Origin: an uncultured bacterium
GTDB lineage: Bacteria > Bacteroidota > Bacteroidia > NS11-12g > UBA9320
Assembly (NCBI GenBank): GCA_963991985.1
Contig: CAXDRX010000006.1
Coordinates: forward strand, 7,499 to 71,498
DNA length: 64,000 nucleotides
Direction of reading: 5' to 3'
The position numbers were made by a program, and so were the translations under genes. This document shows, piece by piece, positions 1-64,000 of the stretch. Under the pieces are notes generated by a model. That model had not been told where the DNA came from. It made no database searches and saw nothing but the letters and a program-made list of their open reading frames with translations. Every line of letters begins with the position of its first letter. Positions within the stretch are counted from its first letter, which is position 1.

Positions 1-65
1 GTAACTGCCATGACCTTAAAGGATTGCGAAAATAGAACAGAAACAGTGAAAAAAAAATATTAAAA

Positions 66-971
66 ATGTTTAAAAATAAATTTTGGACCAAAACAATCGC
101 AAACATGAGCGAACTCGGTGCTGGAACAAGAGGTGCAAGTTTAGGGCTCCAAGCTTTGCAGCTTATTGATAAAGAAAATCGTTTTTTCAGTCAAGTAGAA
201 CACATACCCAATTCAAACGAGAAAATATTGAATTCATCATTCAAAATGCCTGAGTTAATGTCATCCATTGCTGAAATCAATAAAACAGCATGTGATCGCA
301 TCTCAAAATCGCTCGAAAATCACGCCAGAATTTTGTATATGACGGGAGATCACAGCAATGCAATCGGTGGAATTTGTGGGCTAAAAAAGTACGCTGGACA
401 GCAACCCATCGGCGTTGTATGGATCGATGCTCATGGCGATTTACATACCCCACAAACCACTCCCAGCGGCAACCTGCATGGTATGCCTTTAGGAGCATGC
501 CTTGATTTAAACAAAATTTCAAATCCCCATGCATGGGGAAAACTCACTTCTATTTCTGGTCATTCCCCTGCCCTCTCTCCTGAAGATATCAGATTCATTG
601 GGATCCGTGATTTAGAAAAAATTGAATGGGATGAGATTGAGAAAAACAATATGCACTTCAAAAGTGTCTCCGATGTGAGAAATATTGGGGCATGCCAAAT
701 GGCGGAAAAATGTTTGAAGAGTTTATCCAATGTTAATTTCATTTATGTATCTTTTGATGTGGATGCTTTAGATCCAAATATTTCGAGAGGAACCGGCACA
801 CCAGTGAAGAATGGATTTCAACCCAATGAAATTTTAGAAATGTTGAGTGTTTTTTTACAAGAAGATAAAGTAAGAGTACTGGAGATCACAGAAATCAATC
901 CCCTATTGGACAATAAAAATAAAATGGCCCAAACCATTTTAGAAATGTTGAACAATCTTTCCCAACAATAA
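66..971 (+). CDS. Arginase/agmatinase/formiminoglutamase-family metal-dependent hydrolase
   Basis: Arginase-family motifs GDHSNAIGG, VWIDAHGDLHTP, SFDVDALDP and GTGTPV are present. The 301 aa length fits arginase. I cannot separate arginase (rocF) from formiminoglutamase (hutG) by sequence alone. Confidence 0.75.
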   Translation: MFKNKFWTKTIANMSELGAGTRGASLGLQALQLIDKENRFFSQVEHIPNSNEKILNSSFKMPELMSSIAEINKTACDRISKSLENHARILYMTGDHSNAIGGICGLKKYAGQQPIGVVWIDAHGDLHTPQTTPSGNLHGMPLGACLDLNKISNPHAWGKLTSISGHSPALSPEDIRFIGIRDLEKIEWDEIEKNNMHFKSVSDVRNIGACQMAEKCLKSLSNVNFIYVSFDVDALDPNISRGTGTPVKNGFQPNEILEMLSVFLQEDKVRVLEITEINPLLDNKNKMAQTILEMLNNLSQQ

Positions 972-1054
972 GTTGTTTAAAAGATTTAGAAGGAAACCTT
1001 CAACATTATAGCCTCATTTCTGTTCAAAAAATATAATTTCGAACCTCAAGAAAT

Positions 1055-1375
1055 ATGGCAAAAGAATTCACAGAAGCGAATTGGGAACAAGAAGTTCTCA
1101 AAGCAGACAAACCCGTACTTGTAGATTTTTGGGCAGAATGGTGTGGACCGTGTAGAATGGTTGGCCCTGTTGTTGAAGAAATAGCAAATGAATATGAAGA
1201 CAAAGCATTTGTTGGAAAATTGAATGTTGACGAACAACCTGCCATTTCTATGAAATATGGCATTAGAAGCATTCCAACCTTATTGGTTTTCAAAGGGGGC
1301 GAAGTAGTGGAAAAAGTGGTTGGCGCTGTCCCAAAAAATTCCATTACGGAAAAAATAGACAATCAGCTAGGGTAA
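1055..1375 (+). CDS. trxA: Thioredoxin
   Basis: 106 aa with the WCGPC active site and typical thioredoxin spacing (VDFWAEWCGPCR ... IPTLLVFKGG). Confidence 0.9.
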   Translation: MAKEFTEANWEQEVLKADKPVLVDFWAEWCGPCRMVGPVVEEIANEYEDKAFVGKLNVDEQPAISMKYGIRSIPTLLVFKGGEVVEKVVGAVPKNSITEKIDNQLG

Positions 1376-1420
1376 GCGTTTTTAACAAATTTCATTTTAT
1401 AGTTTTGAGCGCTCTCCAGT

Positions 1421-2344
1421 TTGCCAAACCGCCCTTTTATGCCTTTAAGTAGAAAGGATTACAGCGTCTCGAATCGGCTAATGCTTCTCGCAAAACAAGC
1501 TGTAGAAGGGTTTATCAGCGGTCTTCACAAAAGTCCTTACCAAGGTTTCTCCGTTGAGTTCTCAGAGCATAGGGCATACAATATTGGTGAGTCTGTAAAG
1601 CATATTGACTGGAGACTTTATGCTAGAACAGATAAACTTTTTAGTAAGAAATATGAAGAGGAAACCAATCTCCGAGCGCTGATTGTCTTAGACAATTCTT
1701 CTTCTATGTATTATCCACAAGAAGGCGAAAGCAAGCTGGGTTCGTCAGTGATCTGTGCAGCTGGCTTGTTGTACTTGTTGCAAAAACAACAAGACGCTTT
1801 CGGCCTATGTTTCTTTCATCAAAAAATTGAAAACCAAACCCCCATCAAGTCTTCACCAGAACATCTTTCCTACCTCTTGGAACTTTTGGAGAAAGAGTTC
1901 TCAATTGAAAATAAGCCCTTTTTTAAAACAAATATTCACCATGCTTTACATCAAATTGCAGAAACCACAAGCAAAGGGTCTTTGGTCGTTTTATTTTCTG
2001 ATTTCTTGCAAAATTCTGAGGATGAAATTTTCTCTGCTTTGGGTCATTTGAAGTTCAATCGCCATGAGATTATTGTTTTCCATGTTTTCGATCAACCTAC
2101 TGAAAAATCATTTTCCTTCCAGAATCGTCCCTACACATTCGAGGACTTGGAATCGGGAGAGAAAATAAAAGTGGAGCCAGATTCAATAAGAGAAGCGATA
2201 GAACTTGAAACCGATTTACAACACAGAAATTTAAAAGAAAAATGTGCCAAATTAGGCATAGATTATGTTCCAATAAACCTAGAAAACCCAATCCCTCAGG
2301 TCTTGACTACTTTTTTGCAAAAAAGAACAAAGATAAAGGGCTAA
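1421..2344 (+). CDS. DUF58-family protein (vWA-like, normally MoxR-associated)
   Basis: The N-terminal block FSGLHKSPYQGFSVEFSEHRAYNIGESVKHIDWRLYART is characteristic of DUF58. No MoxR ATPase or vWA partner lies next to it in this window. Confidence 0.65.
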   Translation: MPNRPFMPLSRKDYSVSNRLMLLAKQAVEGFISGLHKSPYQGFSVEFSEHRAYNIGESVKHIDWRLYARTDKLFSKKYEEETNLRALIVLDNSSSMYYPQEGESKLGSSVICAAGLLYLLQKQQDAFGLCFFHQKIENQTPIKSSPEHLSYLLELLEKEFSIENKPFFKTNIHHALHQIAETTSKGSLVVLFSDFLQNSEDEIFSALGHLKFNRHEIIVFHVFDQPTEKSFSFQNRPYTFEDLESGEKIKVEPDSIREAIELETDLQHRNLKEKCAKLGIDYVPINLENPIPQVLTTFLQKRTKIKG

Positions 2345-3003
2345 GCTTCTATTTTACCATCTCTGAGACGTATTATCCTATCTGTCTGGCTCGCAATCTC
2401 ATGTTCATGAGTTACAACAATAATGGTTTTCTTGTCTTGATTAATTGTCTTGATTAAATCCATTATTTCTTGGCTAGTCTTAGAGTCTAACGCACCGGTA
2501 GGCTCATCAGCCAAAATTAGTTTAGGAGATGTCGCCAGCGCCCTGGCAATGGCTACCCTTTGTTTTTGCCCTCCCGAAAGTTGACTTGGTAAATGGTGTT
2601 GCCAGTCTAACAGTCCAACTTTTTCTAAAAAATAAATCGCCTTTTCGTTTCTTTCGTTTCGTTTAACTCCCTGATAATACAAAGGCAAAGCCACATTTTC
2701 CAGAGCATTTTTAAATTGAATGAGGTTAAAAGATTGAAAAACAAAACCAATACTCTTGCTTCGTAATTTGGCTGCCCTTGTTTCATTTAAGGTTTCAATC
2801 AGTTTATCGTCAAGATAATAGGAGCCTTTGTCATAATCATCCAAAAGACCTAAAATATTGAGCAAAGTGGATTTTCCAGAACCCGAAGAACCCATAATAG
2901 AAACCAACTCTCCTTCATCAACTTGCATATCAATACCCTTTAGTACTTTCAACCTCCTTCCACTTATTTGGTAAGATTTTTCTATTCCTTCCAACTTCAG
3001 CAT
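2341..3003 (-). CDS. ABC transporter ATP-binding protein (LolD/MacB-type)
   Basis: Walker A GSSGSGKST, ABC signature LSGGQKQRVAIARAL, Walker B LILADEPT and an H-loop. No permease gene is adjacent. Confidence 0.85.
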   Translation of the reverse strand: MLKLEGIEKSYQISGRRLKVLKGIDMQVDEGELVSIMGSSGSGKSTLLNILGLLDDYDKGSYYLDDKLIETLNETRAAKLRSKSIGFVFQSFNLIQFKNALENVALPLYYQGVKRNERNEKAIYFLEKVGLLDWQHHLPSQLSGGQKQRVAIARALATSPKLILADEPTGALDSKTSQEIMDLIKTINQDKKTIIVVTHEHEIASQTDRIIRLRDGKIEA

Positions 3004-3005
3004 TG

Positions 3006-5093
3006 CTATGCGATATTAGACCAATCTTTCAATTTATCTTTTGATTTCAAGTAATTTTTCAAAGGTTTGTTTTCCTGACTATCCAAATTTGGATCTTGAA
3101 GAATTAATCTTTGCGCAGCTTCTCTGCATTCAATCAGTAGTTGCTCATCTTCAACAATGCTGGTTAGCTTCAGCTCAGGCCCCCCACTCTGTCTTGTTCC
3201 ATCCATTTCTCCAGGTCCACGAAGTTTTAAATCATACTCCGCCAGTTTAAACCCGTCATTGGTATGTACCATGGCTGCCAAACGTTTTTGTGATGTTTCT
3301 GATATTTTAGTACCTGCCATCATAATACAATAACTTTGGTGCTTTCCTCTCCCTACTCTTCCCCTCAATTGGTGCAGTTGAGACAATCCAAATTTTTCAC
3401 TACTTTCAATTATCATTATGGTTGCATTTGGAACATTCACACCAACCTCAACTACAGTAGTAGCGACCAAAATATGGCTTACACCCTCTTCAAATCTTTT
3501 CATGGCAGCCCTTTTCTCAGAAGGGGTCATCCCCCCATGAAGCATATCCAATTGATAGGCCGGTCGTTCAAAATATGACACCAATTGGTCAAAACCATGA
3601 TACAAATTTTTATAATTCAATTTGTCGGACGCCTCAATGAGCGGGTAAACAAAGTAGACTTGTCTGCCCTTTTTTATTTCTTCTTTTACAAATTGGTAAA
3701 CTCTTAACCTTTCACGTTCGGACCGAACTGCAGTTTTTATCGGTTTTCTTCCCAAGGGCAATTCATTAATCTTAGATACATCCAAGTCGCCATAAAAGCT
3801 CAATGCCATGGTTCTGGGAATGGGCGTTGCCGTCATGACCAAAAAATGAGGATGTTGATTGCCTTTGTTTAACAATCTAGCCCTTTGAGCTACCCCAAAT
3901 CTGTGCTGTTCGTCAATAACAACCAATCCTAGTTTTTTAAATTGGACGTGATTCTCAATCAAAGCATGGGTACCAATAAGGATTTGACAATCACCGTTTT
4001 TCAGTAGCAAATCCAATTTTTTCCTTTCTGAGGTTTTCGTAGACCCCGTGAGTAAACCTATCTTTATCCCCATTGCAAACAGCAAATCTGAGAAAGACTT
4101 GTAATGTTGTTGTGCCAATATTTCCGTTGGTGCCATAATGGCTACTTGACAGCCATTATCAATGGCAATTAAAGCAATAAGAAGGGCAACGATTGTTTTT
4201 CCACTTCCCACATCTCCCTGTAAGAGTCGGTTCATTTGATGGCCCGATTTCAAATCGAGTTGAATTTCAGCAATTACTTTTTTTTGCGCCTCAGTAAGGT
4301 CAAAGGGCAAAATCTTTTTAAAAAACTCATTAAAATTATGAGCAATTTTTGGCATGAGTATTCCAGGGTAGCTGGTTTTTCTACCTTTTTGAATCAATAA
4401 AAATCTTAATTGTAAAAAGAACAACTCTTCAAATTTCAACCTGCGAATGGCACGATTGAGCTCGATTTGATTTTTAGGAATATGAATATTTTTAAATGCC
4501 AAGCTTCTAGGAATCAATTCATGCTTTTTGATTAGGGAATCTGGCAAATTTTCAGGAATCCATATGTCTGGATGGTCAAAAAGGTTTTTAAAGAAGTCCC
4601 GAAAAACTTTTTGATCTAGTTTTCTTCTTTTTAGCATCTCCGTTGAAGGATAAACAGCCGCAAAATGTGAGGTCTCACTTTTTCCAGTCCAAAGACTAAG
4701 TTCAGGATGAGAAAAAGAAAATTGGCCTTTAAACCTACTGGGTTTCCCAAACAACAGATACTTACTCCCCTCCTGAAGATTCTTTTGTATCCATTGAATT
4801 TGTTTGAACCAAATCAAATTGACTTGCCCCGTGGAGTCAAAAAATTCGGCAAATAAGTAAGGTTTTCTTGGGTTGCCTAATTTTTTTATTTGTCCAATGG
4901 TACCAAGCAGTTGGACTTTAGACAATTCATTTTTCACCTCTCTAATGGCTAATATTTTCGTTCTATCTATATATCTCAGCGGGAAATGATAAAGCATATC
5001 CTCGATTGTTTGAAGGCCTAACTCTTTTTTTAAAAACTCAGCTCTTGATTCTCCAATGCCCTTAAGATATCTTATTTCAGAATATAACTTCAA
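3006..5093 (-). CDS. recG: ATP-dependent DNA helicase RecG
   Basis: 695 aa. It has a wedge/OB N-terminal region, helicase motifs GDVGSGKT, DEQHRFG and TATPIPRT, and a C-terminal TRG-like region. Confidence 0.9.
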   Translation of the reverse strand: MKLYSEIRYLKGIGESRAEFLKKELGLQTIEDMLYHFPLRYIDRTKILAIREVKNELSKVQLLGTIGQIKKLGNPRKPYLFAEFFDSTGQVNLIWFKQIQWIQKNLQEGSKYLLFGKPSRFKGQFSFSHPELSLWTGKSETSHFAAVYPSTEMLKRRKLDQKVFRDFFKNLFDHPDIWIPENLPDSLIKKHELIPRSLAFKNIHIPKNQIELNRAIRRLKFEELFFLQLRFLLIQKGRKTSYPGILMPKIAHNFNEFFKKILPFDLTEAQKKVIAEIQLDLKSGHQMNRLLQGDVGSGKTIVALLIALIAIDNGCQVAIMAPTEILAQQHYKSFSDLLFAMGIKIGLLTGSTKTSERKKLDLLLKNGDCQILIGTHALIENHVQFKKLGLVVIDEQHRFGVAQRARLLNKGNQHPHFLVMTATPIPRTMALSFYGDLDVSKINELPLGRKPIKTAVRSERERLRVYQFVKEEIKKGRQVYFVYPLIEASDKLNYKNLYHGFDQLVSYFERPAYQLDMLHGGMTPSEKRAAMKRFEEGVSHILVATTVVEVGVNVPNATIMIIESSEKFGLSQLHQLRGRVGRGKHQSYCIMMAGTKISETSQKRLAAMVHTNDGFKLAEYDLKLRGPGEMDGTRQSGGPELKLTSIVEDEQLLIECREAAQRLILQDPNLDSQENKPLKNYLKSKDKLKDWSNIA

Positions 5094-5094
5094 C

Positions 5095-6126
5095 TTATTG
5101 TTTTAACCAGGTTGACAAAAATGCGCCAAATTCCATCATCCATGCAATGCCAACATGGACGATAAACCCACCCCAAATGGATTTTCCGTAAAAGGTTATG
5201 ACCCCTAAAATAGTACCTCCAAAAAATGAGCTAATGGCTTCCCCCATTGGCTTTCCAAAGTGAATTACAACATAAAAAGTTGCTGCAGACAAGATGGCAT
5301 TTGGGCCTAGTATCCGGATGGCTCCCAAAAGTAAAAACCCTCGAAAAAACAACTCGATACTAAAAAAATCTAGTCCATAGAAAAGTTCATAAACAATAAA
5401 ATACTTCCAATGTTCTGGATTTTGTATTTGGTAAATGTACAAATATTTTGCCCTAGGATAAGCCCCCAAAAAATCACTTTGTGTAGATGCCAAAAAAATC
5501 AAGGGAAGCATAAATAATAACATAAAAAAGTATGGGGTTAAAGTGAAGTTTTTTGTGGTACAACCGTAAAATGCTTGTTTTTTCCGTTCAAATAGAATCC
5601 AAAAAAGAAAAATTGGAACAACTACAAGCATCAATCTGAAAATTGAGTTTGCGATTCTTGCCCAAAATATTTTATGCAAAGACTCGCCATAGAAAAAGCT
5701 AAGCCAGCCATTAAAGTGGTAGTAGGAGAATCGAATAGAAAAGATAAACGTAGAAAAAAGAATAAAAAAATAAAAAAATCCTTTCCTAAAGTGAGTGAAG
5801 TCTTGACTAAAAAATGACTGGATAATGAAAGGAGTCAAAAAAACAAAAACAAAAAGAATCCAATAGACAAATACAACTTCAGGCTGGGCTCCATAGGTGT
5901 GTCGAATCCATGAAAAAAGGCCTAAACCCCAATTGGCATAAACCAAAATTGCGTTGAACAACAAAATCAACAAAAAGGAAGGCCATCGAAATGAATCTTC
6001 ATGAAAGGCTTTAAAATAGGCTAGGATATTCTTCACGATACAAATTAAAAAGAAACATGTATATATCTTGTGAATCAATATTAAAAGTGGCCATCTACCT
6101 TTGGCGTAATGCCCAAATTTTCGCAT
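5095..6126 (-). CDS. CPBP-family (CAAX) intramembrane metalloprotease
   Basis: Polytopic membrane protein. The C-terminal region carries EELFFRG (EExxxR-like), FYVVIHF (FxxxH) and a third His motif typical of CPBP proteases. Its 5' end overlaps the dnaE start divergently. Confidence 0.6.
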   Translation of the reverse strand: MRKFGHYAKGRWPLLILIHKIYTCFFLICIVKNILAYFKAFHEDSFRWPSFLLILLFNAILVYANWGLGLFSWIRHTYGAQPEVVFVYWILFVFVFLTPFIIQSFFSQDFTHFRKGFFYFFILFSTFIFSIRFSYYHFNGWLSFFYGESLHKIFWARIANSIFRLMLVVVPIFLFWILFERKKQAFYGCTTKNFTLTPYFFMLLFMLPLIFLASTQSDFLGAYPRAKYLYIYQIQNPEHWKYFIVYELFYGLDFFSIELFFRGFLLLGAIRILGPNAILSAATFYVVIHFGKPMGEAISSFFGGTILGVITFYGKSIWGGFIVHVGIAWMMEFGAFLSTWLKQ

Positions 6127-9100
6127 TTACACTGCCATACTCAATTTTCTTTGCTTGACGGTGCTGCAAAAATTCCAGATATGATTGCCAAAGCCAAAGA
6201 GGATGAGCAGCCTGCTGTTGCAATAACAGATCATGGGAATATGTTTGGGGCTTTTCATTTTGTGAATGAAGCCACAAAAGCAGGTGTAAAACCAATTGTA
6301 GGTTGTGAATTTTATTTGGTAGAAGACAGACACAGGCAACAGTTTAGCAAAGGAGAAAAAGACATAAGATACCATCAACTTCTTTTGGCCAAAAACCAAA
6401 AAGGGTATCAGAATTTGGCTAAGTTATGTTCCTTAGGATACATAGAAGGTCTTTATGGCAAGTTCCCTCGGATAGACAAAAATCTACTTGAAAAATACAA
6501 AGATGGCTTAATCGCAACTTCATGTTGCATTGGTGCAGAAATTCCACAGACCATCCTATCCAAAGGAACAAAAGAAGCCGAACAAAAACTTAAATGGTGG
6601 ATAGACCAGTTTGGCGATGATTACTACATTGAATTGCAGAGACATGACCTAAAAAACATTGATCAATCGGGCATGAGCCAAGAAGATGTCAATCAAGTAC
6701 TTATAGATTTTGCCAAACAATACCAACTGAAAATAATCGCCACCAACGACAGTCATTACATTGAAGAAGAGGATTTCAATGCACATGATATTCTCCTTTG
6801 CATCAATACCGGAGATTTTAAAGAAACGCCCATTGGACAGGGAAAAGGTTATCGGTTTGGCTTCCCAAACAATCAATTCTTTTTCAAAACAACGGAACAA
6901 ATGATGAAGCTTTTTCATGATTTGCCCGAAGCCATAGACAATACAAACCTTCTTGTAGACAAGATTGAAGCCCCAAAAATCAAGAGAGATATTCTCATGC
7001 CCAATTTTGCCCTCCCCAATAATTTTAAAAGCCAAGATGAATACCTCAGACATTTGGTATACCAAGGGGCAAAAAAAAGATATGGAGAAATAACCGAGAC
7101 AATCAGAGAACGAATTGATTTTGAATTGGCAACGATTTCAGATTCAGGATATCCTGGTTATTTTTTGATTGTTCAGGATTTCACTTCCGCTGCAAGAAAA
7201 TTAAATGTTTCTGTTGGGCCAGGAAGGGGATCTGCAGCAGGCTCCGTTGTCTCCTATTGCACGGGAATCACCAATGTGGATCCCATCAAATATAATCTTC
7301 TTTTTGAACGATTTTTAAACCCCGAGAGAGTCAGTATGCCAGATATTGATATAGACTTTGATGATCGAGGTCGAGAAAAAGTAATTGATTACGTGATCGA
7401 CAAATATGGCAAAAATTGTGTCTCTCAAATCATTACGTATGGTTCTATGGCTGCAAAATCTTCTATTCGAGACGTTGGAAGGGTTTTGCAACTTCCATTG
7501 GACAAAACAGGCGAAATAGCCAAATTAATTCCCGAAGGAGGCAACCTAAACAAAATTTTTGCCTTAGATGAGAAAGGATTAAAGGAAAAATTCAAGGGCG
7601 ATGATTTTGAAAACATTAAAAAAATCAAAGCCTTTGCCAACTCAAAAAAATTGGAAAGCCAAGTGATAAAAGATGCACTAAAACTCGAGGGTTCTGTAAG
7701 GAATACGGGGGTGCATGCCTGTGGCGTCATCATCACTCCCGACGACATAACCAACCACATACCGGTGGCAAGAGCAAAAGGAACAGAACTCCTGATTACG
7801 CAATACGACAATGACTTGGTGGAAGATGCAGGCTTATTGAAAATGGATTTTTTAGGACTCAAAACACTCACCATTATTAAGGATTGTATCGCACTTATTG
7901 AAAAAAGACACAACATCGTCATCAATCCTGATGAAATATCCCTGGAGGACGAAAAAGCTTATAAAATTTTTCAAAAAGGACTAACCAACGGAATTTTTCA
8001 ATTTGAATCCGACGGCATGAAGGCGCACTTAAAATCTCTTAGACCATCCCAATTTAACGACATCATTGCAATGGCAGCCCTGTACCGTCCTGGTCCGATG
8101 GAATATATTCCTACCTACATCAAAAGAAAACATGGCAAAGAATCTGTCCACTATGACCACCCAGACATGGCAGAATATTTAGAAGAAACTTATGGGATAA
8201 CCGTTTACCAAGAACAGGTGATGTTGTTGTCACAAAAGTTGGCAAGCTTCTCAAAGGGTCAAGCAGACAAACTTCGGAAGGCTATGGGTAAAAAGAAAAA
8301 GGATCAAATTGATGCGATGAAACCTCTGTTTATGGAAAATTCTGCCCAAAACGGATATGAGCCAAAAACCATGGAAAAAGTTTGGAGCGATTGGGAAGCT
8401 TTTGCCTCGTATGCATTTAACAAAAGTCATTCCACATGCTATGCGCTAGTTGCTTTTCAGACTGCTTTTCTTAAAGGGAATTATACCGCCGAATTTATGG
8501 CTAGTTTGCTCACACACAATATGAACAATATGGACAAAATGAGCAAATACATCGAAGAATGTAAATTTTTCAACATAAAAGTTTTGGGTCCCGATGTGAA
8601 CGAATCAGACGCTCAGTTTTCAGTAAATGTCCAAGGTCAAATTCGATTTGGCTTAGAAGCAATTAAAGGTGTAGGAAGCGCGGCAGTGGAAAAACTTATC
8701 TCAGAGAGACAAATAAATGGAACCTTTGGCTCCATTTTTGATTTAACATCCCGCGTAGATTTGCGAGCGGTCAACAAAAAAACTTTGATGTCATTGGCCA
8801 CCGCAGGCTGCTTCGATAATTTTGAAAATACGCACCGAGCACAATACATAGCTGAGGAGAAAATGGAAGATACAGGCGTCGAATTGGCTGTAAAATTTGG
8901 TTCAAAAATCCAATTGGAGTCACAAAAAAACCAAAACAGCCTTTTTGGAGATAGCACTTTGGTGCAACTCTCTATCCCCAAACTTCCCGAATGCGAGGAA
9001 CTTACAATGATTCAGAAATTAAATCTTGAAAAAGAAATCATTGGAATGTATATCTCCGGACACCCCTTGGCTCAATTCAAAAACCAAATAAAATTCTTTT

Positions 9101-9678
9101 GTAATGCGCAGCTAAGCTTACTGGAAGAACCAACAGAAAAAATGCTCAATAAGGATTATATTGTTTCAGGTGTAGTTACCAAATTTCAGGAAGGTTTAAG
9201 CCGAAAAGGAGACAAATATTGTCATGTAGAATTGGAAGATTTTAAGAGCAGTTTCTCTTTTCGTTTGTACTCAGACGATTATGCAAAATTCAGTCATTAC
9301 CTTAAGGAAGGTGATCGAGTTGCCATCAAAATGCAACTCAAAAAATATTATTCGAACGATCGGTTTTTTTGGAAAACAATAGATGTTGTCTACCTAAACG
9401 ATGTGTTCCAAAAGTTTCTTAAAAAAGTAGAGCTAAAACTACCCGTTGAAACTGTCTCTCAAGATTTGGTGGAGCAACTGGAAAAACTGCATTCCTCAGA
9501 TGGACAAGTAGCCTTGGAAATTCAATTGTGGCAAAATCGAATCGACAATGAAAGCAAAAAGCAATTCAAACAAGATGTTTGTTTTAAAAGCGAAAAAATC
9601 AAATTAAGCAATCATGAGTTGGAGTGGATGGACAACTTGGATGCCATGGCTTTGTCCTATAAATTGTCTAGAAACTAG
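6109..9678 (+). CDS. dnaE: DNA polymerase III alpha subunit
   Basis: 1189 aa. The N-terminal PHP domain begins MPKFSHLHCHTQFSLLDGA. It has the polymerase core with a GSAAGS motif and a C-terminal OB fold. Confidence 0.95.
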   Translation: MPKFSHLHCHTQFSLLDGAAKIPDMIAKAKEDEQPAVAITDHGNMFGAFHFVNEATKAGVKPIVGCEFYLVEDRHRQQFSKGEKDIRYHQLLLAKNQKGYQNLAKLCSLGYIEGLYGKFPRIDKNLLEKYKDGLIATSCCIGAEIPQTILSKGTKEAEQKLKWWIDQFGDDYYIELQRHDLKNIDQSGMSQEDVNQVLIDFAKQYQLKIIATNDSHYIEEEDFNAHDILLCINTGDFKETPIGQGKGYRFGFPNNQFFFKTTEQMMKLFHDLPEAIDNTNLLVDKIEAPKIKRDILMPNFALPNNFKSQDEYLRHLVYQGAKKRYGEITETIRERIDFELATISDSGYPGYFLIVQDFTSAARKLNVSVGPGRGSAAGSVVSYCTGITNVDPIKYNLLFERFLNPERVSMPDIDIDFDDRGREKVIDYVIDKYGKNCVSQIITYGSMAAKSSIRDVGRVLQLPLDKTGEIAKLIPEGGNLNKIFALDEKGLKEKFKGDDFENIKKIKAFANSKKLESQVIKDALKLEGSVRNTGVHACGVIITPDDITNHIPVARAKGTELLITQYDNDLVEDAGLLKMDFLGLKTLTIIKDCIALIEKRHNIVINPDEISLEDEKAYKIFQKGLTNGIFQFESDGMKAHLKSLRPSQFNDIIAMAALYRPGPMEYIPTYIKRKHGKESVHYDHPDMAEYLEETYGITVYQEQVMLLSQKLASFSKGQADKLRKAMGKKKKDQIDAMKPLFMENSAQNGYEPKTMEKVWSDWEAFASYAFNKSHSTCYALVAFQTAFLKGNYTAEFMASLLTHNMNNMDKMSKYIEECKFFNIKVLGPDVNESDAQFSVNVQGQIRFGLEAIKGVGSAAVEKLISERQINGTFGSIFDLTSRVDLRAVNKKTLMSLATAGCFDNFENTHRAQYIAEEKMEDTGVELAVKFGSKIQLESQKNQNSLFGDSTLVQLSIPKLPECEELTMIQKLNLEKEIIGMYISGHPLAQFKNQIKFFCNAQLSLLEEPTEKMLNKDYIVSGVVTKFQEGLSRKGDKYCHVELEDFKSSFSFRLYSDDYAKFSHYLKEGDRVAIKMQLKKYYSNDRFFWKTIDVVYLNDVFQKFLKKVELKLPVETVSQDLVEQLEKLHSSDGQVALEIQLWQNRIDNESKKQFKQDVCFKSEKIKLSNHELEWMDNLDAMALSYKLSRN

Positions 9679-9681
9679 AAC

Positions 9682-10512
9682 CTAGAGCCCTTTGTTCCTC
9701 AAAATTGTGGACGCATTGGGTTGAGCAGTTGGCATGATAACCATATCATTGATGTTCACATGTCTGGGTTGGTTCAAAACCCAGTGCACTGCCTCTGCAA
9801 TATCTTCGGGTAGCAAATTTTCAAAGCCCAAATACACCTGTTCTGCTTTTTTCTTGTCTCCCTCGAATCGAACGATGCTAAATTCCGTGTCTACGGCGCC
9901 AGGATGAATCGCACTAACCTTAATACCTTTCTCGGCCAAATCCATCCGAAAAGACTTTGTCAAAGCATCGACCATATGTTTTGTTCCGCAATAAACATTC
10001 CCATTTGAATAAACTTCTTTCCCTGCTATAGACCCAATATTTATAATATGGCCATACTTGGGCAGCATTGGAATTACCATTTTACTTGTATACAAAAGAC
10101 CTTTGATGTTTGTATTTATCATGCTTTCCCAATGCTCAAGATTTCCTTCTTGTATTGGCCCAAAACCTAAGGCAAGTCCTGCATTGTTTATGAGTATATC
10201 TATCTTTTTAATTTTTAAAGAATGAAAGTTTTCTTGCACAGCTTCAAAATTTCTGACATCAAAGCACAACGTGGTCACCTCCACATCATAATTCTGAATC
10301 AGAAATTCTTTAATCTCTCGTAACCTTTGCTCACGCCGACCTGTGATAATGAGATGTTGAACGTCATTGGCTAGTATTTTTGCTATCGAATACCCAATAC
10401 CAGCAGTTGCTCCTGTGATGAATGCTGTTTTTCCCTTTATACTCTTTTCCACTTTTTTCTTTGGCGAAAGATATAATATATTGCGAAAAATGAATTGGAA
10501 AATTATAGACAA
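9682..10512 (-). CDS. SDR-family NAD(P)-dependent oxidoreductase
   Basis: TGATAGIG Rossmann motif, NAG, and a YCGTKH catalytic Tyr-x3-Lys. The ORF begins with TTG; the true start may lie a few codons further in. Confidence 0.8.
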   Translation of the reverse strand: MSIIFQFIFRNILYLSPKKKVEKSIKGKTAFITGATAGIGYSIAKILANDVQHLIITGRREQRLREIKEFLIQNYDVEVTTLCFDVRNFEAVQENFHSLKIKKIDILINNAGLALGFGPIQEGNLEHWESMINTNIKGLLYTSKMVIPMLPKYGHIINIGSIAGKEVYSNGNVYCGTKHMVDALTKSFRMDLAEKGIKVSAIHPGAVDTEFSIVRFEGDKKKAEQVYLGFENLLPEDIAEAVHWVLNQPRHVNINDMVIMPTAQPNASTILRNKGL

Positions 10513-10762
10513 AATCCTTTTGATCCATCGAGTAAAAGATTTACCTGTATCTTTCGAAGAAGCTTTTGACTATGTCCTATTGGATCATTCGGTTGTGATT
10601 TCCGAAAGCCTTTTTGAAAAATTCCAAGAAAAAACCATTGTATCGATTGGCAAAGGAGATGTCCACGATAAAATTAATTATATCCCAAGCAAAAGAGAGG
10701 CACTAGATTTTATTGAAATGGATAAAATTGAAAAATTGCTTTTGGACGGAGATTCGGATTAG
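10487..10762 (+). CDS. Hypothetical small protein (~91 aa)
   Basis: The longer ORF 10367-10762 overlaps the SDR gene antisense. The internal ATG at 10487 (MNWKIIDK...) gives a plausible divergent small gene. I recognise no domain in it. Confidence 0.35.
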   Translation, partial: KMNWKIIDKILLIHRVKDLPVSFEEAFDYVLLDHSVVISESLFEKFQEKTIVSIGKGDVHDKINYIPSKREALDFIEMDKIEKLLLDGDSD

Positions 10763-10823
10763 TCAACCAAGGAAAAAGTCAATACAATAAGAAACAATAC
10801 CATATCCCATTCGTTACCTCTAC

Positions 10824-11618
10824 ATGCTTCACTTCGACCAATACTTAATTTCCCCTAAAGCACCTTGGGCGATTTTTGTGCATGGTGCTGGTGGAAGCAG
10901 CAATATTTGGTTCAAACAAGTCAGACATTTCCAAAAGAAGTTTAATGTATTGCTTTTGGACCTTAGGGGTCACGGAAAATCAAAACAGCTTTTTGCAAAA
11001 AGAGTTATAAAATATTCCTTTAAAGAAATAAGCAATGATGTTCTCGAAGTGATGGATCACTTAAACATAAAATCTGCCCATTTTATTGGAATTTCTCTGG
11101 GGACGATCATCATAAGGGAAATGGCAGAAAGGCATCCCGAAAGAATAGACAGTATGGTAATGGGTGGTGCCATTATGAAGTTGAACATCAGAGGGCAAAT
11201 TCTGATGCGCATGGGTTCGGCATTGAAAACCATTGTTCCTTATCTATTGCTTTATAAATTTTTTGCATTCATTATTATGCCCAAAAAAAAACATACAGAA
11301 TCAAGATCGCTTTTTGTAAATGAAGCCAAAAAGTTATATCAAAAAGAATTTAAGCGTTGGTTTAAGTTGGCTTCAGAAGTCAATCCCCTTTTGAAACTTT
11401 TTCGCATTAAGGATTGTGGCATACCAACCTTGTACATCATGGGAGAAGAAGACTATATGTTCTTGCCAAGCATCTCCAAACTGGTCGAAAAACATCATTC
11501 ATCAATACTTCAAGTAATTCCAAATTGTGGTCATGTAGTAAATGTTGAAAAACCTGATTTATTCAACCAAATGAGCATAGATTTCGCTTCAAAGTGGTCT
11601 GTATTGCAGCAATCCTAA
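10824..11618 (+). CDS. Alpha/beta-fold hydrolase
   Basis: Nucleophile-elbow sequence GISLGT, an N-terminal HGAGGS oxyanion region and a C-terminal His. 264 aa. Confidence 0.75.
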   Translation: MLHFDQYLISPKAPWAIFVHGAGGSSNIWFKQVRHFQKKFNVLLLDLRGHGKSKQLFAKRVIKYSFKEISNDVLEVMDHLNIKSAHFIGISLGTIIIREMAERHPERIDSMVMGGAIMKLNIRGQILMRMGSALKTIVPYLLLYKFFAFIIMPKKKHTESRSLFVNEAKKLYQKEFKRWFKLASEVNPLLKLFRIKDCGIPTLYIMGEEDYMFLPSISKLVEKHHSSILQVIPNCGHVVNVEKPDLFNQMSIDFASKWSVLQQS

Positions 11619-11897
11619 CTTGGTTTAAAAAAAAGTTTTAAATAAATTAACCAATGATTGTAAGTTGTTCATCAAAGACAGACATTATAAAAAGATAGAA
11701 AAACAAGCCCAAGGAAAAGAATTTGCTAAGTAAAATAAGCCACTTTGGGCAGTGGATTAAATTGCCGATCAAGAAATATGCAACAAGTACATTACAATTT
11801 TGATGGCTGTGATTCCAGATATTTAGCTCTGTAAGCATCGGTTAAATTTTTTATGGCCCTTTTTATTGATTATAAACCGACAAATACAAAAAGAGCT

Positions 11898-11905
11898 TAT
11901 TTTTG
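11898..11905 (+). promoter_or_regulatory. Bacteroidota -7 promoter element (TAttTTTG) for tRNA-Arg
   Basis: TATTTTTG matches the TAnnTTTG consensus and ends 7 nt before the predicted mature tRNA 5' end. Confidence 0.5.
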
Positions 11906-11911
11906 AATTTT

Positions 11912-11985
11912 GGCCTTGTAGCTCAATTGAATAGAGCACTTGATTACGGCTCAAGAGGTTTCAGGTTTGAATCCTGACAAGGTCG
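11912..11985 (+). tRNA. tRNA-Arg (anticodon ACG)
   Basis: Manual cloverleaf fold. Acceptor stem GGCCTTG/CAAGGTC with a G discriminator. D arm GCTC...GAGC. Anticodon stem CTTGA/TCAAG with loop TTACGGC (T33, ACG, purine 37). T arm AGGTTTGAATCCT. 74 nt with no encoded CCA. Confidence 0.8.
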
Positions 11986-12035
11986 CTGGTAAATTTTCAA
12001 AGCCATTTCAATTATAATAAATTGGAATACCTAAG

Positions 12036-13337
12036 CTACCTTATCATCAATTTTTGAGCACCCAATATTCTACCATTTTTTAAAAGCTTTGCCATATAGA
12101 CTCCTGTTCTCATTTCATTGGGCAAGGGCAAATGCATAACACCAAACTTTTTGATCTTTGAATTCAGAATAATCTTGCCTTGCATATCGACAATAGTAAT
12201 ACTTGAACCTTCCAACATAGGATTTGAAGTGCCAATCCATAGATGATTTTTGCAAGGATTTGGGAAGAGTAACATCTCACAATTTTCTTGGGGTAAAAGA
12301 AAAAATACATTTGAATAAGAAAAATTACCATTCCAGTCCGTTTGTTTGATTCTATAGACATAAGGCAATATAGGATTTATTTTATCCTCTATTTTATAAT
12401 TAGAGATACCTTGAATAGTACCCTTTCCCGGGATCTCCATACGTTTTGAAAATTTATCTTTCCATTGGATTTTTCTTTGTAATTCAAATTTTTGATTGTT
12501 TTCTTCCGAAGACGTTGCAAATCGTATGATTGCGTGGTCACCTTCTCTGTTGGCCTTACAAAATACCCAGGTAACGGGTAACGAACTTGATGGGGTTATA
12601 GAAAAATCATCGACACCAAGGGCCGCATCATACCCATTTCCGTCATTTCCCAGCCATCGAAACCATATTTCCTGACCATTATTCACATTGGCTTGAATGG
12701 TTGTTGAAAAAGACTTTCGCTGGGAAGATGCGTTGCCATTTAAGGCACCTGTAGTGGTAGACTTTTGGGGAGCTTCAAAACGCAAAGCACTGATTTGTGT
12801 CCAACCATTTGTTGAGTCATTTTTAGGCAGATTCCCAGTGCCAGAAAATACTTTGAAAAAAAACAAAAGTTGGTTGTTATTATCATTGGTTGAACCACCA
12901 CTGCGCCATTGCTCACCTACAAAAGAGATATTGAAGGACTTCAATGCATTCCCACTGCTGTTTTTAATTCTAAAACCTAGATTGAAATAATCGTTTGAAG
13001 CAGAGCCCACATAACCCAAAGCTCTTTCTGAACTTGAATTGGCTCCAAGTGAATAAACCTTACCGGAGTGGTCGCTTCCAGTGCTTGCTTTGTACACCGA
13101 AGAGTTTTTGTCAAAATGCTCCGAGTTCACATACCAAGCTCGTAAAGTACTGTTGTTTGAAAAGCTGTCTGAACCACTTTTGATTAATCCGTCAAAGCTT
13201 TGCGTGTAAGAGGCATTCACATTGATTTGATTTGTCCCTGCCCCACTGCCTACAACGGTGATCTGGGAAAAAGAGGCTGATTGAATGGATAAAAATATAA
13301 TCACTAAGGTTTCATTTCTCATTGTACCAAAGTACAA
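12036..13337 (-). CDS. Secreted protein with a type-A T9SS C-terminal sorting domain (Por_Secre_tail)
   Basis: Signal peptide; the likely start is the internal MRNETL at 13319. The C-terminus (LFPNP...ITIVDMQGKIIL...GVYMAKL...QKLMIR) matches the type-A T9SS sorting domain. A YRIKQTDWNGNFSYS beta-sandwich block precedes it. The roughly 300 aa N-terminal region has no domain I recognise. Confidence 0.7.
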   Translation of the reverse strand: MYFGTMRNETLVIIFLSIQSASFSQITVVGSGAGTNQINVNASYTQSFDGLIKSGSDSFSNNSTLRAWYVNSEHFDKNSSVYKASTGSDHSGKVYSLGANSSSERALGYVGSASNDYFNLGFRIKNSSGNALKSFNISFVGEQWRSGGSTNDNNNQLLFFFKVFSGTGNLPKNDSTNGWTQISALRFEAPQKSTTTGALNGNASSQRKSFSTTIQANVNNGQEIWFRWLGNDGNGYDAALGVDDFSITPSSSLPVTWVFCKANREGDHAIIRFATSSEENNQKFELQRKIQWKDKFSKRMEIPGKGTIQGISNYKIEDKINPILPYVYRIKQTDWNGNFSYSNVFFLLPQENCEMLLFPNPCKNHLWIGTSNPMLEGSSITIVDMQGKIILNSKIKKFGVMHLPLPNEMRTGVYMAKLLKNGRILGAQKLMIR

Positions 13338-13344
13338 TAAAAAA

Positions 13345-15093
13345 TCAAAATTTTATATCGACAACCTCCAATTGTAAATTTCTTTGATCCCTAAACATAT
13401 TAATTTCCAAATGAAAATATAGGTCCAATGCTTGATTTACTTCTAGCTTCGAAGCAAGTTGAGCCATACCAAAAGCTATGCATGGAATTGTACTTGTGGC
13501 ATGTAAAATTTCCAATTTGAGATGCTCTTTGTCTTGACCAATCAATTGATAACGATAGTTTACAACTTTTTTAAGCAAAAAGACGGGTCGCATATTTCGA
13601 GGTCCAAAAGGGGCCATTTTTTCAATTTCTGCAGCCAATTTACCCGTAATGTCTTCCATTTTTAATTCTGCATCGTAGGTCGCCTTGGGGGTAAAATCTT
13701 CTTCGGAAAGCGTATTTAGTACAATTTGTTCAAATTTTGCTTCCAAAGCAGGTAAATTGTCCTTCTTTACAGTTAAACCAGCGGCATAATAGTGCCCTCC
13801 AAACTGTTCCAAAATATCCGCACATTGGTTCAATCCGTTGTGCATGTCAAAATTGGGAATACTTCTCGCCGAACCCACCAAAAGTTGATCACTTTTTTCT
13901 GTCAGGACAATGGTTGGTCGAAAAACATATTCTAACAGTCTTGAAGCCACAATACCAATGACCCCTTTGTGCCAATGCTTTTGATATACTACTGTGCTTT
14001 TTGCATCTTTTTTGATTAATGATAGTGCTTCTGCACTCACTTCTTTATCCAATTCCTGCCTTTTCTTATTCAAGCTATTAAGCTTGTCAAAATGTTCTTG
14101 CCCACCCTCGAGCAAAGTTCTTACTGCTTGCTTTGCATGCCATATTCTTCCAGCGGCATTAATACGTGGCCCTATTTTAAAAACCAAATCATGCGTTTTG
14201 ACAGGTCGATTGCCAATGACCAAATCTCTAAACAACTTTAAACCCCCAAAGGGATTCTCGGCCAATTTCTTCATTCCAAGATATGTAAGCACCCTATTTT
14301 CATCCGTCATTTCCACCAAATCGGAGGCAATACTAACAGCAACTAGATCAATTTTATCTGTATAACTTTCAATATTTAAGTGAAAATGTTCTGCCAAAGC
14401 TTGACACAGTTTAAAACCTATCCCACAACCGGAAAGTTCTTTAAATGGATATTTGCAATCTTTTTGCTTTGGGTTCAAAATGGCATGCGCCTTGGGTAAA
14501 ATTTCACCGGGCATGTGATGATCGCAAACAATAAAGTCTATGCCAAGGTCATTGGCATAGTCAATCAGTTCAATGGATCGAATTCCACAATCAAGTGCAA
14601 TAATTAGTGATGAATTGTTTTCTTTGGCCCAATGTATTCCTTGCTGGCTTATACCATATCCTTCTTTTTCCCTTTCAGGAATATAATAATCTACCTGCGC
14701 TCCTAATTCACTCAAAAAGGAAAAAACGAGAACAACCGATGTAGTGCCATCGACATCGTAATCGCCATAAATCAAAATTTTTTGATTCTTTTCCAAAGCT
14801 GAAGCGATCCGTAGGACCGCCTTTTGCATATTTTTCATATGGAAAGGATTGTGCAATTGGTCGAGCATAGGCAAAAAATAGCGCTTCGCAGAACCAATAT
14901 TATTAATGCCTTTTTGATTAAGCAACGTTGCCATTACTGGGCTAAAGCCCAATTCCTCAAAAATTTGACTGCTGTTGGTAGAATTTGCATTTCTCCCTTT
15001 TTGCCATTGGAAATTGAGTTTTTTCAAGGCCCAATAATAATGAATTAAACTTTTGATAATAAATAGTAAATAACTTTTTACGTGTAAGCTCAA
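13345..15093 (-). CDS. recJ: Single-stranded-DNA-specific exonuclease RecJ
   Basis: DHH motifs (IYGDYDVDGTTS, DHH) and a DHHA1 region. 582 aa. Confidence 0.9.
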   Translation of the reverse strand: MSLHVKSYLLFIIKSLIHYYWALKKLNFQWQKGRNANSTNSSQIFEELGFSPVMATLLNQKGINNIGSAKRYFLPMLDQLHNPFHMKNMQKAVLRIASALEKNQKILIYGDYDVDGTTSVVLVFSFLSELGAQVDYYIPEREKEGYGISQQGIHWAKENNSSLIIALDCGIRSIELIDYANDLGIDFIVCDHHMPGEILPKAHAILNPKQKDCKYPFKELSGCGIGFKLCQALAEHFHLNIESYTDKIDLVAVSIASDLVEMTDENRVLTYLGMKKLAENPFGGLKLFRDLVIGNRPVKTHDLVFKIGPRINAAGRIWHAKQAVRTLLEGGQEHFDKLNSLNKKRQELDKEVSAEALSLIKKDAKSTVVYQKHWHKGVIGIVASRLLEYVFRPTIVLTEKSDQLLVGSARSIPNFDMHNGLNQCADILEQFGGHYYAAGLTVKKDNLPALEAKFEQIVLNTLSEEDFTPKATYDAELKMEDITGKLAAEIEKMAPFGPRNMRPVFLLKKVVNYRYQLIGQDKEHLKLEILHATSTIPCIAFGMAQLASKLEVNQALDLYFHLEINMFRDQRNLQLEVVDIKF

Positions 15094-16464
15094 ATGAAAT
15101 ACTTAAAATTGAGTTTGACATTTGGTATTATGCCACGAAAAAAGAAAGAGAAAAAAATTTATGTACTTGATACATCGGTTATCTTATTTGACCATCAATC
15201 ATTGCTGAATTTTGAAGAAAATGATATTGCAATACCCATAACTGTTTTGGAAGAATTGGACAATTTCAAAAGAGGAAATGATACAAAAAATTTTGAAGCA
15301 CGTCAGTTTATTCGATTGGTAGATAAGTTATCGCAAGAAAATTCGCTTTTGAATTGGATTGTCCTTCCCCGACCCGCTTTGGGCAAATTCAAAGTAATAT
15401 TGAATCAAACCAATTTAAAAATTGACACCCAAAGCATTTTTGAAGATAGAAAAAATGATCACAAAATAATCAATGCTGCATTATTGGTTAAGCAAGAACA
15501 ACCGGAAGCAAAAGTAACTTTGGTCACCAAAGACATCAATCTAAGACTGAAAGCTAATGCACTCAACTTAAACGCCGAAGACTATAAAACCGGAAAAATT
15601 AAAGATGTAAAAACGCTGTTTACCGGTATTCAAAAAATTGAAAATGTGGATTCGGAAGACATAAAAGAACTATACTCAAAAGGTTTGCTGAAGAAACTGA
15701 AGGAGATTGAGAATCCAATAAACAATCATTTCTATATTCTTAAAAATGGGTCATCCAGCTCTTTGGCTTATTTCAATCCAAAAGATAAACAATTGGAACG
15801 AGTTGAAAAAAACTATATCTATGGAATCAAGCCAAAAAATGCAGAACAAACTTTTGCCATCAACGCTTTGATGAATGACGATATTAAGCTAGTAACTATT
15901 CAAGGTGTAGCTGGGACAGGAAAAACTTTATTGTCGCTCGCTGCAGCACTAGAGCAAAAAAATAGATACCACCAAATCATTCTTGCCCGTCCAATCATTC
16001 CGTTGAGCAACAGAGACATTGGCTTTCTACCTGGAGACGCAGAAGAGAAAATCTCCCCTTACATGGAGCCTCTTTGGGACAATCTAAAGTTTATCAAAAG
16101 CTTGTACAAACAAAACGAAAAGAAATTTAAAGCATTGGAAAGCATGGTAGAAGAAGAAAAAATACTGATTACTCCGCTTGCATTTATTCGTGGAAGAAGC
16201 TTTTCAAATATCATCTTTATAATTGATGAGGCTCAAAATCTCACCCCTCACGAAATAAAGACCATTGTAACAAGAGCTGGAGAAAATACTAAAATTATTT
16301 TCACAGGTGATGTGCATCAAATTGACACCCCTTATTTGGATGAGCAAAGCAATGGACTAAGTTATCTAATAGATAAAATGAAAGGGCAAGGCATCTTTGC
16401 GCATGTAACACTACAAAGAGGAGAACGTTCAGAATTGGCCAATTTGGCAAATGATTTGTTATAA
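15094..16464 (+). CDS. PhoH-like ATPase with N-terminal PIN domain (YlaK family)
   Basis: N-terminal PIN (YVLDTSVIL...). The C-terminal PhoH P-loop is GVAGTGKT with Walker B IIDEAQN. Confidence 0.85.
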   Translation: MKYLKLSLTFGIMPRKKKEKKIYVLDTSVILFDHQSLLNFEENDIAIPITVLEELDNFKRGNDTKNFEARQFIRLVDKLSQENSLLNWIVLPRPALGKFKVILNQTNLKIDTQSIFEDRKNDHKIINAALLVKQEQPEAKVTLVTKDINLRLKANALNLNAEDYKTGKIKDVKTLFTGIQKIENVDSEDIKELYSKGLLKKLKEIENPINNHFYILKNGSSSSLAYFNPKDKQLERVEKNYIYGIKPKNAEQTFAINALMNDDIKLVTIQGVAGTGKTLLSLAAALEQKNRYHQIILARPIIPLSNRDIGFLPGDAEEKISPYMEPLWDNLKFIKSLYKQNEKKFKALESMVEEEKILITPLAFIRGRSFSNIIFIIDEAQNLTPHEIKTIVTRAGENTKIIFTGDVHQIDTPYLDEQSNGLSYLIDKMKGQGIFAHVTLQRGERSELANLANDLL

Positions 16465-16473
16465 ATAGAGTAA

Positions 16474-17835
16474 ATGGTTCTTTCGGTCGTCGACATCGAA
16501 ACTACAGGTGGATCACATGGCAATTATCCTACTGAATTTGCATGCTACAAATTGGTAGATGGCGAAATAACCAGTGCTTATACCTCTTTAATTAAACCGC
16601 CTGTTGATATTCCACCATTCATTCAGAAATTAACCGGAATTCGATCAGATATGCTGGAGGATGCGCCAACTTTTGAAGAAATTGCCCCAGAAATTTTTAA
16701 TTTTTTGAAAGAGACAACTTTTGTGGCACACAATGTAGCCTTTGACTATGGAGTATTAAAGTCGGCATTTGAAAGGGTAAATACAACATTTAACCTAGAA
16801 CGGCTGTGCACCATTCAGATGGCAAGAAAAGTTTTTCCAAATGAGCGATCCTATTCTTTAGGGAAATTATGCAAAGCCCTAGATATTCCATTGGAAAATC
16901 GCCACCGTGCGCACGGTGATGCGCTTGCAACGGCCCATTTGATGAAAAAAATTTTAGCCCATGACAGTGGGATTCTTCAACACAATTTTCAGCAAAACAA
17001 AAAACAGATAGCTATACCATCCCATTTAGAACCTACACAATTTGAAAATCTGCCAAACAATAGTGGTGTTTATTTTTTTCTAGATCAAAATAAAAAACCG
17101 CTATACATAGGAAAAGCAAAAGATATCAAACGAAGGGTTTACCAGCATTTTACAGAAAATACTTCAAAAAAAGCTGAACTAAAAAAAAATATCTATCACC
17201 TAGATTACCTCATCTCGGGAAGTGAATTGCTGGCAGAGCTAATTGAATCAGAAGAAATAAAAAAGCATTGGCCACCTTTTAATAAAATTCAAAAACACAC
17301 CAGTTACACATTTTCAATTTTTTCATATAAAAATCAAATTGGAGCGATTCGTTTGGGTATCGAAAAAAATGATTTGGTAAAAAATCCACTAATCAGTTTT
17401 TCTAACCTAGGCGAATGTTATCGTTTTTTGGATGATCTCTCACGAGAATTTGGTCTGTGCCAAAAGCTCATTTCCGGAAAAAGTAAGGCAAAAGATTGCT
17501 TACGTTGTCAAAAATATGGTTACAAATGTCCCAGAACCAAGGATGATTTTATTGCGCACAATGAGCGAATGAAAAAGGCGATAAGTAGTTTTTTACCACT
17601 CAATGGAAACTTTTTAATTTTAGAAAAAGGAAGAAATGAGCAAGAAAAAGCTCTCATTTGGGTCCAAAATTTGATTTATAAGGGGTTTGCCTTTGTTCCC
17701 CTATCGCATAAAATTCAAACCGAAAATGATTTTTTACCATTTTTGGTCCCACAAAAAAACAACAATGATGTTCAAAGAATTTTAAAGAAATATTTAAGAA
17801 GGAAAATATTTCCTCAATTAATGTCCATAAAATAA
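16474..17835 (+). CDS. DEDDh 3'-5' exonuclease (DnaQ-like) fused to a GIY-YIG (Cho/UvrC-like) endonuclease domain
   Basis: Exo I VVDIETTG, Exo II HNVAFDYGVL and Exo III HRAHGDALA. A GIY-YIG block follows (GVYFFLDQNKKPLYIGKAKDIKRRVYQH). There is a Cys-rich C-terminal region. Confidence 0.8.
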   Translation: MVLSVVDIETTGGSHGNYPTEFACYKLVDGEITSAYTSLIKPPVDIPPFIQKLTGIRSDMLEDAPTFEEIAPEIFNFLKETTFVAHNVAFDYGVLKSAFERVNTTFNLERLCTIQMARKVFPNERSYSLGKLCKALDIPLENRHRAHGDALATAHLMKKILAHDSGILQHNFQQNKKQIAIPSHLEPTQFENLPNNSGVYFFLDQNKKPLYIGKAKDIKRRVYQHFTENTSKKAELKKNIYHLDYLISGSELLAELIESEEIKKHWPPFNKIQKHTSYTFSIFSYKNQIGAIRLGIEKNDLVKNPLISFSNLGECYRFLDDLSREFGLCQKLISGKSKAKDCLRCQKYGYKCPRTKDDFIAHNERMKKAISSFLPLNGNFLILEKGRNEQEKALIWVQNLIYKGFAFVPLSHKIQTENDFLPFLVPQKNNNDVQRILKKYLRRKIFPQLMSIK

Positions 17836-17836
17836 A

Positions 17837-17863
17837 AAAGGCCTTACGAGATGTAAAGCCTTT
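17837..17863. terminator. Hairpin between convergent genes, likely an intrinsic terminator (bidirectional)
   Basis: AAAGGCCTTA-cgagatg-TAAAGCCTTT is a 10-bp stem with one mismatch. An A-run lies upstream, which reads as a T-run for minus-strand gldN transcripts. It sits between the Exo/GIY-YIG stop and the gldN stop. Confidence 0.45.
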
Positions 17864-17888
17864 CAATATAATTTACTTAAAGTATTGA

Positions 17889-18737
17889 TTAATATTCCCA
17901 AAGATCGTGCTCGAGAATAAACAACTGATTCTTAATTCGATCACTTTCCAGCAACAATCTCACTCCGTCTTCTTCAAATTGCTCCATGTATTTCAAATCA
18001 ATATCGTCCTGATTGCTCTGCTTTACAATGTAGCTCGAAAACATCCGCATCTGAAAGAAATCATCAAAACTAATTCTTGCAGCATCGTTGAAACGGTTGA
18101 AAAGTTCTTGATTTACAAAGATTGGCCGCAAGTCGTCTAGTTTTGCATAAAATAAAGGTTGGTCCCCCAATTCAACACCACCAACAACAGGCCGATAAAG
18201 AGGAGCTATTGCGATAATTCTTGCCCTAAAATCTCCATAATTATAATCAAACAACCAATCTTCCATTATTCTGTATTTCGTAATATATTTAGATTCAAAG
18301 GGAATATCAATTGTCGTATCGATAACCATATCAGGATCGTCTGGATACAAAGGATCTTGGATGGTAGTATTTTCTTTAACGATACCCCTTTCGGCTACTT
18401 CCTCGGGAGTATAAAAAGAGGAAAGAGAATCACTTTTGTATGCTTTTACTTCACCATCCATAACTGCTTCATAAATAATTTTATGCAATGGATTTCTTGG
18501 CCAATGCATTACCTTATTTTGTTTTTCTCTGGTATCAATTATTCTATGAATTCTTTTGGCATATTTAATGTTTCCCTCACGAATAAAGCGGTAGGGAATC
18601 ACTTGTCTTTCTTTGACAGCCGACTTATAATAGGTAAAGTCTTCATAGCTACTTTGTGAAAATACAGTTTTTGGGCCTACTATAAAAAATAGAACCAAGC
18701 CGATGAAAATGATTTTGAAATGATTTCTCTTATTCAT
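17889..18737 (-). CDS. gldN: Gliding motility / T9SS protein GldN (PorN)
   Basis: Signal peptide, about 280 aa, and last gene of a gldKLMN-ordered operon. The sequence is consistent with GldN. Confidence 0.8.
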   Translation of the reverse strand: MNKRNHFKIIFIGLVLFFIVGPKTVFSQSSYEDFTYYKSAVKERQVIPYRFIREGNIKYAKRIHRIIDTREKQNKVMHWPRNPLHKIIYEAVMDGEVKAYKSDSLSSFYTPEEVAERGIVKENTTIQDPLYPDDPDMVIDTTIDIPFESKYITKYRIMEDWLFDYNYGDFRARIIAIAPLYRPVVGGVELGDQPLFYAKLDDLRPIFVNQELFNRFNDAARISFDDFFQMRMFSSYIVKQSNQDDIDLKYMEQFEEDGVRLLLESDRIKNQLFILEHDLWEY

Positions 18738-18742
18738 ATTTA

Positions 18743-20308
18743 TTATCTGGTTATGTCGAACACCAAAGGATCTAATCTTTTACCACCACCTGGACCAGTA
18801 GCCTTGATGTCGGAAAAAATAACTTTATCACCTTGAGATGCTTGACTTATTACGGACTTTACAGAACCCAAAGATGCTCCATTAACCGAGCGTGTTACGG
18901 GAGGTCTTCTTTTGGGAACCAAAGTCATATTAAAACTTGTCACCTTGTAACGAATTCCTTCAAAAACGAAGTTGTCCATCACGGCTCTCATTGAGTTTTG
19001 TGCAATTAAAGAGGCTTTGGAGGTTGCTCCACTTCCTTGAGGTATGACAACAGCTTTAGGTCTTGGAACATTTTTGATTCGGTATTTCATGGTTCCTCTA
19101 ACCTTTCCATCAACCATGGCGGATATCACGGCCTCTCGTGTACCCCTCCTGACCTTGGCAATGTAAGAACCCTTACCTTTTCTAGTGAGCGTTCCTCCGC
19201 GCATCACAACATTTACTGCATTTGGGTTTGCACCTGGCACTGAGACTGATATTGGATTTTCCAATCCAATGTACAGTACGTTCATGGCATCTGCCGAAAT
19301 GGTAGCTGTCCCTTGGAATGCCTGATATTCAGCCTCAAAAGGAAGATTTTTGTCTCCTTTTTTTGTTTTCAATACAATATTTCCGCCCCATTTCCGCGTT
19401 CCAACATTACTCGGACGAACAGTGTATGATGCGATACCATCAACTACTTCCAATTCTGTTCCTCCTTCTAATACAACCTGATGATTGGACTTGGAACTAA
19501 ACGCAGTAAGAATGATGTCTGCTTTGTACTCTTCTCCCACCATGACGTAACTTGTGGGCGCGACAACTGTAGCTACAAATTTGTCGAAACTAACCTCTTC
19601 CTCTGAAACATTTGACATAAGAGCTTTCACAGCTGCTGCCTCAAAGTTTTTCACATCAGTTTTGATTTTTTCAATCATAGCTAAAGAACCCGCCGCAGGA
19701 TTGTGCTCAAAATATTTCGAGACCCATGATTGTTTGTCTCCCTTTGGCACCAATGTGAACAAGCCAGAACTCTGTTCCATTTGATTGACCATTTTTTGAG
19801 GCAATCTACTATTGGAATCGCCAGTCGTTAAGAGCTTAACCATGTTTTTTCGGTAATCATTGATTTTTCGTTCAAACTCAATCCCTCTACCACCTTCTTT
19901 TCCATTGTAGTTTTCCACCATAAAATAGTTGGCGTGAGACTCCATATCATCTGCATTTTTTATTTCTCCTGCCATTTGACCATCTGTTATTCGTCCACCT
20001 GCTCCCTCTTCTACATCTTTTTTTACTTTATTCATATAAGTCATAAAAGAGCCTGTAGTACTTCTCACTTCCTCTGCCTTTGCATATAATGGTCGAAGTG
20101 AAGGATCATTCTTCTGTTGTTTGTTAAAAGTAGCCATTAATGAGTTGGTACTTTTATTTACGTTGTCCTGCGCTTTTTCGAAGCTACTTTCAAACAATTG
20201 AAAAGATTTTAAGATCTCCTTTGAAACGTTCAAGGCCAATAAGGCAATCAACACGAGATACATCATGTTGATCATCTTCTGCCTTGGTGATAAATTTCCG
20301 GATGCCAT
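18743..20308 (-). CDS. gldM: Gliding motility / T9SS protein GldM (PorM)
   Basis: The N-terminus (MASGNLSPRQKMINMMYLVLIALLALNVSKEIL) is the conserved GldM/PorM TM-anchor signature. 521 aa. Confidence 0.9.
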   Translation of the reverse strand: MASGNLSPRQKMINMMYLVLIALLALNVSKEILKSFQLFESSFEKAQDNVNKSTNSLMATFNKQQKNDPSLRPLYAKAEEVRSTTGSFMTYMNKVKKDVEEGAGGRITDGQMAGEIKNADDMESHANYFMVENYNGKEGGRGIEFERKINDYRKNMVKLLTTGDSNSRLPQKMVNQMEQSSGLFTLVPKGDKQSWVSKYFEHNPAAGSLAMIEKIKTDVKNFEAAAVKALMSNVSEEEVSFDKFVATVVAPTSYVMVGEEYKADIILTAFSSKSNHQVVLEGGTELEVVDGIASYTVRPSNVGTRKWGGNIVLKTKKGDKNLPFEAEYQAFQGTATISADAMNVLYIGLENPISVSVPGANPNAVNVVMRGGTLTRKGKGSYIAKVRRGTREAVISAMVDGKVRGTMKYRIKNVPRPKAVVIPQGSGATSKASLIAQNSMRAVMDNFVFEGIRYKVTSFNMTLVPKRRPPVTRSVNGASLGSVKSVISQASQGDKVIFSDIKATGPGGGKRLDPLVFDITR

Positions 20309-20344
20309 TGTTTATTCTATATTCTAAACGATTTTATCTCGAGA

Positions 20345-20995
20345 TTATTTTCCTTTCATAGCAGATAGCATACCTCCGTAAACATCATTTAGGTTTTGGA
20401 TGTTTGCATCGAATGCAGCCAGACTATTGTTTACATTTTCCAGATTGCTAGAAGATGCTTTAAAGGCCTCAGCAGTTTCTGAAAATGCACTGGTTGATGT
20501 CGCCAATGACTCTAGCGCTTCGATTGCCCTTCCATAAGATGTATTCATGTCATTTAGTTTGGCATTTGCATTTTGTACATTCACGGCATATTCTTCCGTT
20601 GCTACACTAGCACTTGACAAATCTGCCATATGTTCAACATTTTCGGAGAGTTTATTTAATCCTGTTCCCAAACTAGCAATTACTTCAGGACCAACATTGG
20701 CTTCTGACAACATGTCGTCTAATTGTTGAGAGACTGTTCCTGAGGAACCACTGCCTTCACCCTTTGACAATTCAGGATAAACCAAAGACCAATCCCACTC
20801 GTGCCCCAAGGGTTCAAAAGCAGAGATTGCGAAAATAAGCGCTTCAACACCCATACCTACCATGAGCATGAAATTGGCGCCTTCTAAATGTAGAATTTTG
20901 AACAAGGCACCGATAATTACAACGGATGCCCCTAAACCATAGGCCATAGCCATTAACTTTTTGAATCCTTTGGTTTCTAAAAAACTGTTTGCCAT
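20345..20995 (-). CDS. gldL: Gliding motility / T9SS protein GldL (PorL)
   Basis: The two N-terminal TM helices (AYGLGASVVIIGALFKILHLEG ... EALIFAISAFEP) match the conserved GldL core. 216 aa. Confidence 0.9.
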   Translation of the reverse strand: MANSFLETKGFKKLMAMAYGLGASVVIIGALFKILHLEGANFMLMVGMGVEALIFAISAFEPLGHEWDWSLVYPELSKGEGSGSSGTVSQQLDDMLSEANVGPEVIASLGTGLNKLSENVEHMADLSSASVATEEYAVNVQNANAKLNDMNTSYGRAIEALESLATSTSAFSETAEAFKASSSNLENVNNSLAAFDANIQNLNDVYGGMLSAMKGK

Positions 20996-21028
20996 AATGT
21001 TATGTATTTTGTTAAATTTTTGACGTTT

Positions 21029-22354
21029 TTATTCTCTGTCGTTTCTTGAACGACCCAAGTAACTCTGCACTGTTCTAAACCCTACGTAAGATTTTGTAGT
21101 ATCTTGATATTCATATGATCTTTGGCCACATTGAATGAATGCGGCAATATCCTTCCAAGACCCACCCCGGATAACTTTTCTGCTTAAGGTTAGATAGTTT
21201 GTTCCATCTTTATCTGGACGAGCATCGTATCTGTAATCGGGATTAAAATCTGTCGTAAAAGAGTGAGATGTTTCGGTGAAAGAGTTGGCCGTCCATTCTG
21301 AGACATTCCCGGCCATGTTGTACAAACCATAATCGTTTGGAAAATATTTGTCTGCCCGAACTGGATAAAAAGCGCCATCGTCGATTAAATTTCCACGATT
21401 GGGCTTGAAATTTGCCAAAAAGCACCCTTTTGCATTTCTTGTGTAAGGGCCTCCCCAAGGATACATGTTGTTGTCTCTTCCACCTCGAGCAGCATATTCC
21501 CACTCATATTCCGTAGGTAGTCTAAAATCTTCCGTCCTTGGCGCACCAATTCTGTCCCAATATTGTTGCTTCCATCTGGTTCTCCAATTGCAAAAAGCGT
21601 TGGCTTGATGCCAATTTACCCCTACAACAGGATAGTCATCAAATTTTGGATGATGAAAGTAATTTCGCGTCATGGGTTCATTATAGGAATAAGCAAAGTC
21701 TCTTACCCAACAAAGAGTATCGGGGTAAACAGCGACGTCTTCCTTACGGATAATTCGTTTGAAATCTTTTTGTCGTGTTACCTTTTTGTTTTTGGCTACG
21801 TTGTAGTCTATCCACTCATAGTGATAAACAAGTTTACCTGTATTTATTTCTTTATTTCCTCTTCTAAACCTTAGGTTGGCGGGAAGATACATTGCCTCTA
21901 AATCTTCTGCAGACTCTTCCCAGTCCAAATCCTCATCCCAATCAATGCGCAGAACACCTTCTTCGTCTTCCACAACATATGGTTCCATGAGCATGTAACG
22001 AGCGATTGAATCCCTTGTGTAATTTACAAATTGGCGGTACTCATTATTGGTAATCTCCGTATCGTCCATCCAAAAAGCAACAATAGAAACTTGCTTGTTG
22101 GGCGTTATGAAAGAGTTAAAAATATCCTCATCACTTTGGCCAGTGTGAAATGTACCCGTAGGGATATAAACCATTCCAAGAGGCTCTGGATGAAACCATG
22201 GGGCTCGACCTTGGACACCAGTTAGTTCTCCGGTACCTCTATTCAATCCGCAACCCGCAAAACTGATGGCAAGCATACCGAAAATAATTGCTTTAAATAT
22301 CTTGAATTTTGGCAGCATTTTTATTTTGAGATTTACAATATTACGCTTTTGCAC
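21029..22354 (-). CDS. gldK: Gliding motility / T9SS lipoprotein GldK (PorK; FGE-sulfatase-fold)
   Basis: Lipoprotein signal (FAGC). The formylglycine-generating-enzyme-like fold with a WVRGGSW-type C-terminal motif is typical of GldK/PorK. 441 aa. Confidence 0.9.
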   Translation of the reverse strand: MQKRNIVNLKIKMLPKFKIFKAIIFGMLAISFAGCGLNRGTGELTGVQGRAPWFHPEPLGMVYIPTGTFHTGQSDEDIFNSFITPNKQVSIVAFWMDDTEITNNEYRQFVNYTRDSIARYMLMEPYVVEDEEGVLRIDWDEDLDWEESAEDLEAMYLPANLRFRRGNKEINTGKLVYHYEWIDYNVAKNKKVTRQKDFKRIIRKEDVAVYPDTLCWVRDFAYSYNEPMTRNYFHHPKFDDYPVVGVNWHQANAFCNWRTRWKQQYWDRIGAPRTEDFRLPTEYEWEYAARGGRDNNMYPWGGPYTRNAKGCFLANFKPNRGNLIDDGAFYPVRADKYFPNDYGLYNMAGNVSEWTANSFTETSHSFTTDFNPDYRYDARPDKDGTNYLTLSRKVIRGGSWKDIAAFIQCGQRSYEYQDTTKSYVGFRTVQSYLGRSRNDRE

Positions 22355-22414
22355 GATTATTATCTATTTTTTTATCCCTTGTATAACGTTCTTTTTTTTT
22401 ATGTAGTATCAGAA

Positions 22415-23518
22415 TTACAAAAATCTTGGACTCAGCTTGTAGTCTTTGGTTTGGGTAAATTCGGTTTGCAATTGAAAACAATATTTGACCATGAGCTCAT
22501 GGGTTCCATCACTTACTTGAGTAACTCTACTCAATGTTTTATCGAAAGAATATCCCAATTGTAGTTGGTCTTTCACATAACCCAATTTAAAAGTAAGAGC
22601 ATCTGCAGTACCCCACTGTCTGTAGCCTATTCCTCCTCTAAATGTTCCGTTGTAGAGAACCGTTGCCGCCAGATCTACTTGCGGACGAGCTCGGTTTTTT
22701 ATGAGCACGGCAGGTTCGAGGACATAAGTACCTCCTCCAAGAGGAATATCCACTCCAGCAAGTAAATACCAATGCATCACAAATTGAAATTGCTCTGCAC
22801 GAGAATTGCCATCTTCATAATCTAAAATGAGATCATAGGTTTGTTGAGTTAAGTGAGTGATTGAAAATCCAGTATAAAAATCTTGGCCAAAAGAACCCAA
22901 AGTTTTTTGGCGATAGTACACACCCCCTCCCAAATCCAATTTGCCCTGACTTCCTCCTGATCGAGGAATCCTTGAATCGTTGGGGTCTCGAAAACGATAA
23001 TTAGGGTTGTTGTAGCCAAACTGATTCATCCCAACCTCAAGGCCGAATGACAAAGAGGAAAATCCGCCCTGTAATTCTTTTTGGTAGTTGGCTTGCGCTT
23101 TAAAACCAGTATTTTGAAGGAAACTCACCTTATCATCTGAAAGAAGCACGCCCAGACCAAGATAGTCTCCATTGTTCAAACGAAATGGATATCCCAAATT
23201 TATATTTACTGTTTCTGGCGCAACATTTTCAACGGCCGTACCTTGCTGCCCATTGTCGCCTCTTTCTGGTGTTAAATCACTAAAATTGAGCCACTGTCTA
23301 TGGTAAATTCCATTGACACAGATATAATCATGTTTCTCTCCTGCGGCTGCAGGGTTGTATGCCTGCCGATTAAAATTAAAATGAGAATAGTAAGGATCCA
23401 TTTGTGCAGACGCCATGAAAGGACTTACCAAACTTATGAATAAAAGCAGGATGTAAAGTTTATGATTCGATCTCATGGATATATTCTTACTTCGATAATC
23501 TTCTCGAAAGATGGTCAA
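22415..23518 (-). CDS. porP: PorP/SprF-family T9SS outer-membrane protein
   Basis: The N-terminal mature-end motif AQMDPYYSHFNFNRQAYNPAAAG is the PorP/SprF signature. A beta-barrel follows. It lies immediately upstream of gldK as in P. gingivalis porPKLMN. The likely start is the internal Met at 23476. Confidence 0.85.
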   Translation of the reverse strand: MTIFREDYRSKNISMRSNHKLYILLLFISLVSPFMASAQMDPYYSHFNFNRQAYNPAAAGEKHDYICVNGIYHRQWLNFSDLTPERGDNGQQGTAVENVAPETVNINLGYPFRLNNGDYLGLGVLLSDDKVSFLQNTGFKAQANYQKELQGGFSSLSFGLEVGMNQFGYNNPNYRFRDPNDSRIPRSGGSQGKLDLGGGVYYRQKTLGSFGQDFYTGFSITHLTQQTYDLILDYEDGNSRAEQFQFVMHWYLLAGVDIPLGGGTYVLEPAVLIKNRARPQVDLAATVLYNGTFRGGIGYRQWGTADALTFKLGYVKDQLQLGYSFDKTLSRVTQVSDGTHELMVKYCFQLQTEFTQTKDYKLSPRFL

Positions 23519-23566
23519 ATTTCGCGATAAAAGTTAAAATATCCAATTTTTGAATATTTCCCTCGC

Positions 23567-26044
23567 TCACCATTTCATAAAAATTCTAAAATTCAATCTT
23601 CTACTTGTGAGATAATTGGGAACTCCATAGGTTCTATTTTGGATGTCCTTTACCCATATATAACTGATGGTATTATTAAAATCAAGCAAATTGAACAATT
23701 CAAGACTCATCCAAATTTTGTTGATGTTTTGGAATTTTGTTTTGGACAATTTTTCCATGTTCACTTCTTTGCTCATCCCCATATCTACTCTTCTATACGC
23801 AGGAATTTTGATCTTGTCTTGGTAGCGATTGGTGCCCGAAAAGAAATAGGGAAGATTGGAACCATAGCTGAGGTTCATGTGAAGTTTAAAATTTTTGTTT
23901 TTCTTCAACTCATCTTGAAAAAGTAGGGAAAAATTGATTCTTTGGTCGGTGGGTCTTCTCAATAGATCACTGGTTGTTTTTTGGCCATTTTTTTGATACG
24001 TAATTTTTTCTTGTGTTTTCATTAGGCCCAAGCTAAACCAACTTTCTAATTCTGGAATGAATTGCCCATTTACTCGGGCGTCAATCCCCGCGGCATATCC
24101 AGAGGAGCTTTGGTCAGACAAATAACGAATTCTGACATTGTCGATTAGATAGGGAATCATATTGTTTAGCTGTTTGAAATACGCCTCACCGAAGAATTTA
24201 AATCTCCTCCCCCATAAGGTGAAATTTCGATCACCACCCGCCACATAATGAATAGACTGCTGTGCTTTGACATCGGTACTCAACAGGCCATTCAAATTCC
24301 TCATTTCTCGGTAAAATGGAGACTGATAATACATTCCAAAGGCAAATTTCAAAACCCAATCTTGCTTGAACAGGCTATCGTATTTTTCTGCTCCAAAATT
24401 TTTCTTGATGTATTCATTGTATGCTTTGTTGGGTTCAAAAGAAAAGTTAATCCGAGGTGAAACAAAAAATTGCTGGTTGAGCTCCCAAAAATGTCCACGT
24501 AAGCCATAATCTAAATTTGCATTTTTGTTTCTATTCATGTTCCACTGGTGTTGAATAAATCCTGTGGCTCTAAAACTCTTCAAATTGTTGTTGGATTTTA
24601 GATACTCATTCATTTGAATTTTTCGGCCATTGGTTTTGCTTACGTTGTATCCAGAACTATCCTGGTAACGCCACTCTTTCAGCTCGTCTTTTATTTTTTC
24701 TTGTTGTATTTTCCCTCCCCAAAGAATTTGGTGATTTACATTGGGCATCCATTTGTTGCGAAAACCAATGTTGCTGACCAAGGCATTTAGCTGATTTCTT
24801 CCGTGGTCTATGAAATAGCCTATTCCCAAAGTATAAGCAGAATTGCCAAAATTGTCAGAACCCAAATTATTCTCCAACTGATCCAACCGATAAGCTCCTT
24901 CAACGGTAAAATATTCTACTTCTGTTGCGGTATATTGAGATGTAAATAGATTCGTTTTTACCTTGTCTGTCCATTTTATATCTAAACTTAGGCCATTAAA
25001 GAATGTCTGATATTGCAACTTTTCCTGTCCCCCAAAAGCAACGAATAACCTAAGCGCTTGATTAAAGGTGCCAAAGCTTGTTTCTTGGGACTGCGGGAGC
25101 AATAAAAATCGATTGTTGGCATAATTTGAAAGCCAATTGACTATTGCTTTTTTATGAATTCGGTAAGATGTGAACAATTGAAAATCAATAAATCTGGGCG
25201 CATAGCTTCCCTGAACATCCAATGAATTTAACAAATATTGATTGGTTCTAAAACGAAAACCACCCAACATCGAAAGACGATTATTTTTGGATAAATATCC
25301 TGAAAAAAGATTGGCACCTAAGAGACTAATTTCCGCTCCCAACAGATTCTTTTTTGGTTTTTTGTATTGAATATCCAAGACTGATGAAAGTTTGTCCCCA
25401 TAATTTGCCGAGAAACCTCCCGCAGAAAACTTTATGTTTTCAACCAAATCGGTGTTGATAAAACTCATCCCCTCCTGCTGGCCTGAACGAATCAGCTGGG
25501 GTCGATAAATTTCAAAACCATTCACGTAAACAAGGTTTTCATCAAAATTACCTCCTCTCACACTGAGTGCAGAAGAAAGTTCATTCCCCGACGAAACGCC
25601 TGGAAGTGTTTTTATAAAGGATTCGATTGAATTGCTTGGGTTTGGAAATTTTTGTAAGTCTTTTGGTTTAAGAATAAAAACACTAGGGGATTTCCTATAT
25701 TTTTCAGCCACGATATTGACTTGAGAAATATCTGAAGCCAAATTAAGGGTGCATTTATAATCCCAAATGCTTTTGTCTTTGAGTGGAGGCACCTCAACTT
25801 CCATTTCTTTATTCAAAAATGAAATTCTAATGAGGGTTGCTTTGTTTGGAACAATATTTAGAATAAAAAAACCCTTGTTGTCGGTACTTGTAAAATTGTT
25901 TCGACTTTCCAAAACGTCGGCGAACTCTAAGGGTTTGCCAAATTCATCGTAAACATAACCCTGAACCACGGCCTGACCCCAATTTTTTTGGAGAAAGCAG
26001 AAAACCATCAAAAGCAATAAATACCCTCTACTCACTCGCTCCAA
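23567..26044 (-). CDS. TonB-dependent receptor-like outer-membrane protein with N-terminal carboxypeptidase-regulatory-like domain
   Basis: Signal peptide, a CarboxypepD_reg-like beta-sandwich, plug-like motifs (ALSVRGG, GGFSANYGDKLSSVLDI), a long beta-barrel and a terminal aromatic residue (W). Confidence 0.7.
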   Translation of the reverse strand: MERVSRGYLLLLMVFCFLQKNWGQAVVQGYVYDEFGKPLEFADVLESRNNFTSTDNKGFFILNIVPNKATLIRISFLNKEMEVEVPPLKDKSIWDYKCTLNLASDISQVNIVAEKYRKSPSVFILKPKDLQKFPNPSNSIESFIKTLPGVSSGNELSSALSVRGGNFDENLVYVNGFEIYRPQLIRSGQQEGMSFINTDLVENIKFSAGGFSANYGDKLSSVLDIQYKKPKKNLLGAEISLLGANLFSGYLSKNNRLSMLGGFRFRTNQYLLNSLDVQGSYAPRFIDFQLFTSYRIHKKAIVNWLSNYANNRFLLLPQSQETSFGTFNQALRLFVAFGGQEKLQYQTFFNGLSLDIKWTDKVKTNLFTSQYTATEVEYFTVEGAYRLDQLENNLGSDNFGNSAYTLGIGYFIDHGRNQLNALVSNIGFRNKWMPNVNHQILWGGKIQQEKIKDELKEWRYQDSSGYNVSKTNGRKIQMNEYLKSNNNLKSFRATGFIQHQWNMNRNKNANLDYGLRGHFWELNQQFFVSPRINFSFEPNKAYNEYIKKNFGAEKYDSLFKQDWVLKFAFGMYYQSPFYREMRNLNGLLSTDVKAQQSIHYVAGGDRNFTLWGRRFKFFGEAYFKQLNNMIPYLIDNVRIRYLSDQSSSGYAAGIDARVNGQFIPELESWFSLGLMKTQEKITYQKNGQKTTSDLLRRPTDQRINFSLLFQDELKKNKNFKLHMNLSYGSNLPYFFSGTNRYQDKIKIPAYRRVDMGMSKEVNMEKLSKTKFQNINKIWMSLELFNLLDFNNTISYIWVKDIQNRTYGVPNYLTSRRLNFRIFMKW

Positions 26045-26055
26045 AACGTAAATCT

Positions 26056-26703
26056 CTAAGGTTTAGTATTTCGTATTTCCGCAATGGCCTTTTGGGGATT
26101 TTTTGCTTTAAAAACGGCACTACCCGCCACCAAAATATCTGCACCCATCTCATAAAGATACTTTGCATTTTTGGTTGTCACTCCACCATCTATTTCAATT
26201 TTGAAATTTAATTTTTTTTGCTTTCTCAAGTGCGCCAATTGTTGAATTTTATCAATCGTTTCAGGAATGAATTCTTGTCCTCCAAACCCAGGATTCACAC
26301 CCATCAAGCAAATCAAGTCTACATTTTCTAAAATACCCAAAATACTAGCAATGGAAGTATGTGGATTGATGGCCAAGCCTCTTTTGATATCAAAAGATTT
26401 TATGTGTTGCAGCGTTCGGTGCAAGTGAATACATGTCTCAAAATGTACGCTAATCACTTCAGGCTTAAACTTGGCAAAGCCTTCGATATAAAAATCAGGA
26501 TTTGTTATCATGAGGTGGATATCCAATGGTTTACTCACCCTATCTTTGAGCGCCTCAAGAACAGGAAACCCAAAGGAGATATTGGGTACAAAATGGCCAT
26601 CCATCACATCAATGTGGTACCAGTCCGCATCGCTTTGCTCTACCATATCAACTGCTTTGTGTAGATGGAGAAAATCTGCGGAGAGTAAAGAGGGAGCGAT
26701 CAT
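26056..26703 (-). CDS. rpe: Ribulose-phosphate 3-epimerase
   Basis: MIAPSLLSADF...HIDVMDGHFVPN... is the canonical Rpe sequence. 215 aa. Confidence 0.9.
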   Translation of the reverse strand: MIAPSLLSADFLHLHKAVDMVEQSDADWYHIDVMDGHFVPNISFGFPVLEALKDRVSKPLDIHLMITNPDFYIEGFAKFKPEVISVHFETCIHLHRTLQHIKSFDIKRGLAINPHTSIASILGILENVDLICLMGVNPGFGGQEFIPETIDKIQQLAHLRKQKKLNFKIEIDGGVTTKNAKYLYEMGADILVAGSAVFKAKNPQKAIAEIRNTKP

Positions 26704-26704
26704 A

Positions 26705-26989
26705 CTATTTAATAATTATTTTTTGAATGACCGGCCTCTGGATGTATTGATTGATTTTTTCGATCAACTGTTTTCTCATAAAAACCATCTCATTTTTGAG
26801 TGGAGCAGAATCAATTTCAACAAACATAAAAGAACCTTTAAACTCAATATGGGATGTGTTTTTTGCGATAATGGGACCCACTATTTTATGCCAATCAGAC
26901 TTTATTTTGGTGGTATAAAGTTTATTCTCCAGTCCATACATTTTCGTAAAATTTTTGAGAACAGAGCTAATTGGAGATTCTTCGGCCAT
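26705..26989 (-). CDS. DUF721-family small protein (recF-associated)
   Basis: 94 aa, sitting immediately downstream of recF, which is the conserved DUF721 neighbourhood. The assignment rests on size and context. Confidence 0.5.
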   Translation of the reverse strand: MAEESPISSVLKNFTKMYGLENKLYTTKIKSDWHKIVGPIIAKNTSHIEFKGSFMFVEIDSAPLKNEMVFMRKQLIEKINQYIQRPVIQKIIIK

Positions 26990-26997
26990 GGTTCAAA

Positions 26998-28059
26998 TTA
27001 CAGTTGAATACAGTTATTATGCAAGTTCAATTCTTCAAAAATTGAATTTAAGGTGGATGCTCGGGTGTCTGAAATGATGATTTGCGCATCTTTAATTTTT
27101 GATAAAAAATGAATGAAATTTCGGAGTCTCTCCAGATCCAATCTGTCATTCATATCGTCAATCAACAAAACAGGAGTTTGTTTGGTCTTTTTTTCAAACC
27201 ACTGAAATACTGCACACTTAAGGGCCACAACAAAATTCTTGATTTGACCTTGCGAGGCGTGACTTTTTGTATTCATCCCCAAAGTGAGGAATTTTAAATC
27301 GTCTTTGTGAATGCCCATTAAAGTTCTTTTTCCCAAAATATCTGCGCTTCGATTGCTCATAAATTCATGTTCAAAATCGTCTTCCAGGACTCTTGTTTCG
27401 TAATAAATATCTACCTTTTCATGCACACCTGCTATTTCTTGATAATTGGCCTGAAATAAGGGCAATATTTCTTGAATAAAAATCGATCTGAATTGGGCAA
27501 TATTTTTTGCCAATGCGATCAATTCGGTATCGTAAATATCCAAGAGATAAGTGTCTGGCTTGTGTGAATATAGATTCTTTAGATATCTGTTTCTCTGTGC
27601 CAATATTTTATGATATCTCACCAAATCGATTAAAAAATCCTTGCTCACAAGGGCTATGTTTCGATCCATAAACTTTCGACGAATTTCGCCCAGACCCTCA
27701 ACTAAATTGAGGTCATTGGGCGCTACCCAAACAACATAAAACTGACCATAATAATCACTTATTTTCGAAATTTTATCTTCGTTCAAAAAAAACTGCTTTT
27801 TCCCTTTTTGGAAGGCGACTTTTGCTCTTGAATGATGAACATCTCCTTCTAGCGTAAAGTAGTCGGATGAAATATTTACCATACTTTTTTCAGAAGACGT
27901 CAAAAAACTTTTGGAAAGCATCAAATAAGCGACCGCTTCTAAAAGACTTGTTTTGCCTGCCCCATTGTTGCCAACCACCACATTAAATCCCTCTTTAAAT
28001 GCGAACTCTTTGGCCTTGTGGTTTCTAAAATTTTGTATCTTTAAGTTATGGATTTTCAA
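26998..28059 (-). CDS. recF: DNA replication and repair protein RecF
   Basis: N-terminal Walker A GNNGAGKTSLLEAV, a C-terminal SMC-like signature and Walker B. 353 aa. Confidence 0.9.
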   Translation of the reverse strand: MKIHNLKIQNFRNHKAKEFAFKEGFNVVVGNNGAGKTSLLEAVAYLMLSKSFLTSSEKSMVNISSDYFTLEGDVHHSRAKVAFQKGKKQFFLNEDKISKISDYYGQFYVVWVAPNDLNLVEGLGEIRRKFMDRNIALVSKDFLIDLVRYHKILAQRNRYLKNLYSHKPDTYLLDIYDTELIALAKNIAQFRSIFIQEILPLFQANYQEIAGVHEKVDIYYETRVLEDDFEHEFMSNRSADILGKRTLMGIHKDDLKFLTLGMNTKSHASQGQIKNFVVALKCAVFQWFEKKTKQTPVLLIDDMNDRLDLERLRNFIHFLSKIKDAQIIISDTRASTLNSIFEELNLHNNCIQL

Positions 28060-28083
28060 TCCTAATTTATCGGTTAAAAATAA

Positions 28084-28091
28084 TACTTTTG
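28084..28091 (+). promoter_or_regulatory. -7 promoter element (TActTTTG) upstream of pdhA
   Basis: Matches TAnnTTTG. It ends 9 nt before the pdhA ATG, which implies a leaderless or very short-leader mRNA. Confidence 0.4.
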
Positions 28092-28099
28092 TCTTTCCA

Positions 28100-29089
28100 A
28101 TGGCAAAGGTAAGTCATAGCAAAGCAACCTACTTAGAGTGGTATCGTTTGATGGTTCTGATCAGAAAATTTGAGCTCAAATCGGCGCAAATGTATGGTCA
28201 ACAAAAAATTAGAGGATTTCTGCACTTATACAGTGGTCAAGAAGCAGTCATTGCTGGCACAATGAGTGCTATCGAGAAAAGTGACAAACTAATCACAGCT
28301 TATCGAGATCACGGCCACGCTTTGGCTGTTGGCGTTTCAGCAAATGAATGTATGGCAGAGTTGTATGGCAAATCAACTGGTTGTACCAAAGGAAAAGGCG
28401 GTAGTATGCACTTTTTTGCCGCTGACAAAAATTATTTTGGTGGACATGGAATTGTGGGAGGCCAAATTCCACTTGGGGCAGGTATTGCTATGGCAGATAA
28501 ATATCAAAACAACAAATCGGTAACTTTTTGCTTCATGGGAGATGGAGCAGTAAGACAGGGTGCTTTGCATGAGACTTTCAACATGGCAATGCTTTGGAAA
28601 TTACCTGTTGTTTTTGTGATTGAAAACAATCAATACGCAATGGGGACATCTGTGGAAAGGACAACAAATGTTTTGGACTTATATAAGATTGGAAGTGCGT
28701 ATGAGATGCCTGCAGAGGCTGTGGATGGAATGGACTGTGAAGCGGTGCATGCTTCTATATCCAAGGCTGCCAAGCGTGCAAGAGAAGGAAATGGGCCTAG
28801 CTTGTTGGAAATGAAAACTTACAGATATCGTGGGCATTCGATGAGCGACCCAGGAAATTACCGAAGTAAAGATGAGTTGAAATCTTTCCAAGAAGAAGAC
28901 CCCATTGGAAAAACAAAAATGCGCATGCTCCAGAAAAAATTTGCGACAGAGAAAGAAATTACGGCCATTGAGTCCGCACAAGAAAAAATTGTTGAAGAAT
29001 CTGTACTTTTTGCAGAAAATTCTCCATTTCCAAGCGCAGACGAATTGCATAAAGATGTTTACATTGGAGACTATCCTTTCATAAAATAA
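28100..29089 (+). CDS. pdhA: Pyruvate dehydrogenase E1 component alpha subunit
   Basis: TPP-binding motif GDGA...N and strong similarity to E1-alpha (YRYRGHSMSDPG). The internal Met at 28100 is preferred, because the upstream 49 codons overlap recF antisense. Confidence 0.85.
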   Translation: MAKVSHSKATYLEWYRLMVLIRKFELKSAQMYGQQKIRGFLHLYSGQEAVIAGTMSAIEKSDKLITAYRDHGHALAVGVSANECMAELYGKSTGCTKGKGGSMHFFAADKNYFGGHGIVGGQIPLGAGIAMADKYQNNKSVTFCFMGDGAVRQGALHETFNMAMLWKLPVVFVIENNQYAMGTSVERTTNVLDLYKIGSAYEMPAEAVDGMDCEAVHASISKAAKRAREGNGPSLLEMKTYRYRGHSMSDPGNYRSKDELKSFQEEDPIGKTKMRMLQKKFATEKEITAIESAQEKIVEESVLFAENSPFPSADELHKDVYIGDYPFIK

Positions 29090-29133
29090 TCATCAAAAAA
29101 AAGATAGCCATAATTGGATCAGGTGTTGCCGGA

Positions 29134-30558
29134 ATGGCTGCTGCATGCCGTCTTCAATCTAAAGGATTTGATGTTCACGTTTTCGAGCAAGCGGAGCAGG
29201 TAGGTGGGAAATTGAATGAAATTGTTTTGGGCGATTATCGTTTTGATCGTGGTCCCAGTTTATTCACAATGCCCCATTGGATGGATCAACTCTTTTTGGA
29301 TTGCAATCAAGAGCCAAAAGACTATTTCCAATCCAAACCACTGGATATTGTATGCAAATATTTTTGGGAAGATGGTACGCAAATGGCAGTGCCTCAAGGA
29401 TCGGAAAATATTGTGAACACGCTGCATCAATCATTGGGGGAACCCAAAAAAAATATTAGAAAATATCTAAAAAAGTCTTCCTTTATATTTCATCATACAA
29501 GTCATATTTTCCTTGAGAAAAGCCTTCACAAGTTATCTACCTATCTCAACTACAAAGCATTAAAATCAATCTTGGTGCTTCCTTTTCTCGGCATTTTTAA
29601 GTCAATGAATCTTGCCCACACAATTTTTTTTGAAAAAAGAAAAGCAGTACAATATTTCAATCGCTATGCCACTTACAATGGCTCCAATCCCTACCAAGCA
29701 CCGAGCACTTTAGGCGTCATCCCTCATATCGAAAATTTTTTTGGTGCACATGCTCCCAAAGGTGGCATGTATTCTATTGCCCAAAGCATTCATAATCTCG
29801 GCAAAAAACTAGGTGTTTCTTTTCATTTGGGCAAAAAAATCACACACGTTGAAATAGTGAATAAAAAAGCGCAAAAGATTTTTTTTGAGGATACTCATTT
29901 TGATTTGGACTATTTGGTGTGTAATGGAGACATCAGTAGCATCTATCCATTATTTTCTGATTGGAATGGGAAAAAGAAAAAATTAGAGGAACCCTCAAGC
30001 TCTGCACTCATTTTTTATTGGGGCATCAATAAGGAATTCAAAAATCTGGATGTTCACAATATTTTTTTTTCAAACGATTATGAAAAAGAATTTGAATCAA
30101 TTTTCAATAATAAAATTATTGACGAAGACCCAACCATATACATTAACATATCATCGAAATACGCCATCGCAGACGCGCCTAAAGGGAAAGAAAACTGGTT
30201 TGTCATGGTCAATGCTCCCTATGACGATGAGCAAAATTGGGAAACCATAAAAATGCAAACGAAAAAGTCGGTTTTAGAAAAACTGCAAAGGGTATTGGGT
30301 GAAAATATTTCTGATCTTATTGAGCAAGAAGTTATTTGGACTCCAAAAGAAATCGAAAAACACACCTCTTCCTTTAAGGGTGCGCTTTATGGGAGCTCTT
30401 CTAATAAAAGAACTGCAGCATTTTTTAGGCATCGCAACAAAAGCAAAACCTATCAAAACATCTATTTTTGTGGAGGTAGCGTTCATCCGGGCGGAGGCAT
30501 CCCTTTGTGTCTTCAGTCTGCAAAGATTACCGCTGAACTTTTGATCAATGCCAAGTAA
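29134..30558 (+). CDS. CrtI/CrtD-family FAD-dependent carotenoid desaturase (phytoene-desaturase-like)
   Basis: The C-terminal CGGSVHPGGGIPL is the CrtI-family signature. The N-terminal Rossmann motif KKIAIIGSGVAGMAAACRL spans the first ATG, so the true start is upstream (probably ATC at 29092) with no canonical start codon. Confidence 0.7.
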   Translation: MAAACRLQSKGFDVHVFEQAEQVGGKLNEIVLGDYRFDRGPSLFTMPHWMDQLFLDCNQEPKDYFQSKPLDIVCKYFWEDGTQMAVPQGSENIVNTLHQSLGEPKKNIRKYLKKSSFIFHHTSHIFLEKSLHKLSTYLNYKALKSILVLPFLGIFKSMNLAHTIFFEKRKAVQYFNRYATYNGSNPYQAPSTLGVIPHIENFFGAHAPKGGMYSIAQSIHNLGKKLGVSFHLGKKITHVEIVNKKAQKIFFEDTHFDLDYLVCNGDISSIYPLFSDWNGKKKKLEEPSSSALIFYWGINKEFKNLDVHNIFFSNDYEKEFESIFNNKIIDEDPTIYINISSKYAIADAPKGKENWFVMVNAPYDDEQNWETIKMQTKKSVLEKLQRVLGENISDLIEQEVIWTPKEIEKHTSSFKGALYGSSSNKRTAAFFRHRNKSKTYQNIYFCGGSVHPGGGIPLCLQSAKITAELLINAK

Positions 30559-31180
30559 TCACGAAAAACGACTCATATATTTTGTTGCCTTTGTCCACAT
30601 CATTGGTTTTGTAGGAATTAATTTTACGCCCTTCACCAGATTTTTTCTTGAAGCTTCGCAATTCAATTTTTATTTCGTGGCTTTGTGTTTTGCTTTAAGT
30701 TTAAAAAAAATAAACCCCAAGCAATTGATTGGTCTTATTTCCATATTTTCCCTTGGCATGCTCGTAGAAATTATAGGCGTAAAAACAGGGTTTCCCTTTG
30801 GAGATTATTTTTATACCAAAAGATTGGGCATTCAACTGGCAAAGGTGCCAGTTTGTATTGGTTTCAATTGGATCTTGGTTTGTCTTGGGAGCATGGCTTG
30901 GGGAAAATTTATTTCACCAAAGTTTTCGTGGGTTATTGCCTTAAGTGTTTTACTTGTATTCGACTTGTTGCTCGAACCTGTGGCAATAAAGTTAGGCTAC
31001 TGGGTCTGGAACAATCACAATCCACCAATCAAGAATTATCTTTCATGGCTAATTATTGGCGCAATGGGCATGAAGATTTCAAAAAAATTTGACCTTCCCA
31101 ATAGCTATTTTTTACAAGCTGTTTTGGCCATTCAATTGTTGTTTTTTCTTAGCTTCAAATTGTTCAATGGTTTGAATTAA
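30548..31180 (+). CDS. Carotenoid biosynthesis membrane protein (CruF-like 1',2'-hydratase family, Caroten_synth)
   Basis: About 210 aa polytopic membrane protein with a FPFGDYFY motif. It is translationally coupled to the preceding crtD-like gene by an 11-nt overlap. The family assignment comes from motif and context memory, not from a search. Confidence 0.45.
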   Translation: MPSNHEKRLIYFVAFVHIIGFVGINFTPFTRFFLEASQFNFYFVALCFALSLKKINPKQLIGLISIFSLGMLVEIIGVKTGFPFGDYFYTKRLGIQLAKVPVCIGFNWILVCLGSMAWGKFISPKFSWVIALSVLLVFDLLLEPVAIKLGYWVWNNHNPPIKNYLSWLIIGAMGMKISKKFDLPNSYFLQAVLAIQLLFFLSFKLFNGLN

Positions 31181-31192
31181 TTTAACAAAATT

Positions 31193-31200
31193 TATTTTTG
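31193..31200 (+). promoter_or_regulatory. -7 promoter element (TAttTTTG) upstream of the TPR gene/ribH operon
   Basis: Matches TAnnTTTG and ends 12 nt before the ATG at 31213. Confidence 0.4.
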
Positions 31201-31212
31201 CCTCGATAAACC

Positions 31213-31968
31213 ATGACGGAAGAAAATAACGAGGAGATTTTCGAGGAAGATATCCCTCAAGAGGACAAACCCAAAAATCAAAAAAAACTCAATAATTTAG
31301 AGGATTCTTTTGAGGAAGAATTTACACCAAGTGGAAATGTATTGGTCGATTTTTACCGAAAAAATAAAAACATTGCTACGATTGCCCTCCTAACGTTTCT
31401 GATTGTTTTGGGTGGATCATGGTATTACTTTGCTCGATGGGTTCCAGAAAAAAACAAAGAGGCAGAGAATGCGCTATTCTACACCGAAGATTATTTTGCT
31501 CGTGATTCCATGAATTTGGTATTGAACGGGGACGGAATTCATCCAGGTGCATTAGAAATTATTGAAGATTATGGCAATACAAATGCAGGGAATAAAGCAC
31601 GCTACATGGCAGGAATTGCATACTTGAATACGGGTCAATATCAAGAGGCAACAAAGATGTTTTCCAAAACCACTTTTCGAGATAAGTATTTGGGGTCCAT
31701 GGTAAGTATCTTATTGGGTGATTCTTATGCAGAACTTGGAGAAATAGCCAAAGCAGGGAAATATTATATGAAAGCATTCAAAAATTCAGACAATGTAATG
31801 ACCGCCCCCTACGCATTACAAAAAGCCGCCATTGCATTTGAAAAAATTGAGGCTTACCAAAAGGCAATTGATGCTTATCAAATTTTACTGGATGATTTCA
31901 GTGATTCCGAATTTGCTCAGAATGCAGAAGTCTCCATCCACAGTTTGCAAAGCAAAATCAGTCGTTAA
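31213..31968 (+). CDS. Tetratricopeptide-repeat membrane-anchored protein
   Basis: Acidic N-terminus, a single TM (IATIALLTFLIVLGGSWYYFA), then TPR-like repeats. It is coupled to ribH: its stop is adjacent to the ribH ATG. Confidence 0.6.
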   Translation: MTEENNEEIFEEDIPQEDKPKNQKKLNNLEDSFEEEFTPSGNVLVDFYRKNKNIATIALLTFLIVLGGSWYYFARWVPEKNKEAENALFYTEDYFARDSMNLVLNGDGIHPGALEIIEDYGNTNAGNKARYMAGIAYLNTGQYQEATKMFSKTTFRDKYLGSMVSILLGDSYAELGEIAKAGKYYMKAFKNSDNVMTAPYALQKAAIAFEKIEAYQKAIDAYQILLDDFSDSEFAQNAEVSIHSLQSKISR

Positions 31969-32436
31969 ATGGCTACCCAAGATGGTCAAATAGCTTATGA
32001 TAAGTTAGATTATCCAAAGTTTCCATCCAAACAAATTGCCGTTGTTTGCACAGAGTGGAATAGTGAAATTACCGATAAATTATTGGCAGGAGCTATAGAG
32101 GCTCTTAAAAAAGCTGAGGTGGAGCGTATCATCTCCATAAAAGTGCCAGGAGCATATGAGATTCCTTATGCTTGCCAAAAATTAGTCCAAAAAAGTGACG
32201 TTGATGGCATCGTGACTTTAGGTGCGATTATTCAAGGAGAAACAAAACATTTTGACTTTATTTCACAGGCGGTTTCTCAAGGTGTCATGGATGTTTCGCT
32301 TAAGTACAGCAAGCCAATAACTTTTGGCATCATTACGCCCAACAACATAGAACAAGCCGAGGATAGGGCTGGTGGAAAATTGGGGAACAAAGGTTTTGAA
32401 GCCGCTTTGTCTTTGTTGAAGATTTTAGATCTTTAA
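31969..32436 (+). CDS. ribH: 6,7-dimethyl-8-ribityllumazine synthase
   Basis: 155 aa with conserved lumazine synthase blocks (VVCTEWNSEITDKLL, GAYEIPYA, GAIIQGETKHFDF). Confidence 0.9.
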   Translation: MATQDGQIAYDKLDYPKFPSKQIAVVCTEWNSEITDKLLAGAIEALKKAEVERIISIKVPGAYEIPYACQKLVQKSDVDGIVTLGAIIQGETKHFDFISQAVSQGVMDVSLKYSKPITFGIITPNNIEQAEDRAGGKLGNKGFEAALSLLKILDL

Positions 32437-33234
32437 AAAATCTTTACTGGGCATCCAAATTATATTGGGATCACGTTTGAACCAGGTCAGTTGCCTTTTG
32501 GCGTAATTTCGTGTATGTTGTTTTATTTTCTCAACGGCGTCCTCTAGTGCGATTTCCCCATTTAAAAAGTCAAAAAGTTCTTTGTAGCCAACGGTTTGTA
32601 ATGCATTATTTTTCTGAAAGGGCAAAAGACGTTTTGCTTCTTCCAGCATACCCTCTATCATCATTTGGTCAACCCGCTTATTTATCCGATCATACAAAGT
32701 ATATCTTTCCCAATGGATTGCCCATTTCTCTATTTTAAAATCGGTGCTTATACTCGGCAAAGATTTCCCTCGCTCGGAAACACTTTCAATTTCAATTGCG
32801 CGAATAAGTCTATGCGGATTGTTCACGTCAATTTGGTTGAATTTCATAGGGTTTCTTTTTTTTAGTTCATTCCTTAAATATTCCATTCCATATTCATCCA
32901 ATTTTTTTTGCAATTGCCCCCTCAGTTTTAAATTTTTCGGTGGCAAATGGTCTAAACCTTCTAAGGCAACTTGTAAATATAAACCGGAACCACCAACCAA
33001 AACTATGGAATGGTATTTTTTGAAGAGTTCATTGATTTTTTGTCGGCAGGCATAGGCAAATTGGTACACATCAAAATCATCAAAAATTGAAAGATTGTTA
33101 ATGAAATGATGCGGAACTTCCTTCAATTCGGTTTGGCTTGGTTTTGCGACAGCAACGCCCAACTCCTTATAAAACTGTCTGGAATCAAAACTTATAATCT
33201 CACACCGATGCTTTTTGGCCATGTGTATGGCCAA
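32425..33234 (-). CDS. miaA: tRNA dimethylallyltransferase
   Basis: MiaA motifs EIISFDSRQFYKEL and VLVGGSGLYL. The P-loop (GATASGKT) lies upstream of the first ATG/GTG/TTG (the TTG at 33234). The real start is probably the ATC near 33276, overlapping the upstream gene stop. Confidence 0.8.
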   Translation of the reverse strand: MAIHMAKKHRCEIISFDSRQFYKELGVAVAKPSQTELKEVPHHFINNLSIFDDFDVYQFAYACRQKINELFKKYHSIVLVGGSGLYLQVALEGLDHLPPKNLKLRGQLQKKLDEYGMEYLRNELKKRNPMKFNQIDVNNPHRLIRAIEIESVSERGKSLPSISTDFKIEKWAIHWERYTLYDRINKRVDQMMIEGMLEEAKRLLPFQKNNALQTVGYKELFDFLNGEIALEDAVEKIKQHTRNYAKRQLTWFKRDPNIIWMPSKDFLKI

Positions 33235-33277
33235 TTTTGTTTTTCCACTTGCTGTAGCACCTACTACCGCTATTATT

Positions 33278-33811
33278 TTATTGATTGGGTTCAGTATTGT
33301 CTGGCGGAATGATAAATTCGTCTCTGGAGAGATCTTCCATTTTGGCTTTTTGAATCAAGTCTTTTGCCATCGTGTCGAACTCATTGCTTTTTAAACCTAG
33401 CTCAAACTTATTCTTTTTGACAAATTGAGGAGGTGCATCCATTTCAGATTTCTGCAACTTTGGATACGACATGGTTTGATCCGATTTAAAAATCTTGATG
33501 AGCTCTATTCTCAAAGCCCATTCTTCGTCCCCGTTGGTAAGGTAGCGAAGCTGCTGATGGGGTGAAACAACCAAATCTCGAACCATCACATTGTCAAAAT
33601 TCTTTTTTTTCTCTCGGTTGTTGGTAATTTTACTTTTGCTTCTCCAGCTGTCGTCTACGATTTCAAAAGCGGAAGATGTTGAGGCATTGAATTTTATTGC
33701 TTTTTGAATGGCTTCATGAAATCGATTGACTGTTTGAGAGGCCAAAACATCAATCACCCGTACAATTTCATCGTAATCTTCAAATTTTATTCTGAACCTA
33801 AATGCAATCAT
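33278..33811 (-). CDS. pRiA4b ORF-3-like / IS1096-passenger-TnpR-like family protein (function unknown)
   Basis: The N-terminal block FRFRIKFEDYDEIVRVIDVLASQTVNRFHEAIQKAIKF...AFEI resembles the PRiA4_ORF3 domain pattern. 177 aa. Confidence 0.4.
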   Translation of the reverse strand: MIAFRFRIKFEDYDEIVRVIDVLASQTVNRFHEAIQKAIKFNASTSSAFEIVDDSWRSKSKITNNREKKKNFDNVMVRDLVVSPHQQLRYLTNGDEEWALRIELIKIFKSDQTMSYPKLQKSEMDAPPQFVKKNKFELGLKSNEFDTMAKDLIQKAKMEDLSRDEFIIPPDNTEPNQ

Positions 33812-33812
33812 T

Positions 33813-35216
33813 TTATTTTAATTTTCTTAATCCCAAAACCAATCCTTTGGCAACAACAAAGTTATAAGCTTCTTGATAATCATTTTTTATCACACCTTCT
33901 AAAATAGCTTCCCGTAAGGCTGTTTTAAGCGTCCCTACTTCTTTTCCTTGCTTTAAACCAAAAATTTCCATGATTTCAAAACCATCTATTGGAGGCTGGA
34001 AATTGCGGATTTTGTCCCTATCTTCCACAGCGACAATTTTTTGCTCAACTTGAGCCAAATTATTTTTAAATTTATTTTGTTTAAAAACGTTTTTTGTAGT
34101 GATATCGCACTTGCATAAAATCATTAAGTCCTCTAAATCTTCTCCTGCGTCAAAAATTAATCTTCTTATGGCGGAGTCGGTAACAATTTCTTTCACCAAG
34201 GCGATTGGTCTTAGGTGAAGCCTTACCAGTTTTTCAACTTTTCTCATAGATTCATTCAATGGCAGTTTCAGACGCTTAAAAATCTTCTTTACCATCCTGG
34301 CGCCAAGATCTTCATGACCATGAAATGTCCATCCTTCCTTTTGATCATACCTTTTGGTGGGTGGCTTTGCGATGTCATGTAGTATGGCCGCCCACCTTAA
34401 CCAAAGGTCATCACTTTTTTCTGCGACATTGTCTAAGACTTCTAGGGTATGGTAAAAGTTGTCTTTGTGAGATTTTCCATTTCTTTTTTCAACGCCTTGT
34501 AGAGCAACCATTTCAGGGAAAAATTGGTGCAACAGCTGGGTGTCAAACAACAGCTTAAACCCTTGGCTTGGGCGAGGAGCAAGAATAATTTTGTTCAATT
34601 CATCCATAATTCTTTCAACACTCACAATTTTTAACCGGTGTGCCATGGTGCTGATTGCATTTAAAGTATTTGTTTCAATAACGAATTGAAGTTGGGTGGC
34701 AAAACGAATCGCACGCATCATCCGCAAAGGATCGTCATCGAATGTTTTTTTGGGGTTGAGCGGGGTTTGAATAATTTTCTGCTTTAGGTCATTGACTCCC
34801 CCAAATGGATCAACGATTGTAGTTGAACCATTTAGACTAATGGCGAGTGTATTGATGGTAAAATCTCTTCTATGTTGATCTTCTTCAAGACTTCCTTCTT
34901 CAATCTTAGGTTTGCGAGAGTCTCGATTGTAGCTTTCTTTTCTTGCTCCTATAAACTCTAGCTCAAAATCTTTATACTTAACTTGGGCAGTACCAAAATT
35001 TTTAAACACAGTCAATGAGGCATTTTTCCCCAAAATACTTTTTAGCGAACTAGCCACTTCAATACCGCTTCCGATGCATACAAAATCTATGTCTTTGGAA
35101 TTTCTTCCCAACAATTGATCTCTAACAAAGCCCCCTACAACAAAAGTTTCAATGGCTTCCTTTTGGGCGGCTTTACGAACCCAGTCAAACACCTCATTTT
35201 CTAATGCGATTTGCAT
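33813..35216 (-). CDS. CCA tRNA nucleotidyltransferase (PolyA_pol head + HD domain)
   Basis: VVGGFVRDQLLGRNSKDIDFV nucleotidyltransferase motif and an HD domain (ILHDIAKP). The start is taken at the internal Met (MQIALEN). Confidence 0.85.
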   Translation of the reverse strand: MQIALENEVFDWVRKAAQKEAIETFVVGGFVRDQLLGRNSKDIDFVCIGSGIEVASSLKSILGKNASLTVFKNFGTAQVKYKDFELEFIGARKESYNRDSRKPKIEEGSLEEDQHRRDFTINTLAISLNGSTTIVDPFGGVNDLKQKIIQTPLNPKKTFDDDPLRMMRAIRFATQLQFVIETNTLNAISTMAHRLKIVSVERIMDELNKIILAPRPSQGFKLLFDTQLLHQFFPEMVALQGVEKRNGKSHKDNFYHTLEVLDNVAEKSDDLWLRWAAILHDIAKPPTKRYDQKEGWTFHGHEDLGARMVKKIFKRLKLPLNESMRKVEKLVRLHLRPIALVKEIVTDSAIRRLIFDAGEDLEDLMILCKCDITTKNVFKQNKFKNNLAQVEQKIVAVEDRDKIRNFQPPIDGFEIMEIFGLKQGKEVGTLKTALREAILEGVIKNDYQEAYNFVVAKGLVLGLRKLK

Positions 35217-35254
35217 AGGCAATTCAAATTTAGCTAAGTTTGGGTTTAGTTGGT

Positions 35255-35731
35255 ATGAAAAAACTTTTGGTACTTCGACATGCCAAGTCAAGTTGGGCAA
35301 ATGTGCAAGAATCTGATTTAGAAAGAGGCTTAAACGCTAGAGGTGTCAAAGACCTTATGAAAATGGCAAAAAGACTTAGGAATTATGACTGCCAGCCCGA
35401 AATCTGTTTGTCAAGTCCTGCATTGCGCACAAAACTAACTGCACTTGCTGTCTTAGATATTTTCGAAAATCCAATAAAAATAATTGAGACGAACGAACTT
35501 TATTTAGCCAATATTCAATCCCTAAAGAAAGAAATTTCCCATTCATTCAAACAATATAATTTCATAATGCTTGTCGGTCATAACCCAGGACTTACAAATA
35601 TGTTCAACCAATGCTGCAAAAATCGATTGGACAACCTACCCACGCTGGGATGCTACCTATTACAATTTGAAAACTGGCCCTCCTGGAAAGCCAAATTGCT
35701 TTTTATCGATTACCCCAAAAAATTTCGCTAA
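35255..35731 (+). CDS. Histidine-phosphatase-family protein (SixA-like)
   Basis: LVLRHAKS catalytic RHG-type motif. About 158 aa. Confidence 0.7.
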   Translation: MKKLLVLRHAKSSWANVQESDLERGLNARGVKDLMKMAKRLRNYDCQPEICLSSPALRTKLTALAVLDIFENPIKIIETNELYLANIQSLKKEISHSFKQYNFIMLVGHNPGLTNMFNQCCKNRLDNLPTLGCYLLQFENWPSWKAKLLFIDYPKKFR

Positions 35732-35756
35732 TCTTTGTGTCATATTCTAACTGGAG

Positions 35757-38189
35757 TTGAAAACCTATTTTGTAGACATCGTATTACCTCTCCCTTTGCC
35801 CACCTTTTTTACTTATAGAGTTCAAAGAGAATTAGAAAACGATTTGGCAGTAGGAAAAAGAGTTTTGGTTCCATTTGGCAGGAACAAACTGTATACGGGC
35901 ATTGTTTGGAAAATACACCTTAACAATCCGGGCCATTATCAAGTAAAATATTTGCATTCCATCATAGACCATGAACCAATTATTTCAAAAAAGACGGCAG
36001 AATTTTGGACTTGGATTTCAGCATATTATGCCTGCACTTTGGGCGAAGTTATGCAAGCTGCGCTTCCTTCTTTATTAAAATTGCAAAGCGAACAAATTCT
36101 GGTTTTGATGGAGCCCATGGATGGGGAAATTCCAAACGAATTGTCTGACAATGAAAAAATAGTTTATGACATTTTGCTTCAAAAAGAAAAATTGGTTGTC
36201 AAAGAATTGTATACCCTTTTGGGAAACAATATTTTCAAGACGATACGGTCTTTATACGATCGGGGGCTGGTGATTACCAAAGAGGAAATAAAGGAAACAT
36301 ATCACGAGAGACGGATAAAAATCATCGAAAAAAATCCCCACATGGCAGAGGGAGAATGGGAATTAATTTTTGCCAATCTAGAAAGAAAAGCGCCAAAACA
36401 GTCGGATGCTTTATTGAAAATATTCCAAAAAGGGAAGCAAGAAAAAAGAGAATTTCTAAAAAATTACAGTATTCAAGCTGGCGTATTGAATGGGTTAATC
36501 AAGAAGGGTTTTATTGTTGAAAGCTTACAATCTAAAAGTAGATTGCCTCGTTTTAATATACAAGAGACAAACAACGAACTCTCGGAAAGTCAAAATCATG
36601 CCCTTAAAGAAATTGAAAATAATTTTAAGGATGCTAAACCTACTTTGCTCTGGGGCGTTACGGCAAGTGGCAAAACACATATTTATATCGAACTCATTAA
36701 AAAACAATTAAAGGAGGGTAAGCAGTCTCTTTTTCTTCTTCCTGAAATTGCTTTAACCACGCAATTGACGCACCGGCTTGCAAAATATTTTGGTGATCAA
36801 CTCACGGTAACCCACAGCAAATACAATCAAAAAGAGCGTGTTGAGGCATGGAACAAAATATCAAATGGTGAAAAAAAAGTGATTGTAGGTGCTCGGTCTG
36901 CGTTGTTTTCGAATTTTTACAACTTGGGGCTGATCATTGTAGATGAGGAACATGAGACCTCTTTCAAACAGTTTGAGCCAAGTCCTAGATACCATGCTCG
37001 AGATGCAGCCGTATATCTTGCTCAAAAAAACAAGGCCAAAATTTTATTGGGGAGTGCTACTCCAAGCATAGAGTCTTTCAAAAATGTGCAAAAGGGCAAA
37101 TACAATTTGGTAAAACTGAACAATAAATTCTTACCCGGTAAAAAGCCAAAAATTCAATGTATTGACCTAAAAGATGAATACAAGCGAAAAAGAATGAACG
37201 GAGCTTTTAGCCAAACATTAATTGAAGAAATAGATGCTTGCATACAGTCAGGAAAGCGGGCGCTGCTTTTTCAAAATCGAAAAGGTTTTGTTCCACTCAT
37301 TGAATGCAAAACTTGTGGACACATACCTCAATGCAATGCTTGTGATGTAAGCTTGGTGTATTACAAAAAGCAGAACCAAATGCGATGCCATTATTGCGGA
37401 TTTAAAGAACATACAAACCAGGCATGTTCCTCCTGCCGTTCAAAAGATTTAATAGAAATCGGATACGGAACTGAAAAAATTGAAGCTTTGGCTGAGGATA
37501 TTTTTCCCAATTATCGGATTGGCAGGCTTGATCAAAATGCAGCCAATACTCGAAAAAAGTATGAAAAGATTTTGGATAATTTTGACCAAGGAAATCTAGA
37601 CATCTTAATTGGAACACAGATGATTGGCAAAGGCCTAGACTTTAAAAATGTTGGTTTGGTAGCTATAGTGGATGCAGATTCTTTATTACATTTTCCAGAT
37701 TTCAGAGCACATGAACGAACCTTTCATCTGATCACACAAGTAGCCGGGAGAGCAGGAAGACAGGGCTTTGAGAGCAATGTGTTCATTCAAAGTTTCAAAC
37801 CTCACCATGCCATATATCAAATGATCATTGGCCAAGATTTTGATGCTTTTTTTCAAAGAGAGATAATGGAAAGAAAAAAACACCTGTACCCGCCCTATCG
37901 AAGATTAATCAAAATTACTATTCGAGATAAGGATTTTATTGCCTGCAAAAATTCTGCACATAAGCTCGCACTTTATCTTCGGAAACAGAGCCTGAATGTT
38001 TTGGGGCCAAGCACACCCTTGGTTGGCCGAATTAGGAATAAGTTTCTTCAGGACGTCTTAATTAAAGTTGGGCTATCCAATACTTCCCTCCAAGCAATCA
38101 AAAATGATTTGTCTGAATTTATTCAGAAAATAAAAGAAGAAAAAGAGCACAATTCAAGTGATTTTTTGGTGGATGTAGATCCATATTAG
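35757..38189 (+). CDS. priA: Primosomal protein N' (replication restart helicase PriA)
   Basis: 810 aa. Helicase motifs GVTASGKT and DEEH, plus Cys4 zinc-binding clusters (CKTCGH...CNAC...CHYCG...CSSC). Confidence 0.9.
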   Translation: MKTYFVDIVLPLPLPTFFTYRVQRELENDLAVGKRVLVPFGRNKLYTGIVWKIHLNNPGHYQVKYLHSIIDHEPIISKKTAEFWTWISAYYACTLGEVMQAALPSLLKLQSEQILVLMEPMDGEIPNELSDNEKIVYDILLQKEKLVVKELYTLLGNNIFKTIRSLYDRGLVITKEEIKETYHERRIKIIEKNPHMAEGEWELIFANLERKAPKQSDALLKIFQKGKQEKREFLKNYSIQAGVLNGLIKKGFIVESLQSKSRLPRFNIQETNNELSESQNHALKEIENNFKDAKPTLLWGVTASGKTHIYIELIKKQLKEGKQSLFLLPEIALTTQLTHRLAKYFGDQLTVTHSKYNQKERVEAWNKISNGEKKVIVGARSALFSNFYNLGLIIVDEEHETSFKQFEPSPRYHARDAAVYLAQKNKAKILLGSATPSIESFKNVQKGKYNLVKLNNKFLPGKKPKIQCIDLKDEYKRKRMNGAFSQTLIEEIDACIQSGKRALLFQNRKGFVPLIECKTCGHIPQCNACDVSLVYYKKQNQMRCHYCGFKEHTNQACSSCRSKDLIEIGYGTEKIEALAEDIFPNYRIGRLDQNAANTRKKYEKILDNFDQGNLDILIGTQMIGKGLDFKNVGLVAIVDADSLLHFPDFRAHERTFHLITQVAGRAGRQGFESNVFIQSFKPHHAIYQMIIGQDFDAFFQREIMERKKHLYPPYRRLIKITIRDKDFIACKNSAHKLALYLRKQSLNVLGPSTPLVGRIRNKFLQDVLIKVGLSNTSLQAIKNDLSEFIQKIKEEKEHNSSDFLVDVDPY

Positions 38190-38776
38190 GTTTTTAATCG
38201 GTCTGGATTGTTTTTTAGAAAATTAGACCAATTTTTTGTTTTGGTCTTGTCTAAAATTGAGGAGGATTGGAAATAATGACAAATAGCTACACCCAAGGCA
38301 TCTGAACTATCTAAAAATTCTGGTTTTTCCTTTATTTTCAGCAATCGCATCACCATTGTCTCTAATTGTTCTTTGCTAGCATTTCCATTGCCTGTGATTG
38401 ATTGCTTTACTTTTTTTGGTGCATATTCAAATATGGGTATTTGGTGTTGAATCGCAGCGGCTATTGCCAGTCCTTGAGCTCGCCCAAGTTTCAACATGCT
38501 TTGGATATTTTTACCGTAAAAAGGTGCTTCGAGCGCCATTTCATCCGGTAAAAATTTTCTGATGATTGCTTGGCAACTATTTAAAATCTCAGCGAGCTTT
38601 TCGCCATGTGTTTTTAATTTTCTCAAATCCATCACATCACTAGCGATATAGTATATTTCATTGCCTTTTGTTCCGATAAGTCCATAGCCCATTATATTTG
38701 TTCCAGGGTCAATCCCCAATATTATTTTGTCAAAATGGTCAATGTTTTTTTCGCTTGTCACCAATGAATAAATCAA
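38186..38776 (-). CDS. ruvC: Crossover junction endodeoxyribonuclease RuvC
   Basis: ILGIDPGTNIMGYGLI with the catalytic Asp, and the RuvC fold. It overlaps the priA stop convergently by 4 nt. Confidence 0.85.
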   Translation of the reverse strand: MIYSLVTSEKNIDHFDKIILGIDPGTNIMGYGLIGTKGNEIYYIASDVMDLRKLKTHGEKLAEILNSCQAIIRKFLPDEMALEAPFYGKNIQSMLKLGRAQGLAIAAAIQHQIPIFEYAPKKVKQSITGNGNASKEQLETMVMRLLKIKEKPEFLDSSDALGVAICHYFQSSSILDKTKTKNWSNFLKNNPDRLKT

Positions 38777-39732
38777 ATCTACGTTTTGATTTATTTGATC
38801 GTTACAAGAGTTATAAACATTTGGGACAATTTTTCTTGGCTTTGATTTCTATATTCTATTTTCTTTCACATTATGAAAATAGGCTTTTTTCCGCGCCTCT
38901 CTTCAAAATTGAAAAAATGAAAGAATGGATTTCAAATCCTTGGATTTTCCTTGTGATTTTTCTTTTTTTTTTAGGAATTCTGGTGGAATCTATTCGATGG
39001 AGAGCATTGGTACGGTCTTTAGAGCAAGTCACAACAGTCCGAGCAATTGCTGCCATTCTCATGGGTGCTTTTTATGGATCATTTATGCCCAATCGAGTCG
39101 GTGAGTTTGGTGGCCGACTCCTGGTTTTACAGTCAAAAAATCAAGCAAAATCCATACCCATCAATATGCTAGGAGGAACTATGAAATTTTTTGTAAACAT
39201 CCTATTTGGTTTGTTGGGTTTGATCATTGTTTTTCTCTACCACAGACATTTTTACTCTCATATTGAAAAAAGTTTGAGCATCGTTTTGATGATTGTGATT
39301 TTTGTGTGGCTTACTTATCGCTACCTCACTCATTCTAAACTATGGGATAAGCGTCTTTCTCAATTTTCTTATTTATCCGAAATTTCCAGAAAAACGATGG
39401 CCTTTGTTTTCTTATTGTCCATTGTTCGGTACCTTATTTTTACGAGTCAATTTCTCTTTCTTCTGAATATTTTTCACCTTCCACAAGCCTTTGAACATTG
39501 GTATTTGGTATTTGTATTTTACCTTTTCCAAACAGTCAATCCGGTCATGTCCATTTTCGATTTGGGACTACGGGGATTGATTGCTGAATCTGTTTTTGGT
39601 CCATTTCATCAAAATTTTGAGCCCATATTGCAATCCATAACCTTTTTGTGGATTTTGAATGTTATTTGTCCAGCCATTTTTGGAGCGGTAATTGCGCTCA
39701 TACGTCCGATTTTCAAAAAAAGCTTGCAATGA
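38764..39732 (+). CDS. Flippase-like / lysylphosphatidylglycerol-synthase-TM-region family membrane protein
   Basis: Polytopic membrane protein of about 8 TMs, coupled by an ATGA overlap to the downstream GT2. The start is uncertain: 38698, 38764 and 38917 are the candidate ATGs. It contains a T10 homopolymer at 38963-38972. Confidence 0.5.
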   Translation: MNKSNLRFDLFDRYKSYKHLGQFFLALISIFYFLSHYENRLFSAPLFKIEKMKEWISNPWIFLVIFLFFLGILVESIRWRALVRSLEQVTTVRAIAAILMGAFYGSFMPNRVGEFGGRLLVLQSKNQAKSIPINMLGGTMKFFVNILFGLLGLIIVFLYHRHFYSHIEKSLSIVLMIVIFVWLTYRYLTHSKLWDKRLSQFSYLSEISRKTMAFVFLLSIVRYLIFTSQFLFLLNIFHLPQAFEHWYLVFVFYLFQTVNPVMSIFDLGLRGLIAESVFGPFHQNFEPILQSITFLWILNVICPAIFGAVIALIRPIFKKSLQ

Positions 39733-40862
39733 TATTTTGGATAATAACAAACCTACTTTTTTCCCTTGGTTACTTATTGCTTTTTGCATGGTTTGGAAAA
39801 GGATGGAAAAATCTTTCTGAAACTAGGACAACTAGAAAGATTGCAAATCATAAGACATTTACTGTGCTTATTCCTGTCCGCAATGAAGAAGAACACATTG
39901 TGCGTCTTTTGCAGTCTATCAAGGATCAAAAATATCCCAAAGATAAATTTGAGGTCTTGCTGATCAATGATTCATCTGAAGATAATACCGAGGTTGTGGT
40001 TGCCAAATTCATCCGCAAAAACCCTGAGTTATCCCTTCAAATGTTTCATTTGCGCGATCAGGGCAAAACAGGAAAAAAAGAGGCCCTAAACTTTGGGGTA
40101 GAAAAGGCTCGTTTTTCTAATATAATAACTGTGGATGGTGACTGTTGTGTGCCTCCAAGATGGTTGCAAGCGTACCATCACAAATTACAAGAAAGAAAGC
40201 ATCATTTTGTTTCGGGTCCTATCGCTTACTTTGAATCGAACAACTTTTTTAAAAATTGTTTGGATATAGAATGTAAAGGATTGGTGACAATAGGTGGGGC
40301 ATCCATACAAAACAAAAAACCCAACCTTTGCAATGGAGCCAACCTGATGTTTACCAAAGAAGCCTTTTGTCGAGTGAATGGTTATCAAGGGAATCAACAT
40401 TTGGCCAGTGGAGACGATGAATTTTTGCTTCAAAAAATGGTTGCATTGGGCACCGAAGGCATTGGATTTTTACGCAACCCAGAAGCCATTGTAAAAACCC
40501 AAGCGCCCAAAAATTTCAAAGAATTTTACCACCAAAGAAAACGTTGGGTAAGCAAAAGCAGACACTACAATAACCCAAAGCTAACTTTACTTTTGAGTAT
40601 GCTATACCTTTATAATTTTTTTCTTGTCTTAAGCTTTTGTTTTTCTATGTCACAACCTATGCTTTTGATCATTGCCTTGTGCTTTTTATTCACCAAGGCC
40701 CTTATAGAGTATCGATACCTTTATCTATTGAATTTTTTTTCATTTCGCAGGCTTTTCCCAACAGTTCTCCTAGCGCAACCGTTTTATATTTTGTATGTTT
40801 TGGTGATCGGTATTTTAGGCAATTGGGGTACATTTGTATGGAAAGGGAGAGTGCGTAAATGA
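39729..40862 (+). CDS. Family 2 glycosyltransferase
   Basis: GT-A fold (VLIPVRNEE, a DxD-like LINDSSED, and a DGDC motif) with C-terminal TM helices. Confidence 0.8.
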   Translation: MIFWIITNLLFSLGYLLLFAWFGKGWKNLSETRTTRKIANHKTFTVLIPVRNEEEHIVRLLQSIKDQKYPKDKFEVLLINDSSEDNTEVVVAKFIRKNPELSLQMFHLRDQGKTGKKEALNFGVEKARFSNIITVDGDCCVPPRWLQAYHHKLQERKHHFVSGPIAYFESNNFFKNCLDIECKGLVTIGGASIQNKKPNLCNGANLMFTKEAFCRVNGYQGNQHLASGDDEFLLQKMVALGTEGIGFLRNPEAIVKTQAPKNFKEFYHQRKRWVSKSRHYNNPKLTLLLSMLYLYNFFLVLSFCFSMSQPMLLIIALCFLFTKALIEYRYLYLLNFFSFRRLFPTVLLAQPFYILYVLVIGILGNWGTFVWKGRVRK

Positions 40863-41116
40863 TCGAAATTGGTGCAGTAGAAAAATCAATACTGGGTGCC
40901 TTACTCTTCCCAGAACCTTTTTCTACATTGGTGGAAGAATGCGAGACTTTTGGCAATCCAAAATTTTTATGGTCTGTCCTTAAGGAGTTGATTCAGCATG
41001 GCTATGTAAAAGCCTTGCATAGGGATTCAAAATTGGAAGAATATGTGAGGGTAGACAATCCTAATGGCCAGCTGTTTCGCAGTACAGCCAAAGGTATTTC
41101 CATATTGGAGTACTAA
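40859..41116 (+). CDS. Hypothetical small protein (85 aa)
   Basis: Coupled by an ATGA overlap to the GT2 stop. I recognise no domain. Confidence 0.35.
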   Translation: MIEIGAVEKSILGALLFPEPFSTLVEECETFGNPKFLWSVLKELIQHGYVKALHRDSKLEEYVRVDNPNGQLFRSTAKGISILEY

Positions 41117-41787
41117 TCGTCATGGTTTAAATGAAATCCCAATCTTTTGGTGGTAGGACTGCCTTGTGCTGCATTGAAATGATTCTTTTGTGCTACTGTC
41201 ATATGTTCTACTTGTTGAATCGGTGGTACTTGTAAGTCAAAATCTAGGGAGTACAGCATACTTTGCTCAATAACTTTTTCAATGTTGATTGGATCTAAAA
41301 CATCTTTGGTAAGATTTTTAAACAAAAAATTCAACTGCCTTACTCCTTCGACATAAAAATGATTTTCGATATTTACGAAAAGTCTACCAATGATAAAACC
41401 CAAATCATTCGAACGGTTATACTTGAGACTATCGCTTAAAAAGTTATAAATATGAATCATACCAAAATATCCTCTGTCTTGGTTTTCTTTTACATAGTCC
41501 AATTGGTTTACAGCATGTTTATCATGAAAGGAAAAAACATTGGTATGCATCTGAAAAACAAGAGTATCCCCAGAAAATTTTAAAGAAAACTCAAAATCAC
41601 TATGATCCGCAAATTCAATTTCAACGTTTTTGTCCTTTTTGAGGACTTCAGGGGCCAATTCTTCGGCAATTTCCTTTGCTTTTTCTTTAAAGTTTTGGAA
41701 ATGAGCCAAGGTGTTTCTAAAAACTTTTTGTTTTAGGGTGGCTTTGGTATTTAAACCATACAGGATGTCACGCATATCGTTTTTCAT
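41113..41787 (-). CDS. Hypothetical protein (224 aa)
   Basis: Clean ORF divergent from gltA. I recognise no motif. Confidence 0.45.
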   Translation of the reverse strand: MKNDMRDILYGLNTKATLKQKVFRNTLAHFQNFKEKAKEIAEELAPEVLKKDKNVEIEFADHSDFEFSLKFSGDTLVFQMHTNVFSFHDKHAVNQLDYVKENQDRGYFGMIHIYNFLSDSLKYNRSNDLGFIIGRLFVNIENHFYVEGVRQLNFLFKNLTKDVLDPINIEKVIEQSMLYSLDFDLQVPPIQQVEHMTVAQKNHFNAAQGSPTTKRLGFHLNHDD

Positions 41788-41865
41788 TATTTTTATAAAT
41801 TTTAATTATGACAATTCAATTTTAATTTAGGGAACATTTCTTAATTTCCCCACGAATTTAATTTT

Positions 41866-43170
41866 ATGTCTATCGAACAAAGAAATAACAATATTGCCAC
41901 ATTGAGTATTGGCGAGGAAAAATTTGAAATTCCCTATGTCAAAGGAAGTGAAGAAGAAATAGGATTAGACATTAGTAAATTGCGTGGTCAGTCGGGAGCC
42001 ATTACCTTAGACATTGGATTTAAGAACACTGGTTCGACCACAAGTTCCATCACTTTTTTGGATGGCGAAAATGGAATTTTAAGACATAGAGGATACGCCA
42101 TCGAAGACCTAACAGAAAAGTGTTCCTTTTTGGAAGTAGCCTATCTTCTGATTTATGGAGATTTACCCGATCAAAAGGAGTTTGAAAGATTTGATACAGA
42201 AATTAGGCGACATACCTTGGTTCATGAAGACATCCAAAAAATTTTTAATGCTTATCCTACGGGTTCACATCCCATGGGACAAATCACCACCTTGGTTTCA
42301 AGTTTGTCATCTTTTTACCCACAATCTTTGAATCCAAATCGTTCCGAAGACGAAATTAACATGACCATCATTCGGTTGTTGGCAAAAATGATTACGCTCG
42401 CTTCAATGATTTACAAAAAATCCATAGGACATCCCATTGTTTATCCAAACAATAACTTGGATTATGTAAGCAACTTTTTGAATATGACCTTCAAAAAAGT
42501 TTCCGAGCCCTACGAAATAGATCCGATCATTGTAGACACCCTAAACAAATTGCTCATTCTTCATGCAGACCACGAACAAAATTGTTCCACCAGCACCGTG
42601 AGAATGGTGGGCAGTTCCCAAGCCAATTTGTATGCTTCCATTTCTGCAGGTGTTGTAGCCCTGTGGGGTCCATTGCACGGGGGTGCCAACCAAAAAGTAA
42701 TAGAAATGCTAGAAGCCATAAAGGAAGATGGTGGAAATGTTCAGAAATATATCAGCAAAGCAAAAGACAAAAATGATCCGTTCCGATTGATGGGTTTTGG
42801 TCATAGAGTCTATAAAAATTATGACCCAAGGGCCAAGATCATCAAATCAAATTGCGACCAAATTTTGGAAAAACTCGGTATAAATGATCCTGTCTTAGAT
42901 ATTGCCAAGAAATTAGAAAAAGCTGCCTTAGAAGATTCTTACTTTATAGACAGAAAGCTCTTCCCAAATATTGACTTTTACTCGGGAATTATCTACCGGG
43001 CCATTGGTTTCCCTTTGGATATGTTTACCGTGCTTTTTGCTTTGGGTAGGCTTCCCGGATGGATTGCTCAATGGAAGGAAATGCAATCTCAAAACCAGCC
43101 TATTAGTCGCCCAAGACAAATTTATACAGGGCCAAAAAAACGGTCTTTTGTAGAAATGTCAGCGAGATAA
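41866..43170 (+). CDS. gltA: Citrate synthase
   Basis: 434 aa with conserved citrate synthase blocks (GFGHRVYKNYDPRA, HADHEQNCSTSTVR). Confidence 0.95.
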   Translation: MSIEQRNNNIATLSIGEEKFEIPYVKGSEEEIGLDISKLRGQSGAITLDIGFKNTGSTTSSITFLDGENGILRHRGYAIEDLTEKCSFLEVAYLLIYGDLPDQKEFERFDTEIRRHTLVHEDIQKIFNAYPTGSHPMGQITTLVSSLSSFYPQSLNPNRSEDEINMTIIRLLAKMITLASMIYKKSIGHPIVYPNNNLDYVSNFLNMTFKKVSEPYEIDPIIVDTLNKLLILHADHEQNCSTSTVRMVGSSQANLYASISAGVVALWGPLHGGANQKVIEMLEAIKEDGGNVQKYISKAKDKNDPFRLMGFGHRVYKNYDPRAKIIKSNCDQILEKLGINDPVLDIAKKLEKAALEDSYFIDRKLFPNIDFYSGIIYRAIGFPLDMFTVLFALGRLPGWIAQWKEMQSQNQPISRPRQIYTGPKKRSFVEMSAR

Positions 43171-43977
43171 TTTTTCCGCAATTGTTACTTTTTCTAAATC
43201 AACTTCATGTCCAAAAAATAGTTTTGATTGGGCAATAAGAAAATCTGTCTTGTCTGTGCAAAAAAACTGATCTCTTTTTGTCTTTTCCTCCATGGGTTTT
43301 AATTTTAAGCTTTTTTGGAGATAACCAGCAACAATACTTGGAATATTCAAAACCTCGCAATTCGCTCCTAAAAGATGCTTAAATTCTTTCTCTAAAAGTG
43401 GGTAGTGGGTGCATCCCAAAATGCAGTATTCAAAATTTTTATTTTCCACAACCTTTAAATAATGGCCCACCAAGTCCATAGAAATAGAAGTGTTGGACAA
43501 ACCATCTTCGACCAGTGGTGCCAGCAATGGGGTTTCCAAAGCAAATAAATCAACATTCTTTGGCATTTTTTTTTGATAGACTCCACTTCGAATGGTCTTT
43601 CTAGTCCCTACCAACAAAGCTCGAGTAGTAATTCCTGAATTCAATCGGAAATAAGAAACAATGGGCTCAATGACATCTAGGATAGGAAATGGGTCCCCCA
43701 TTTTTTTCTTTACTTCATTTAGAACTGTACTTGCACTGTTGCAAGCCACCAATACCGCACCTACTTCTTTTTGAATGAAAAAATCAATAACACGGGATGT
43801 TAAGCGGATCAAAATTTCCTCGCTCTTATCTCCGTAAGGCATGTGTAGGGAATCCCCAAAATAAACGATTGGGTGGCCTGGCAGAAGTGACTTCACGGCA
43901 CTTGCAATGGCAAGTCCGCCAGCTCCTGAATCAAAAATTCCTATTGGTTTTTGAATGGATTTTGAGCGATTATTCAA
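43159..43977 (-). CDS. murI: Glutamate racemase
   Basis: IGIFDSGAGGL, and the CNSAS and GCTHYP catalytic Cys motifs. Confidence 0.9.
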   Translation of the reverse strand: MNNRSKSIQKPIGIFDSGAGGLAIASAVKSLLPGHPIVYFGDSLHMPYGDKSEEILIRLTSRVIDFFIQKEVGAVLVACNSASTVLNEVKKKMGDPFPILDVIEPIVSYFRLNSGITTRALLVGTRKTIRSGVYQKKMPKNVDLFALETPLLAPLVEDGLSNTSISMDLVGHYLKVVENKNFEYCILGCTHYPLLEKEFKHLLGANCEVLNIPSIVAGYLQKSLKLKPMEEKTKRDQFFCTDKTDFLIAQSKLFFGHEVDLEKVTIAEKLSR

Positions 43978-44488
43978 TGCCCAATTTTTGCTTTACTGCA
44001 AGCATTATGTCATCTTTGGGGGCAGAGTAAATAATGCCTGAACCTTCGGAGGTATCCACCACATAATCATAGCCTTTTTCTTTCGCAACAGCAATGATTG
44101 CCTCTTTTGACTTGTCAATAATTGGCGTCATTTTTTCCTGACGTTGCTGCATCAAATCATTTTGAGCATTTTGCTGCAGTTCCTGGTATCTTCCATACAT
44201 ATCCTCCAATTGTTTTTGCTTAATTTCCAATACAGATTTTGGTGAACTGGTATCTTGTTGCAAAGCAATTTGCATTTTTTGCATCTCGCTTTCCATTTGT
44301 TTTAAACTTTCTTGATATTTTGTTTGAAGAGCTACCATTTCTTCTTGAATTAATTTTAGGTCAGGGATTTGCTCCAACAGCTTGGTTGAATTGATGTTGG
44401 CAATCTTAGACTGTCCATTGGATGCAATAGCAGTAGCTATAAAAAAAAGGACAATTAGGTTTCGTGAAATTTTCATAATGATTTGCAA
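43970..44488 (-). CDS. OmpH/Skp-family periplasmic chaperone
   Basis: Signal peptide, a coiled-coil Gln/Glu-rich body, about 170 aa, sitting in the classic ompH-ompH-murI context. Confidence 0.8.
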   Translation of the reverse strand: MQIIMKISRNLIVLFFIATAIASNGQSKIANINSTKLLEQIPDLKLIQEEMVALQTKYQESLKQMESEMQKMQIALQQDTSSPKSVLEIKQKQLEDMYGRYQELQQNAQNDLMQQRQEKMTPIIDKSKEAIIAVAKEKGYDYVVDTSEGSGIIYSAPKDDIMLAVKQKLGIE

Positions 44489-44509
44489 AAATAAATATAA
44501 ACTGTAAAT

Positions 44510-45091
44510 CTACCTTAGATCGGGAGGCAAATTGGCGTCCCCGTTATTTGTTTCTCCTTGCTTTCCCTTTGTACTGGATGGTACCACTCCCAATTCATCC
44601 AATACTTCATCACTTTTATCAAATTTTGCATTGGTATAAAGCATACTCATTTGTCCTCCTTTGTCGAAAATAAAGTCTAAGGCATTGTCTTTGGCCACTT
44701 TTTGTATCGCGGTATAAATTTTGTCTTGAATTGGTTTAATCCTCTTTTCTTTTTCTTTAAATAATTCTCCTTCGAAACCAAAAATTTTGTTTTGATAGCT
44801 TTTGGTTTCCCTTTCCTTTGAAATGATTTGTTCTTCTCTTTTCTTTCTGTCGCTTGCCGTCAAAAGTGGTTTTTCGACTTGATAAGTTTTGTACATCTTC
44901 TCTATTTCCATGTATTTTGCTTCCACCTCTTTTTGCCATTGATCTGACATTTGATCAATTTCTTTTTGTGCCGAACGGTATTCTGGGATTTGATTTAATA
45001 AGTAGTCGGTATCCACAAAGGCAAACCTTTGAGCACTTGCTTGTTCTGCAACAAATAAAGTTAGGAAGAATGTTAAAAATAGATTTTTCAT
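44510..45091 (-). CDS. OmpH/Skp-family periplasmic chaperone (paralog)
   Basis: Signal peptide (AEQASAQ) and the FAFVDTDYLLNQIPEY Skp-like N-terminus. Confidence 0.8.
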   Translation of the reverse strand: MKNLFLTFFLTLFVAEQASAQRFAFVDTDYLLNQIPEYRSAQKEIDQMSDQWQKEVEAKYMEIEKMYKTYQVEKPLLTASDRKKREEQIISKERETKSYQNKIFGFEGELFKEKEKRIKPIQDKIYTAIQKVAKDNALDFIFDKGGQMSMLYTNAKFDKSDEVLDELGVVPSSTKGKQGETNNGDANLPPDLR

Positions 45092-45152
45092 ATTTTATTG
45101 TTTTCAAATATCATACCTTTTTTTTGAAGCTTAATTTTGTTGTTATAGGGTT

Positions 45153-46130
45153 TTGAATGTTTTAGAAGAAAATATATTTCTAGCAAGCAAAGAATCATTT
45201 GAATCTCTTGCATTGCAACTTTTTGATTACCAATCCAAACACAATAAAATTTATAAAAAGTACCTAGACCACTTAGCCATTGACCCGAAAACCATAAAGT
45301 TGGTGGCAGATATCCCTTTACTTCCGATAGAATTTTTTAAATCTTTTGAAATAAAAACGGAAAACTTTTCACCAGAGTTAACTTTCTTGAGCAGTGGAAC
45401 AAATGATATAGGTAGAAGCAAACACTTTGTAAAAAATGGAGGATTGTACGAAAAGAGCTTTTTGACTTGTTATGCACATTTTTTTGGACAAATAAGAGAT
45501 ACTTTGGTGATCGCTTTCTTGCCCAACTATCTGGAACAGGGCAACAGTTCGTTGGTATACATGACCAAAGAACTCATTAAAAGAAGCCAAAACAAAAACT
45601 CTGGTTTTTATGATTATAAAGAAAAAAATTGGTCGACCGTCATTCATGAGACTTCCAAAGAACAAAAAATTGTGATTTTGGGTGTAAGTTATGCTCTTTT
45701 GGATTTGGCAGAAAAATTTCCAATAAAATTACCTGAAAACACCATTTTGATGGAGACCGGTGGGATGAAGGGGAAACGAAAGGAAATGGTTAGAGAAGAA
45801 ATGCATCAAAAACTTAAAGAAGCATTTGGACTGCAAAGAATATATTCCGAATATGGCATGACGGAAATTCTCTCCCAGGCATATTCCTTCGGCAACGGCT
45901 TGTTCTCTTGTCCACCTTGGATGAAAGTAGTATGCAAAAATATTTACGATCCTTTGGGGGAGAATACGAATAAAAAGGGAAGATTAGGCATTATTGATTT
46001 GGCCAATGTGCACTCTTGTTGCTTTCTTCAGACCAACGACCTTGGGATCATTTACCCAAACGGTATGTTTGAAGTCTTGGGCAGAACTGACCATAGTGAC
46101 CTTAGAGGTTGTAATTTGATGTATACCTGA
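45153..46130 (+). CDS. LuxE/PaaK-like adenylate-forming acyl-protein synthetase family protein
   Basis: LSSGTNDIGRSKHFV resembles the SSGTTG-x-PK adenylation motif. 325 aa. The family call is tentative. Confidence 0.4.
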   Translation: MNVLEENIFLASKESFESLALQLFDYQSKHNKIYKKYLDHLAIDPKTIKLVADIPLLPIEFFKSFEIKTENFSPELTFLSSGTNDIGRSKHFVKNGGLYEKSFLTCYAHFFGQIRDTLVIAFLPNYLEQGNSSLVYMTKELIKRSQNKNSGFYDYKEKNWSTVIHETSKEQKIVILGVSYALLDLAEKFPIKLPENTILMETGGMKGKRKEMVREEMHQKLKEAFGLQRIYSEYGMTEILSQAYSFGNGLFSCPPWMKVVCKNIYDPLGENTNKKGRLGIIDLANVHSCCFLQTNDLGIIYPNGMFEVLGRTDHSDLRGCNLMYT

Positions 46131-46131
46131 T

Positions 46132-47778
46132 TTATTCTTTTCTCAATTCTTGTGCTTTGGCAATTGAAGTTGGCGTAATCTTCTCCCCGCTTAGCATTTC
46201 AGCCAAAACTTGGATTCTTTGGTTTTCATCCAGCTTATTGATGGTTGAATAAGTAGTTGAATTTTTGGCATATTTCGATACAAAAAAGTGCTCATCTGCT
46301 TTTCCAGCGACTTGCGGAAGATGTGTAATGGAGATGATTTGATGTTTTTTACCAAGAATTTCCATCATCATGGCCATTTTGTTTGCAATTTCTCCACCAA
46401 CTCCCGAATCTATTTCATCAAATATTAGGGTGGGAAGTTTTTTATATTGAGCAAGCTTGGATTTTAGTACCAACATCAATCGACTCCATTCTCCCCCAGA
46501 AGCAACATTTTTTATACTCTGCAGGCCTTGCCCTTTATTGGCAGAAAATAGGAATTGTATCTGATTTATTCCATTCGGTAAAAACGCTTCAACTTTACTT
46601 AGTTCAATTTTCAAAATTGTATCAGGCATGCCTAATTTTTTGAGCTCTTCAGCTACATATTCTTCCAATATGGGTATTGCATTTTTTCGGTTATTATTCA
46701 AAATATCCGCCAAATTCCCCATTTGTCCTTCCAACGCTTTGATTCTATTTTGAAGTGTGTTTATGTCTTCTTCTCCCAAATGATTTTTTTCCACGATGGA
46801 CGAAATTTCTTCCCACTTATCAATCAGCTCGGCAGAATTTCTAACTTGATGTTTCCTGAGCAATCCATTGAATGTGTCAAAGCGTTCGGTAAGTTCATGC
46901 TGAGATTCTATTAGGCTTACCGAATCAAAAATGTCTTGATAAGTATATTTCAAGTCATTCAGTTCATTCAATACCTGAGCCAAGCGTTGGTTGGCCATTC
47001 TCAAATCCTCAGAACTATCAATTTTTTCCAATGCATGCAAAATCGGTCCTAGTAAGGAAGAGATTCCATAAGCTTCGTGTTCAACAGCATTTTTGAATGC
47101 AGAAATTTGATTTTGGAGAATTTCTTTCTTTTCGAATTGTTTGATTGACTCCTCTAAATGATCATCGGCTGCGCTGGGTCGAAAATGTTCCAATTCCTCC
47201 AATAAAAAACTATGGTAAGAAAATTCTTTTTGCAATTCAATTTGTCTTTTTCGTTTTTCATCCAACTCCCCTTGCAATGCTTTTCTTTGACCGTATTTTT
47301 TTGAGTATTCTTTTTGGTTTTTTTGATTTTCAGCTATTTCATCCAAAAAAGCAAGTTGTTCGGCTGCATTTGACAATACACCGTTTTGATTTTGTGAATG
47401 AATATCTACCAACAGGGCACCCAATTCTTTCAATACTTGCAATGAAGCTGGAGTATCGTTTAAAAAAGCCCGGGATTTACCATTGGAATAAAGTTCCCGG
47501 CGTAAGATGCTATTTTGATCAAATTCTAAATCGTTTTTTTCAAAAAACTCAAAAACATCATGGTGTTTCAAGTCAACTTCCAATTCCAGAATACATTTGT
47601 TTGCTCCTGCTCTTATGGTTTTCGAATCGGCCCTATGCCCAAACACCAATTGCATACAGTTGAGAAGTATAGATTTTCCAGCCCCTGTCTCTCCAGTAAT
47701 TACATTAAAATGATTTCCAGGGAAAAAGTGCAAAGATTCAATGAGTGCATAATTCTCTATGTATAGGGACTTGATCAC
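46132..47778 (-). CDS. recN: DNA repair protein RecN
   Basis: N-terminal Walker A GETGAGKSILL, a long coiled coil, and a C-terminal SMC signature with Walker B (LIFDEIDSGVGG). Confidence 0.9.
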   Translation of the reverse strand: MIKSLYIENYALIESLHFFPGNHFNVITGETGAGKSILLNCMQLVFGHRADSKTIRAGANKCILELEVDLKHHDVFEFFEKNDLEFDQNSILRRELYSNGKSRAFLNDTPASLQVLKELGALLVDIHSQNQNGVLSNAAEQLAFLDEIAENQKNQKEYSKKYGQRKALQGELDEKRKRQIELQKEFSYHSFLLEELEHFRPSAADDHLEESIKQFEKKEILQNQISAFKNAVEHEAYGISSLLGPILHALEKIDSSEDLRMANQRLAQVLNELNDLKYTYQDIFDSVSLIESQHELTERFDTFNGLLRKHQVRNSAELIDKWEEISSIVEKNHLGEEDINTLQNRIKALEGQMGNLADILNNNRKNAIPILEEYVAEELKKLGMPDTILKIELSKVEAFLPNGINQIQFLFSANKGQGLQSIKNVASGGEWSRLMLVLKSKLAQYKKLPTLIFDEIDSGVGGEIANKMAMMMEILGKKHQIISITHLPQVAGKADEHFFVSKYAKNSTTYSTINKLDENQRIQVLAEMLSGEKITPTSIAKAQELRKE

Positions 47779-47847
47779 TATATGAACAAATTTAAATCAT
47801 TAAAAAAGTATGAGAAAGATTTTGTTTCAATCCAAGACTGAAATGTG

Positions 47848-47855
47848 TAAGTTTG
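47848..47855 (+). promoter_or_regulatory. -7 promoter element (TAagTTTG) upstream of surE
   Basis: Matches TAnnTTTG. Its G lies 5 nt before the surE ATG, so the mRNA would be essentially leaderless. Confidence 0.4.
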
Positions 47856-47859
47856 AGCC

Positions 47860-48636
47860 ATGTCAAATGAGAGACCGCTCATACTGATCAGCAACGACGA
47901 TGGAATTACCGCGCCTGGAATAAAAGCACTTGTAGAAACGATGAAACCATTGGGAGATCTTGTGGTCATTGCTCCAGATAGTCCGCAATCTGGGATGGGG
48001 CACGCGATAACCATTACTCGGCCGTTGCGATTGCATAAATCCGATGTTTTTGGCAAGGATGTTTTGGCTTTTCAGTGCTCAGGAACACCCGCAGATTGCG
48101 TAAAACTGGCCTTGGATAAAGTTGTCGATAGAAAACCCCAATTACTGGTTTCGGGAATCAATCATGGATCTAATGCGTCCATCAATGTCCTTTATTCCGG
48201 GACCATGTCAGCGGCAGTTGAAGGCGCCATTGACGGTTTAAATGCTATTGGTTTTTCTCTTTGTGACTATAGCTTCGAAGCAGACTTTGAAGCGAGCAAG
48301 GCCTATGTCAGGAAGATTGCAAAGAATGTTTTGTTGCATGGCCTTCCAAAAGATACATTGTTGAATGTGAATGTTCCCAATGTTCAGAAAAAAGACATCA
48401 AAGGAATTAAAATTTGCCGTCAAGCAAGGGCAAAATGGGTAGAAGAATTCGATGAAAGAAGAGACCCTAACGGAAGAAAATATTTTTGGCTTACAGGTCA
48501 ATTTTCATTGCTTGACCACGATGAAAAAACAGATGAATGGTCTTTAAAAAATGACTACATATCTGTTGTACCTGTGCAGTTTGATCTCACTGCCTACAAT
48601 GCTTTGAAGACGCTAGAATCATGGGATTGGACATGA
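47860..48636 (+). CDS. surE: 5'/3'-nucleotidase SurE
   Basis: The N-terminus ILISNDDGITAPGIKAL is the canonical SurE sequence. 258 aa. Confidence 0.9.
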   Translation: MSNERPLILISNDDGITAPGIKALVETMKPLGDLVVIAPDSPQSGMGHAITITRPLRLHKSDVFGKDVLAFQCSGTPADCVKLALDKVVDRKPQLLVSGINHGSNASINVLYSGTMSAAVEGAIDGLNAIGFSLCDYSFEADFEASKAYVRKIAKNVLLHGLPKDTLLNVNVPNVQKKDIKGIKICRQARAKWVEEFDERRDPNGRKYFWLTGQFSLLDHDEKTDEWSLKNDYISVVPVQFDLTAYNALKTLESWDWT

Positions 48637-48932
48637 AAGGAAGAAGAAAAAAAATAGCCTTGGGTTTTATCACTGGCATCCTTAGCCCATTCCTTCTTTT
48701 TTTGATTTTGTATTTGAACTCAGATGTCGATACCCATTTTTATACCTATGTCAGCAAAACCATCAGCACATTGTATTTTTTACCCCTTATGAAGTTGGCG
48801 TTGCTTATCAACTTGGCACCCTTTATGGTCGCGATGTATCTCAATAGATTGTTGTTTGCGCGGGGGATATTGATGTCAACTTTTCTATATGCTCTACTTT
48901 TTATTTTGAAGTATTTCAGTAATGGATTATGA
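48621..48932 (+). CDS. Hypothetical small membrane protein (3 predicted TM)
   Basis: 103 aa, overlapping both the surE stop and the lpxB start, so it looks translationally coupled within an operon. Confidence 0.4.
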   Translation: MGLDMKGRRKKIALGFITGILSPFLLFLILYLNSDVDTHFYTYVSKTISTLYFLPLMKLALLINLAPFMVAMYLNRLLFARGILMSTFLYALLFILKYFSNGL

Positions 48933-50041
48933 AATATTATTTAATTGCTGGTGAAGCGTCAGGGGATCTTCATGGTGCCAACCTAATCAAAGAGATAAGA
49001 ATACAAGACCCAGAGGCTGAATTTCGAGCTTGGGGGGGTGACAAAATGCGCAATAGTGGAGCTACTTTGGCACAACACTACAAGGATTTGGCCTTTATGG
49101 GCTTAGTGGATGTTTTAAAAAATCTTAAAACCATTAAAAAATTTTTGAAATTGTGCAAAAAAGATATTGCCCTTTATCGTCCCGACAAAATTATTTTTAT
49201 TGACTATCCTGGCTTCAACTTACGAATTGCCGAGTATGCCTACCACCAAAAAATTGAAACACATTATTTTATTTCACCAAAATTATGGGCATGGAATACA
49301 AATCGCATTAAGAAGATCAAAAAATATATCAAACAAATGCTGGTCATTTTTCCTTTCGAAGAATCCTTCTATGCCCAATACAATTATCCCGTAAAATACG
49401 TGGGAAATCCACTTTATGATGAATTGAGCAATTGGCGAAATACAAAGGGAGAGGCTGCAGCAAAAAAATTACAAAATCAATACGACAAACCAATCATTGG
49501 TCTTTTGCCTGGCAGTAGAAAACAAGAAATTGTAGCACATAGCAAACTTTTGTATCGTTTGGCTGAGTTGTACCCAAGCTACCAATTTGTTGTGGCGGGA
49601 GCTCCGTCCATTGACCCCTCTTTCTATCAGAAAAATTGTCTCAGTGTAAAAGTTCCAATCATTTATGATGAAACTTATGCACTTATACAAGCAAGTAAAG
49701 TCTGCATTGTAGCTTCGGGCACAGCAAGTTTAGAGACGGCCTTGCTAAAAACACCTCAATTGGTGATCTATAAAACCAATGATTTGAGCTATCAGGTAGG
49801 AAAAAAATTGATTAAAGTAAAATTTTTGTCATTGGTTAATTTGATTCTAAACAAGAAGGCGGTTCCTGAAATTATCCAATATAAATTCCAGCTAAGAAAT
49901 TTAAAAAAACAGTTGGATTTACTGCTTCATTCTCGACCAATTCAAAAGCAAACTGAGATTGATTATCAAAATCTTCAAAATATTTTGGGTGACACTGGTG
50001 CTTCAAAACGAGCTGCACAAGAAATTGTTACCTTTGGATAA
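48929..50041 (+). CDS. lpxB: Lipid-A-disaccharide synthase
   Basis: The N-terminus YYLIAGEASGDLHGANLI is the LpxB signature. 370 aa. Confidence 0.9.
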   Translation: MKYYLIAGEASGDLHGANLIKEIRIQDPEAEFRAWGGDKMRNSGATLAQHYKDLAFMGLVDVLKNLKTIKKFLKLCKKDIALYRPDKIIFIDYPGFNLRIAEYAYHQKIETHYFISPKLWAWNTNRIKKIKKYIKQMLVIFPFEESFYAQYNYPVKYVGNPLYDELSNWRNTKGEAAAKKLQNQYDKPIIGLLPGSRKQEIVAHSKLLYRLAELYPSYQFVVAGAPSIDPSFYQKNCLSVKVPIIYDETYALIQASKVCIVASGTASLETALLKTPQLVIYKTNDLSYQVGKKLIKVKFLSLVNLILNKKAVPEIIQYKFQLRNLKKQLDLLLHSRPIQKQTEIDYQNLQNILGDTGASKRAAQEIVTFG

Positions 50042-50045
50042 AATT

Positions 50046-50540
50046 ATGGTCAAACAATTTGCTATCCTTGGATTTATTCTTTTTGTAAGTGCATGCAAAA
50101 GCCGCAAATCTTCTATAGAAAGTTCAACACACAGATCACTAATTTTAATTGCTGAAGAATATTGTGGTGGTGCAGCACCTTCCATGGAGATGCTCGAAGA
50201 TTTAGCCAAGCCCAAACCCTATAAATCCAGTTTATTGTATTGGTGCTATTTGGATTCTGTAGAAATGAAAATCATTGATTTAAAGGAGATTTTCACCGAC
50301 AAAAATGGTTTTCTCGAATTTGAGAACAGCTCAAAAGAAATTTTACTTTTCTTCGAAAAACCACGAGCAGAAAAATCAGCTGAGGAATTGAAGCAATTGA
50401 GTCCAAGAGAGAGAGAAATTTATGAGTGTGAAAAGGAGTTTTATAGTCAGCCCAACGGAATCATATCTTCTAAAAACTTTTCTCCGCTAGATACTGTTTT
50501 TATGACGAAAACGTGCAACCATTGTATACCATTAGAATAG
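50046..50540 (+). CDS. Hypothetical lipoprotein
   Basis: Lipobox LFVSAC after a signal peptide, starting at the internal ATG at 50046. I recognise no domain. Confidence 0.45.
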   Translation: MVKQFAILGFILFVSACKSRKSSIESSTHRSLILIAEEYCGGAAPSMEMLEDLAKPKPYKSSLLYWCYLDSVEMKIIDLKEIFTDKNGFLEFENSSKEILLFFEKPRAEKSAEELKQLSPREREIYECEKEFYSQPNGIISSKNFSPLDTVFMTKTCNHCIPLE

Positions 50541-50571
50541 AATTAAATAAAATCCTTAAAAAAAGAGTTTC

Positions 50572-51675
50572 ATGAAAAAACAAAAAGTACATTTCAATGC
50601 TAAGGACAACGTTGAATTTGTCAAAGAGTTGAGAAATCGGGTCAATAAGTATTTCAAAGACAATAATATTTCTCGCTACGCCAACTTGAGCATGAAAGTT
50701 AAGACAACGCTCATGATCTTGTTGTACTTCACCCCCCTTATTTTTTTGCTTTCTTACCCAATAAACTCCCTTTACACAAATTATCTCCTTTGGATTTTAA
50801 TGGCTTTGGGGATGAGTGGAATTGGCTTAAGCATTATGCACGATGCCAACCATGGTGCGTATTCTAAGAATAAACTTACCAATAAAATTTTGGGATATTT
50901 GGTTAACTTTTTGGGAGCATATCATCTCAATTGGAAAATACAGCACAACGTTCTGCATCATTCTTTCACCAATGTTCATGGCATGGACGAGGATTTAGAA
51001 AATGGCGTATTGCGTTTGTCTCCCAATCAACCCCACAAAAAGATTTTTAGGTTTCAGATTTTTTATGCCCCCATCATGTATGGACTGATGACATTATATT
51101 GGGTTGTTGCAAAAGATTTTTTGGATGCCCTAAGGTATGCCAAACAAGACTTATTGAAAAGTCAAAATATTACCCTAAGTAAAGCACTTTGGTATATTTC
51201 ATTAAATAAATTATGGTATTGGGTTCTTACGCTCTTATTGCCCATTATTTTTGTTTCCTTGCCTTGGTGGCATATTGTGATGGGGTTTATTCTCATGCAT
51301 TTTATTACTGGATTAATTTTAGGCTTTATTTTCCAACCTGCTCATGTTCTTGAGGAAACCCAATTTGTGGAAATAGATGAAAAGGGTAGTATAGAGAACA
51401 ATTGGGCCATCCATCAGCTTTTGACCACAGCCAACTTTGCCAACAAAAGCAAGGTTTTCTCTTGGTTAATTGGGTGTTTAAATTTTCAAGTTGAACACCA
51501 TCTTTTCCCCAACATTTGTCACATTCATTATCCTAAAATTTCAAATATTGTTAAGCAAACCGCCTTGGAATTTAACATTCCATATAATGAGCACAGCTCT
51601 TACTTCAAAGCAATAAAAAGTCATTTTTCTTTGCTCTACAAACTGGGCAAAGGCGAATACAAGCTTGTTTCGTAA
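50572..51675 (+). CDS. Membrane fatty-acid desaturase
   Basis: Three His boxes (HDANHGAY, HNVLHH, QVEHHLFP) with the TM topology of acyl-lipid/CoA desaturases. Confidence 0.85.
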   Translation: MKKQKVHFNAKDNVEFVKELRNRVNKYFKDNNISRYANLSMKVKTTLMILLYFTPLIFLLSYPINSLYTNYLLWILMALGMSGIGLSIMHDANHGAYSKNKLTNKILGYLVNFLGAYHLNWKIQHNVLHHSFTNVHGMDEDLENGVLRLSPNQPHKKIFRFQIFYAPIMYGLMTLYWVVAKDFLDALRYAKQDLLKSQNITLSKALWYISLNKLWYWVLTLLLPIIFVSLPWWHIVMGFILMHFITGLILGFIFQPAHVLEETQFVEIDEKGSIENNWAIHQLLTTANFANKSKVFSWLIGCLNFQVEHHLFPNICHIHYPKISNIVKQTALEFNIPYNEHSSYFKAIKSHFSLLYKLGKGEYKLVS

Positions 51676-51701
51676 AGACCAAATAAGTCGTTTCCACTTT
51701 T

Positions 51702-52334
51702 ATGAAATTTTTTTTGGCTGAATTTTTTGGTACTGCTCTGATGGTTTTTTTTGGCACCCTCAGTATTGTGCTTTCCCATCAGCTTGCTTTTGTCAATGAT
51801 TTTGTAATTTCTCTGGGTTTTGGTTTCATCGTCATGGTCATGATTTATATTTTTAGAAATATTTCTGGGGCACACATAAATCCTGCGGTAAGCTTGGGTT
51901 TTTATTTATTGAAGAAATTATCCTCTCCTCTCTTATTTCTCTATGTATTTGCTCAACTTTTGGGCGGTACATTTGCTTCTTTTTTGATTTCCATTTTATT
52001 CCCAAATACGATTGCCTTCGGGGAAACTGTCCCCCAAGTTGGTACTGGGGAAGCCCTTTTTATCGAAATTTTTATTTCAATGATTTTAATGACTGCAATT
52101 CTTTGGATTGCAAACCACAAGCAATGGTCAAAATTTACCCCACCCGTAGTTGGGATAGTCGTTTGTATTTTGGCTTATATTTTTGGTCCTTATACTGGCG
52201 CTAGCATGAACCCCGCCAGATCATTTGGCCCCGCCATGTTCTCCAATACGATTTCAGTTTTATGGCTTTATTTCATCGGGCCCTGCTTGGGAACGACAAT
52301 TGGTTCTTTGGTATATAAAATGATTACCAGTTAA
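51702..52334 (+). CDS. Aquaporin / MIP-family channel
   Basis: Two NPA motifs (SGAHINPAVS, GASMNPARSFGPA) and about six TM helices. Confidence 0.85.
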   Translation: MKFFLAEFFGTALMVFFGTLSIVLSHQLAFVNDFVISLGFGFIVMVMIYIFRNISGAHINPAVSLGFYLLKKLSSPLLFLYVFAQLLGGTFASFLISILFPNTIAFGETVPQVGTGEALFIEIFISMILMTAILWIANHKQWSKFTPPVVGIVVCILAYIFGPYTGASMNPARSFGPAMFSNTISVLWLYFIGPCLGTTIGSLVYKMITS

Positions 52335-52995
52335 TGGTGGGCAAATTATGTTGTTTGAGGAATTCGTTTGTTTTACTAAAATGTTTGCAGCCAAAAAAAC
52401 CCATATGAGCACTAAAGGGTGATGGATGGGCTGCCTTAAGGATGCCGTGTTTGTAGGAATCTATTAAACGCTCTTTCCCTTGCGCAAAGCGTCCCCACAA
52501 CAGAAAAACCAAGTTCTTCTTGTTCTCCGATAGTTTTTGGATCACGCAATCTGTAAATTTTTCCCAACCCTTATTTTGATGACTGCCCGGGCGACCCTTT
52601 TCTACTGTTAGCGTTGAATTGAGCATCAAAACACCTTGGCTTGCCCAGTCACTTAAGTCACCATTTTTTTTGATTGGCAATCTCAAATCATGATTCAATT
52701 CTTTAAAAATATTTCGCAAAGAGGGAGGCACAGCTGTCTTGGAATCTACTGAAAAAGCCAAACCATTTGCTTGTCCTAGGCCATGATATGGATCTTGTCC
52801 AATGATGACAACTTTTACTTGGTGAACTGGTGTTTTGTGAAAAGCGGCAAATATTTTAGGCTCTGGAGGGAAAATAATTTTGCCCAATTTTTTCTCTTCT
52901 TTGACAAATTCGGTGAGCCTTTTGACATAATTTCTATCCCATTCACTTTGCAAAAACTCCTTCCAACTTGCCTCTATATTTACATCGCTGGGCAA
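52324..52995 (-). CDS. ung: Uracil-DNA glycosylase (family 1)
   Basis: VVIIGQDPYHG with GQANGLAFSV and the HPSPLSA-like motif (HPSPFSA). 223 aa. Confidence 0.9.
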   Translation of the reverse strand: MPSDVNIEASWKEFLQSEWDRNYVKRLTEFVKEEKKLGKIIFPPEPKIFAAFHKTPVHQVKVVIIGQDPYHGLGQANGLAFSVDSKTAVPPSLRNIFKELNHDLRLPIKKNGDLSDWASQGVLMLNSTLTVEKGRPGSHQNKGWEKFTDCVIQKLSENKKNLVFLLWGRFAQGKERLIDSYKHGILKAAHPSPFSAHMGFFGCKHFSKTNEFLKQHNLPTINW

Positions 52996-52997
52996 AT

Positions 52998-54137
52998 CTA
53001 GCCAATGGCTTGTTCTAAATCTTCTATTAAATCCATTTCATATTCGATACCAACACTCAATCGAATCAAAGAATCCGTCAAACCTGCTTCAAGTCTCTTT
53101 TCTGGAGGAATACTGGCGTGAGTCATGCTTGCAGGGTGCCCAATCAAGCTTTCAACCCCTCCTAGAGATTCTGCCAAGGTAAAAATTTTTGTTCTTGAAA
53201 TTACTTGATGTGCATGTTCTATGGAGTTATTTGTTAGTTCAAAACTTATCATTCCCCCAAAATCAGACATTTGCTCAGCAGCTATTTTGTGGTTTTTATG
53301 ATTCTCAAATCCTGGCCAATGTACTCTGCTAACCTTGCTGTTTTGTTGTAAGAAATGAGCTATTTTTTTTCCATTTTCTGAATGCCTTTGCATTCTAACT
53401 GATAGCGTTTTTATTCCACGGAGGGTTAAGAATGCATCCATTGGACCGGGAACAGCACCGGAAGAATTTTGGTAAAATGCCAATTCATCATTCAATTGAT
53501 GATCATTGGTTACCAAAGCACCCATCACCACATCCGAATGACCCGCGATATATTTTGTGGCAGAGTGCATCACTACGTCTGCCCCAAGTTCTAACGGATT
53601 TTGTAAATATGGCGAAGCAAAAGTATTGTCAACCACAGATATCGCTTTATGTTGTTTTGCCACCTCCGAAACATGTTTGATGTCAATTATTTTTATGAGG
53701 GGGTTCGTGGGCGTTTCCATCCATACCAAACTTGTTTTTTCGTCAATATGTTGCTCAACCTCTCTTGCATTGGACATGTCAATAAATTGAAAATCTATTC
53801 CGTAAGTTGCAAAAACTTTTGTAAACAGACGGTAAGTACCTCCATACAAATCATTATTGGCAACAACTTTTTGGCCAGGTTTTATCAATTTCATAACTGT
53901 GTCTATCGCTGCCATTCCACTGGCAAAAGCCAACCCAAATTTTCCATTTTCAAGTGATGCTAGGGCATTTTGCAGTTGTGTTCGAGTTGGATTGTGTGTT
54001 CGAGAGTATTCGTACCCTTTGTGCTCTCCAGGCCATTTTTGGACATAGGTGGAGGTTTGATAAATGGGTGTCATGATGGCCCCAGTTTCGGGATCTGGAT
54101 GTACGCCTGCATGAATGACTTTGGTATTGAAGTGCAT
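52998..54137 (-). CDS. PLP-dependent trans-sulfuration enzyme (cystathionine gamma-synthase/beta-lyase/Met gamma-lyase family)
   Basis: Cys/Met-metabolism PLP family, with the PLP-Lys in SATKYIAGHSD and the N-terminal Y-x-R-x-x-NPT block. Confidence 0.85.
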   Translation of the reverse strand: MHFNTKVIHAGVHPDPETGAIMTPIYQTSTYVQKWPGEHKGYEYSRTHNPTRTQLQNALASLENGKFGLAFASGMAAIDTVMKLIKPGQKVVANNDLYGGTYRLFTKVFATYGIDFQFIDMSNAREVEQHIDEKTSLVWMETPTNPLIKIIDIKHVSEVAKQHKAISVVDNTFASPYLQNPLELGADVVMHSATKYIAGHSDVVMGALVTNDHQLNDELAFYQNSSGAVPGPMDAFLTLRGIKTLSVRMQRHSENGKKIAHFLQQNSKVSRVHWPGFENHKNHKIAAEQMSDFGGMISFELTNNSIEHAHQVISRTKIFTLAESLGGVESLIGHPASMTHASIPPEKRLEAGLTDSLIRLSVGIEYEMDLIEDLEQAIG

Positions 54138-54161
54138 GGTTCGCGAAGTTATGTGTAAATC

Positions 54162-54815
54162 TTATATTTTGATTATCCCATCTTTCATAGTCAAAATTCG
54201 GTTACACTGATTGGCCAATTCTATATTGTGTGTAACGATTACGAAGGTTTGCCCAAATTTTTTATTCAAATCAAAGAACAATTGATGAAGATCTCTTGCA
54301 TTTTCTGTATCCAAATTTCCTGAGGGTTCGTCTGCATAAACCACAGAAGGATTATTGGCTAGTGCTCTGGCAACGGCAACTCTTTGTTGCTCTCCTCCGG
54401 AAAGCTCGTTGGGTTTATGATGCAAACGATTGGACAGACCAAGCAAATTGAGCAATTCCTCAGCTCTTTTTATCGCTACACTTTTTTTTCGCTTGGCGAT
54501 CAGCAGAGGCATTAATGTGTTTTCCAATGCTGAAAATTCCGGTAATAAATGATGAAACTGGAAAACAAAGCCTATTTCTGTATTCCGAAATTTATCTAAT
54601 TCTGCATGAGAAAGTTCTGCAATAATTTGCTGATTGTACCTTATCTCTCCTGAATCTGGCTTATCCAAGGTGCCTAAGATTTGTAAAAGAGTTGATTTAC
54701 CTGCACCTGATGGACCAACGATGGAAATTATTTCGCCTTTTTTGATTTGCAAATCAATATTCTTCAAGATTTGAATATTGCCAAAATTTTTGTTTAAACC
54801 CTTAACCTCAATCAT
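54162..54815 (-). CDS. ABC transporter ATP-binding protein (LolD-like)
   Basis: Walker A GPSGAGKST, signature LSGGEQQRVAVARAL, Walker B VYADEPSG. The start is taken at the internal Met (MIEVKGL). No adjacent permease. Confidence 0.85.
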   Translation of the reverse strand: MIEVKGLNKNFGNIQILKNIDLQIKKGEIISIVGPSGAGKSTLLQILGTLDKPDSGEIRYNQQIIAELSHAELDKFRNTEIGFVFQFHHLLPEFSALENTLMPLLIAKRKKSVAIKRAEELLNLLGLSNRLHHKPNELSGGEQQRVAVARALANNPSVVYADEPSGNLDTENARDLHQLFFDLNKKFGQTFVIVTHNIELANQCNRILTMKDGIIKI

Positions 54816-56505
54816 TGGCAGTTTTAATTTTTTCAAAAACGTCATCAATAATTTGCTCCGCCTGGAGAATTGCCTTGTCTAAAATTTCTTTCCCTTGTTT
54901 CTTATATTTTTCAGCTTTGTTTCTATCAGCTAAATCTCGGGCATTGATCAATACATTCATATAGGCACCTTCTATTGCCGTTCTAGTGCATGCTGCACCA
55001 ACGCCGGCGTCACTTACCGAAGCTTGCAAGCCAAAATGCGCCATTTCCTTGCAAATGGCCAAGGTTTTGAAGGCTGTTTTCATTACTTCAAATGGCACTT
55101 CTATGGCACCAATTGTTGCTTCGTTGAGCAGTTTCTGTCTTTTTTTTCTTTCTTCTTCATTTCCTTTTGGGAGTTTAATTGCGTCCATTATTTTCCCAAA
55201 TGCGGAGGTATCTTCATTTACAAGAAAATTTAGTTTATCTTTTATTTTTTGAGTTTCTTCTGCCCACTGGGAATAGTACTCCACTTTCGACTCCCATCCT
55301 CTTTTGTTGGCGGATAAATTAGCGACCATCCCTGCCAAACTAGCACCCAAAGAACCTACATAAGCGGAAATAGAACCCCCACCGGGTGCAGGACTTTCGC
55401 TCGATGTTTCGTCTGCAAAAGAGGCCAAAGACATTTGAATTAAAGAATCTTTATTCGTTTGATTTAGTTTATACTCTATAATTTTTTCATAAGGATCAAA
55501 AGGACCAAGTTCATCCAAACCCATTGATTTGATGGCAATTTTTATGATTTCGGATTCTGGGACACCCAAAGATCTTCTTTGTTTTTTTAGGTAATGCTTA
55601 CCTGCATCCAAGATCGCCTTCAAAGGGATTAAGCCTACCAGTTCACTTCCAGTTACTCTTACTCCTCTCGTTATTGCACTGTTGTTCACTTCATCAAAAA
55701 AAACGTGAATTGGTGTTGTTTTATAATCCACCAAATTGGCAGAAATTTGTGCTACGCCATATTCTTCAATGTACCAGCCAATGGCTTTCACTGCCTTACA
55801 TTTACCAGGTACTCTTACAGGATTTCCCTCTCGATCGCGAACTATTTCCCCAACAAAGGGATCTCCTACCCTTTTTACACGGCCCGCCTCTCGAACATCG
55901 AAGGCAATTCTATTGGCAATTCTAGACGAAGTGGTATTTAAATTGATGTTGTATGCAATTAAAAAATCGCGAGCGCCAATATTGGTGGCCCCAGCTTTTT
56001 TATTCATGATAGCCTTGCCATAATCTGGTTTCCAACCGGCTTGTTGGATTTTATCAAACATACCCTCATATTCCCCAGCTCGTATTACGGAAAGATTTTT
56101 TCGTTTTTCGTTTTTCTGTGCTTCGCCATAAATAAAAATGGGAATTTCGGTGCTATTTGCTACCCTTTCCCCAAGTTTATGGGCATATTCTGACACTTCT
56201 TTCATGGAAATATTGGCTACCGGTATCAATGGACAAACATCTGTTGCACCCATTCTAGGATGTTCTCCCTTGTGCTTGGACATGTCAATCAATTCAGCTG
56301 CCTTTTTTATCGCCAACTCTGCAGCCAAAATAACCGGTTCTGGCTCTCCAACAAAAGTAACAACCGTTCGATTGGTGGCAGCCCCTGGATCTACATCCAA
56401 TAAAGTTATCCCTTCAATCTTTTCTATTGTATCGGTAATAGACTTGATAATTTGAAGATTTTTACCTTCACTAAAATTGGGCACGCATTCAATTAATTGT
56501 CTCAT
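54808..56505 (-). CDS. Bifunctional glutamate formimidoyltransferase / formimidoyl-THF cyclodeaminase (FTCD)
   Basis: The N-terminal formiminotransferase domain begins ...IECVPNFSEG.... A C-terminal cyclodeaminase helical domain follows. 565 aa. Confidence 0.8.
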   Translation of the reverse strand: MRQLIECVPNFSEGKNLQIIKSITDTIEKIEGITLLDVDPGAATNRTVVTFVGEPEPVILAAELAIKKAAELIDMSKHKGEHPRMGATDVCPLIPVANISMKEVSEYAHKLGERVANSTEIPIFIYGEAQKNEKRKNLSVIRAGEYEGMFDKIQQAGWKPDYGKAIMNKKAGATNIGARDFLIAYNINLNTTSSRIANRIAFDVREAGRVKRVGDPFVGEIVRDREGNPVRVPGKCKAVKAIGWYIEEYGVAQISANLVDYKTTPIHVFFDEVNNSAITRGVRVTGSELVGLIPLKAILDAGKHYLKKQRRSLGVPESEIIKIAIKSMGLDELGPFDPYEKIIEYKLNQTNKDSLIQMSLASFADETSSESPAPGGGSISAYVGSLGASLAGMVANLSANKRGWESKVEYYSQWAEETQKIKDKLNFLVNEDTSAFGKIMDAIKLPKGNEEERKKRQKLLNEATIGAIEVPFEVMKTAFKTLAICKEMAHFGLQASVSDAGVGAACTRTAIEGAYMNVLINARDLADRNKAEKYKKQGKEILDKAILQAEQIIDDVFEKIKTAND

Positions 56506-56580
56506 TTAAAGGCAAAGAAAGGTATCTATTCCGTTTTTTGACTTCTTTTTATAGCAAAAGTTGCTTAGTATTGTAGGAAT

Positions 56581-57120
56581 ATGAAAACCATTAGATTAAA
56601 CGTTATTATTTGTTCATTGGTTGGACTTTTTGCATTTGCAAGTTGTGGAGACGATGGAGGTGATCCGCCTGCCAATTCAGACAATAATAAAGATACAACA
56701 CCAACCGTAGTCATTGACTCAACCAATGGATTTATTTTGGGAGATGACCAGTATTTTGTTGCCAATATCAATTCGACAAATTCATATGCATCTTTCAATG
56801 ATGGAGAGAACAATACTAGTGTGTACGTTACAGGGACTGATCAGGCGGGCGACCCAGTTACAATAAATATTACTTTCCCTGGCCAATCAAAAGGTACATG
56901 GAATTTTTCTGAAGGGAATACCATTACTGCACTCTCAATAAAAAAGTTTAGCGCTGAACAACTTTATGCCTCAGATATTTCAGACCCCGATGGGAAACTT
57001 ATTGTCACTAAATATGGTGCTGTTGGCGAAACAATTGAAGGAACTTTTAGTGGTTTATTCAAACAATCCATAAGCTCTATTTTGGTTTCGAACGGGACCT
57101 TCAAAATAGTGAGAAAATAG
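56581..57120 (+). CDS. Hypothetical lipoprotein
   Basis: Lipobox FAFASCG. Asp/Gly/Thr-rich with a beta-rich body. I recognise no domain. A strong terminator follows it. Confidence 0.5.
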   Translation: MKTIRLNVIICSLVGLFAFASCGDDGGDPPANSDNNKDTTPTVVIDSTNGFILGDDQYFVANINSTNSYASFNDGENNTSVYVTGTDQAGDPVTINITFPGQSKGTWNFSEGNTITALSIKKFSAEQLYASDISDPDGKLIVTKYGAVGETIEGTFSGLFKQSISSILVSNGTFKIVRK

Positions 57121-57142
57121 TTTTTTGTAGTTCAGAAATTGA

Positions 57143-57172
57143 AAGCTCTGCCGTTGGTAGAGCTTTTTTTGT
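57143..57172 (+). terminator. Rho-independent terminator
   Basis: AAAGCTCT-gccgttggt-AGAGCTTT is an 8-bp stem followed by a T7 run, 23 nt after the lipoprotein stop. Confidence 0.65.
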
Positions 57173-57195
57173 TTTTATATATTTTCTTTGCTGCC

Positions 57196-57939
57196 ATGTT
57201 CGATCAGCATGTAACTCTCATTACGGGTGGATCAAGAGGTATTGGTAAAGGTATTGTTGAATATTTCTCAAAACTTGGCGCGAATGTTGCCTTCACCTAC
57301 AATAGTTCGTCGGAAAAAGCCAACCAACTTGTAGACCATTGTAAAAGTACTTTTGCAACCGAAGTAAAAGCCTACAAATCCAATGCAGCAGAGCTTGCTG
57401 ACGCCGAACAACTTGTACAAAACGTCCTTGACGATTTTGGACAATTGGACAGCTTAATCAATAATGCAGGCATAACCAAAGATACCTTAATGATGCGAAT
57501 GAGCGAAGAGCAGTGGGATGATGTTATTAATATCAATCTAAAATCTGTGTTTAACTTAACAAAAGCGAGTCTAAGAACTTTTTTAAAAGCCAAAAAAGGT
57601 TCGATTATTAATATGGGTAGTGTGGTTGGGGTTAATGGAAATGCAGGCCAGGCAAATTATGCAGCCTCTAAAGCAGGCATCATTGGCTTTTCAAAATCTA
57701 TTGCCAAAGAATTGGGAAGTAGAAATATACGTTGCAACGTAATCGCTCCCGGTTTTATTGAAACTGAAATGACAGAAAAGCTAGGCCAGGAAGTGGTAAA
57801 CAACTGGCGAAACCAAATTCCATTGAAACGAGGAGGCACCCCCCAAGACATTGCCGAGCTTGCTGCATTTTTGGCGTCTGACCAATCTTCATACATCACT
57901 GGTCAAGTGATTTCAATTTGTGGTGGAATGAATATATAA
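57196..57939 (+). CDS. fabG: 3-oxoacyl-[ACP] reductase
   Basis: TGGSRGIGKG, NNAG and a YAASKAG catalytic triad region. About 247 aa from the internal Met. Confidence 0.85.
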   Translation: MFDQHVTLITGGSRGIGKGIVEYFSKLGANVAFTYNSSSEKANQLVDHCKSTFATEVKAYKSNAAELADAEQLVQNVLDDFGQLDSLINNAGITKDTLMMRMSEEQWDDVININLKSVFNLTKASLRTFLKAKKGSIINMGSVVGVNGNAGQANYAASKAGIIGFSKSIAKELGSRNIRCNVIAPGFIETEMTEKLGQEVVNNWRNQIPLKRGGTPQDIAELAAFLASDQSSYITGQVISICGGMNI

Positions 57940-57943
57940 TCCA

Positions 57944-58762
57944 ATGCCACTAGACCAAGTAGATATGGATAGGCATGATGCTCAAATGAGTTTTTTTGAA
58001 CATCTAGAGGCACTGAGATGGCATCTTTTTAGGAGTTTAATTGCTGTGTTGATTGGAGCCATAATTTGTTTTGTATTCAAATCTTTCTTGTTTGATGTCC
58101 TTATTTTTGGTCCCAAAAAAACAACCTTTATCACCTACAAGTGGCTTTGTAATCTTTCTCATCTACTCTATAAAAGTGACAAAATTTGTATTTCTGACCT
58201 GAAATTTTCTGTTCAAAACATAACACTTCCCGGTCAGTTTTTACTTCATATTACCGTAAGTTTTATCGGAGGTATTGTTTTGGCTTTCCCCTATATCATA
58301 CATGAAATTTGGAGATTTATACAACCTGCTTTGGAAAAGAAAGAAAGAAAGAAATCAAGATATTTCATATTTTGGTGCTCTGTATTGTTTTGTTTTGGTA
58401 TTTGCTTTGGCTATTTAATTTTAGCACCAATATCCATCAATTTTTTAAGCAATTATTCCATTTCATCCGAAGTAAAAAATATCCCTAGCTTAAAATCTTA
58501 TATCAATTTTGTGGTAATCCTAACATTTGCAACCGGAATGATTTTTGAATTGCCTATACTGATATATTTATTCGCTAAACTTGGACTCATTACGTCTAAC
58601 CTCTTAAAAAAATATCGAAGACATTCATTCATTGTTATATTAATTATTGCCTCAATCATTACACCACCGGACATTGCCAGTCAAATTTTGTTAACAATTC
58701 CTGTCTATATTTTGTATGAAGTTGGAATTGGCTTAGCTTCACGAGTTGAAAACCAAAAGTAA
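57944..58762 (+). CDS. tatC: Sec-independent protein translocase TatC
   Basis: MSFFEHLEALR near the N-terminus, six TM helices, 272 aa. Confidence 0.85.
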   Translation: MPLDQVDMDRHDAQMSFFEHLEALRWHLFRSLIAVLIGAIICFVFKSFLFDVLIFGPKKTTFITYKWLCNLSHLLYKSDKICISDLKFSVQNITLPGQFLLHITVSFIGGIVLAFPYIIHEIWRFIQPALEKKERKKSRYFIFWCSVLFCFGICFGYLILAPISINFLSNYSISSEVKNIPSLKSYINFVVILTFATGMIFELPILIYLFAKLGLITSNLLKKYRRHSFIVILIIASIITPPDIASQILLTIPVYILYEVGIGLASRVENQK

Positions 58763-58764
58763 AA

Positions 58765-59202
58765 ATGGATAAACCAAAAATCGCCATCGGTAATGATCAT
58801 GCAGGGACCCAACTCAAAGATTTTTTAAAGGACCATTTTGACAGTATGTGCACTTTTCAAGATTTTGGCACCAATACAGAAGACTCTGTAGATTACCCCG
58901 ATTTTGCCCACCAAGTTGCAGAGAGCGTTGAACAAGAACAAAACAAATTAGGTATTCTTATTTGCGGCAGTGGCAACGGGGTAAATATGACGGCAAATAA
59001 ATATCCAAATATTCGGGCAGGATTGGCATGGAACAAGGAAATATCTACCCTCATTAGGGCCCACAACAATGCAAATATTTTATGTATACCTGCACGATTT
59101 GTCTCCAAGGAAGAAGCTGTGGAAATTCTCAATGCATTCGTAAATACAGCATTTGAGGGTGGACGGCACGAAAGAAGAATTCAAAAGATTTCTACACGAT
59201 AA
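58765..59202 (+). CDS. rpiB: Ribose-5-phosphate isomerase B
   Basis: KIAIGNDHAG and CGSGNGVNMTANK RpiB/LacAB motifs. 145 aa. Confidence 0.9.
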   Translation: MDKPKIAIGNDHAGTQLKDFLKDHFDSMCTFQDFGTNTEDSVDYPDFAHQVAESVEQEQNKLGILICGSGNGVNMTANKYPNIRAGLAWNKEISTLIRAHNNANILCIPARFVSKEEAVEILNAFVNTAFEGGRHERRIQKISTR

Positions 59203-59479
59203 ATCTTCCGACTTTACTAAAACGTTCAAAAACTTTATCCGTATGTGGCGCAGCGCCAAGTTCTTGCGTTAGGTCCTGACCTGCCCAATGTTCATAATGG
59301 ATGCCTTTTTTCCACAAACGGCTCTCAGTCACATCATAAACAAAGCCTTTATAAGCAACCCAAATTCTTTCATTGTCTTGACCATTGTGAAGAGACAATT
59401 TACGCGGACTAATGATTGGAAGCTGATCCAAAATTTTTGACGAAAAATAGTAAGCCCAAACCCAATACAAAAAAACCAA
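59192..59479 (-). CDS. Cytochrome b5-like heme/steroid-binding domain protein, membrane-anchored
   Basis: N-terminal TM, then LSLHNGQDNERIWVAYKGFVYDVTESRLWKKGIHYEHWAGQDLT, which resembles a cyt-b5/PGRMC-like fold. It overlaps the MFS gene 3' end by 71 nt. Confidence 0.5.
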   Translation of the reverse strand: MVFLYWVWAYYFSSKILDQLPIISPRKLSLHNGQDNERIWVAYKGFVYDVTESRLWKKGIHYEHWAGQDLTQELGAAPHTDKVFERFSKVGRFIV

Positions 59480-60719
59480 TCATTACCAAAACACTTGCTC
59501 GCATGGTCCCAGTTAAAGCAATTGCCAATCCAAACAAAGTAGGTCCAATGATTAAACCTACCTTTTCCAACACTTCATAAAAACTAAAATATGCAGCAAA
59601 ATTATTGGTTTCTGGAAGCAATTTAGAATAGGTGCTCCTAGACAAGGACTGTGATCCACCCATTACAAAGCCCACCAAAGCAGCCAAAATGTAAAATTCG
59701 TTGGGTTCTGATATGAAATATGCAAAAAATGCGGCAACAACCCAAAGGATTAGAGAAATCTGCAAAATGAGGATATTGCCAAATCGCTTCGCCCAGCGCG
59801 ACATAAGCGTTGCACCAAAGACGGCTATAATCTGAATGACTATGATGCTAACAATCAACCCTGTTGTATCTTTATTACCAAAATCATCCGTTGGCCAATT
59901 GATTTCTTTTTCTCCAAACATCGCTGCAAGAAGCATAACTGTTTGTATTCCTGTATTGAATATAAAAAAGGCAACTACATAACGAAGGGTTTGTTTTTGC
60001 TTGGTGAATTCTAAGAAAGTGTTTTTGAGCTCTTTATAACCATTTGAAAATAGATTTTTTTTCGAGGCTTTCGCTTCCCCCTTGGGCAACCTTTGAACAA
60101 AAAACCATCCAAAGCCGAGCCACCAAATGCCTACGAGTAAAAAGGAATGTTCTGCTTGAATCATATCCATACCCGTCATTAAAATCAAAATAATAATCAA
60201 CAGGAATACACTGCCGATGTATCCTAAAGAAAATCCTTTGGCACTTACTTTGTCTTGTAGGTCTTTGGTAGCGATTTGAGGCAAGTATGCATTGTAATAA
60301 ACCAAGGAGCCCCAAAAGCCTATGCTTGCAAAAAAAATGGAAGCCATACTGAGTTCTAAATGATTTGCATCAAAAAAATACAAAGACATGCATGAAAGGG
60401 AGCCCAAAGTCATGAAAATTTTTAGAAATACCTTTTTCCCATCTGTGTAATCTGCAATACCGCTTAAAAGTGGTGCCAACAAAACAATTACAAAAAAAGA
60501 CGCACTAAAGATATAGGAATAAAGTTCATTATTAACAAATTCTCTCCCAAAAAAAGAAACAATATCTACTTCATTTCCGTGAACAATTTTTTTGTTCCCA
60601 GCAGTTTTGGCCGCATAGAAAATAGGAAAGATAGTAGCCGTAATGACAAGACTGTATACAGAATTTGCCCAATCATACATCGCCCAAGCATTCAAAACTC
60701 TTTGGTTGTTCATACGCAT
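59409..60719 (-). CDS. MFS transporter
   Basis: About 12 TM helices and MFS-type N-terminal motifs. 436 aa. Confidence 0.8.
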   Translation of the reverse strand: MRMNNQRVLNAWAMYDWANSVYSLVITATIFPIFYAAKTAGNKKIVHGNEVDIVSFFGREFVNNELYSYIFSASFFVIVLLAPLLSGIADYTDGKKVFLKIFMTLGSLSCMSLYFFDANHLELSMASIFFASIGFWGSLVYYNAYLPQIATKDLQDKVSAKGFSLGYIGSVFLLIIILILMTGMDMIQAEHSFLLVGIWWLGFGWFFVQRLPKGEAKASKKNLFSNGYKELKNTFLEFTKQKQTLRYVVAFFIFNTGIQTVMLLAAMFGEKEINWPTDDFGNKDTTGLIVSIIVIQIIAVFGATLMSRWAKRFGNILILQISLILWVVAAFFAYFISEPNEFYILAALVGFVMGGSQSLSRSTYSKLLPETNNFAAYFSFYEVLEKVGLIIGPTLFGLAIALTGTMRASVLVMIGFFVLGLGLLFFVKNFGSASNH

Positions 60720-60741
60720 TCTACAAGGTTATCAACTTTTT

Positions 60742-62127
60742 TTAAAAATATGATGACAACTCATTTACTTTCTCCATAATCAAAGAAATTAAATGATTAC
60801 AAACATCTTCAGTTTCTCCCTCTGCATAAATACGTATAATTGGTTCTGTATTGGATTTTCGCAAGTGGAGCCATCCATTTTCAAAGTCAATTTTAACCCC
60901 ATCTGCCGTGTTGATTTGTTGGTTTGAAAAAGCTTGTGCAATTTTATTTAGCAAGTCATCTACATCCAAATCTGGAGTCAGTTGGATTTTATTTTTTGAC
61001 ATTACATAATTTGGGTATTTTTTTCGTAGCATGGAAACGCTTGTCGAACTTTTGGCCAAATGGCTTAAAAATAAGGCAATTCCAACTAGAGCGTCCCGTC
61101 CATAGTGTAAGGCAGGAATAATGACCCCTCCGTTCCCTTCACCTCCAATTATTGCATTGCATTCTTTCATTTTCTTTACTACATTCACCTCTCCTACTGC
61201 GCTTGCAAAATAGTCTACACCATGACGATCACAAATGTCTTTTAAGGCACGACTGGAAGAGAGATTTGAAACAGCCGGACCTTTCGAATGTTCCAAAACA
61301 TAATCTGCAATCGCCACCAAAGTGAATTCTTCCCCAAACATGTCTCCTTTTTCATCTAAAAAACACAATCGATCCACATCTGGGTCAACCACAATGCCCA
61401 GATCTGCACCATAGGTTTTAATATAATTTGAAATCTGCTCTAAATTTTCTTGGAGGGGCTCCGGATTGTGCGCAAAATCTCCCGTAATTTCTCCATTCAA
61501 AATTTTTATATTGGTTATGCCTAATCTTTTCAAAAGCATAGGAACAAAAGTTGCACCAGTCGAATTTATTGCATCTACAACTACGCTGAATTTGTTTTTC
61601 TGGATTGCCTCTGGTTCAACCAAGTCCAATTCCAATATTTTTTCGATATGCGTAAACCCATATTGTTCTTTTTGTGTATACCCACCCAAATTTTTTGTTG
61701 AAGCATAAGATAGCCTTCCCAGATCTATTTTTAATAATTTCTCGCCCTCCTCTTCTGAAATAAATTCACCTCTTTCATTCAATAATTTGAGTGCATTCCA
61801 TTGTTTTGGATTATGACTTGCTGTAAGAATAATACCACCATCTGCATTTTCAAAAACAACAGCCATTTCTACCGTTGGGGTTGTGCTTAAACCTAGATCT
61901 ACTACATCAATTCCACAAGACATCAAACAACCAGTCACCAAACGATTTACAATTTCTCCACTAATTCTCCCATCCCTACCTACCACTACCTTGGGCCTTT
62001 TTTTCTTTTCCAAAATAATGTGGGAAAAAGCAGAAACATATTTGACAATATCGATTGGCGTAAGGCCTTCATCTGGTTTTCCACCAATGGTTCCTCTTAT
62101 CCCAGAAATTGATTTGATTAATGTCAT
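60742..62127 (-). CDS. glmM: Phosphoglucosamine mutase / phosphohexomutase
   Basis: SGIRGTIGG N-terminus and a phosphoserine loop (TASHNP). 461 aa alpha-D-phosphohexomutase. Confidence 0.85.
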   Translation of the reverse strand: MTLIKSISGIRGTIGGKPDEGLTPIDIVKYVSAFSHIILEKKKRPKVVVGRDGRISGEIVNRLVTGCLMSCGIDVVDLGLSTTPTVEMAVVFENADGGIILTASHNPKQWNALKLLNERGEFISEEEGEKLLKIDLGRLSYASTKNLGGYTQKEQYGFTHIEKILELDLVEPEAIQKNKFSVVVDAINSTGATFVPMLLKRLGITNIKILNGEITGDFAHNPEPLQENLEQISNYIKTYGADLGIVVDPDVDRLCFLDEKGDMFGEEFTLVAIADYVLEHSKGPAVSNLSSSRALKDICDRHGVDYFASAVGEVNVVKKMKECNAIIGGEGNGGVIIPALHYGRDALVGIALFLSHLAKSSTSVSMLRKKYPNYVMSKNKIQLTPDLDVDDLLNKIAQAFSNQQINTADGVKIDFENGWLHLRKSNTEPIIRIYAEGETEDVCNHLISLIMEKVNELSSYF

Positions 62128-62240
62128 TTATGAAACAAATATCTTGTATAAGGGAGGTTTATTTTCTCGAAGTTTTCCCCAAACAGTATTTTTTTTTTGA
62201 CCTGAATCGGATTTAATCTGTTTCATTTAGTATACATTTT

Positions 62241-62248
62241 TACTTTTG
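62241..62248 (+). promoter_or_regulatory. -7 promoter element (TActTTTG) for rnpB
   Basis: Matches TAnnTTTG and ends 5 nt before the predicted rnpB 5' end. Confidence 0.45.
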
Positions 62249-62252
62249 TATT

Positions 62253-62598
62253 GGCAAAGGAGTTCATCGCTTCGCTTCGTGTGAAGAGGAAAGTCCGGAC
62301 AGCTCAGAGCAGTGCACTTCCGAAATGGAAGGCAAGTCGAATGGCTTGACAGAAAGTGTAACAGAAAATAACCGTCTGCTTTTGGGCAGACAAGGGTGAA
62401 AATGTGGGGTAAGAGCCCACACACTTGCTTGGCGACAAGCATTTGGTACAAACCTTGCACGCTGAAAGACCAAATAGGCCAACGATAATGTTGCTCGCAT
62501 TGTTGGTGGGTGGGTCGTTTGAGCGTTCTTGTGAAAGTTCGCCTAGATAGATGATGGACCTCCCAAAGGGAGAACAGAATCCGGCTTACGAATTTGCC
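62253..62598 (+). ncRNA. rnpB: RNase P RNA (bacterial type A)
   Basis: Conserved P4 strands GAGGAAAGTCCGGAC (5' side) and ACAGAATCCGGCTTA (3' side). P1 pairs GGCAAA at the 5' end with TTTGCC at the 3' end. The region is locally GC-rich. The overlapping minus-strand ORFs are spurious. Confidence 0.8.
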
Positions 62599-62609
62599 TT
62601 TTATATATT

Positions 62610-63980
62610 TTGAATATGAAGAAAAAGAAAATCCTCATCATAGACGATGAAAAAAGCATTAGAGAAAGTTTGGTAGAAATACTAAACTACGAAGACTATT
62701 TTACTGAAGTTGCCAATGACGGCATAGAGGGGTTAAGCAAAATAGAAAAGGATTTTTTTGACCTTGTCTTGTGCGATGTTAAAATGCCTAAAATGGATGG
62801 GTTAGAATTGCTTGAAAAAGCAAAACAAATTGATGGAGAACTACCTTTTATTATGATTTCTGGTCATGGCACAGTAGAAACAGCCATAGAAGCTACAAAA
62901 AAAGGTGCCTTCGACTTTATCTCTAAACCACCTGATCTGAATAAACTGCTCATCACCATACGAAATGCTTTGGAGAGAAATGATCTAATGATTGAGACCA
63001 AAGTGTTAAAAAGAAAAGTAAGTAAGGTTCGAGATATTGTGGGGGAATCTTCATCCATTGAAAAAATAAAATCAACGATAGAAAAAGTAGCACCTACAGA
63101 CGCCCGTGTATTGATTACGGGTGAAAATGGCACAGGAAAAGAATTGGTAGCACGCTGGATACATGAAAAAAGTAGTCGCAGTGATAAACCCATCATCGAA
63201 GTAAATTGCGCCGCAATTCCGAGCGAACTCATTGAATCTGAATTGTTTGGACATGAAAAAGGTTCGTTTACTTCAGCTGTTAAACAAAGAATTGGGAAGT
63301 TTGAAAAAGCAAATGAAGGAACTTTGTTTTTAGACGAAATTGGTGACATGAGTCTGTCCGCTCAGGCGAAAGTTTTGCGGGCTTTGCAAGAAAATAAAAT
63401 TACTCGGGTTGGAGGGGAAAAGGAAATTCATGTGGATGTTCGAATAATTGCGGCTACCAATAAAAATTTGGCAAAGGAGATTGAAGAAGGAAGATTCAGA
63501 ATGGATCTCTATCATCGAATTAGTGTGATTCTCATTCATGTTCCTTCTTTGAATGATAGAACCGATGATATTCCTCTGATCGCTGAAAAGTTTTTGGAAG
63601 AAATATGTCAAGACAATGGCATCCAGAAAAAACAAATTACTGCCAAGGGAGTGGAAGAGCTCAAAAAAATAAATTGGACGGGTAATATCAGGGAATTGAG
63701 AAACGTAATTGAAAGATTGGTTATTTTATGTGGCCACAAAATAACAGACGAAGATGTAGCTGCTTATGCCAATATTGATGGTAGAAAATCAATGAGTACA
63801 GAAATGATTCATAGCTTCAAGAAATTCCAAGATTGGAAGGATTATTCAGAAAAATTATTTATTGATCTTAAATTGAGAAAGAACAATTGGAATGTAGCCA
63901 AAACTGCATCAGAAATTGAAATTCAAAGAAGCCATCTTTACAATAAAATTGAAAAATTTGGACTAGAAAGACAGAAATAA
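62610..63980 (+). CDS. Sigma-54-dependent response regulator (NtrC family)
   Basis: Receiver domain (ILIIDDE...D55-like DVKMP), sigma-54 AAA+ domain with Walker A GENGTGKE, a GAFTGA-like GHEKGSFTSA loop, ESELFGHEKG and a C-terminal HTH. Confidence 0.85.
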   Translation: MNMKKKKILIIDDEKSIRESLVEILNYEDYFTEVANDGIEGLSKIEKDFFDLVLCDVKMPKMDGLELLEKAKQIDGELPFIMISGHGTVETAIEATKKGAFDFISKPPDLNKLLITIRNALERNDLMIETKVLKRKVSKVRDIVGESSSIEKIKSTIEKVAPTDARVLITGENGTGKELVARWIHEKSSRSDKPIIEVNCAAIPSELIESELFGHEKGSFTSAVKQRIGKFEKANEGTLFLDEIGDMSLSAQAKVLRALQENKITRVGGEKEIHVDVRIIAATNKNLAKEIEEGRFRMDLYHRISVILIHVPSLNDRTDDIPLIAEKFLEEICQDNGIQKKQITAKGVEELKKINWTGNIRELRNVIERLVILCGHKITDEDVAAYANIDGRKSMSTEMIHSFKKFQDWKDYSEKLFIDLKLRKNNWNVAKTASEIEIQRSHLYNKIEKFGLERQK

Positions 63981-64000
63981 GTTGATTGTTTCTGAAAAAG

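Follow-up and report, generated by a model that had tools for sequence, protein, structure and literature searches.

Where translation of crtD begins is the question raised by this locus, which lies on a 64,000-nucleotide stretch of DNA from an uncultured bacterium of the Bacteroidota (the whole of that stretch is called the window below). On the + strand, the gene directly follows pdhA (pyruvate dehydrogenase E1 alpha, 329 aa; 28100..29089, + strand; Pfam E1_dh, E = 5.8e-94), which ends in a TAA at 29087-29089 and is called at 329 aa in relatives as well. The crtD frame has an in-frame TAA at 29050-29052 and is open from 29053, and between that TAA and an ATG at 29134..29136 it holds no ATG, GTG or TTG. 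This first in-frame ATG stands directly 3′ of the last Gly of GSGVAG (29116..29133, + strand), the GxGxxG dinucleotide-binding motif of the FAD Rossmann fold, and the translation reads ...HKIIIKKKIAIIGSGVAG-M-AAACRL, with the motif wholly 5′ of the first canonical start. A sequence-only reading of the window had pointed to the position of this ATG at the motif and to the lack of any canonical start between it and the pdhA stop, and it was accurate in both respects. It had further proposed that crtD starts at an ATC beside the pdhA stop, giving (M)KKKIAIIGSGVAG. Two ATC codons lie in frame at the junction, one at 29089, which shares its A with the TAA, and one at 29092; comparison with relatives supports the proposal and narrows it to 29092. 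The proposed near-cognate start, to be read as fMet, is thus ATC 29092..29094 (+ strand), for which conservation in three lineages, the family model, a context score and a codon-retention control all argue, and crtD as re-delimited spans 29092..30558 with 488 codons.

Models of the protein family place the N-terminus at or very near this codon. The crtD product matches the NCBIfam model NF042421 (the CrtD equivalog within the CrtI superfamily) over its full length with 567.4 bits, against a cutoff of 500, and covers profile positions 2-485 of 487; position 2 corresponds to the Lys codon at 29098, and the model puts the N-terminus at about 29092-29095. The solved CrtD of Nonlabens dokdonensis (4REP, a gamma-carotene desaturase) aligns with E = 4.7e-136, beginning with its residue 3 opposite residue 4 counted from ATC 29092. 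In 107 of 117 CrtD homologues the Met precedes the motif’s first Gly by 6-10 residues, and a start at ATC 29092 gives a distance of 8. The Pfam NAD_binding_8 match starts 8 residues N-terminal of Met 29134, and KIAIIGSGVAG, encoded at 29101-29133, is part of the CrtD protein only with a start 5′ of that Met; given such a start, the protein has the N-terminal beta-alpha-beta FAD-binding fold looked for in CrtD. On these matches, the product is a CrtD 1-hydroxycarotenoid 3,4-desaturase, with the activity predicted. The N. dokdonensis protein and the genes of the NF042421 family share with it the full-length homology, the N-terminal FAD motif and the pairing of crtD with cruF, but unlike crtD of the window they have an ATG start and upstream spacers of their own.

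Our comparative sample comprised two deep lineages and one close relative. The close relative (L013) has 96% amino acid identity and comes from a separate JGI assembly, while the MED-G17 lineage (L001, L014-L017, L026 and L027; six or more assemblies) has 68% amino acid identity. At both levels of protein identity a canonical crtD start is absent, as it is in the window. From the pdhA stop onward the junction reads TAA-TC-ATC-AAAAAAAAG in the window, TAA-AC-ATC-AAAAAAAAG in L013 and TAA-A-ATC-AAAAATAAA in the MED-G17 lineage. The spacer (29090..29091, + strand) is therefore TC, AC and a single A, respectively, with the ATC at +2 nt from the stop in the first two and at +1 nt in the third. Of the in-frame near-cognate (ATH) codons that keep strand beta-1 intact, ATC 29092 alone occurs in all three. 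This codon has been retained despite synonymous turnover over the depth of two lineages: dN/dS is 0.12-0.13 both across the whole gene and over codons 1-59, pS is 0.67-0.78, synonymous sites being saturated, and in a control the 68% relative keeps none of the 15 other ATC codons of the window’s pdhA and crtD. ATC accounts for just 21% of Ile codons. The conserved ATC counts for approximately one independent retention event, for which the background chance is about 0.1-0.2. In outgroups, at about 52% identity, crtD starts with ATG, has a spacer of 30-180 nt and stands behind different upstream genes; tight junction and ATC thus go hand in hand. Scans of genomes and metagenomes for further lineages with an ATC junction returned only the MED-G17 junction again.

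Taking these observations together, we think it probable that crtD is functional and starts at AUC 29092-29094, most likely via re-initiation by ribosomes that have terminated on pdhA. The AUC start is most likely genuine but weak. We infer that AUC, and not another event, initiates translation, and likewise that the start is coupled to pdhA termination and serves to lower expression. In the proposed arrangement, crtD would be the second cistron of a pdhA-crtD-cruF transcript. A Bacteroidetes-type -7 promoter box, TACTTTTG, matches the consensus exactly at 28084..28091 (+ strand), 8 nt before the pdhA ATG, and is the only exact match on the + strand between about 27900 and 29200; while this one lies 5′ of pdhA, no exact TAnnTTTG box was found inside pdhA. 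The box recurs in L013 and in the MED-G17 member L001 with an unchanged offset of -1005 relative to the pdhA stop, and it is the probable promoter of the transcript. The 2-nt spacer between pdhA and crtD cannot hold a promoter. The proposed third cistron, on the + strand at 30548..31180, is a cruF-like carotenoid 1,2-hydratase (Caroten_synth; PF04240 on orthologous calls), the ATG of which overlaps the end of crtD by 11 nt. Its position directly 3′ of crtD is the gene context of the predicted 3,4-desaturase activity on 1-hydroxy carotenoids.

Mechanistically, ribosomes or 30S subunits finishing the abundantly translated pdhA would re-initiate locally at the AUC, which the initiator tRNA would read as (f)Met, yielding (M)KKKIAIIGSGVAG... 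as the product. The weak codon would then set a low, fixed output of CrtD relative to PdhA, and this low output could pass on to CruF through the 11-nt overlap. For termination-reinitiation to work, the two genes must overlap or lie very close together; at +2 nt, 30-95% of coupling is retained (PMC10666635). Coupled pairs such as trpB-trpA have overlaps of -4, -1 or -8, and coupling is efficient from -8 to +6 (PMC10666635). Like these pairs, pdhA and crtD lie on the same strand, and their distances of +2 and +1 nt fall within the range of about -8 to +6 nt (PMC10666635), as does an ATC at -8 in miaA (ATCAATAA), the companion case described below. In known coupled pairs the start is ATG or GTG and the products are often subunits of the same complex, whereas the crtD start is near-cognate and PdhA and CrtD are functionally unrelated. 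A start at AUC 29092 predicts an N-terminal Glu-C or Asp-N peptide (f)MKKKIAIIGSGVAGMAAACRLQSKGFD, and IAIIGSGVAGMAAACR is a tryptic peptide encoded 5′ of ATG 29134.

In E. coli, pcnB is a classic natural AUU start, alongside infC. In these two cases (infC encodes IF3), as in crtD, a near-cognate AUH codon is the sole start of a gene that is conserved and functional; weak starts of this sort, among which the proposed AUC of crtD belongs, are rare but have precedents. The crtD start differs from the two in several ways. Its codon is AUC and not AUU, the encoded carotenoid enzyme is unconnected with the translation machinery, a stop codon directly adjoins the start on its 5′ side, the ribosomes of the phylum work without Shine-Dalgarno pairing, and no autoregulatory logic is evident. 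The AUU start of infC initiates weakly and is sensitive to IF3 proofreading (PMC2268962). In E. coli, IF3 disfavours both re-initiation without a Shine-Dalgarno sequence and non-canonical start codons (PMC2268962), a discrimination that counts against AUC re-initiation; the expected yield is low. AUC initiates in E. coli at 0.1-3% of the level of AUG, with Met found at the N-terminus by mass spectrometry (bioRxiv 10.1101/063800). These AUC reporters of Hecht et al. are the biochemical basis for an AUC reading of crtD; they are synthetic constructs with a strong ribosome-binding site, whereas crtD is a naturally occurring gene that has kept the codon despite saturated synonymous divergence. Annotated bacterial genomes contain very few natural AUC starts that are conserved, and a survey of 79 genomes found ATG, GTG or TTG at about 99.95% of annotated starts (bioRxiv 10.1101/063800). 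The crtD AUC, which belongs to a well-understood enzyme and has persisted at a stop-start junction, offers a clean natural test case for start-codon selection by ribosomes that work independently of Shine-Dalgarno pairing, as well as for whether termination-reinitiation can relax the stringency of start-codon choice.

The alternative that survives best accepts the same codon: AUC 29092 may be reached by 30S subunits that initiate de novo, in the Shine-Dalgarno-independent way that is normal for Bacteroidota, with no dependence on pdhA termination. We regard this as possible but somewhat doubtful. Bacteroidia ribosomes ignore Shine-Dalgarno sequences and favour A-rich, unstructured contexts with an A at -3, which is a positive initiation determinant in Bacteroidetes (PMC6847099), and the surroundings of ATC 29092 have these features. 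An A stands at -3 in all three lineages, and an A8 run (29095..29102, + strand) within the Lys codons AAA AAA AAG at positions 2-4 forms an A-rich, unstructured downstream context. No significant RNA structure was detected at the pdhA-crtD junction (folding z-scores of -1.0 to +1.0) and no known RNA element was found there, with RNase P RNA and one tRNA being the only Rfam matches in the window. On a context position weight matrix, ATC 29092 scores +5.1 bits, above 97% of 40 window starts, and this score is reached by only 0.7% of 969 internal ATH codons. De novo initiation leaves unexplained, however, why both start-less genes of the window (crtD and miaA) adjoin an upstream stop, and why the ATC came to lie next to pdhA when outgroup genes combine an ATG with long spacers; the latter is a single evolutionary event and discriminates weakly. 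We keep re-initiation after pdhA as the preferred reading of how AUC 29092 is reached.

Initiation at another near-cognate codon of the window, ATC 29089 or ATA 29086, appears improbable; the codon used would then differ between lineages. Both candidates are in frame and lie 9-10 residues before GxGxxG, within the range of the family, and the context score of ATC 29089 is fair (2.9), while that of ATA 29086 is -0.2. Against them, the column of ATC 29089 reads AAC in L013 and has no ATC in the 68% relative, where AAA and AAT occupy the equivalent positions, immediately preceded by an in-frame TAA. ATC 29092 alone is common to the lineages.

It is very unlikely that crtD is a pseudogene, or that a truncated protein unable to bind FAD is made from ATG 29134, even though the truncated form is what gene callers annotate (P0001, 474 aa; P0002, 429 aa). 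In the MED-G17 lineage, Met 29134 is replaced by Leu (CTT) and the first canonical start is codon 60, and over codons 1-59 dN/dS is 0.13 with pS of 0.67, the same as in the rest of the gene. The region 5′ of any canonical start is therefore translated, and no relaxation of selection is seen. All lineages retain an uninterrupted frame of 488 codons although synonymous sites are saturated, and the full-length equivalog score exceeds its cutoff. A start at 29134 would remove strand beta-1 and the GxGxxG loop, which are kept in every homologue, and the context of this ATG scores -7.5 bits, lower than all 40 window starts. On the grounds of dN/dS, the missing ATG in MED-G17 and the poor context, we reject both forms of this explanation and treat ATG 29134 as an internal Met codon.

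A PdhA-CrtD fusion made by programmed frameshifting at A-AAA-TAA has hardly any probability left. If tRNA-Lys slipped by -1 on A AAA (29083-29086) while the stop codon occupied the A site, translation of the window sequence would pass into the crtD frame. The spacing in MED-G17 differs by one base, so that +1 would be needed there and -1 in the window and L013; moreover, the MED-G17 crtD frame has a TAA two codons before the ATC, and the lineages share no frame relation. No fusion of an E1 alpha subunit with a carotenoid desaturase occurs among the 120 listed homologues. With the lineages requiring opposite shifts and no conserved slippery site, the fusion was rejected. Finally, homopolymers are error-prone and the sequence-only reading had suspected the A8 run, but an indel there that masks a canonical start is next to impossible and is refuted, since the other two frames hold no ATG, GTG or TTG between their last stops (TAA 29087-29089; TAA 29082-29084) and the run, the independent L013 assembly has the identical A8, and MED-G17 has A5-T-A3 in the same frame in several samples.

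The sequence-only reading had counted crtD as the second ATC start in the window, the other being most probably that of miaA (32425..33285, - strand). In miaA the P-loop GATASGKT (33261-33238) lies 5′ of the first canonical start, TTG 33234, and the absence of a canonical start before the motif holds in both lineages. The ATC itself fared less well. The candidate ATC at 33285-33283 overlaps the upstream stop (33280-33278) by -8, and with this start residue 3 aligns with residue 4 of the MiaA structure 2QGN; the ATC is not conserved, as MED-G17 has GCG there. Conservation is seen for ATA ATA (33276-33271), a pair of codons that begins 1 nt after the upstream stop, and position 1 of TIGR00174 aligns to ATA 33276. 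The start-context matrix does not separate the miaA candidates.

From the two cases the sequence-only reading had suggested a real feature of initiation in this organism, a generalisation that holds up only in part. In favour of this, miaA is start-less in both lineages; against it, the ATC differs, and among 30 other window genes checked against family models no further start-less gene was found beyond crtD and miaA. A scan of the window likewise returned no ATC or ATH start followed by a Lys-rich stretch in real genes apart from crtD. The feature common to crtD and miaA is not ATC plus Lys as such; in both, an ATH codon lies no more than a few nucleotides from a stop codon of the preceding frame on the same strand. 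Both of the start-less genes, 2 of about 57 gene models, stand at tight same-strand junctions, of which the window has 13. The proportions of 2/13 at such junctions and 0/44 elsewhere make a marginal enrichment (P about 0.05). One speculative hypothesis, which we consider rather unlikely, is that AUH codons near upstream stops form a regular class of re-initiation-only starts in this Shine-Dalgarno-blind marine Bacteroidota clade. If so, it would be mainly freshly terminated ribosomes that could use the AUH sites, and low-demand genes (crtD-cruF, miaA) that stand behind an unrelated gene would be held at a low, fixed output. Systematically missed by gene callers, such starts would leave a few per cent of the genes of these genomes annotated in truncated form.

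For the two genes at hand, the consequences are already visible in public records. Gene finders miss the AUC start, so databases hold truncated CrtD: the public protein entries of this clade’s CrtD (474 aa and 429 aa) are without the FAD-binding motif. In public MiaA entries of the clade, the P-loop strand is absent or half present. Pathway inference and structure prediction from these truncated CrtD and MiaA entries would thus be wrong.

The window has a G+C content of 36-39% and carries Bacteroidota-like genes, including gldL/gldN, PorP/SprF, a TonB-dependent receptor and dciA. Its pdhA (E1 alpha; 28100-29089, plus strand; Pfam E1_dh, E = 5.8e-94) ends in a TAA at 29087-29089, and the crtD frame on the same strand is open from 29053 (translation RCLHWRLSFHKIIIKKKIAIIGSGVAGMAAACRL...). 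The first ATG, GTG or TTG in that frame is ATG 29134, which immediately follows the final Gly codon of GSGVAG (29116-29133), a motif that lies wholly 5′ of it. Further upstream are an A8 run (29095-29102) and three in-frame near-cognate codons, ATC 29092, ATC 29089 and ATA 29086. On re-reading the window, we found the description of frame, first ATG, motif, ATC codons and A8 run in an earlier sequence-only reading to be correct throughout.

Translated from stop to stop, the frame scores 567 bits with the NCBIfam equivalog NF042421 (1-hydroxycarotenoid 3,4-desaturase CrtD; cutoff 500), and a cruF-like hydratase gene (PF04240) follows directly 3′ with an 11-nt overlap, a pairing also seen in other Bacteroidota; the gene is a bona fide CrtD. 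Homology places its predicted N-terminus upstream of ATG 29134. Position 2 of the NF042421 profile is aligned with the Lys codon at 29098, Pfam NAD_binding_8 begins 8 residues ahead of Met 29134, and residue 3 of the solved Nonlabens CrtD (PDB 4REP, E = 4.7e-136) pairs with residue 4 counted from ATC 29092. The distance from Met to the first Gly is 6-10 residues in 107 of the 117 homologues with a recognisable motif, and a start at ATC 29092 gives 8. In a Rossmann fold, a start at ATG 29134 would remove strand beta-1 and the entire dinucleotide-binding loop.

A protein search found only two close CrtD clusters, both called short: P0001 (96% identical, 474 aa) and P0002 (68% identical, 429 aa, 18 member sequences), the latter having lost the NAD_binding_8 match altogether. 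No other match exceeds 53% identity, and most of the others are 485-500 aa in length. The truncated public gene calls lie at 6001-7425 of locus L013 (474 aa) and 6001-7290 of L014 (429 aa). We retrieved the DNA of the relatives and compared the pdhA-crtD junctions directly. The window reads ...ATA AAA TAA TC ATC AAA AAA AAG ATA GCC ATA ATT GGA, L013 (JGI 3300017911) reads ...ATA AAA TAA AC ATC AAA AAA AAG GTA GCC ATA ATT GGA, and the MED-G17 lineage (L001, L014-L017, L026 and L027, drawn from several samples and assemblers) reads ...CTA AAA TAA A ATC AAA AAT AAA GTT GCA ATA ATT GGC. Spacing from the pdhA stop to the ATC is 2 nt in the window and 1 nt in MED-G17. Aside from the ATA ATT of ‘IIG’, which as a start would leave no beta-1 strand, ATC 29092 is the sole in-frame near-cognate codon common to all three sequences. 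In the window, 21% of Ile codons are ATC, and none of the 15 other ATC codons of pdhA and crtD is kept in MED-G17 (6 are ATT, 5 ATA and 4 non-Ile). The start codon proposed from sequence alone is borne out by this comparison, and translation of crtD probably begins at ATC 29092.

The codons ahead of the first canonical start also appear, from their substitution pattern, to be translated. MED-G17 carries CTT (Leu) in place of ATG 29134 and reaches a canonical start only at codon 60. Over codons 1-59, window versus MED-G17 gives pN = 0.19, pS = 0.67 and dN/dS 0.13, matching the rest of crtD, where pS = 0.78 and synonymous sites are saturated; against L013, the dN/dS values are 0.11 (codons 1-59) and 0.12 (whole gene). 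Such low values exclude both a pseudogene and a protein starting at the first ATG. A PdhA-CrtD frameshift fusion is likewise contradicted by the relatives: it calls for a -1 shift in the window versus +1 in MED-G17, where an in-frame TAA stands two codons before the ATC. An indel in the A8 run could hide a canonical start, as the sequence-only reading had cautioned, but in no frame does one stand ahead of the run once the last stop has been passed. The run is no error: it recurs in an independent assembly, and MED-G17 keeps the same frame with an interrupted run. Within the window itself ATC 29089, the second choice of that reading, or ATA 29086 might conceivably be used, but neither is conserved: the former, which overlaps the TAA, is AAC or absent in relatives, and in MED-G17 the counterpart of the latter either falls out of frame or sits after a stop.

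Sequence context likewise distinguishes the candidates. In a position weight matrix trained on 40 starts of the window, covering the 18 nt before and the 9 nt after the excluded start codon, ATC 29092 scores +5.1 bits, higher than 97% of true starts under leave-one-out scoring and a value reached by 0.7% of 969 internal ATA, ATC or ATT (ATH) codons, while ATG 29134 scores -7.5, under every true start. Position -3 is A in the window, L013 and MED-G17; A at -3 promotes initiation in Flavobacterium johnsoniae (PMC6847099). Folding of the pdhA-crtD junction gave no significant secondary structure, and an Rfam search of it matched no family.

On the crtD strand between about 27900 and 29200, a single exact Bacteroidetes -7 promoter box (TAnnTTTG) occurs, TACTTTTG at 28084-28091, which ends 8 nt before the pdhA ATG at 28100. 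Its position before pdhA is also kept in L001 and L013, and a single pdhA-crtD-cruF transcript is likely. The same spacing implies a pdhA leader that is very short or nearly absent. Ribosomes ending pdhA would then re-initiate at the AUC of crtD, a coupling that we propose tentatively, with slightly less than even confidence. Termination-reinitiation is confined to overlaps or very short distances, and for E. coli pairs 30-95% of coupling persists at a +2 nt spacing (PMC10666635). De novo initiation at the AUC on the A-rich junction is a live alternative. AUC is a known near-cognate start, giving 0.1-3% of AUG in E. coli reporters and a product that bears an N-terminal Met (bioRxiv 10.1101/063800). 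Because IF3 in E. coli disfavours non-canonical codons and Shine-Dalgarno-less re-initiation alike (PMC2268962), crtD yield should be low by either mechanism, and the weak AUC may keep the output of CrtD, along with that of the coupled CruF, below that of the abundant PdhA. In the nearest outgroups (L028-L031, about 52% identity), crtD starts with ATG after a 30-180 nt spacer, and the upstream neighbours are unrelated (an amidohydrolase, a CHU_C/PKD protein or a divergent neighbour). Having crtD directly behind pdhA is specific to the window/MED-G17 clade, where the ATC accompanies this tight junction.

For further cases, we translated crtD, miaA and 29 other window genes with at least 5 open codons before the first canonical start and applied an NCBIfam scan to all. 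Of these 31 genes, crtD and miaA alone have a family N-terminus that lies before any ATG, GTG or TTG. In miaA (33285-32425, minus), which begins ...CCA ATC AAT AAA ATA ATA GCG GTA GTA GGT GCT ACA GCA AGT GGA AAA ACA AAA TTG..., the first canonical start, TTG 33234, comes only after the P-loop GATASGKT (33261-33238). Counted from ATC 33285, residue 3 pairs with residue 4 of solved MiaA 2QGN, and this start would give an 8-nt overlap (-8), ATCAATAA, with the stop of the upstream gene. The other candidate is ATA ATA at 33276-33271 (minus); position 1 of TIGR00174 pairs with the ATA at 33276. In MED-G17 (L014 about 9900-10120, L015 about 5950-6170, L001 about 9200-10400), the ATC column holds GCG and an ATT stands three codons before it; the ATA ATA pair, 1 nt past the upstream stop, is conserved, and gene calls use a GTG inside ‘AVVG’. 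In both lineages, then, miaA too lacks a proper canonical start, the ATH codon used being ambiguous.

Both cases are among the 13 same-strand junctions, in 57 gene models, with a tight spacing of -15 to +6 nt (chance about 0.05 by a hypergeometric estimate). Non-NTG starts make up roughly 0.05% in annotated genomes (bioRxiv 10.1101/063800), and two start-less genes in about 57 far exceed that share, although annotation disfavours starts of this kind and the sample is a single window. A scan for ATH plus Lys-rich codons across the window gave no further case in real genes. The sequence-only reading had suggested that ATC starts are a feature of the organism; a second gene without a canonical start speaks for it, while the miaA ATC is not conserved and no third clear case emerged among the 29 further genes.

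The classic near-cognate AUH starts are those of infC and pcnB, both AUU. The crtD start belongs to this known, rare class, but differs in its codon (AUC), in adjoining an upstream stop, in a Shine-Dalgarno-blind host phylum and in having a second such gene close by. It corrects public annotations and makes a tidy natural test of how Bacteroidota select their start codons; it brings no new principle, unless a class of such starts exists genome-wide.

Other window features were noted in passing. In ruvC (38848-38186, minus), the family N-terminus KIILGIDPG starts at ATA ATA TTG (38725-38717), with canonical GTG and TTG 12-17 codons upstream and no same-strand stop-start junction, so that the true start is ambiguous. 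recF (26998-28059, minus) apparently starts at TTG 28059, the earliest canonical start codon, to which position 1 of the family model corresponds. A bacterial class A RNase P RNA lies at 62251-62604 (plus strand, 245 bits), and the ORFs opposite it (62227-62634) are spurious.

Follow-up and report, generated by a model that had tools for sequence, protein, structure and literature searches.

Natural AUA or AUC start codons are very rare in bacteria, and to our knowledge almost none were validated. The closest described counterparts to the locus presented here are the AUU starts of infC (encoding IF3) and pcnB in E. coli. These resemble it in that a housekeeping gene carries a near-cognate AUH codon (AUA, AUC or AUU) read by the initiator tRNA, with low expression and a potential sensitivity to IF3. 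However, both employ AUU behind a Shine-Dalgarno sequence, and infC regulates its own expression, whereas the miaA gene of the uncultured member of the Bacteroidota analyzed here would employ AUA or AUC, belongs to a phylum without Shine-Dalgarno sequences and would start right at the stop codon of its upstream neighbor. In E. coli, initiation at AUA, AUC and AUU amounts to about 0.02–3% of that at AUG and results in an N-terminal methionine (10.1101/063800).

A second related system is termination-reinitiation, which was found at spacings of -4, -1, -8 and small positive values (Huber et al., 2019, 2023; reviewed in PMC12548453) and is limited to about -8 to +10 nt (PMC10666635). The miaA junction is alike in that stop and restart lie within -8 to +2 nt of each other. 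It differs by its AUH codon, while the described cases restart at ATG, GTG or TTG; non-canonical codons are raised in this literature only as a possible cause of odd overlaps. Bacteroidia in turn lack Shine-Dalgarno use and prefer an A at position -3 (PMC6847099). With respect to its product, the gene matches the MiaA family (TIGR00174; structures 2QGN, 3D3Q, 2ZM5/3FOZ) over the full length and shares the P-loop and the DSRQ motif, so that the start codon is the sole difference: in all other members examined, a canonical start precedes the P-loop by 8 codons or more. All coordinates (Table 1) refer to the window, the whole stretch of 64,000 nucleotides that was analyzed.

Table 1. Features of the miaA and crtD loci in the window.
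Feature	Position	Strand	Remark
miaA coding region, from ATC candidate start	32425..33285	-	286 codons plus TAA stop (32427-32425)
In-frame TGA closing the miaA frame upstream	33355..33357	-	Seen in sequence and translation
ATC candidate start, codon -8 from P-loop glycine	33283..33285	-	8-nt overlap with upstream stop, ATCAATAA
ATA ATA candidate starts, codons -5 and -4	33271..33276	-	First ATA 1 base past upstream TAA
P-loop (Walker A) GATASGKT	33238..33261	-	Upstream of all canonical start codons
TTG, earliest canonical start codon in miaA frame, 3' of P-loop	33232..33234	-	
PRiA4_ORF3-like gene, 177 aa	33278..33811	-	Pfam PF07929, E 6e-14; co-directional, overlaps or abuts miaA start
TAA stop of PRiA4_ORF3-like gene	33278..33280	-	Proposed termination site for ribosome restart
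CCA-adding/poly(A) polymerase-family gene (cca; PolyA_pol and HD domains)	33813..35216	-	Leads tight cca-PRiA4-miaA string
crtD (1-hydroxycarotenoid 3,4-desaturase)	29092..30558	+	Same start anomaly; NF042421 at 567 bits
TAA stop of pdhA	29087..29089	+	2 nt before conserved crtD ATC

Reading frame and identity of miaA

The miaA frame is open on the minus strand from 33354, directly after an in-frame TGA, and between this TGA and the P-loop it holds zero ATG, GTG or TTG codons. The TTG that is its earliest canonical start codon lies 40 codons into the open frame, and the earliest in-frame ATG is found at 33222-33220. The preliminary description had reported this lack of a canonical start and an open frame ahead of the TTG; both observations stand, while the length of about 30 codons it gave for the latter has to be corrected to 40. 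The N-terminal peptide it had listed, ...PINKIIAVVGATASGKTKLAIHMAKK, is what the frame encodes. Among the about 60 long ORFs of the window, this is the longest start-less open stretch, followed by the 27 codons of crtD.

To the family profile TIGR00174, the ATC-started product scored 241.2 bits (cut-off 148.65), with residues 4–282 aligned to positions 1–287 of the 288 model positions; a start at ATA 33276 would shorten the gene by 9 nt. Because the profile aligns over its full length, the segment 5' of the TTG is part of the family core, and the alignment of the extended translation that had been proposed as a check thus agrees with the reading of the frame. The product further gave a Pfam IPPT match, and among solved structures 2QGN is the nearest relative (E 1e-53). 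Both the P-loop with its hydrophobic strand IIAVVGATASGKT and FDSRQFY, the DSxQ motif, are found unaltered in three lineages, the P-loop varying by synonymous differences only. By sequence similarity, the gene most likely encodes MiaA, the tRNA (adenosine37-N6)-dimethylallyltransferase, and i6A37 formation is predicted.

Conservation of the start-less junction

A scan of a genome collection with window-specific peptides gave zero relatives, while the alignment-based scan that followed succeeded. In total, 17 independent assemblies carry the start-less junction without any indel or length variation. They differ in sample and assembler (ENA, Logan, JGI, Tara and GenBank MAGs), comprise nine assemblies of the window lineage and eight of the sister lineage, the MED-G17 group, and fall into three lineages of 99%, 94% and 62–63% protein identity, the last value being that of the sister group. 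The comparison of related genomes, which had likewise been suggested beforehand, hence found the junction retained in both lineages, and the missing canonical start of miaA is confirmed to be genuine and not an artefact. A masking indel or miscalled base, which the preliminary description had considered as a sequencing error and for which we found no favoring evidence, is practically dismissed by this agreement between assemblies. Outside of these lineages, an ATG, GTG or TTG is located 8–22 codons before the P-loop glycine in 157 of the 157 miaA loci that could be judged.

Between the lineages, codons -5 to +12 of miaA show six synonymous changes and one non-synonymous change (pN/pS 0.06), compared to a pN/pS of 0.30 in the rest of the gene and of 0.1–0.3 over the whole gene, where synonymous sites are near saturation. 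Strong purifying selection thus acts on the N-terminal segment ahead of any canonical start, and this segment is therefore translated. It had been conceded that miaA might begin at the TTG, devoid of the P-loop. In the 94% lineage, however, this codon reads TTT. Together with the constraint on the segment upstream of it, this led us to reject such a protein.

That miaA is truncated or decaying, with a start at the TTG or ATG 3' of the P-loop or none at all and a non-functional product, is a closely related scenario. It could draw on the products of 265 and 279 aa that result when a gene caller accepts only ATG, GTG and TTG. However, besides the loss of the TTG and the low pN/pS of the P-loop segment, the whole gene is constrained at near-saturated synonymous divergence and still matches TIGR00174 intact and from end to end. 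The start-less state is moreover older than the split of the two lineages, with no further decay since. We thus consider decay very unlikely and reject it.

The operon context and candidate start codons

The miaA gene is the last of a tight string that is led by cca, for which we adopted the ATG of the relatives' 467-aa calls (an alternative TTG lies upstream at 35300). There is no intergenic space between the PRiA4_ORF3-like gene and miaA. Such an arrangement is common in the window, where at about 20 of the 36 co-directional junctions the start lies -11 to +9 nt from the upstream stop, and a PRiA4-like gene precedes miaA in seven outgroup loci as well. The distance from the PRiA4 stop to the P-loop codon is 16 nt in both lineages, despite the diverged C-terminal tail of the PRiA4 protein, and the junction lies within the spacing known for termination-reinitiation (stop about -8 to +10 nt from the restart, co-directional ORF).

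Judged from its sequence, the start of miaA must be a near-cognate AUH codon that adjoins the stop of the upstream gene on the same strand. The best explanation, which we regard as probable, is that of a functional miaA with an AUH start beside the PRiA4 TAA, at which translation would restart after upstream termination. In this scenario, two marine lineages of the Bacteroidota would descend from an ancestor in which the original canonical start had already disappeared. The PRiA4_ORF3-like gene and miaA would be co-transcribed, and ribosomes that end PRiA4 translation would most likely remain on the mRNA, so that the initiator tRNA could restart a few bases off, i.e., by termination-reinitiation as a form of translational coupling. 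Coupling would offset the weak codon and may provide the low amount of enzyme that is needed. We infer both the coupling of miaA to its upstream gene and the identity of the codon used.

With respect to this codon, the preliminary description had favored the ATC. Its distance was given correctly, the ATC (33285-33283) opening 5 nt ahead of the upstream TAA (33280-33278), and the proposal holds in so far as a near-cognate AUH codon is present at the upstream stop. The ATC itself is not established: it is kept in the nine assemblies of the window lineage, while MED-G17 has GCG at the same position and the ATA ATA pair is common to all 17 assemblies of both lineages. Relative to the TAA, the ATC is offset by -8 and the two ATA codons by +1 and +4; in the sister lineage, too, the stop lies within the range known for reinitiation. 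In favor of the ATC, ATCAATAA represents the classic -8 overlap, the product would have the minimal N-terminal length of the family, and ATC is also the conserved start of crtD in the same genomes. In favor of ATA, there is an A at its position -3, and its TAA-N-start geometry is that of the canonical cca/PRiA4 junction (AATAAAATGAT vs AATAAAATAAT), i.e., TAA-A-ATA vs TAA-A-ATG, a +1 spacing thus seen with ATG elsewhere in the operon. However, an ATA start would lead to an N-terminus three residues shorter than in any of the 157 outgroups. The conservation of ATA ATA can moreover be explained by ordinary coding constraint, because the pair corresponds to ancestral Ile-Ile codons in the outgroups. 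Similarly, the adjacency of an in-frame ATH (Ile) codon to a stop says little by itself, because it meets chance expectation in a genome of 37% GC. The two codons thus appear to fit about equally well and allow no choice. More taxa did not settle the matter, because a metagenome scan delivered only one further MED-G17-type contig and no intermediate lineage. The proteins would differ at their N-termini: ATA 33276 would yield (M)IAVVGATASGKT, while ATC 33285, in the window lineage only, would yield (M)NKIIAVVGATASGKT and the tryptic peptide IIAVVGATASGK.

A second case: crtD

The crtD gene shows the same anomaly. Residues 16–499 of its stop-to-stop ORF align with positions 2–485 of the NF042421 profile, and a conserved ATC (29092-29094) is located eight codons ahead of the GxGxxG motif, while the earliest canonical ATG (29134) lies within this motif. 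At the junctions in three lineages, the ATC follows the pdhA TAA by 1–2 nt. This TAA additionally shares bases with an ATA, forming ATAA, and with a further ATC, forming TAATC, while in MED-G17 the conserved ATC is the sole near-cognate codon available. The other long ORFs of the window and its left flank (L175), among them those for RuvC, an SDR (short-chain dehydrogenase), uracil-DNA glycosylase, RecF, RecN and MurI, were screened by eye and with NCBIfam; no hidden non-canonical starts were found and plausible canonical starts are present throughout. A geranylgeranyl-reductase gene in the left flank was rejected as a third case, as an in-frame TTG gives MKKTDVVVVGAGPAG. No records were returned for P0135 or for two proteins by the right edge of the window, and the flank could be extended to the left only.

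Alternative explanations

The AUH codon might be used without upstream translation, if a free 30S subunit initiates at the same position, perhaps on an mRNA that begins at a promoter within the PRiA4_ORF3-like gene. An A-rich, unstructured context, the substitute of Bacteroidia for the Shine-Dalgarno sequence, would favor such independent initiation. The junction is indeed A-rich and predicted to be unpaired, which favors the proposed restart as well (RNA structure prediction there gave nothing significant, z -1.07), the ATA is preceded by the A at -3, Bacteroidia start without a Shine-Dalgarno sequence (PMC6847099), and initiation at near-cognate codons is measurable without coupling in E. 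coli. However, the PRiA4 stop is fixed to the base in both lineages while the tail ahead of it diverged, and the crtD start is likewise found 1–2 nt from an upstream stop. Sigma-70-type promoter-like matches numbered 5 against a shuffled expectation of 7.6, although the model used is that of sigma-70 and may not fit the Bacteroidetes promoter type. A tRNA scan of the window detected a tRNA-Arg alone and none relevant to initiation. We judge initiation by free 30S subunits improbable and retain restart after PRiA4 termination.

An own start would be unnecessary if PRiA4 translation underwent a programmed +1 ribosomal frameshift shortly before its end and thereby created a PRiA4-MiaA fusion; the preliminary description had listed a frameshift fusion with the upstream ORF as an alternative. 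The codon series CCC-A is a +1-prone site, and it occurs 9 nt ahead of the stop in the window. In addition, as in prfB-type programmed frameshifting, the downstream frame is +1 to the upstream one and open across its stop, extending 26 codons 5' of the junction in both lineages. However, over conserved DNA a +1 frame that stays open for 26 codons is nothing unusual, and the sister lineage reads CCT GAT TCA, so that the slippery site is not conserved. Unlike prfB, the miaA junction thus lacks a conserved slippery codon, and it lacks a stimulatory element as well. Upstream of codon -7, only two of nine residues of the miaA frame are conserved. In the outgroups, the two genes are separate: their relative frame varies freely, a stop and an own start lie between them, and the PF07929 domain was found in 0 of the best 120 MiaA relatives. 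Frameshift fusion is therefore rejected as very unlikely. Transcriptional slippage was rejected as well, with a run of only four A's at hand and TAAGAT in the sister lineage.

Wider meaning and annotation

If miaA restarts at an AUH codon next to the PRiA4 stop, the junction might serve as a small natural experiment on whether start-codon stringency is loosened in ribosomes that reinitiate. Together, miaA and crtD indicate that such starts were retained between lineages about 38% apart in residues, both at stop-start junctions. In well-annotated bacteria, non-canonical starts make up roughly 1 in 1,000 or less, and two of about 68 genes examined are far above this rate. Because these two keep AUH over long divergence, one might speculate that the window organism and the MED-G17/TMED39 group, together a streamlined marine lineage, follow a generally relaxed or reinitiation-specific start rule, with AUA and AUC as routine restarts, which we consider rather unlikely but still conceivable. 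If true, ribosomes without Shine-Dalgarno use would accept near-cognate codons after termination, and catalogues from callers limited to ATG, GTG and TTG would systematically shorten such proteins.

Already now, most public catalogues contain a truncated MiaA without the P-loop strand, of the 265 or 279 aa that such callers produce, and a truncated CrtD of 474 or 429 aa without the FAD-binding motif. The AUH start of miaA is a rare but already known sort of start and is annotated as such in GenBank relatives: PGAP assigned non-canonical starts by homology to miaA (PDH53043.1, OUU02405.1 and MEC8739007.1) and to crtD (PDH53047.1, OUU02409.1 and MEC8739011.1). These NCBI records are, however, mutually inconsistent on the start of both genes. 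The crtD records use ATC or ATA, depending on the lineage. For miaA, the starts are ATA at codons -13, -24 and -4, and none of the records employs the equivalent of ATC 33285, while MEC8739007.1 begins at the second ATA of the ATA ATA pair.

miaA lacks a canonical start codon ahead of its P-loop

The general idea of the preliminary description explains miaA best: the gene has a non-canonical start, whose use is probably coupled to translation of the upstream PRiA4_ORF3-like gene (PRiA4). Sequence and translation confirm the observation behind it. TTG 33234 is the first ATG, GTG or TTG (canonical start) in the miaA frame (FKKPKWKISPETNLSFRQTILNPINKIIAVVGATASGKTKLAIHMAKK..., minus strand), the first in-frame ATG is located at 33222, and therefore the P-loop GATASGKT lies upstream of every canonical start. 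About 30 codons had been described before this TTG, whereas counting from 33354 puts it at codon 41. The long ORFs of the window were ranked by how many codons precede the first canonical start; miaA leads with 40, followed by a desaturase gene (27). When the extended translation was checked against the MiaA family, the ATC-started product scored 241 bits with the equivalog model TIGR00174, whose cut-off is 148.65 bits (model position 1 at residue 4), and aligned from residue 3 to the solved structure 2QGN of Bacillus halodurans MiaA.

Features at the miaA and crtD junctions (window coordinates)
Feature	Position	Strand	Remark
miaA frame	open from 33354	-	closed by TGA 33357-33355
P-loop GATASGKT of MiaA	33261-33238	-	
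PRiA4 gene	33278-33811	-	co-directional with miaA; Pfam PRiA4_ORF3
TAA stop of PRiA4 gene	33280-33278	-	
ATC, candidate miaA start	33285-33283	-	proposed in the preliminary description
Two ATA codons	33276 and 33273	-	3' of PRiA4 stop
crtD ORF (1-hydroxycarotenoid 3,4-desaturase)	29053-30558	+	NF042421
TAA stop of pdhA	29087-29089	+	co-directional with crtD

A protein search delivered only three close MiaA clusters, each shortened by gene callers: those of 99% and 94% identity are called as 265 aa (N-terminus MAKK), that of 62% identity as 279 aa (N-terminus MGATASGKT, from GTG). From the contigs of these clusters, 17 independent assemblies were obtained (ENA, Logan, JGI, Tara and GenBank MAGs, e.g., Bacteroidetes bacterium MED-G17). 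In every one, the gene order is cca - PRiA4_ORF3 - miaA, and ribH converges on miaA. At all 157 outgroup miaA loci obtained from genome and metagenome scans, an ATG, GTG or TTG is found 8-22 codons ahead of the P-loop glycine; compared with these, a canonical start is missing only in the window lineage and the sister MED-G17 lineage. Among GTDB species representatives, the scan found only a 63%-identical MED-G17 MAG and not the window's species; relatives at 94-99% identity occur only in assembled metagenomes and in a single GenBank MAG fragment (MEC8739007.1).

A frameshift joining PRiA4 and MiaA into a fusion protein had been considered as well. The miaA frame is indeed shifted by +1 against PRiA4, without a stop for 26 codons upstream, and a CCC-A site is present in the window. 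However, the MED-G17 lineage has no slippery site at this position, miaA-frame residues upstream of -7 (codons counted from the P-loop glycine) are not conserved, outgroups carry PRiA4 and miaA as separate genes in any relative frame, and a PF07929-IPPT fusion occurs in 0 of 120 MiaA relatives. The evidence thus speaks against a fusion.

Synonymous and non-synonymous differences were compared between the miaA genes of the window and the MED-G17 lineage. Codons -5 to +12 show six synonymous and one non-synonymous difference (pN/pS 0.06). For the remaining gene the pN/pS is 0.30, and synonymous sites are close to saturated; in the comparison of the 99% with the 94% lineage, the same part gives 0.105. 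The strand preceding the P-loop carries a synonymous GCG>GCT change in the 94% lineage. Judged from these substitution patterns, the start-less N-terminal segment is translated and miaA is functional, and the gene has stayed intact since before the split of two lineages that both lack a canonical start. That MiaA of this clade naturally begins at the TTG, without a P-loop, is rejected on the pN/pS of 0.06 in the P-loop segment, and this TTG is TTT in the 94% lineage. A pseudogene is rejected on the purifying pN/pS values and the intactness kept across both lineages. A sequencing error hiding a canonical start is excluded, since the PRiA4/miaA junction is free of indels in 17 of 17 independent assemblies.

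Candidate initiation codons and proposed coupling to the upstream gene

While a non-canonical start beside the upstream gene is retained from the preliminary description, its ATC is one of two candidates: ATC 33285 and ATA 33276 appear about equally likely. An ATC start would give (M)NKIIAVVG..., the minimal N-terminal length among outgroups, several of which are forced to start at -8 (e.g., VNKLISISGPTAVGKT). Together with the PRiA4 stop it forms ATCAATAA, the classic -8 stop-start overlap (PMC10666635, PMC12548453). Asn-Lys at -7/-6 is conserved with a synonymous AAA/AAG difference, and the conserved crtD start in these genomes, an ATC, favors this codon as well. However, ATC is not conserved in the MED-G17 lineage, where its position reads GCG. 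The candidates there are ATT at -10, ATA ATA at -5/-4 and GTG at -1, and the GTG would remove the pre-P-loop strand conserved across lineages. ATA 33276 is shared unchanged by both lineages. It stands one base past the TAA and has A at -3, which is favorable in Bacteroidia (Baez et al., PMC6847099); moreover, AATAAAATAAT at this junction repeats the pattern of AATAAAATGAT, the canonical junction of cca and PRiA4 located 530 nt upstream. Speaking against this codon, the resulting protein would lack three residues that even the shortest outgroup N-terminus has, and the ATA pair is also ancestral, coding for Ile-Ile in the ordinary way.

Termination-reinitiation at an AUH codon (AUA, AUC or AUU) is the best-supported mechanism: ribosomes ending PRiA4 would restart at the AUH codon adjoining the TAA and produce MiaA. 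We infer this coupling from several lines of evidence. The operon is packed, as a single base separates the cca stop from the PRiA4 ATG, and the PRiA4 stop lies inside or adjoining the miaA start; at about 20 of 36 co-directional window junctions the start falls between -11 and +9 nt relative to the stop upstream of it, canonical-codon spacings including +1, +2, -4 and -8. From the PRiA4 stop to the codon of the P-loop glycine, the distance is exactly 16 nt in the two lineages alike, although the last eight PRiA4 residues have diverged (PPDNTEPNQ vs. PKDSPDSSE). Outgroups with PRiA4 upstream start miaA with GTG or ATG directly after or near the stop (e.g., TAA GTG AAT AAA). No significant RNA structure is predicted at the A-rich miaA junction, which is predicted to be unpaired. 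Finally, AUA, AUC and AUU, read as Met, initiate at ~0.02-3% of AUG in E. coli (10.1101/063800), and reinitiation is efficient only across very short distances (PMC10666635).

ATGA, TAA-N-ATG and -8 overlaps are all common at window junctions, and such very tight packing fits a streamlined marine genome (37% GC). In the stretch 33278-35300 (minus strand), PRiA4 has miaA on one side and a gene of the CCA-adding/poly(A)-polymerase family on the other, and it lies directly upstream of miaA also in several distant Flavobacteriales and Bacteroidia outgroups (loci L051, L071, L073, L105, L123, L126 and L074). Flanked by two tRNA enzymes, its product may itself be tRNA-related. The 3' ends of miaA and ribH (6,7-dimethyl-8-ribityllumazine synthase) overlap by 12 nt (32425-32436), as do the called genes of relatives (contigs L001 and L003).

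A second gene of the same design

CrtD matches NF042421 at 567 bits (profile 2-485 on residues 16-499), while the first canonical codon, ATG 29134, falls within the FAD-binding GxGxxG motif (KKKIAIIGSGVAGM). The frame at the junction (29083-29136) reads AAA ATA ATC ATC AAA AAA AAG ATA GCC ATA ATT GGA. ATC 29092, eight codons ahead of the first glycine and 2 nt past the pdhA TAA, is conserved in the window, 94% and MED-G17 lineages (3/3). In MED-G17 it follows the pdhA stop after one base, a TAA only three codons upstream ends the open frame, and ATC is the sole near-cognate codon except for the two Ile codons immediately preceding the glycine. Given this conservation and the lack of competing codons in MED-G17, ATC almost certainly serves as crtD start in this lineage, 1-2 nt past the upstream stop. 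For the other ~66 genes examined, those in 10 kb past the left edge of the window included, canonical starts are plausible. Since the anomaly recurs in crtD, there is a modest chance that AUH restart codons are in wider use in the lineage.

Annotation and literature

The homology-based NCBI pipeline already gives both genes non-canonical starts in these MAGs. For miaA, three different ATA codons were chosen, at -13 (PDH53043.1, MVLIQANK...), -24 (OUU02405.1, MFHQTN...) and -4 (MEC8739007.1, MAVVGATASGKT). For crtD, PDH53047.1 and OUU02409.1 (MKNKVAIIGSG) use the ATC, MEC8739011.1 (MIIKKKIAIIGSG) an ATA overlapping the pdhA stop. Our literature search found no paper on this case, and the sole paper naming MED-G17 is unrelated. 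In E. coli, the only confirmed non-canonical starts are those of infC and pcnB, both AUU (10.1101/063800), whereas the candidates here are AUA or AUC. The miaA start adds a new case, conserved in evolution, to a rare known phenomenon and is already implicit in GenBank annotation. Because gene callers are restricted to ATG, GTG and TTG, public catalogues are filled with truncated proteins (P0001-P0003 and P0121-P0164): MiaA is shortened to 265 or 279 aa, without the pre-P-loop strand or the P-loop itself, and CrtD, listed with 474 or 429 aa, has lost its FAD motif.
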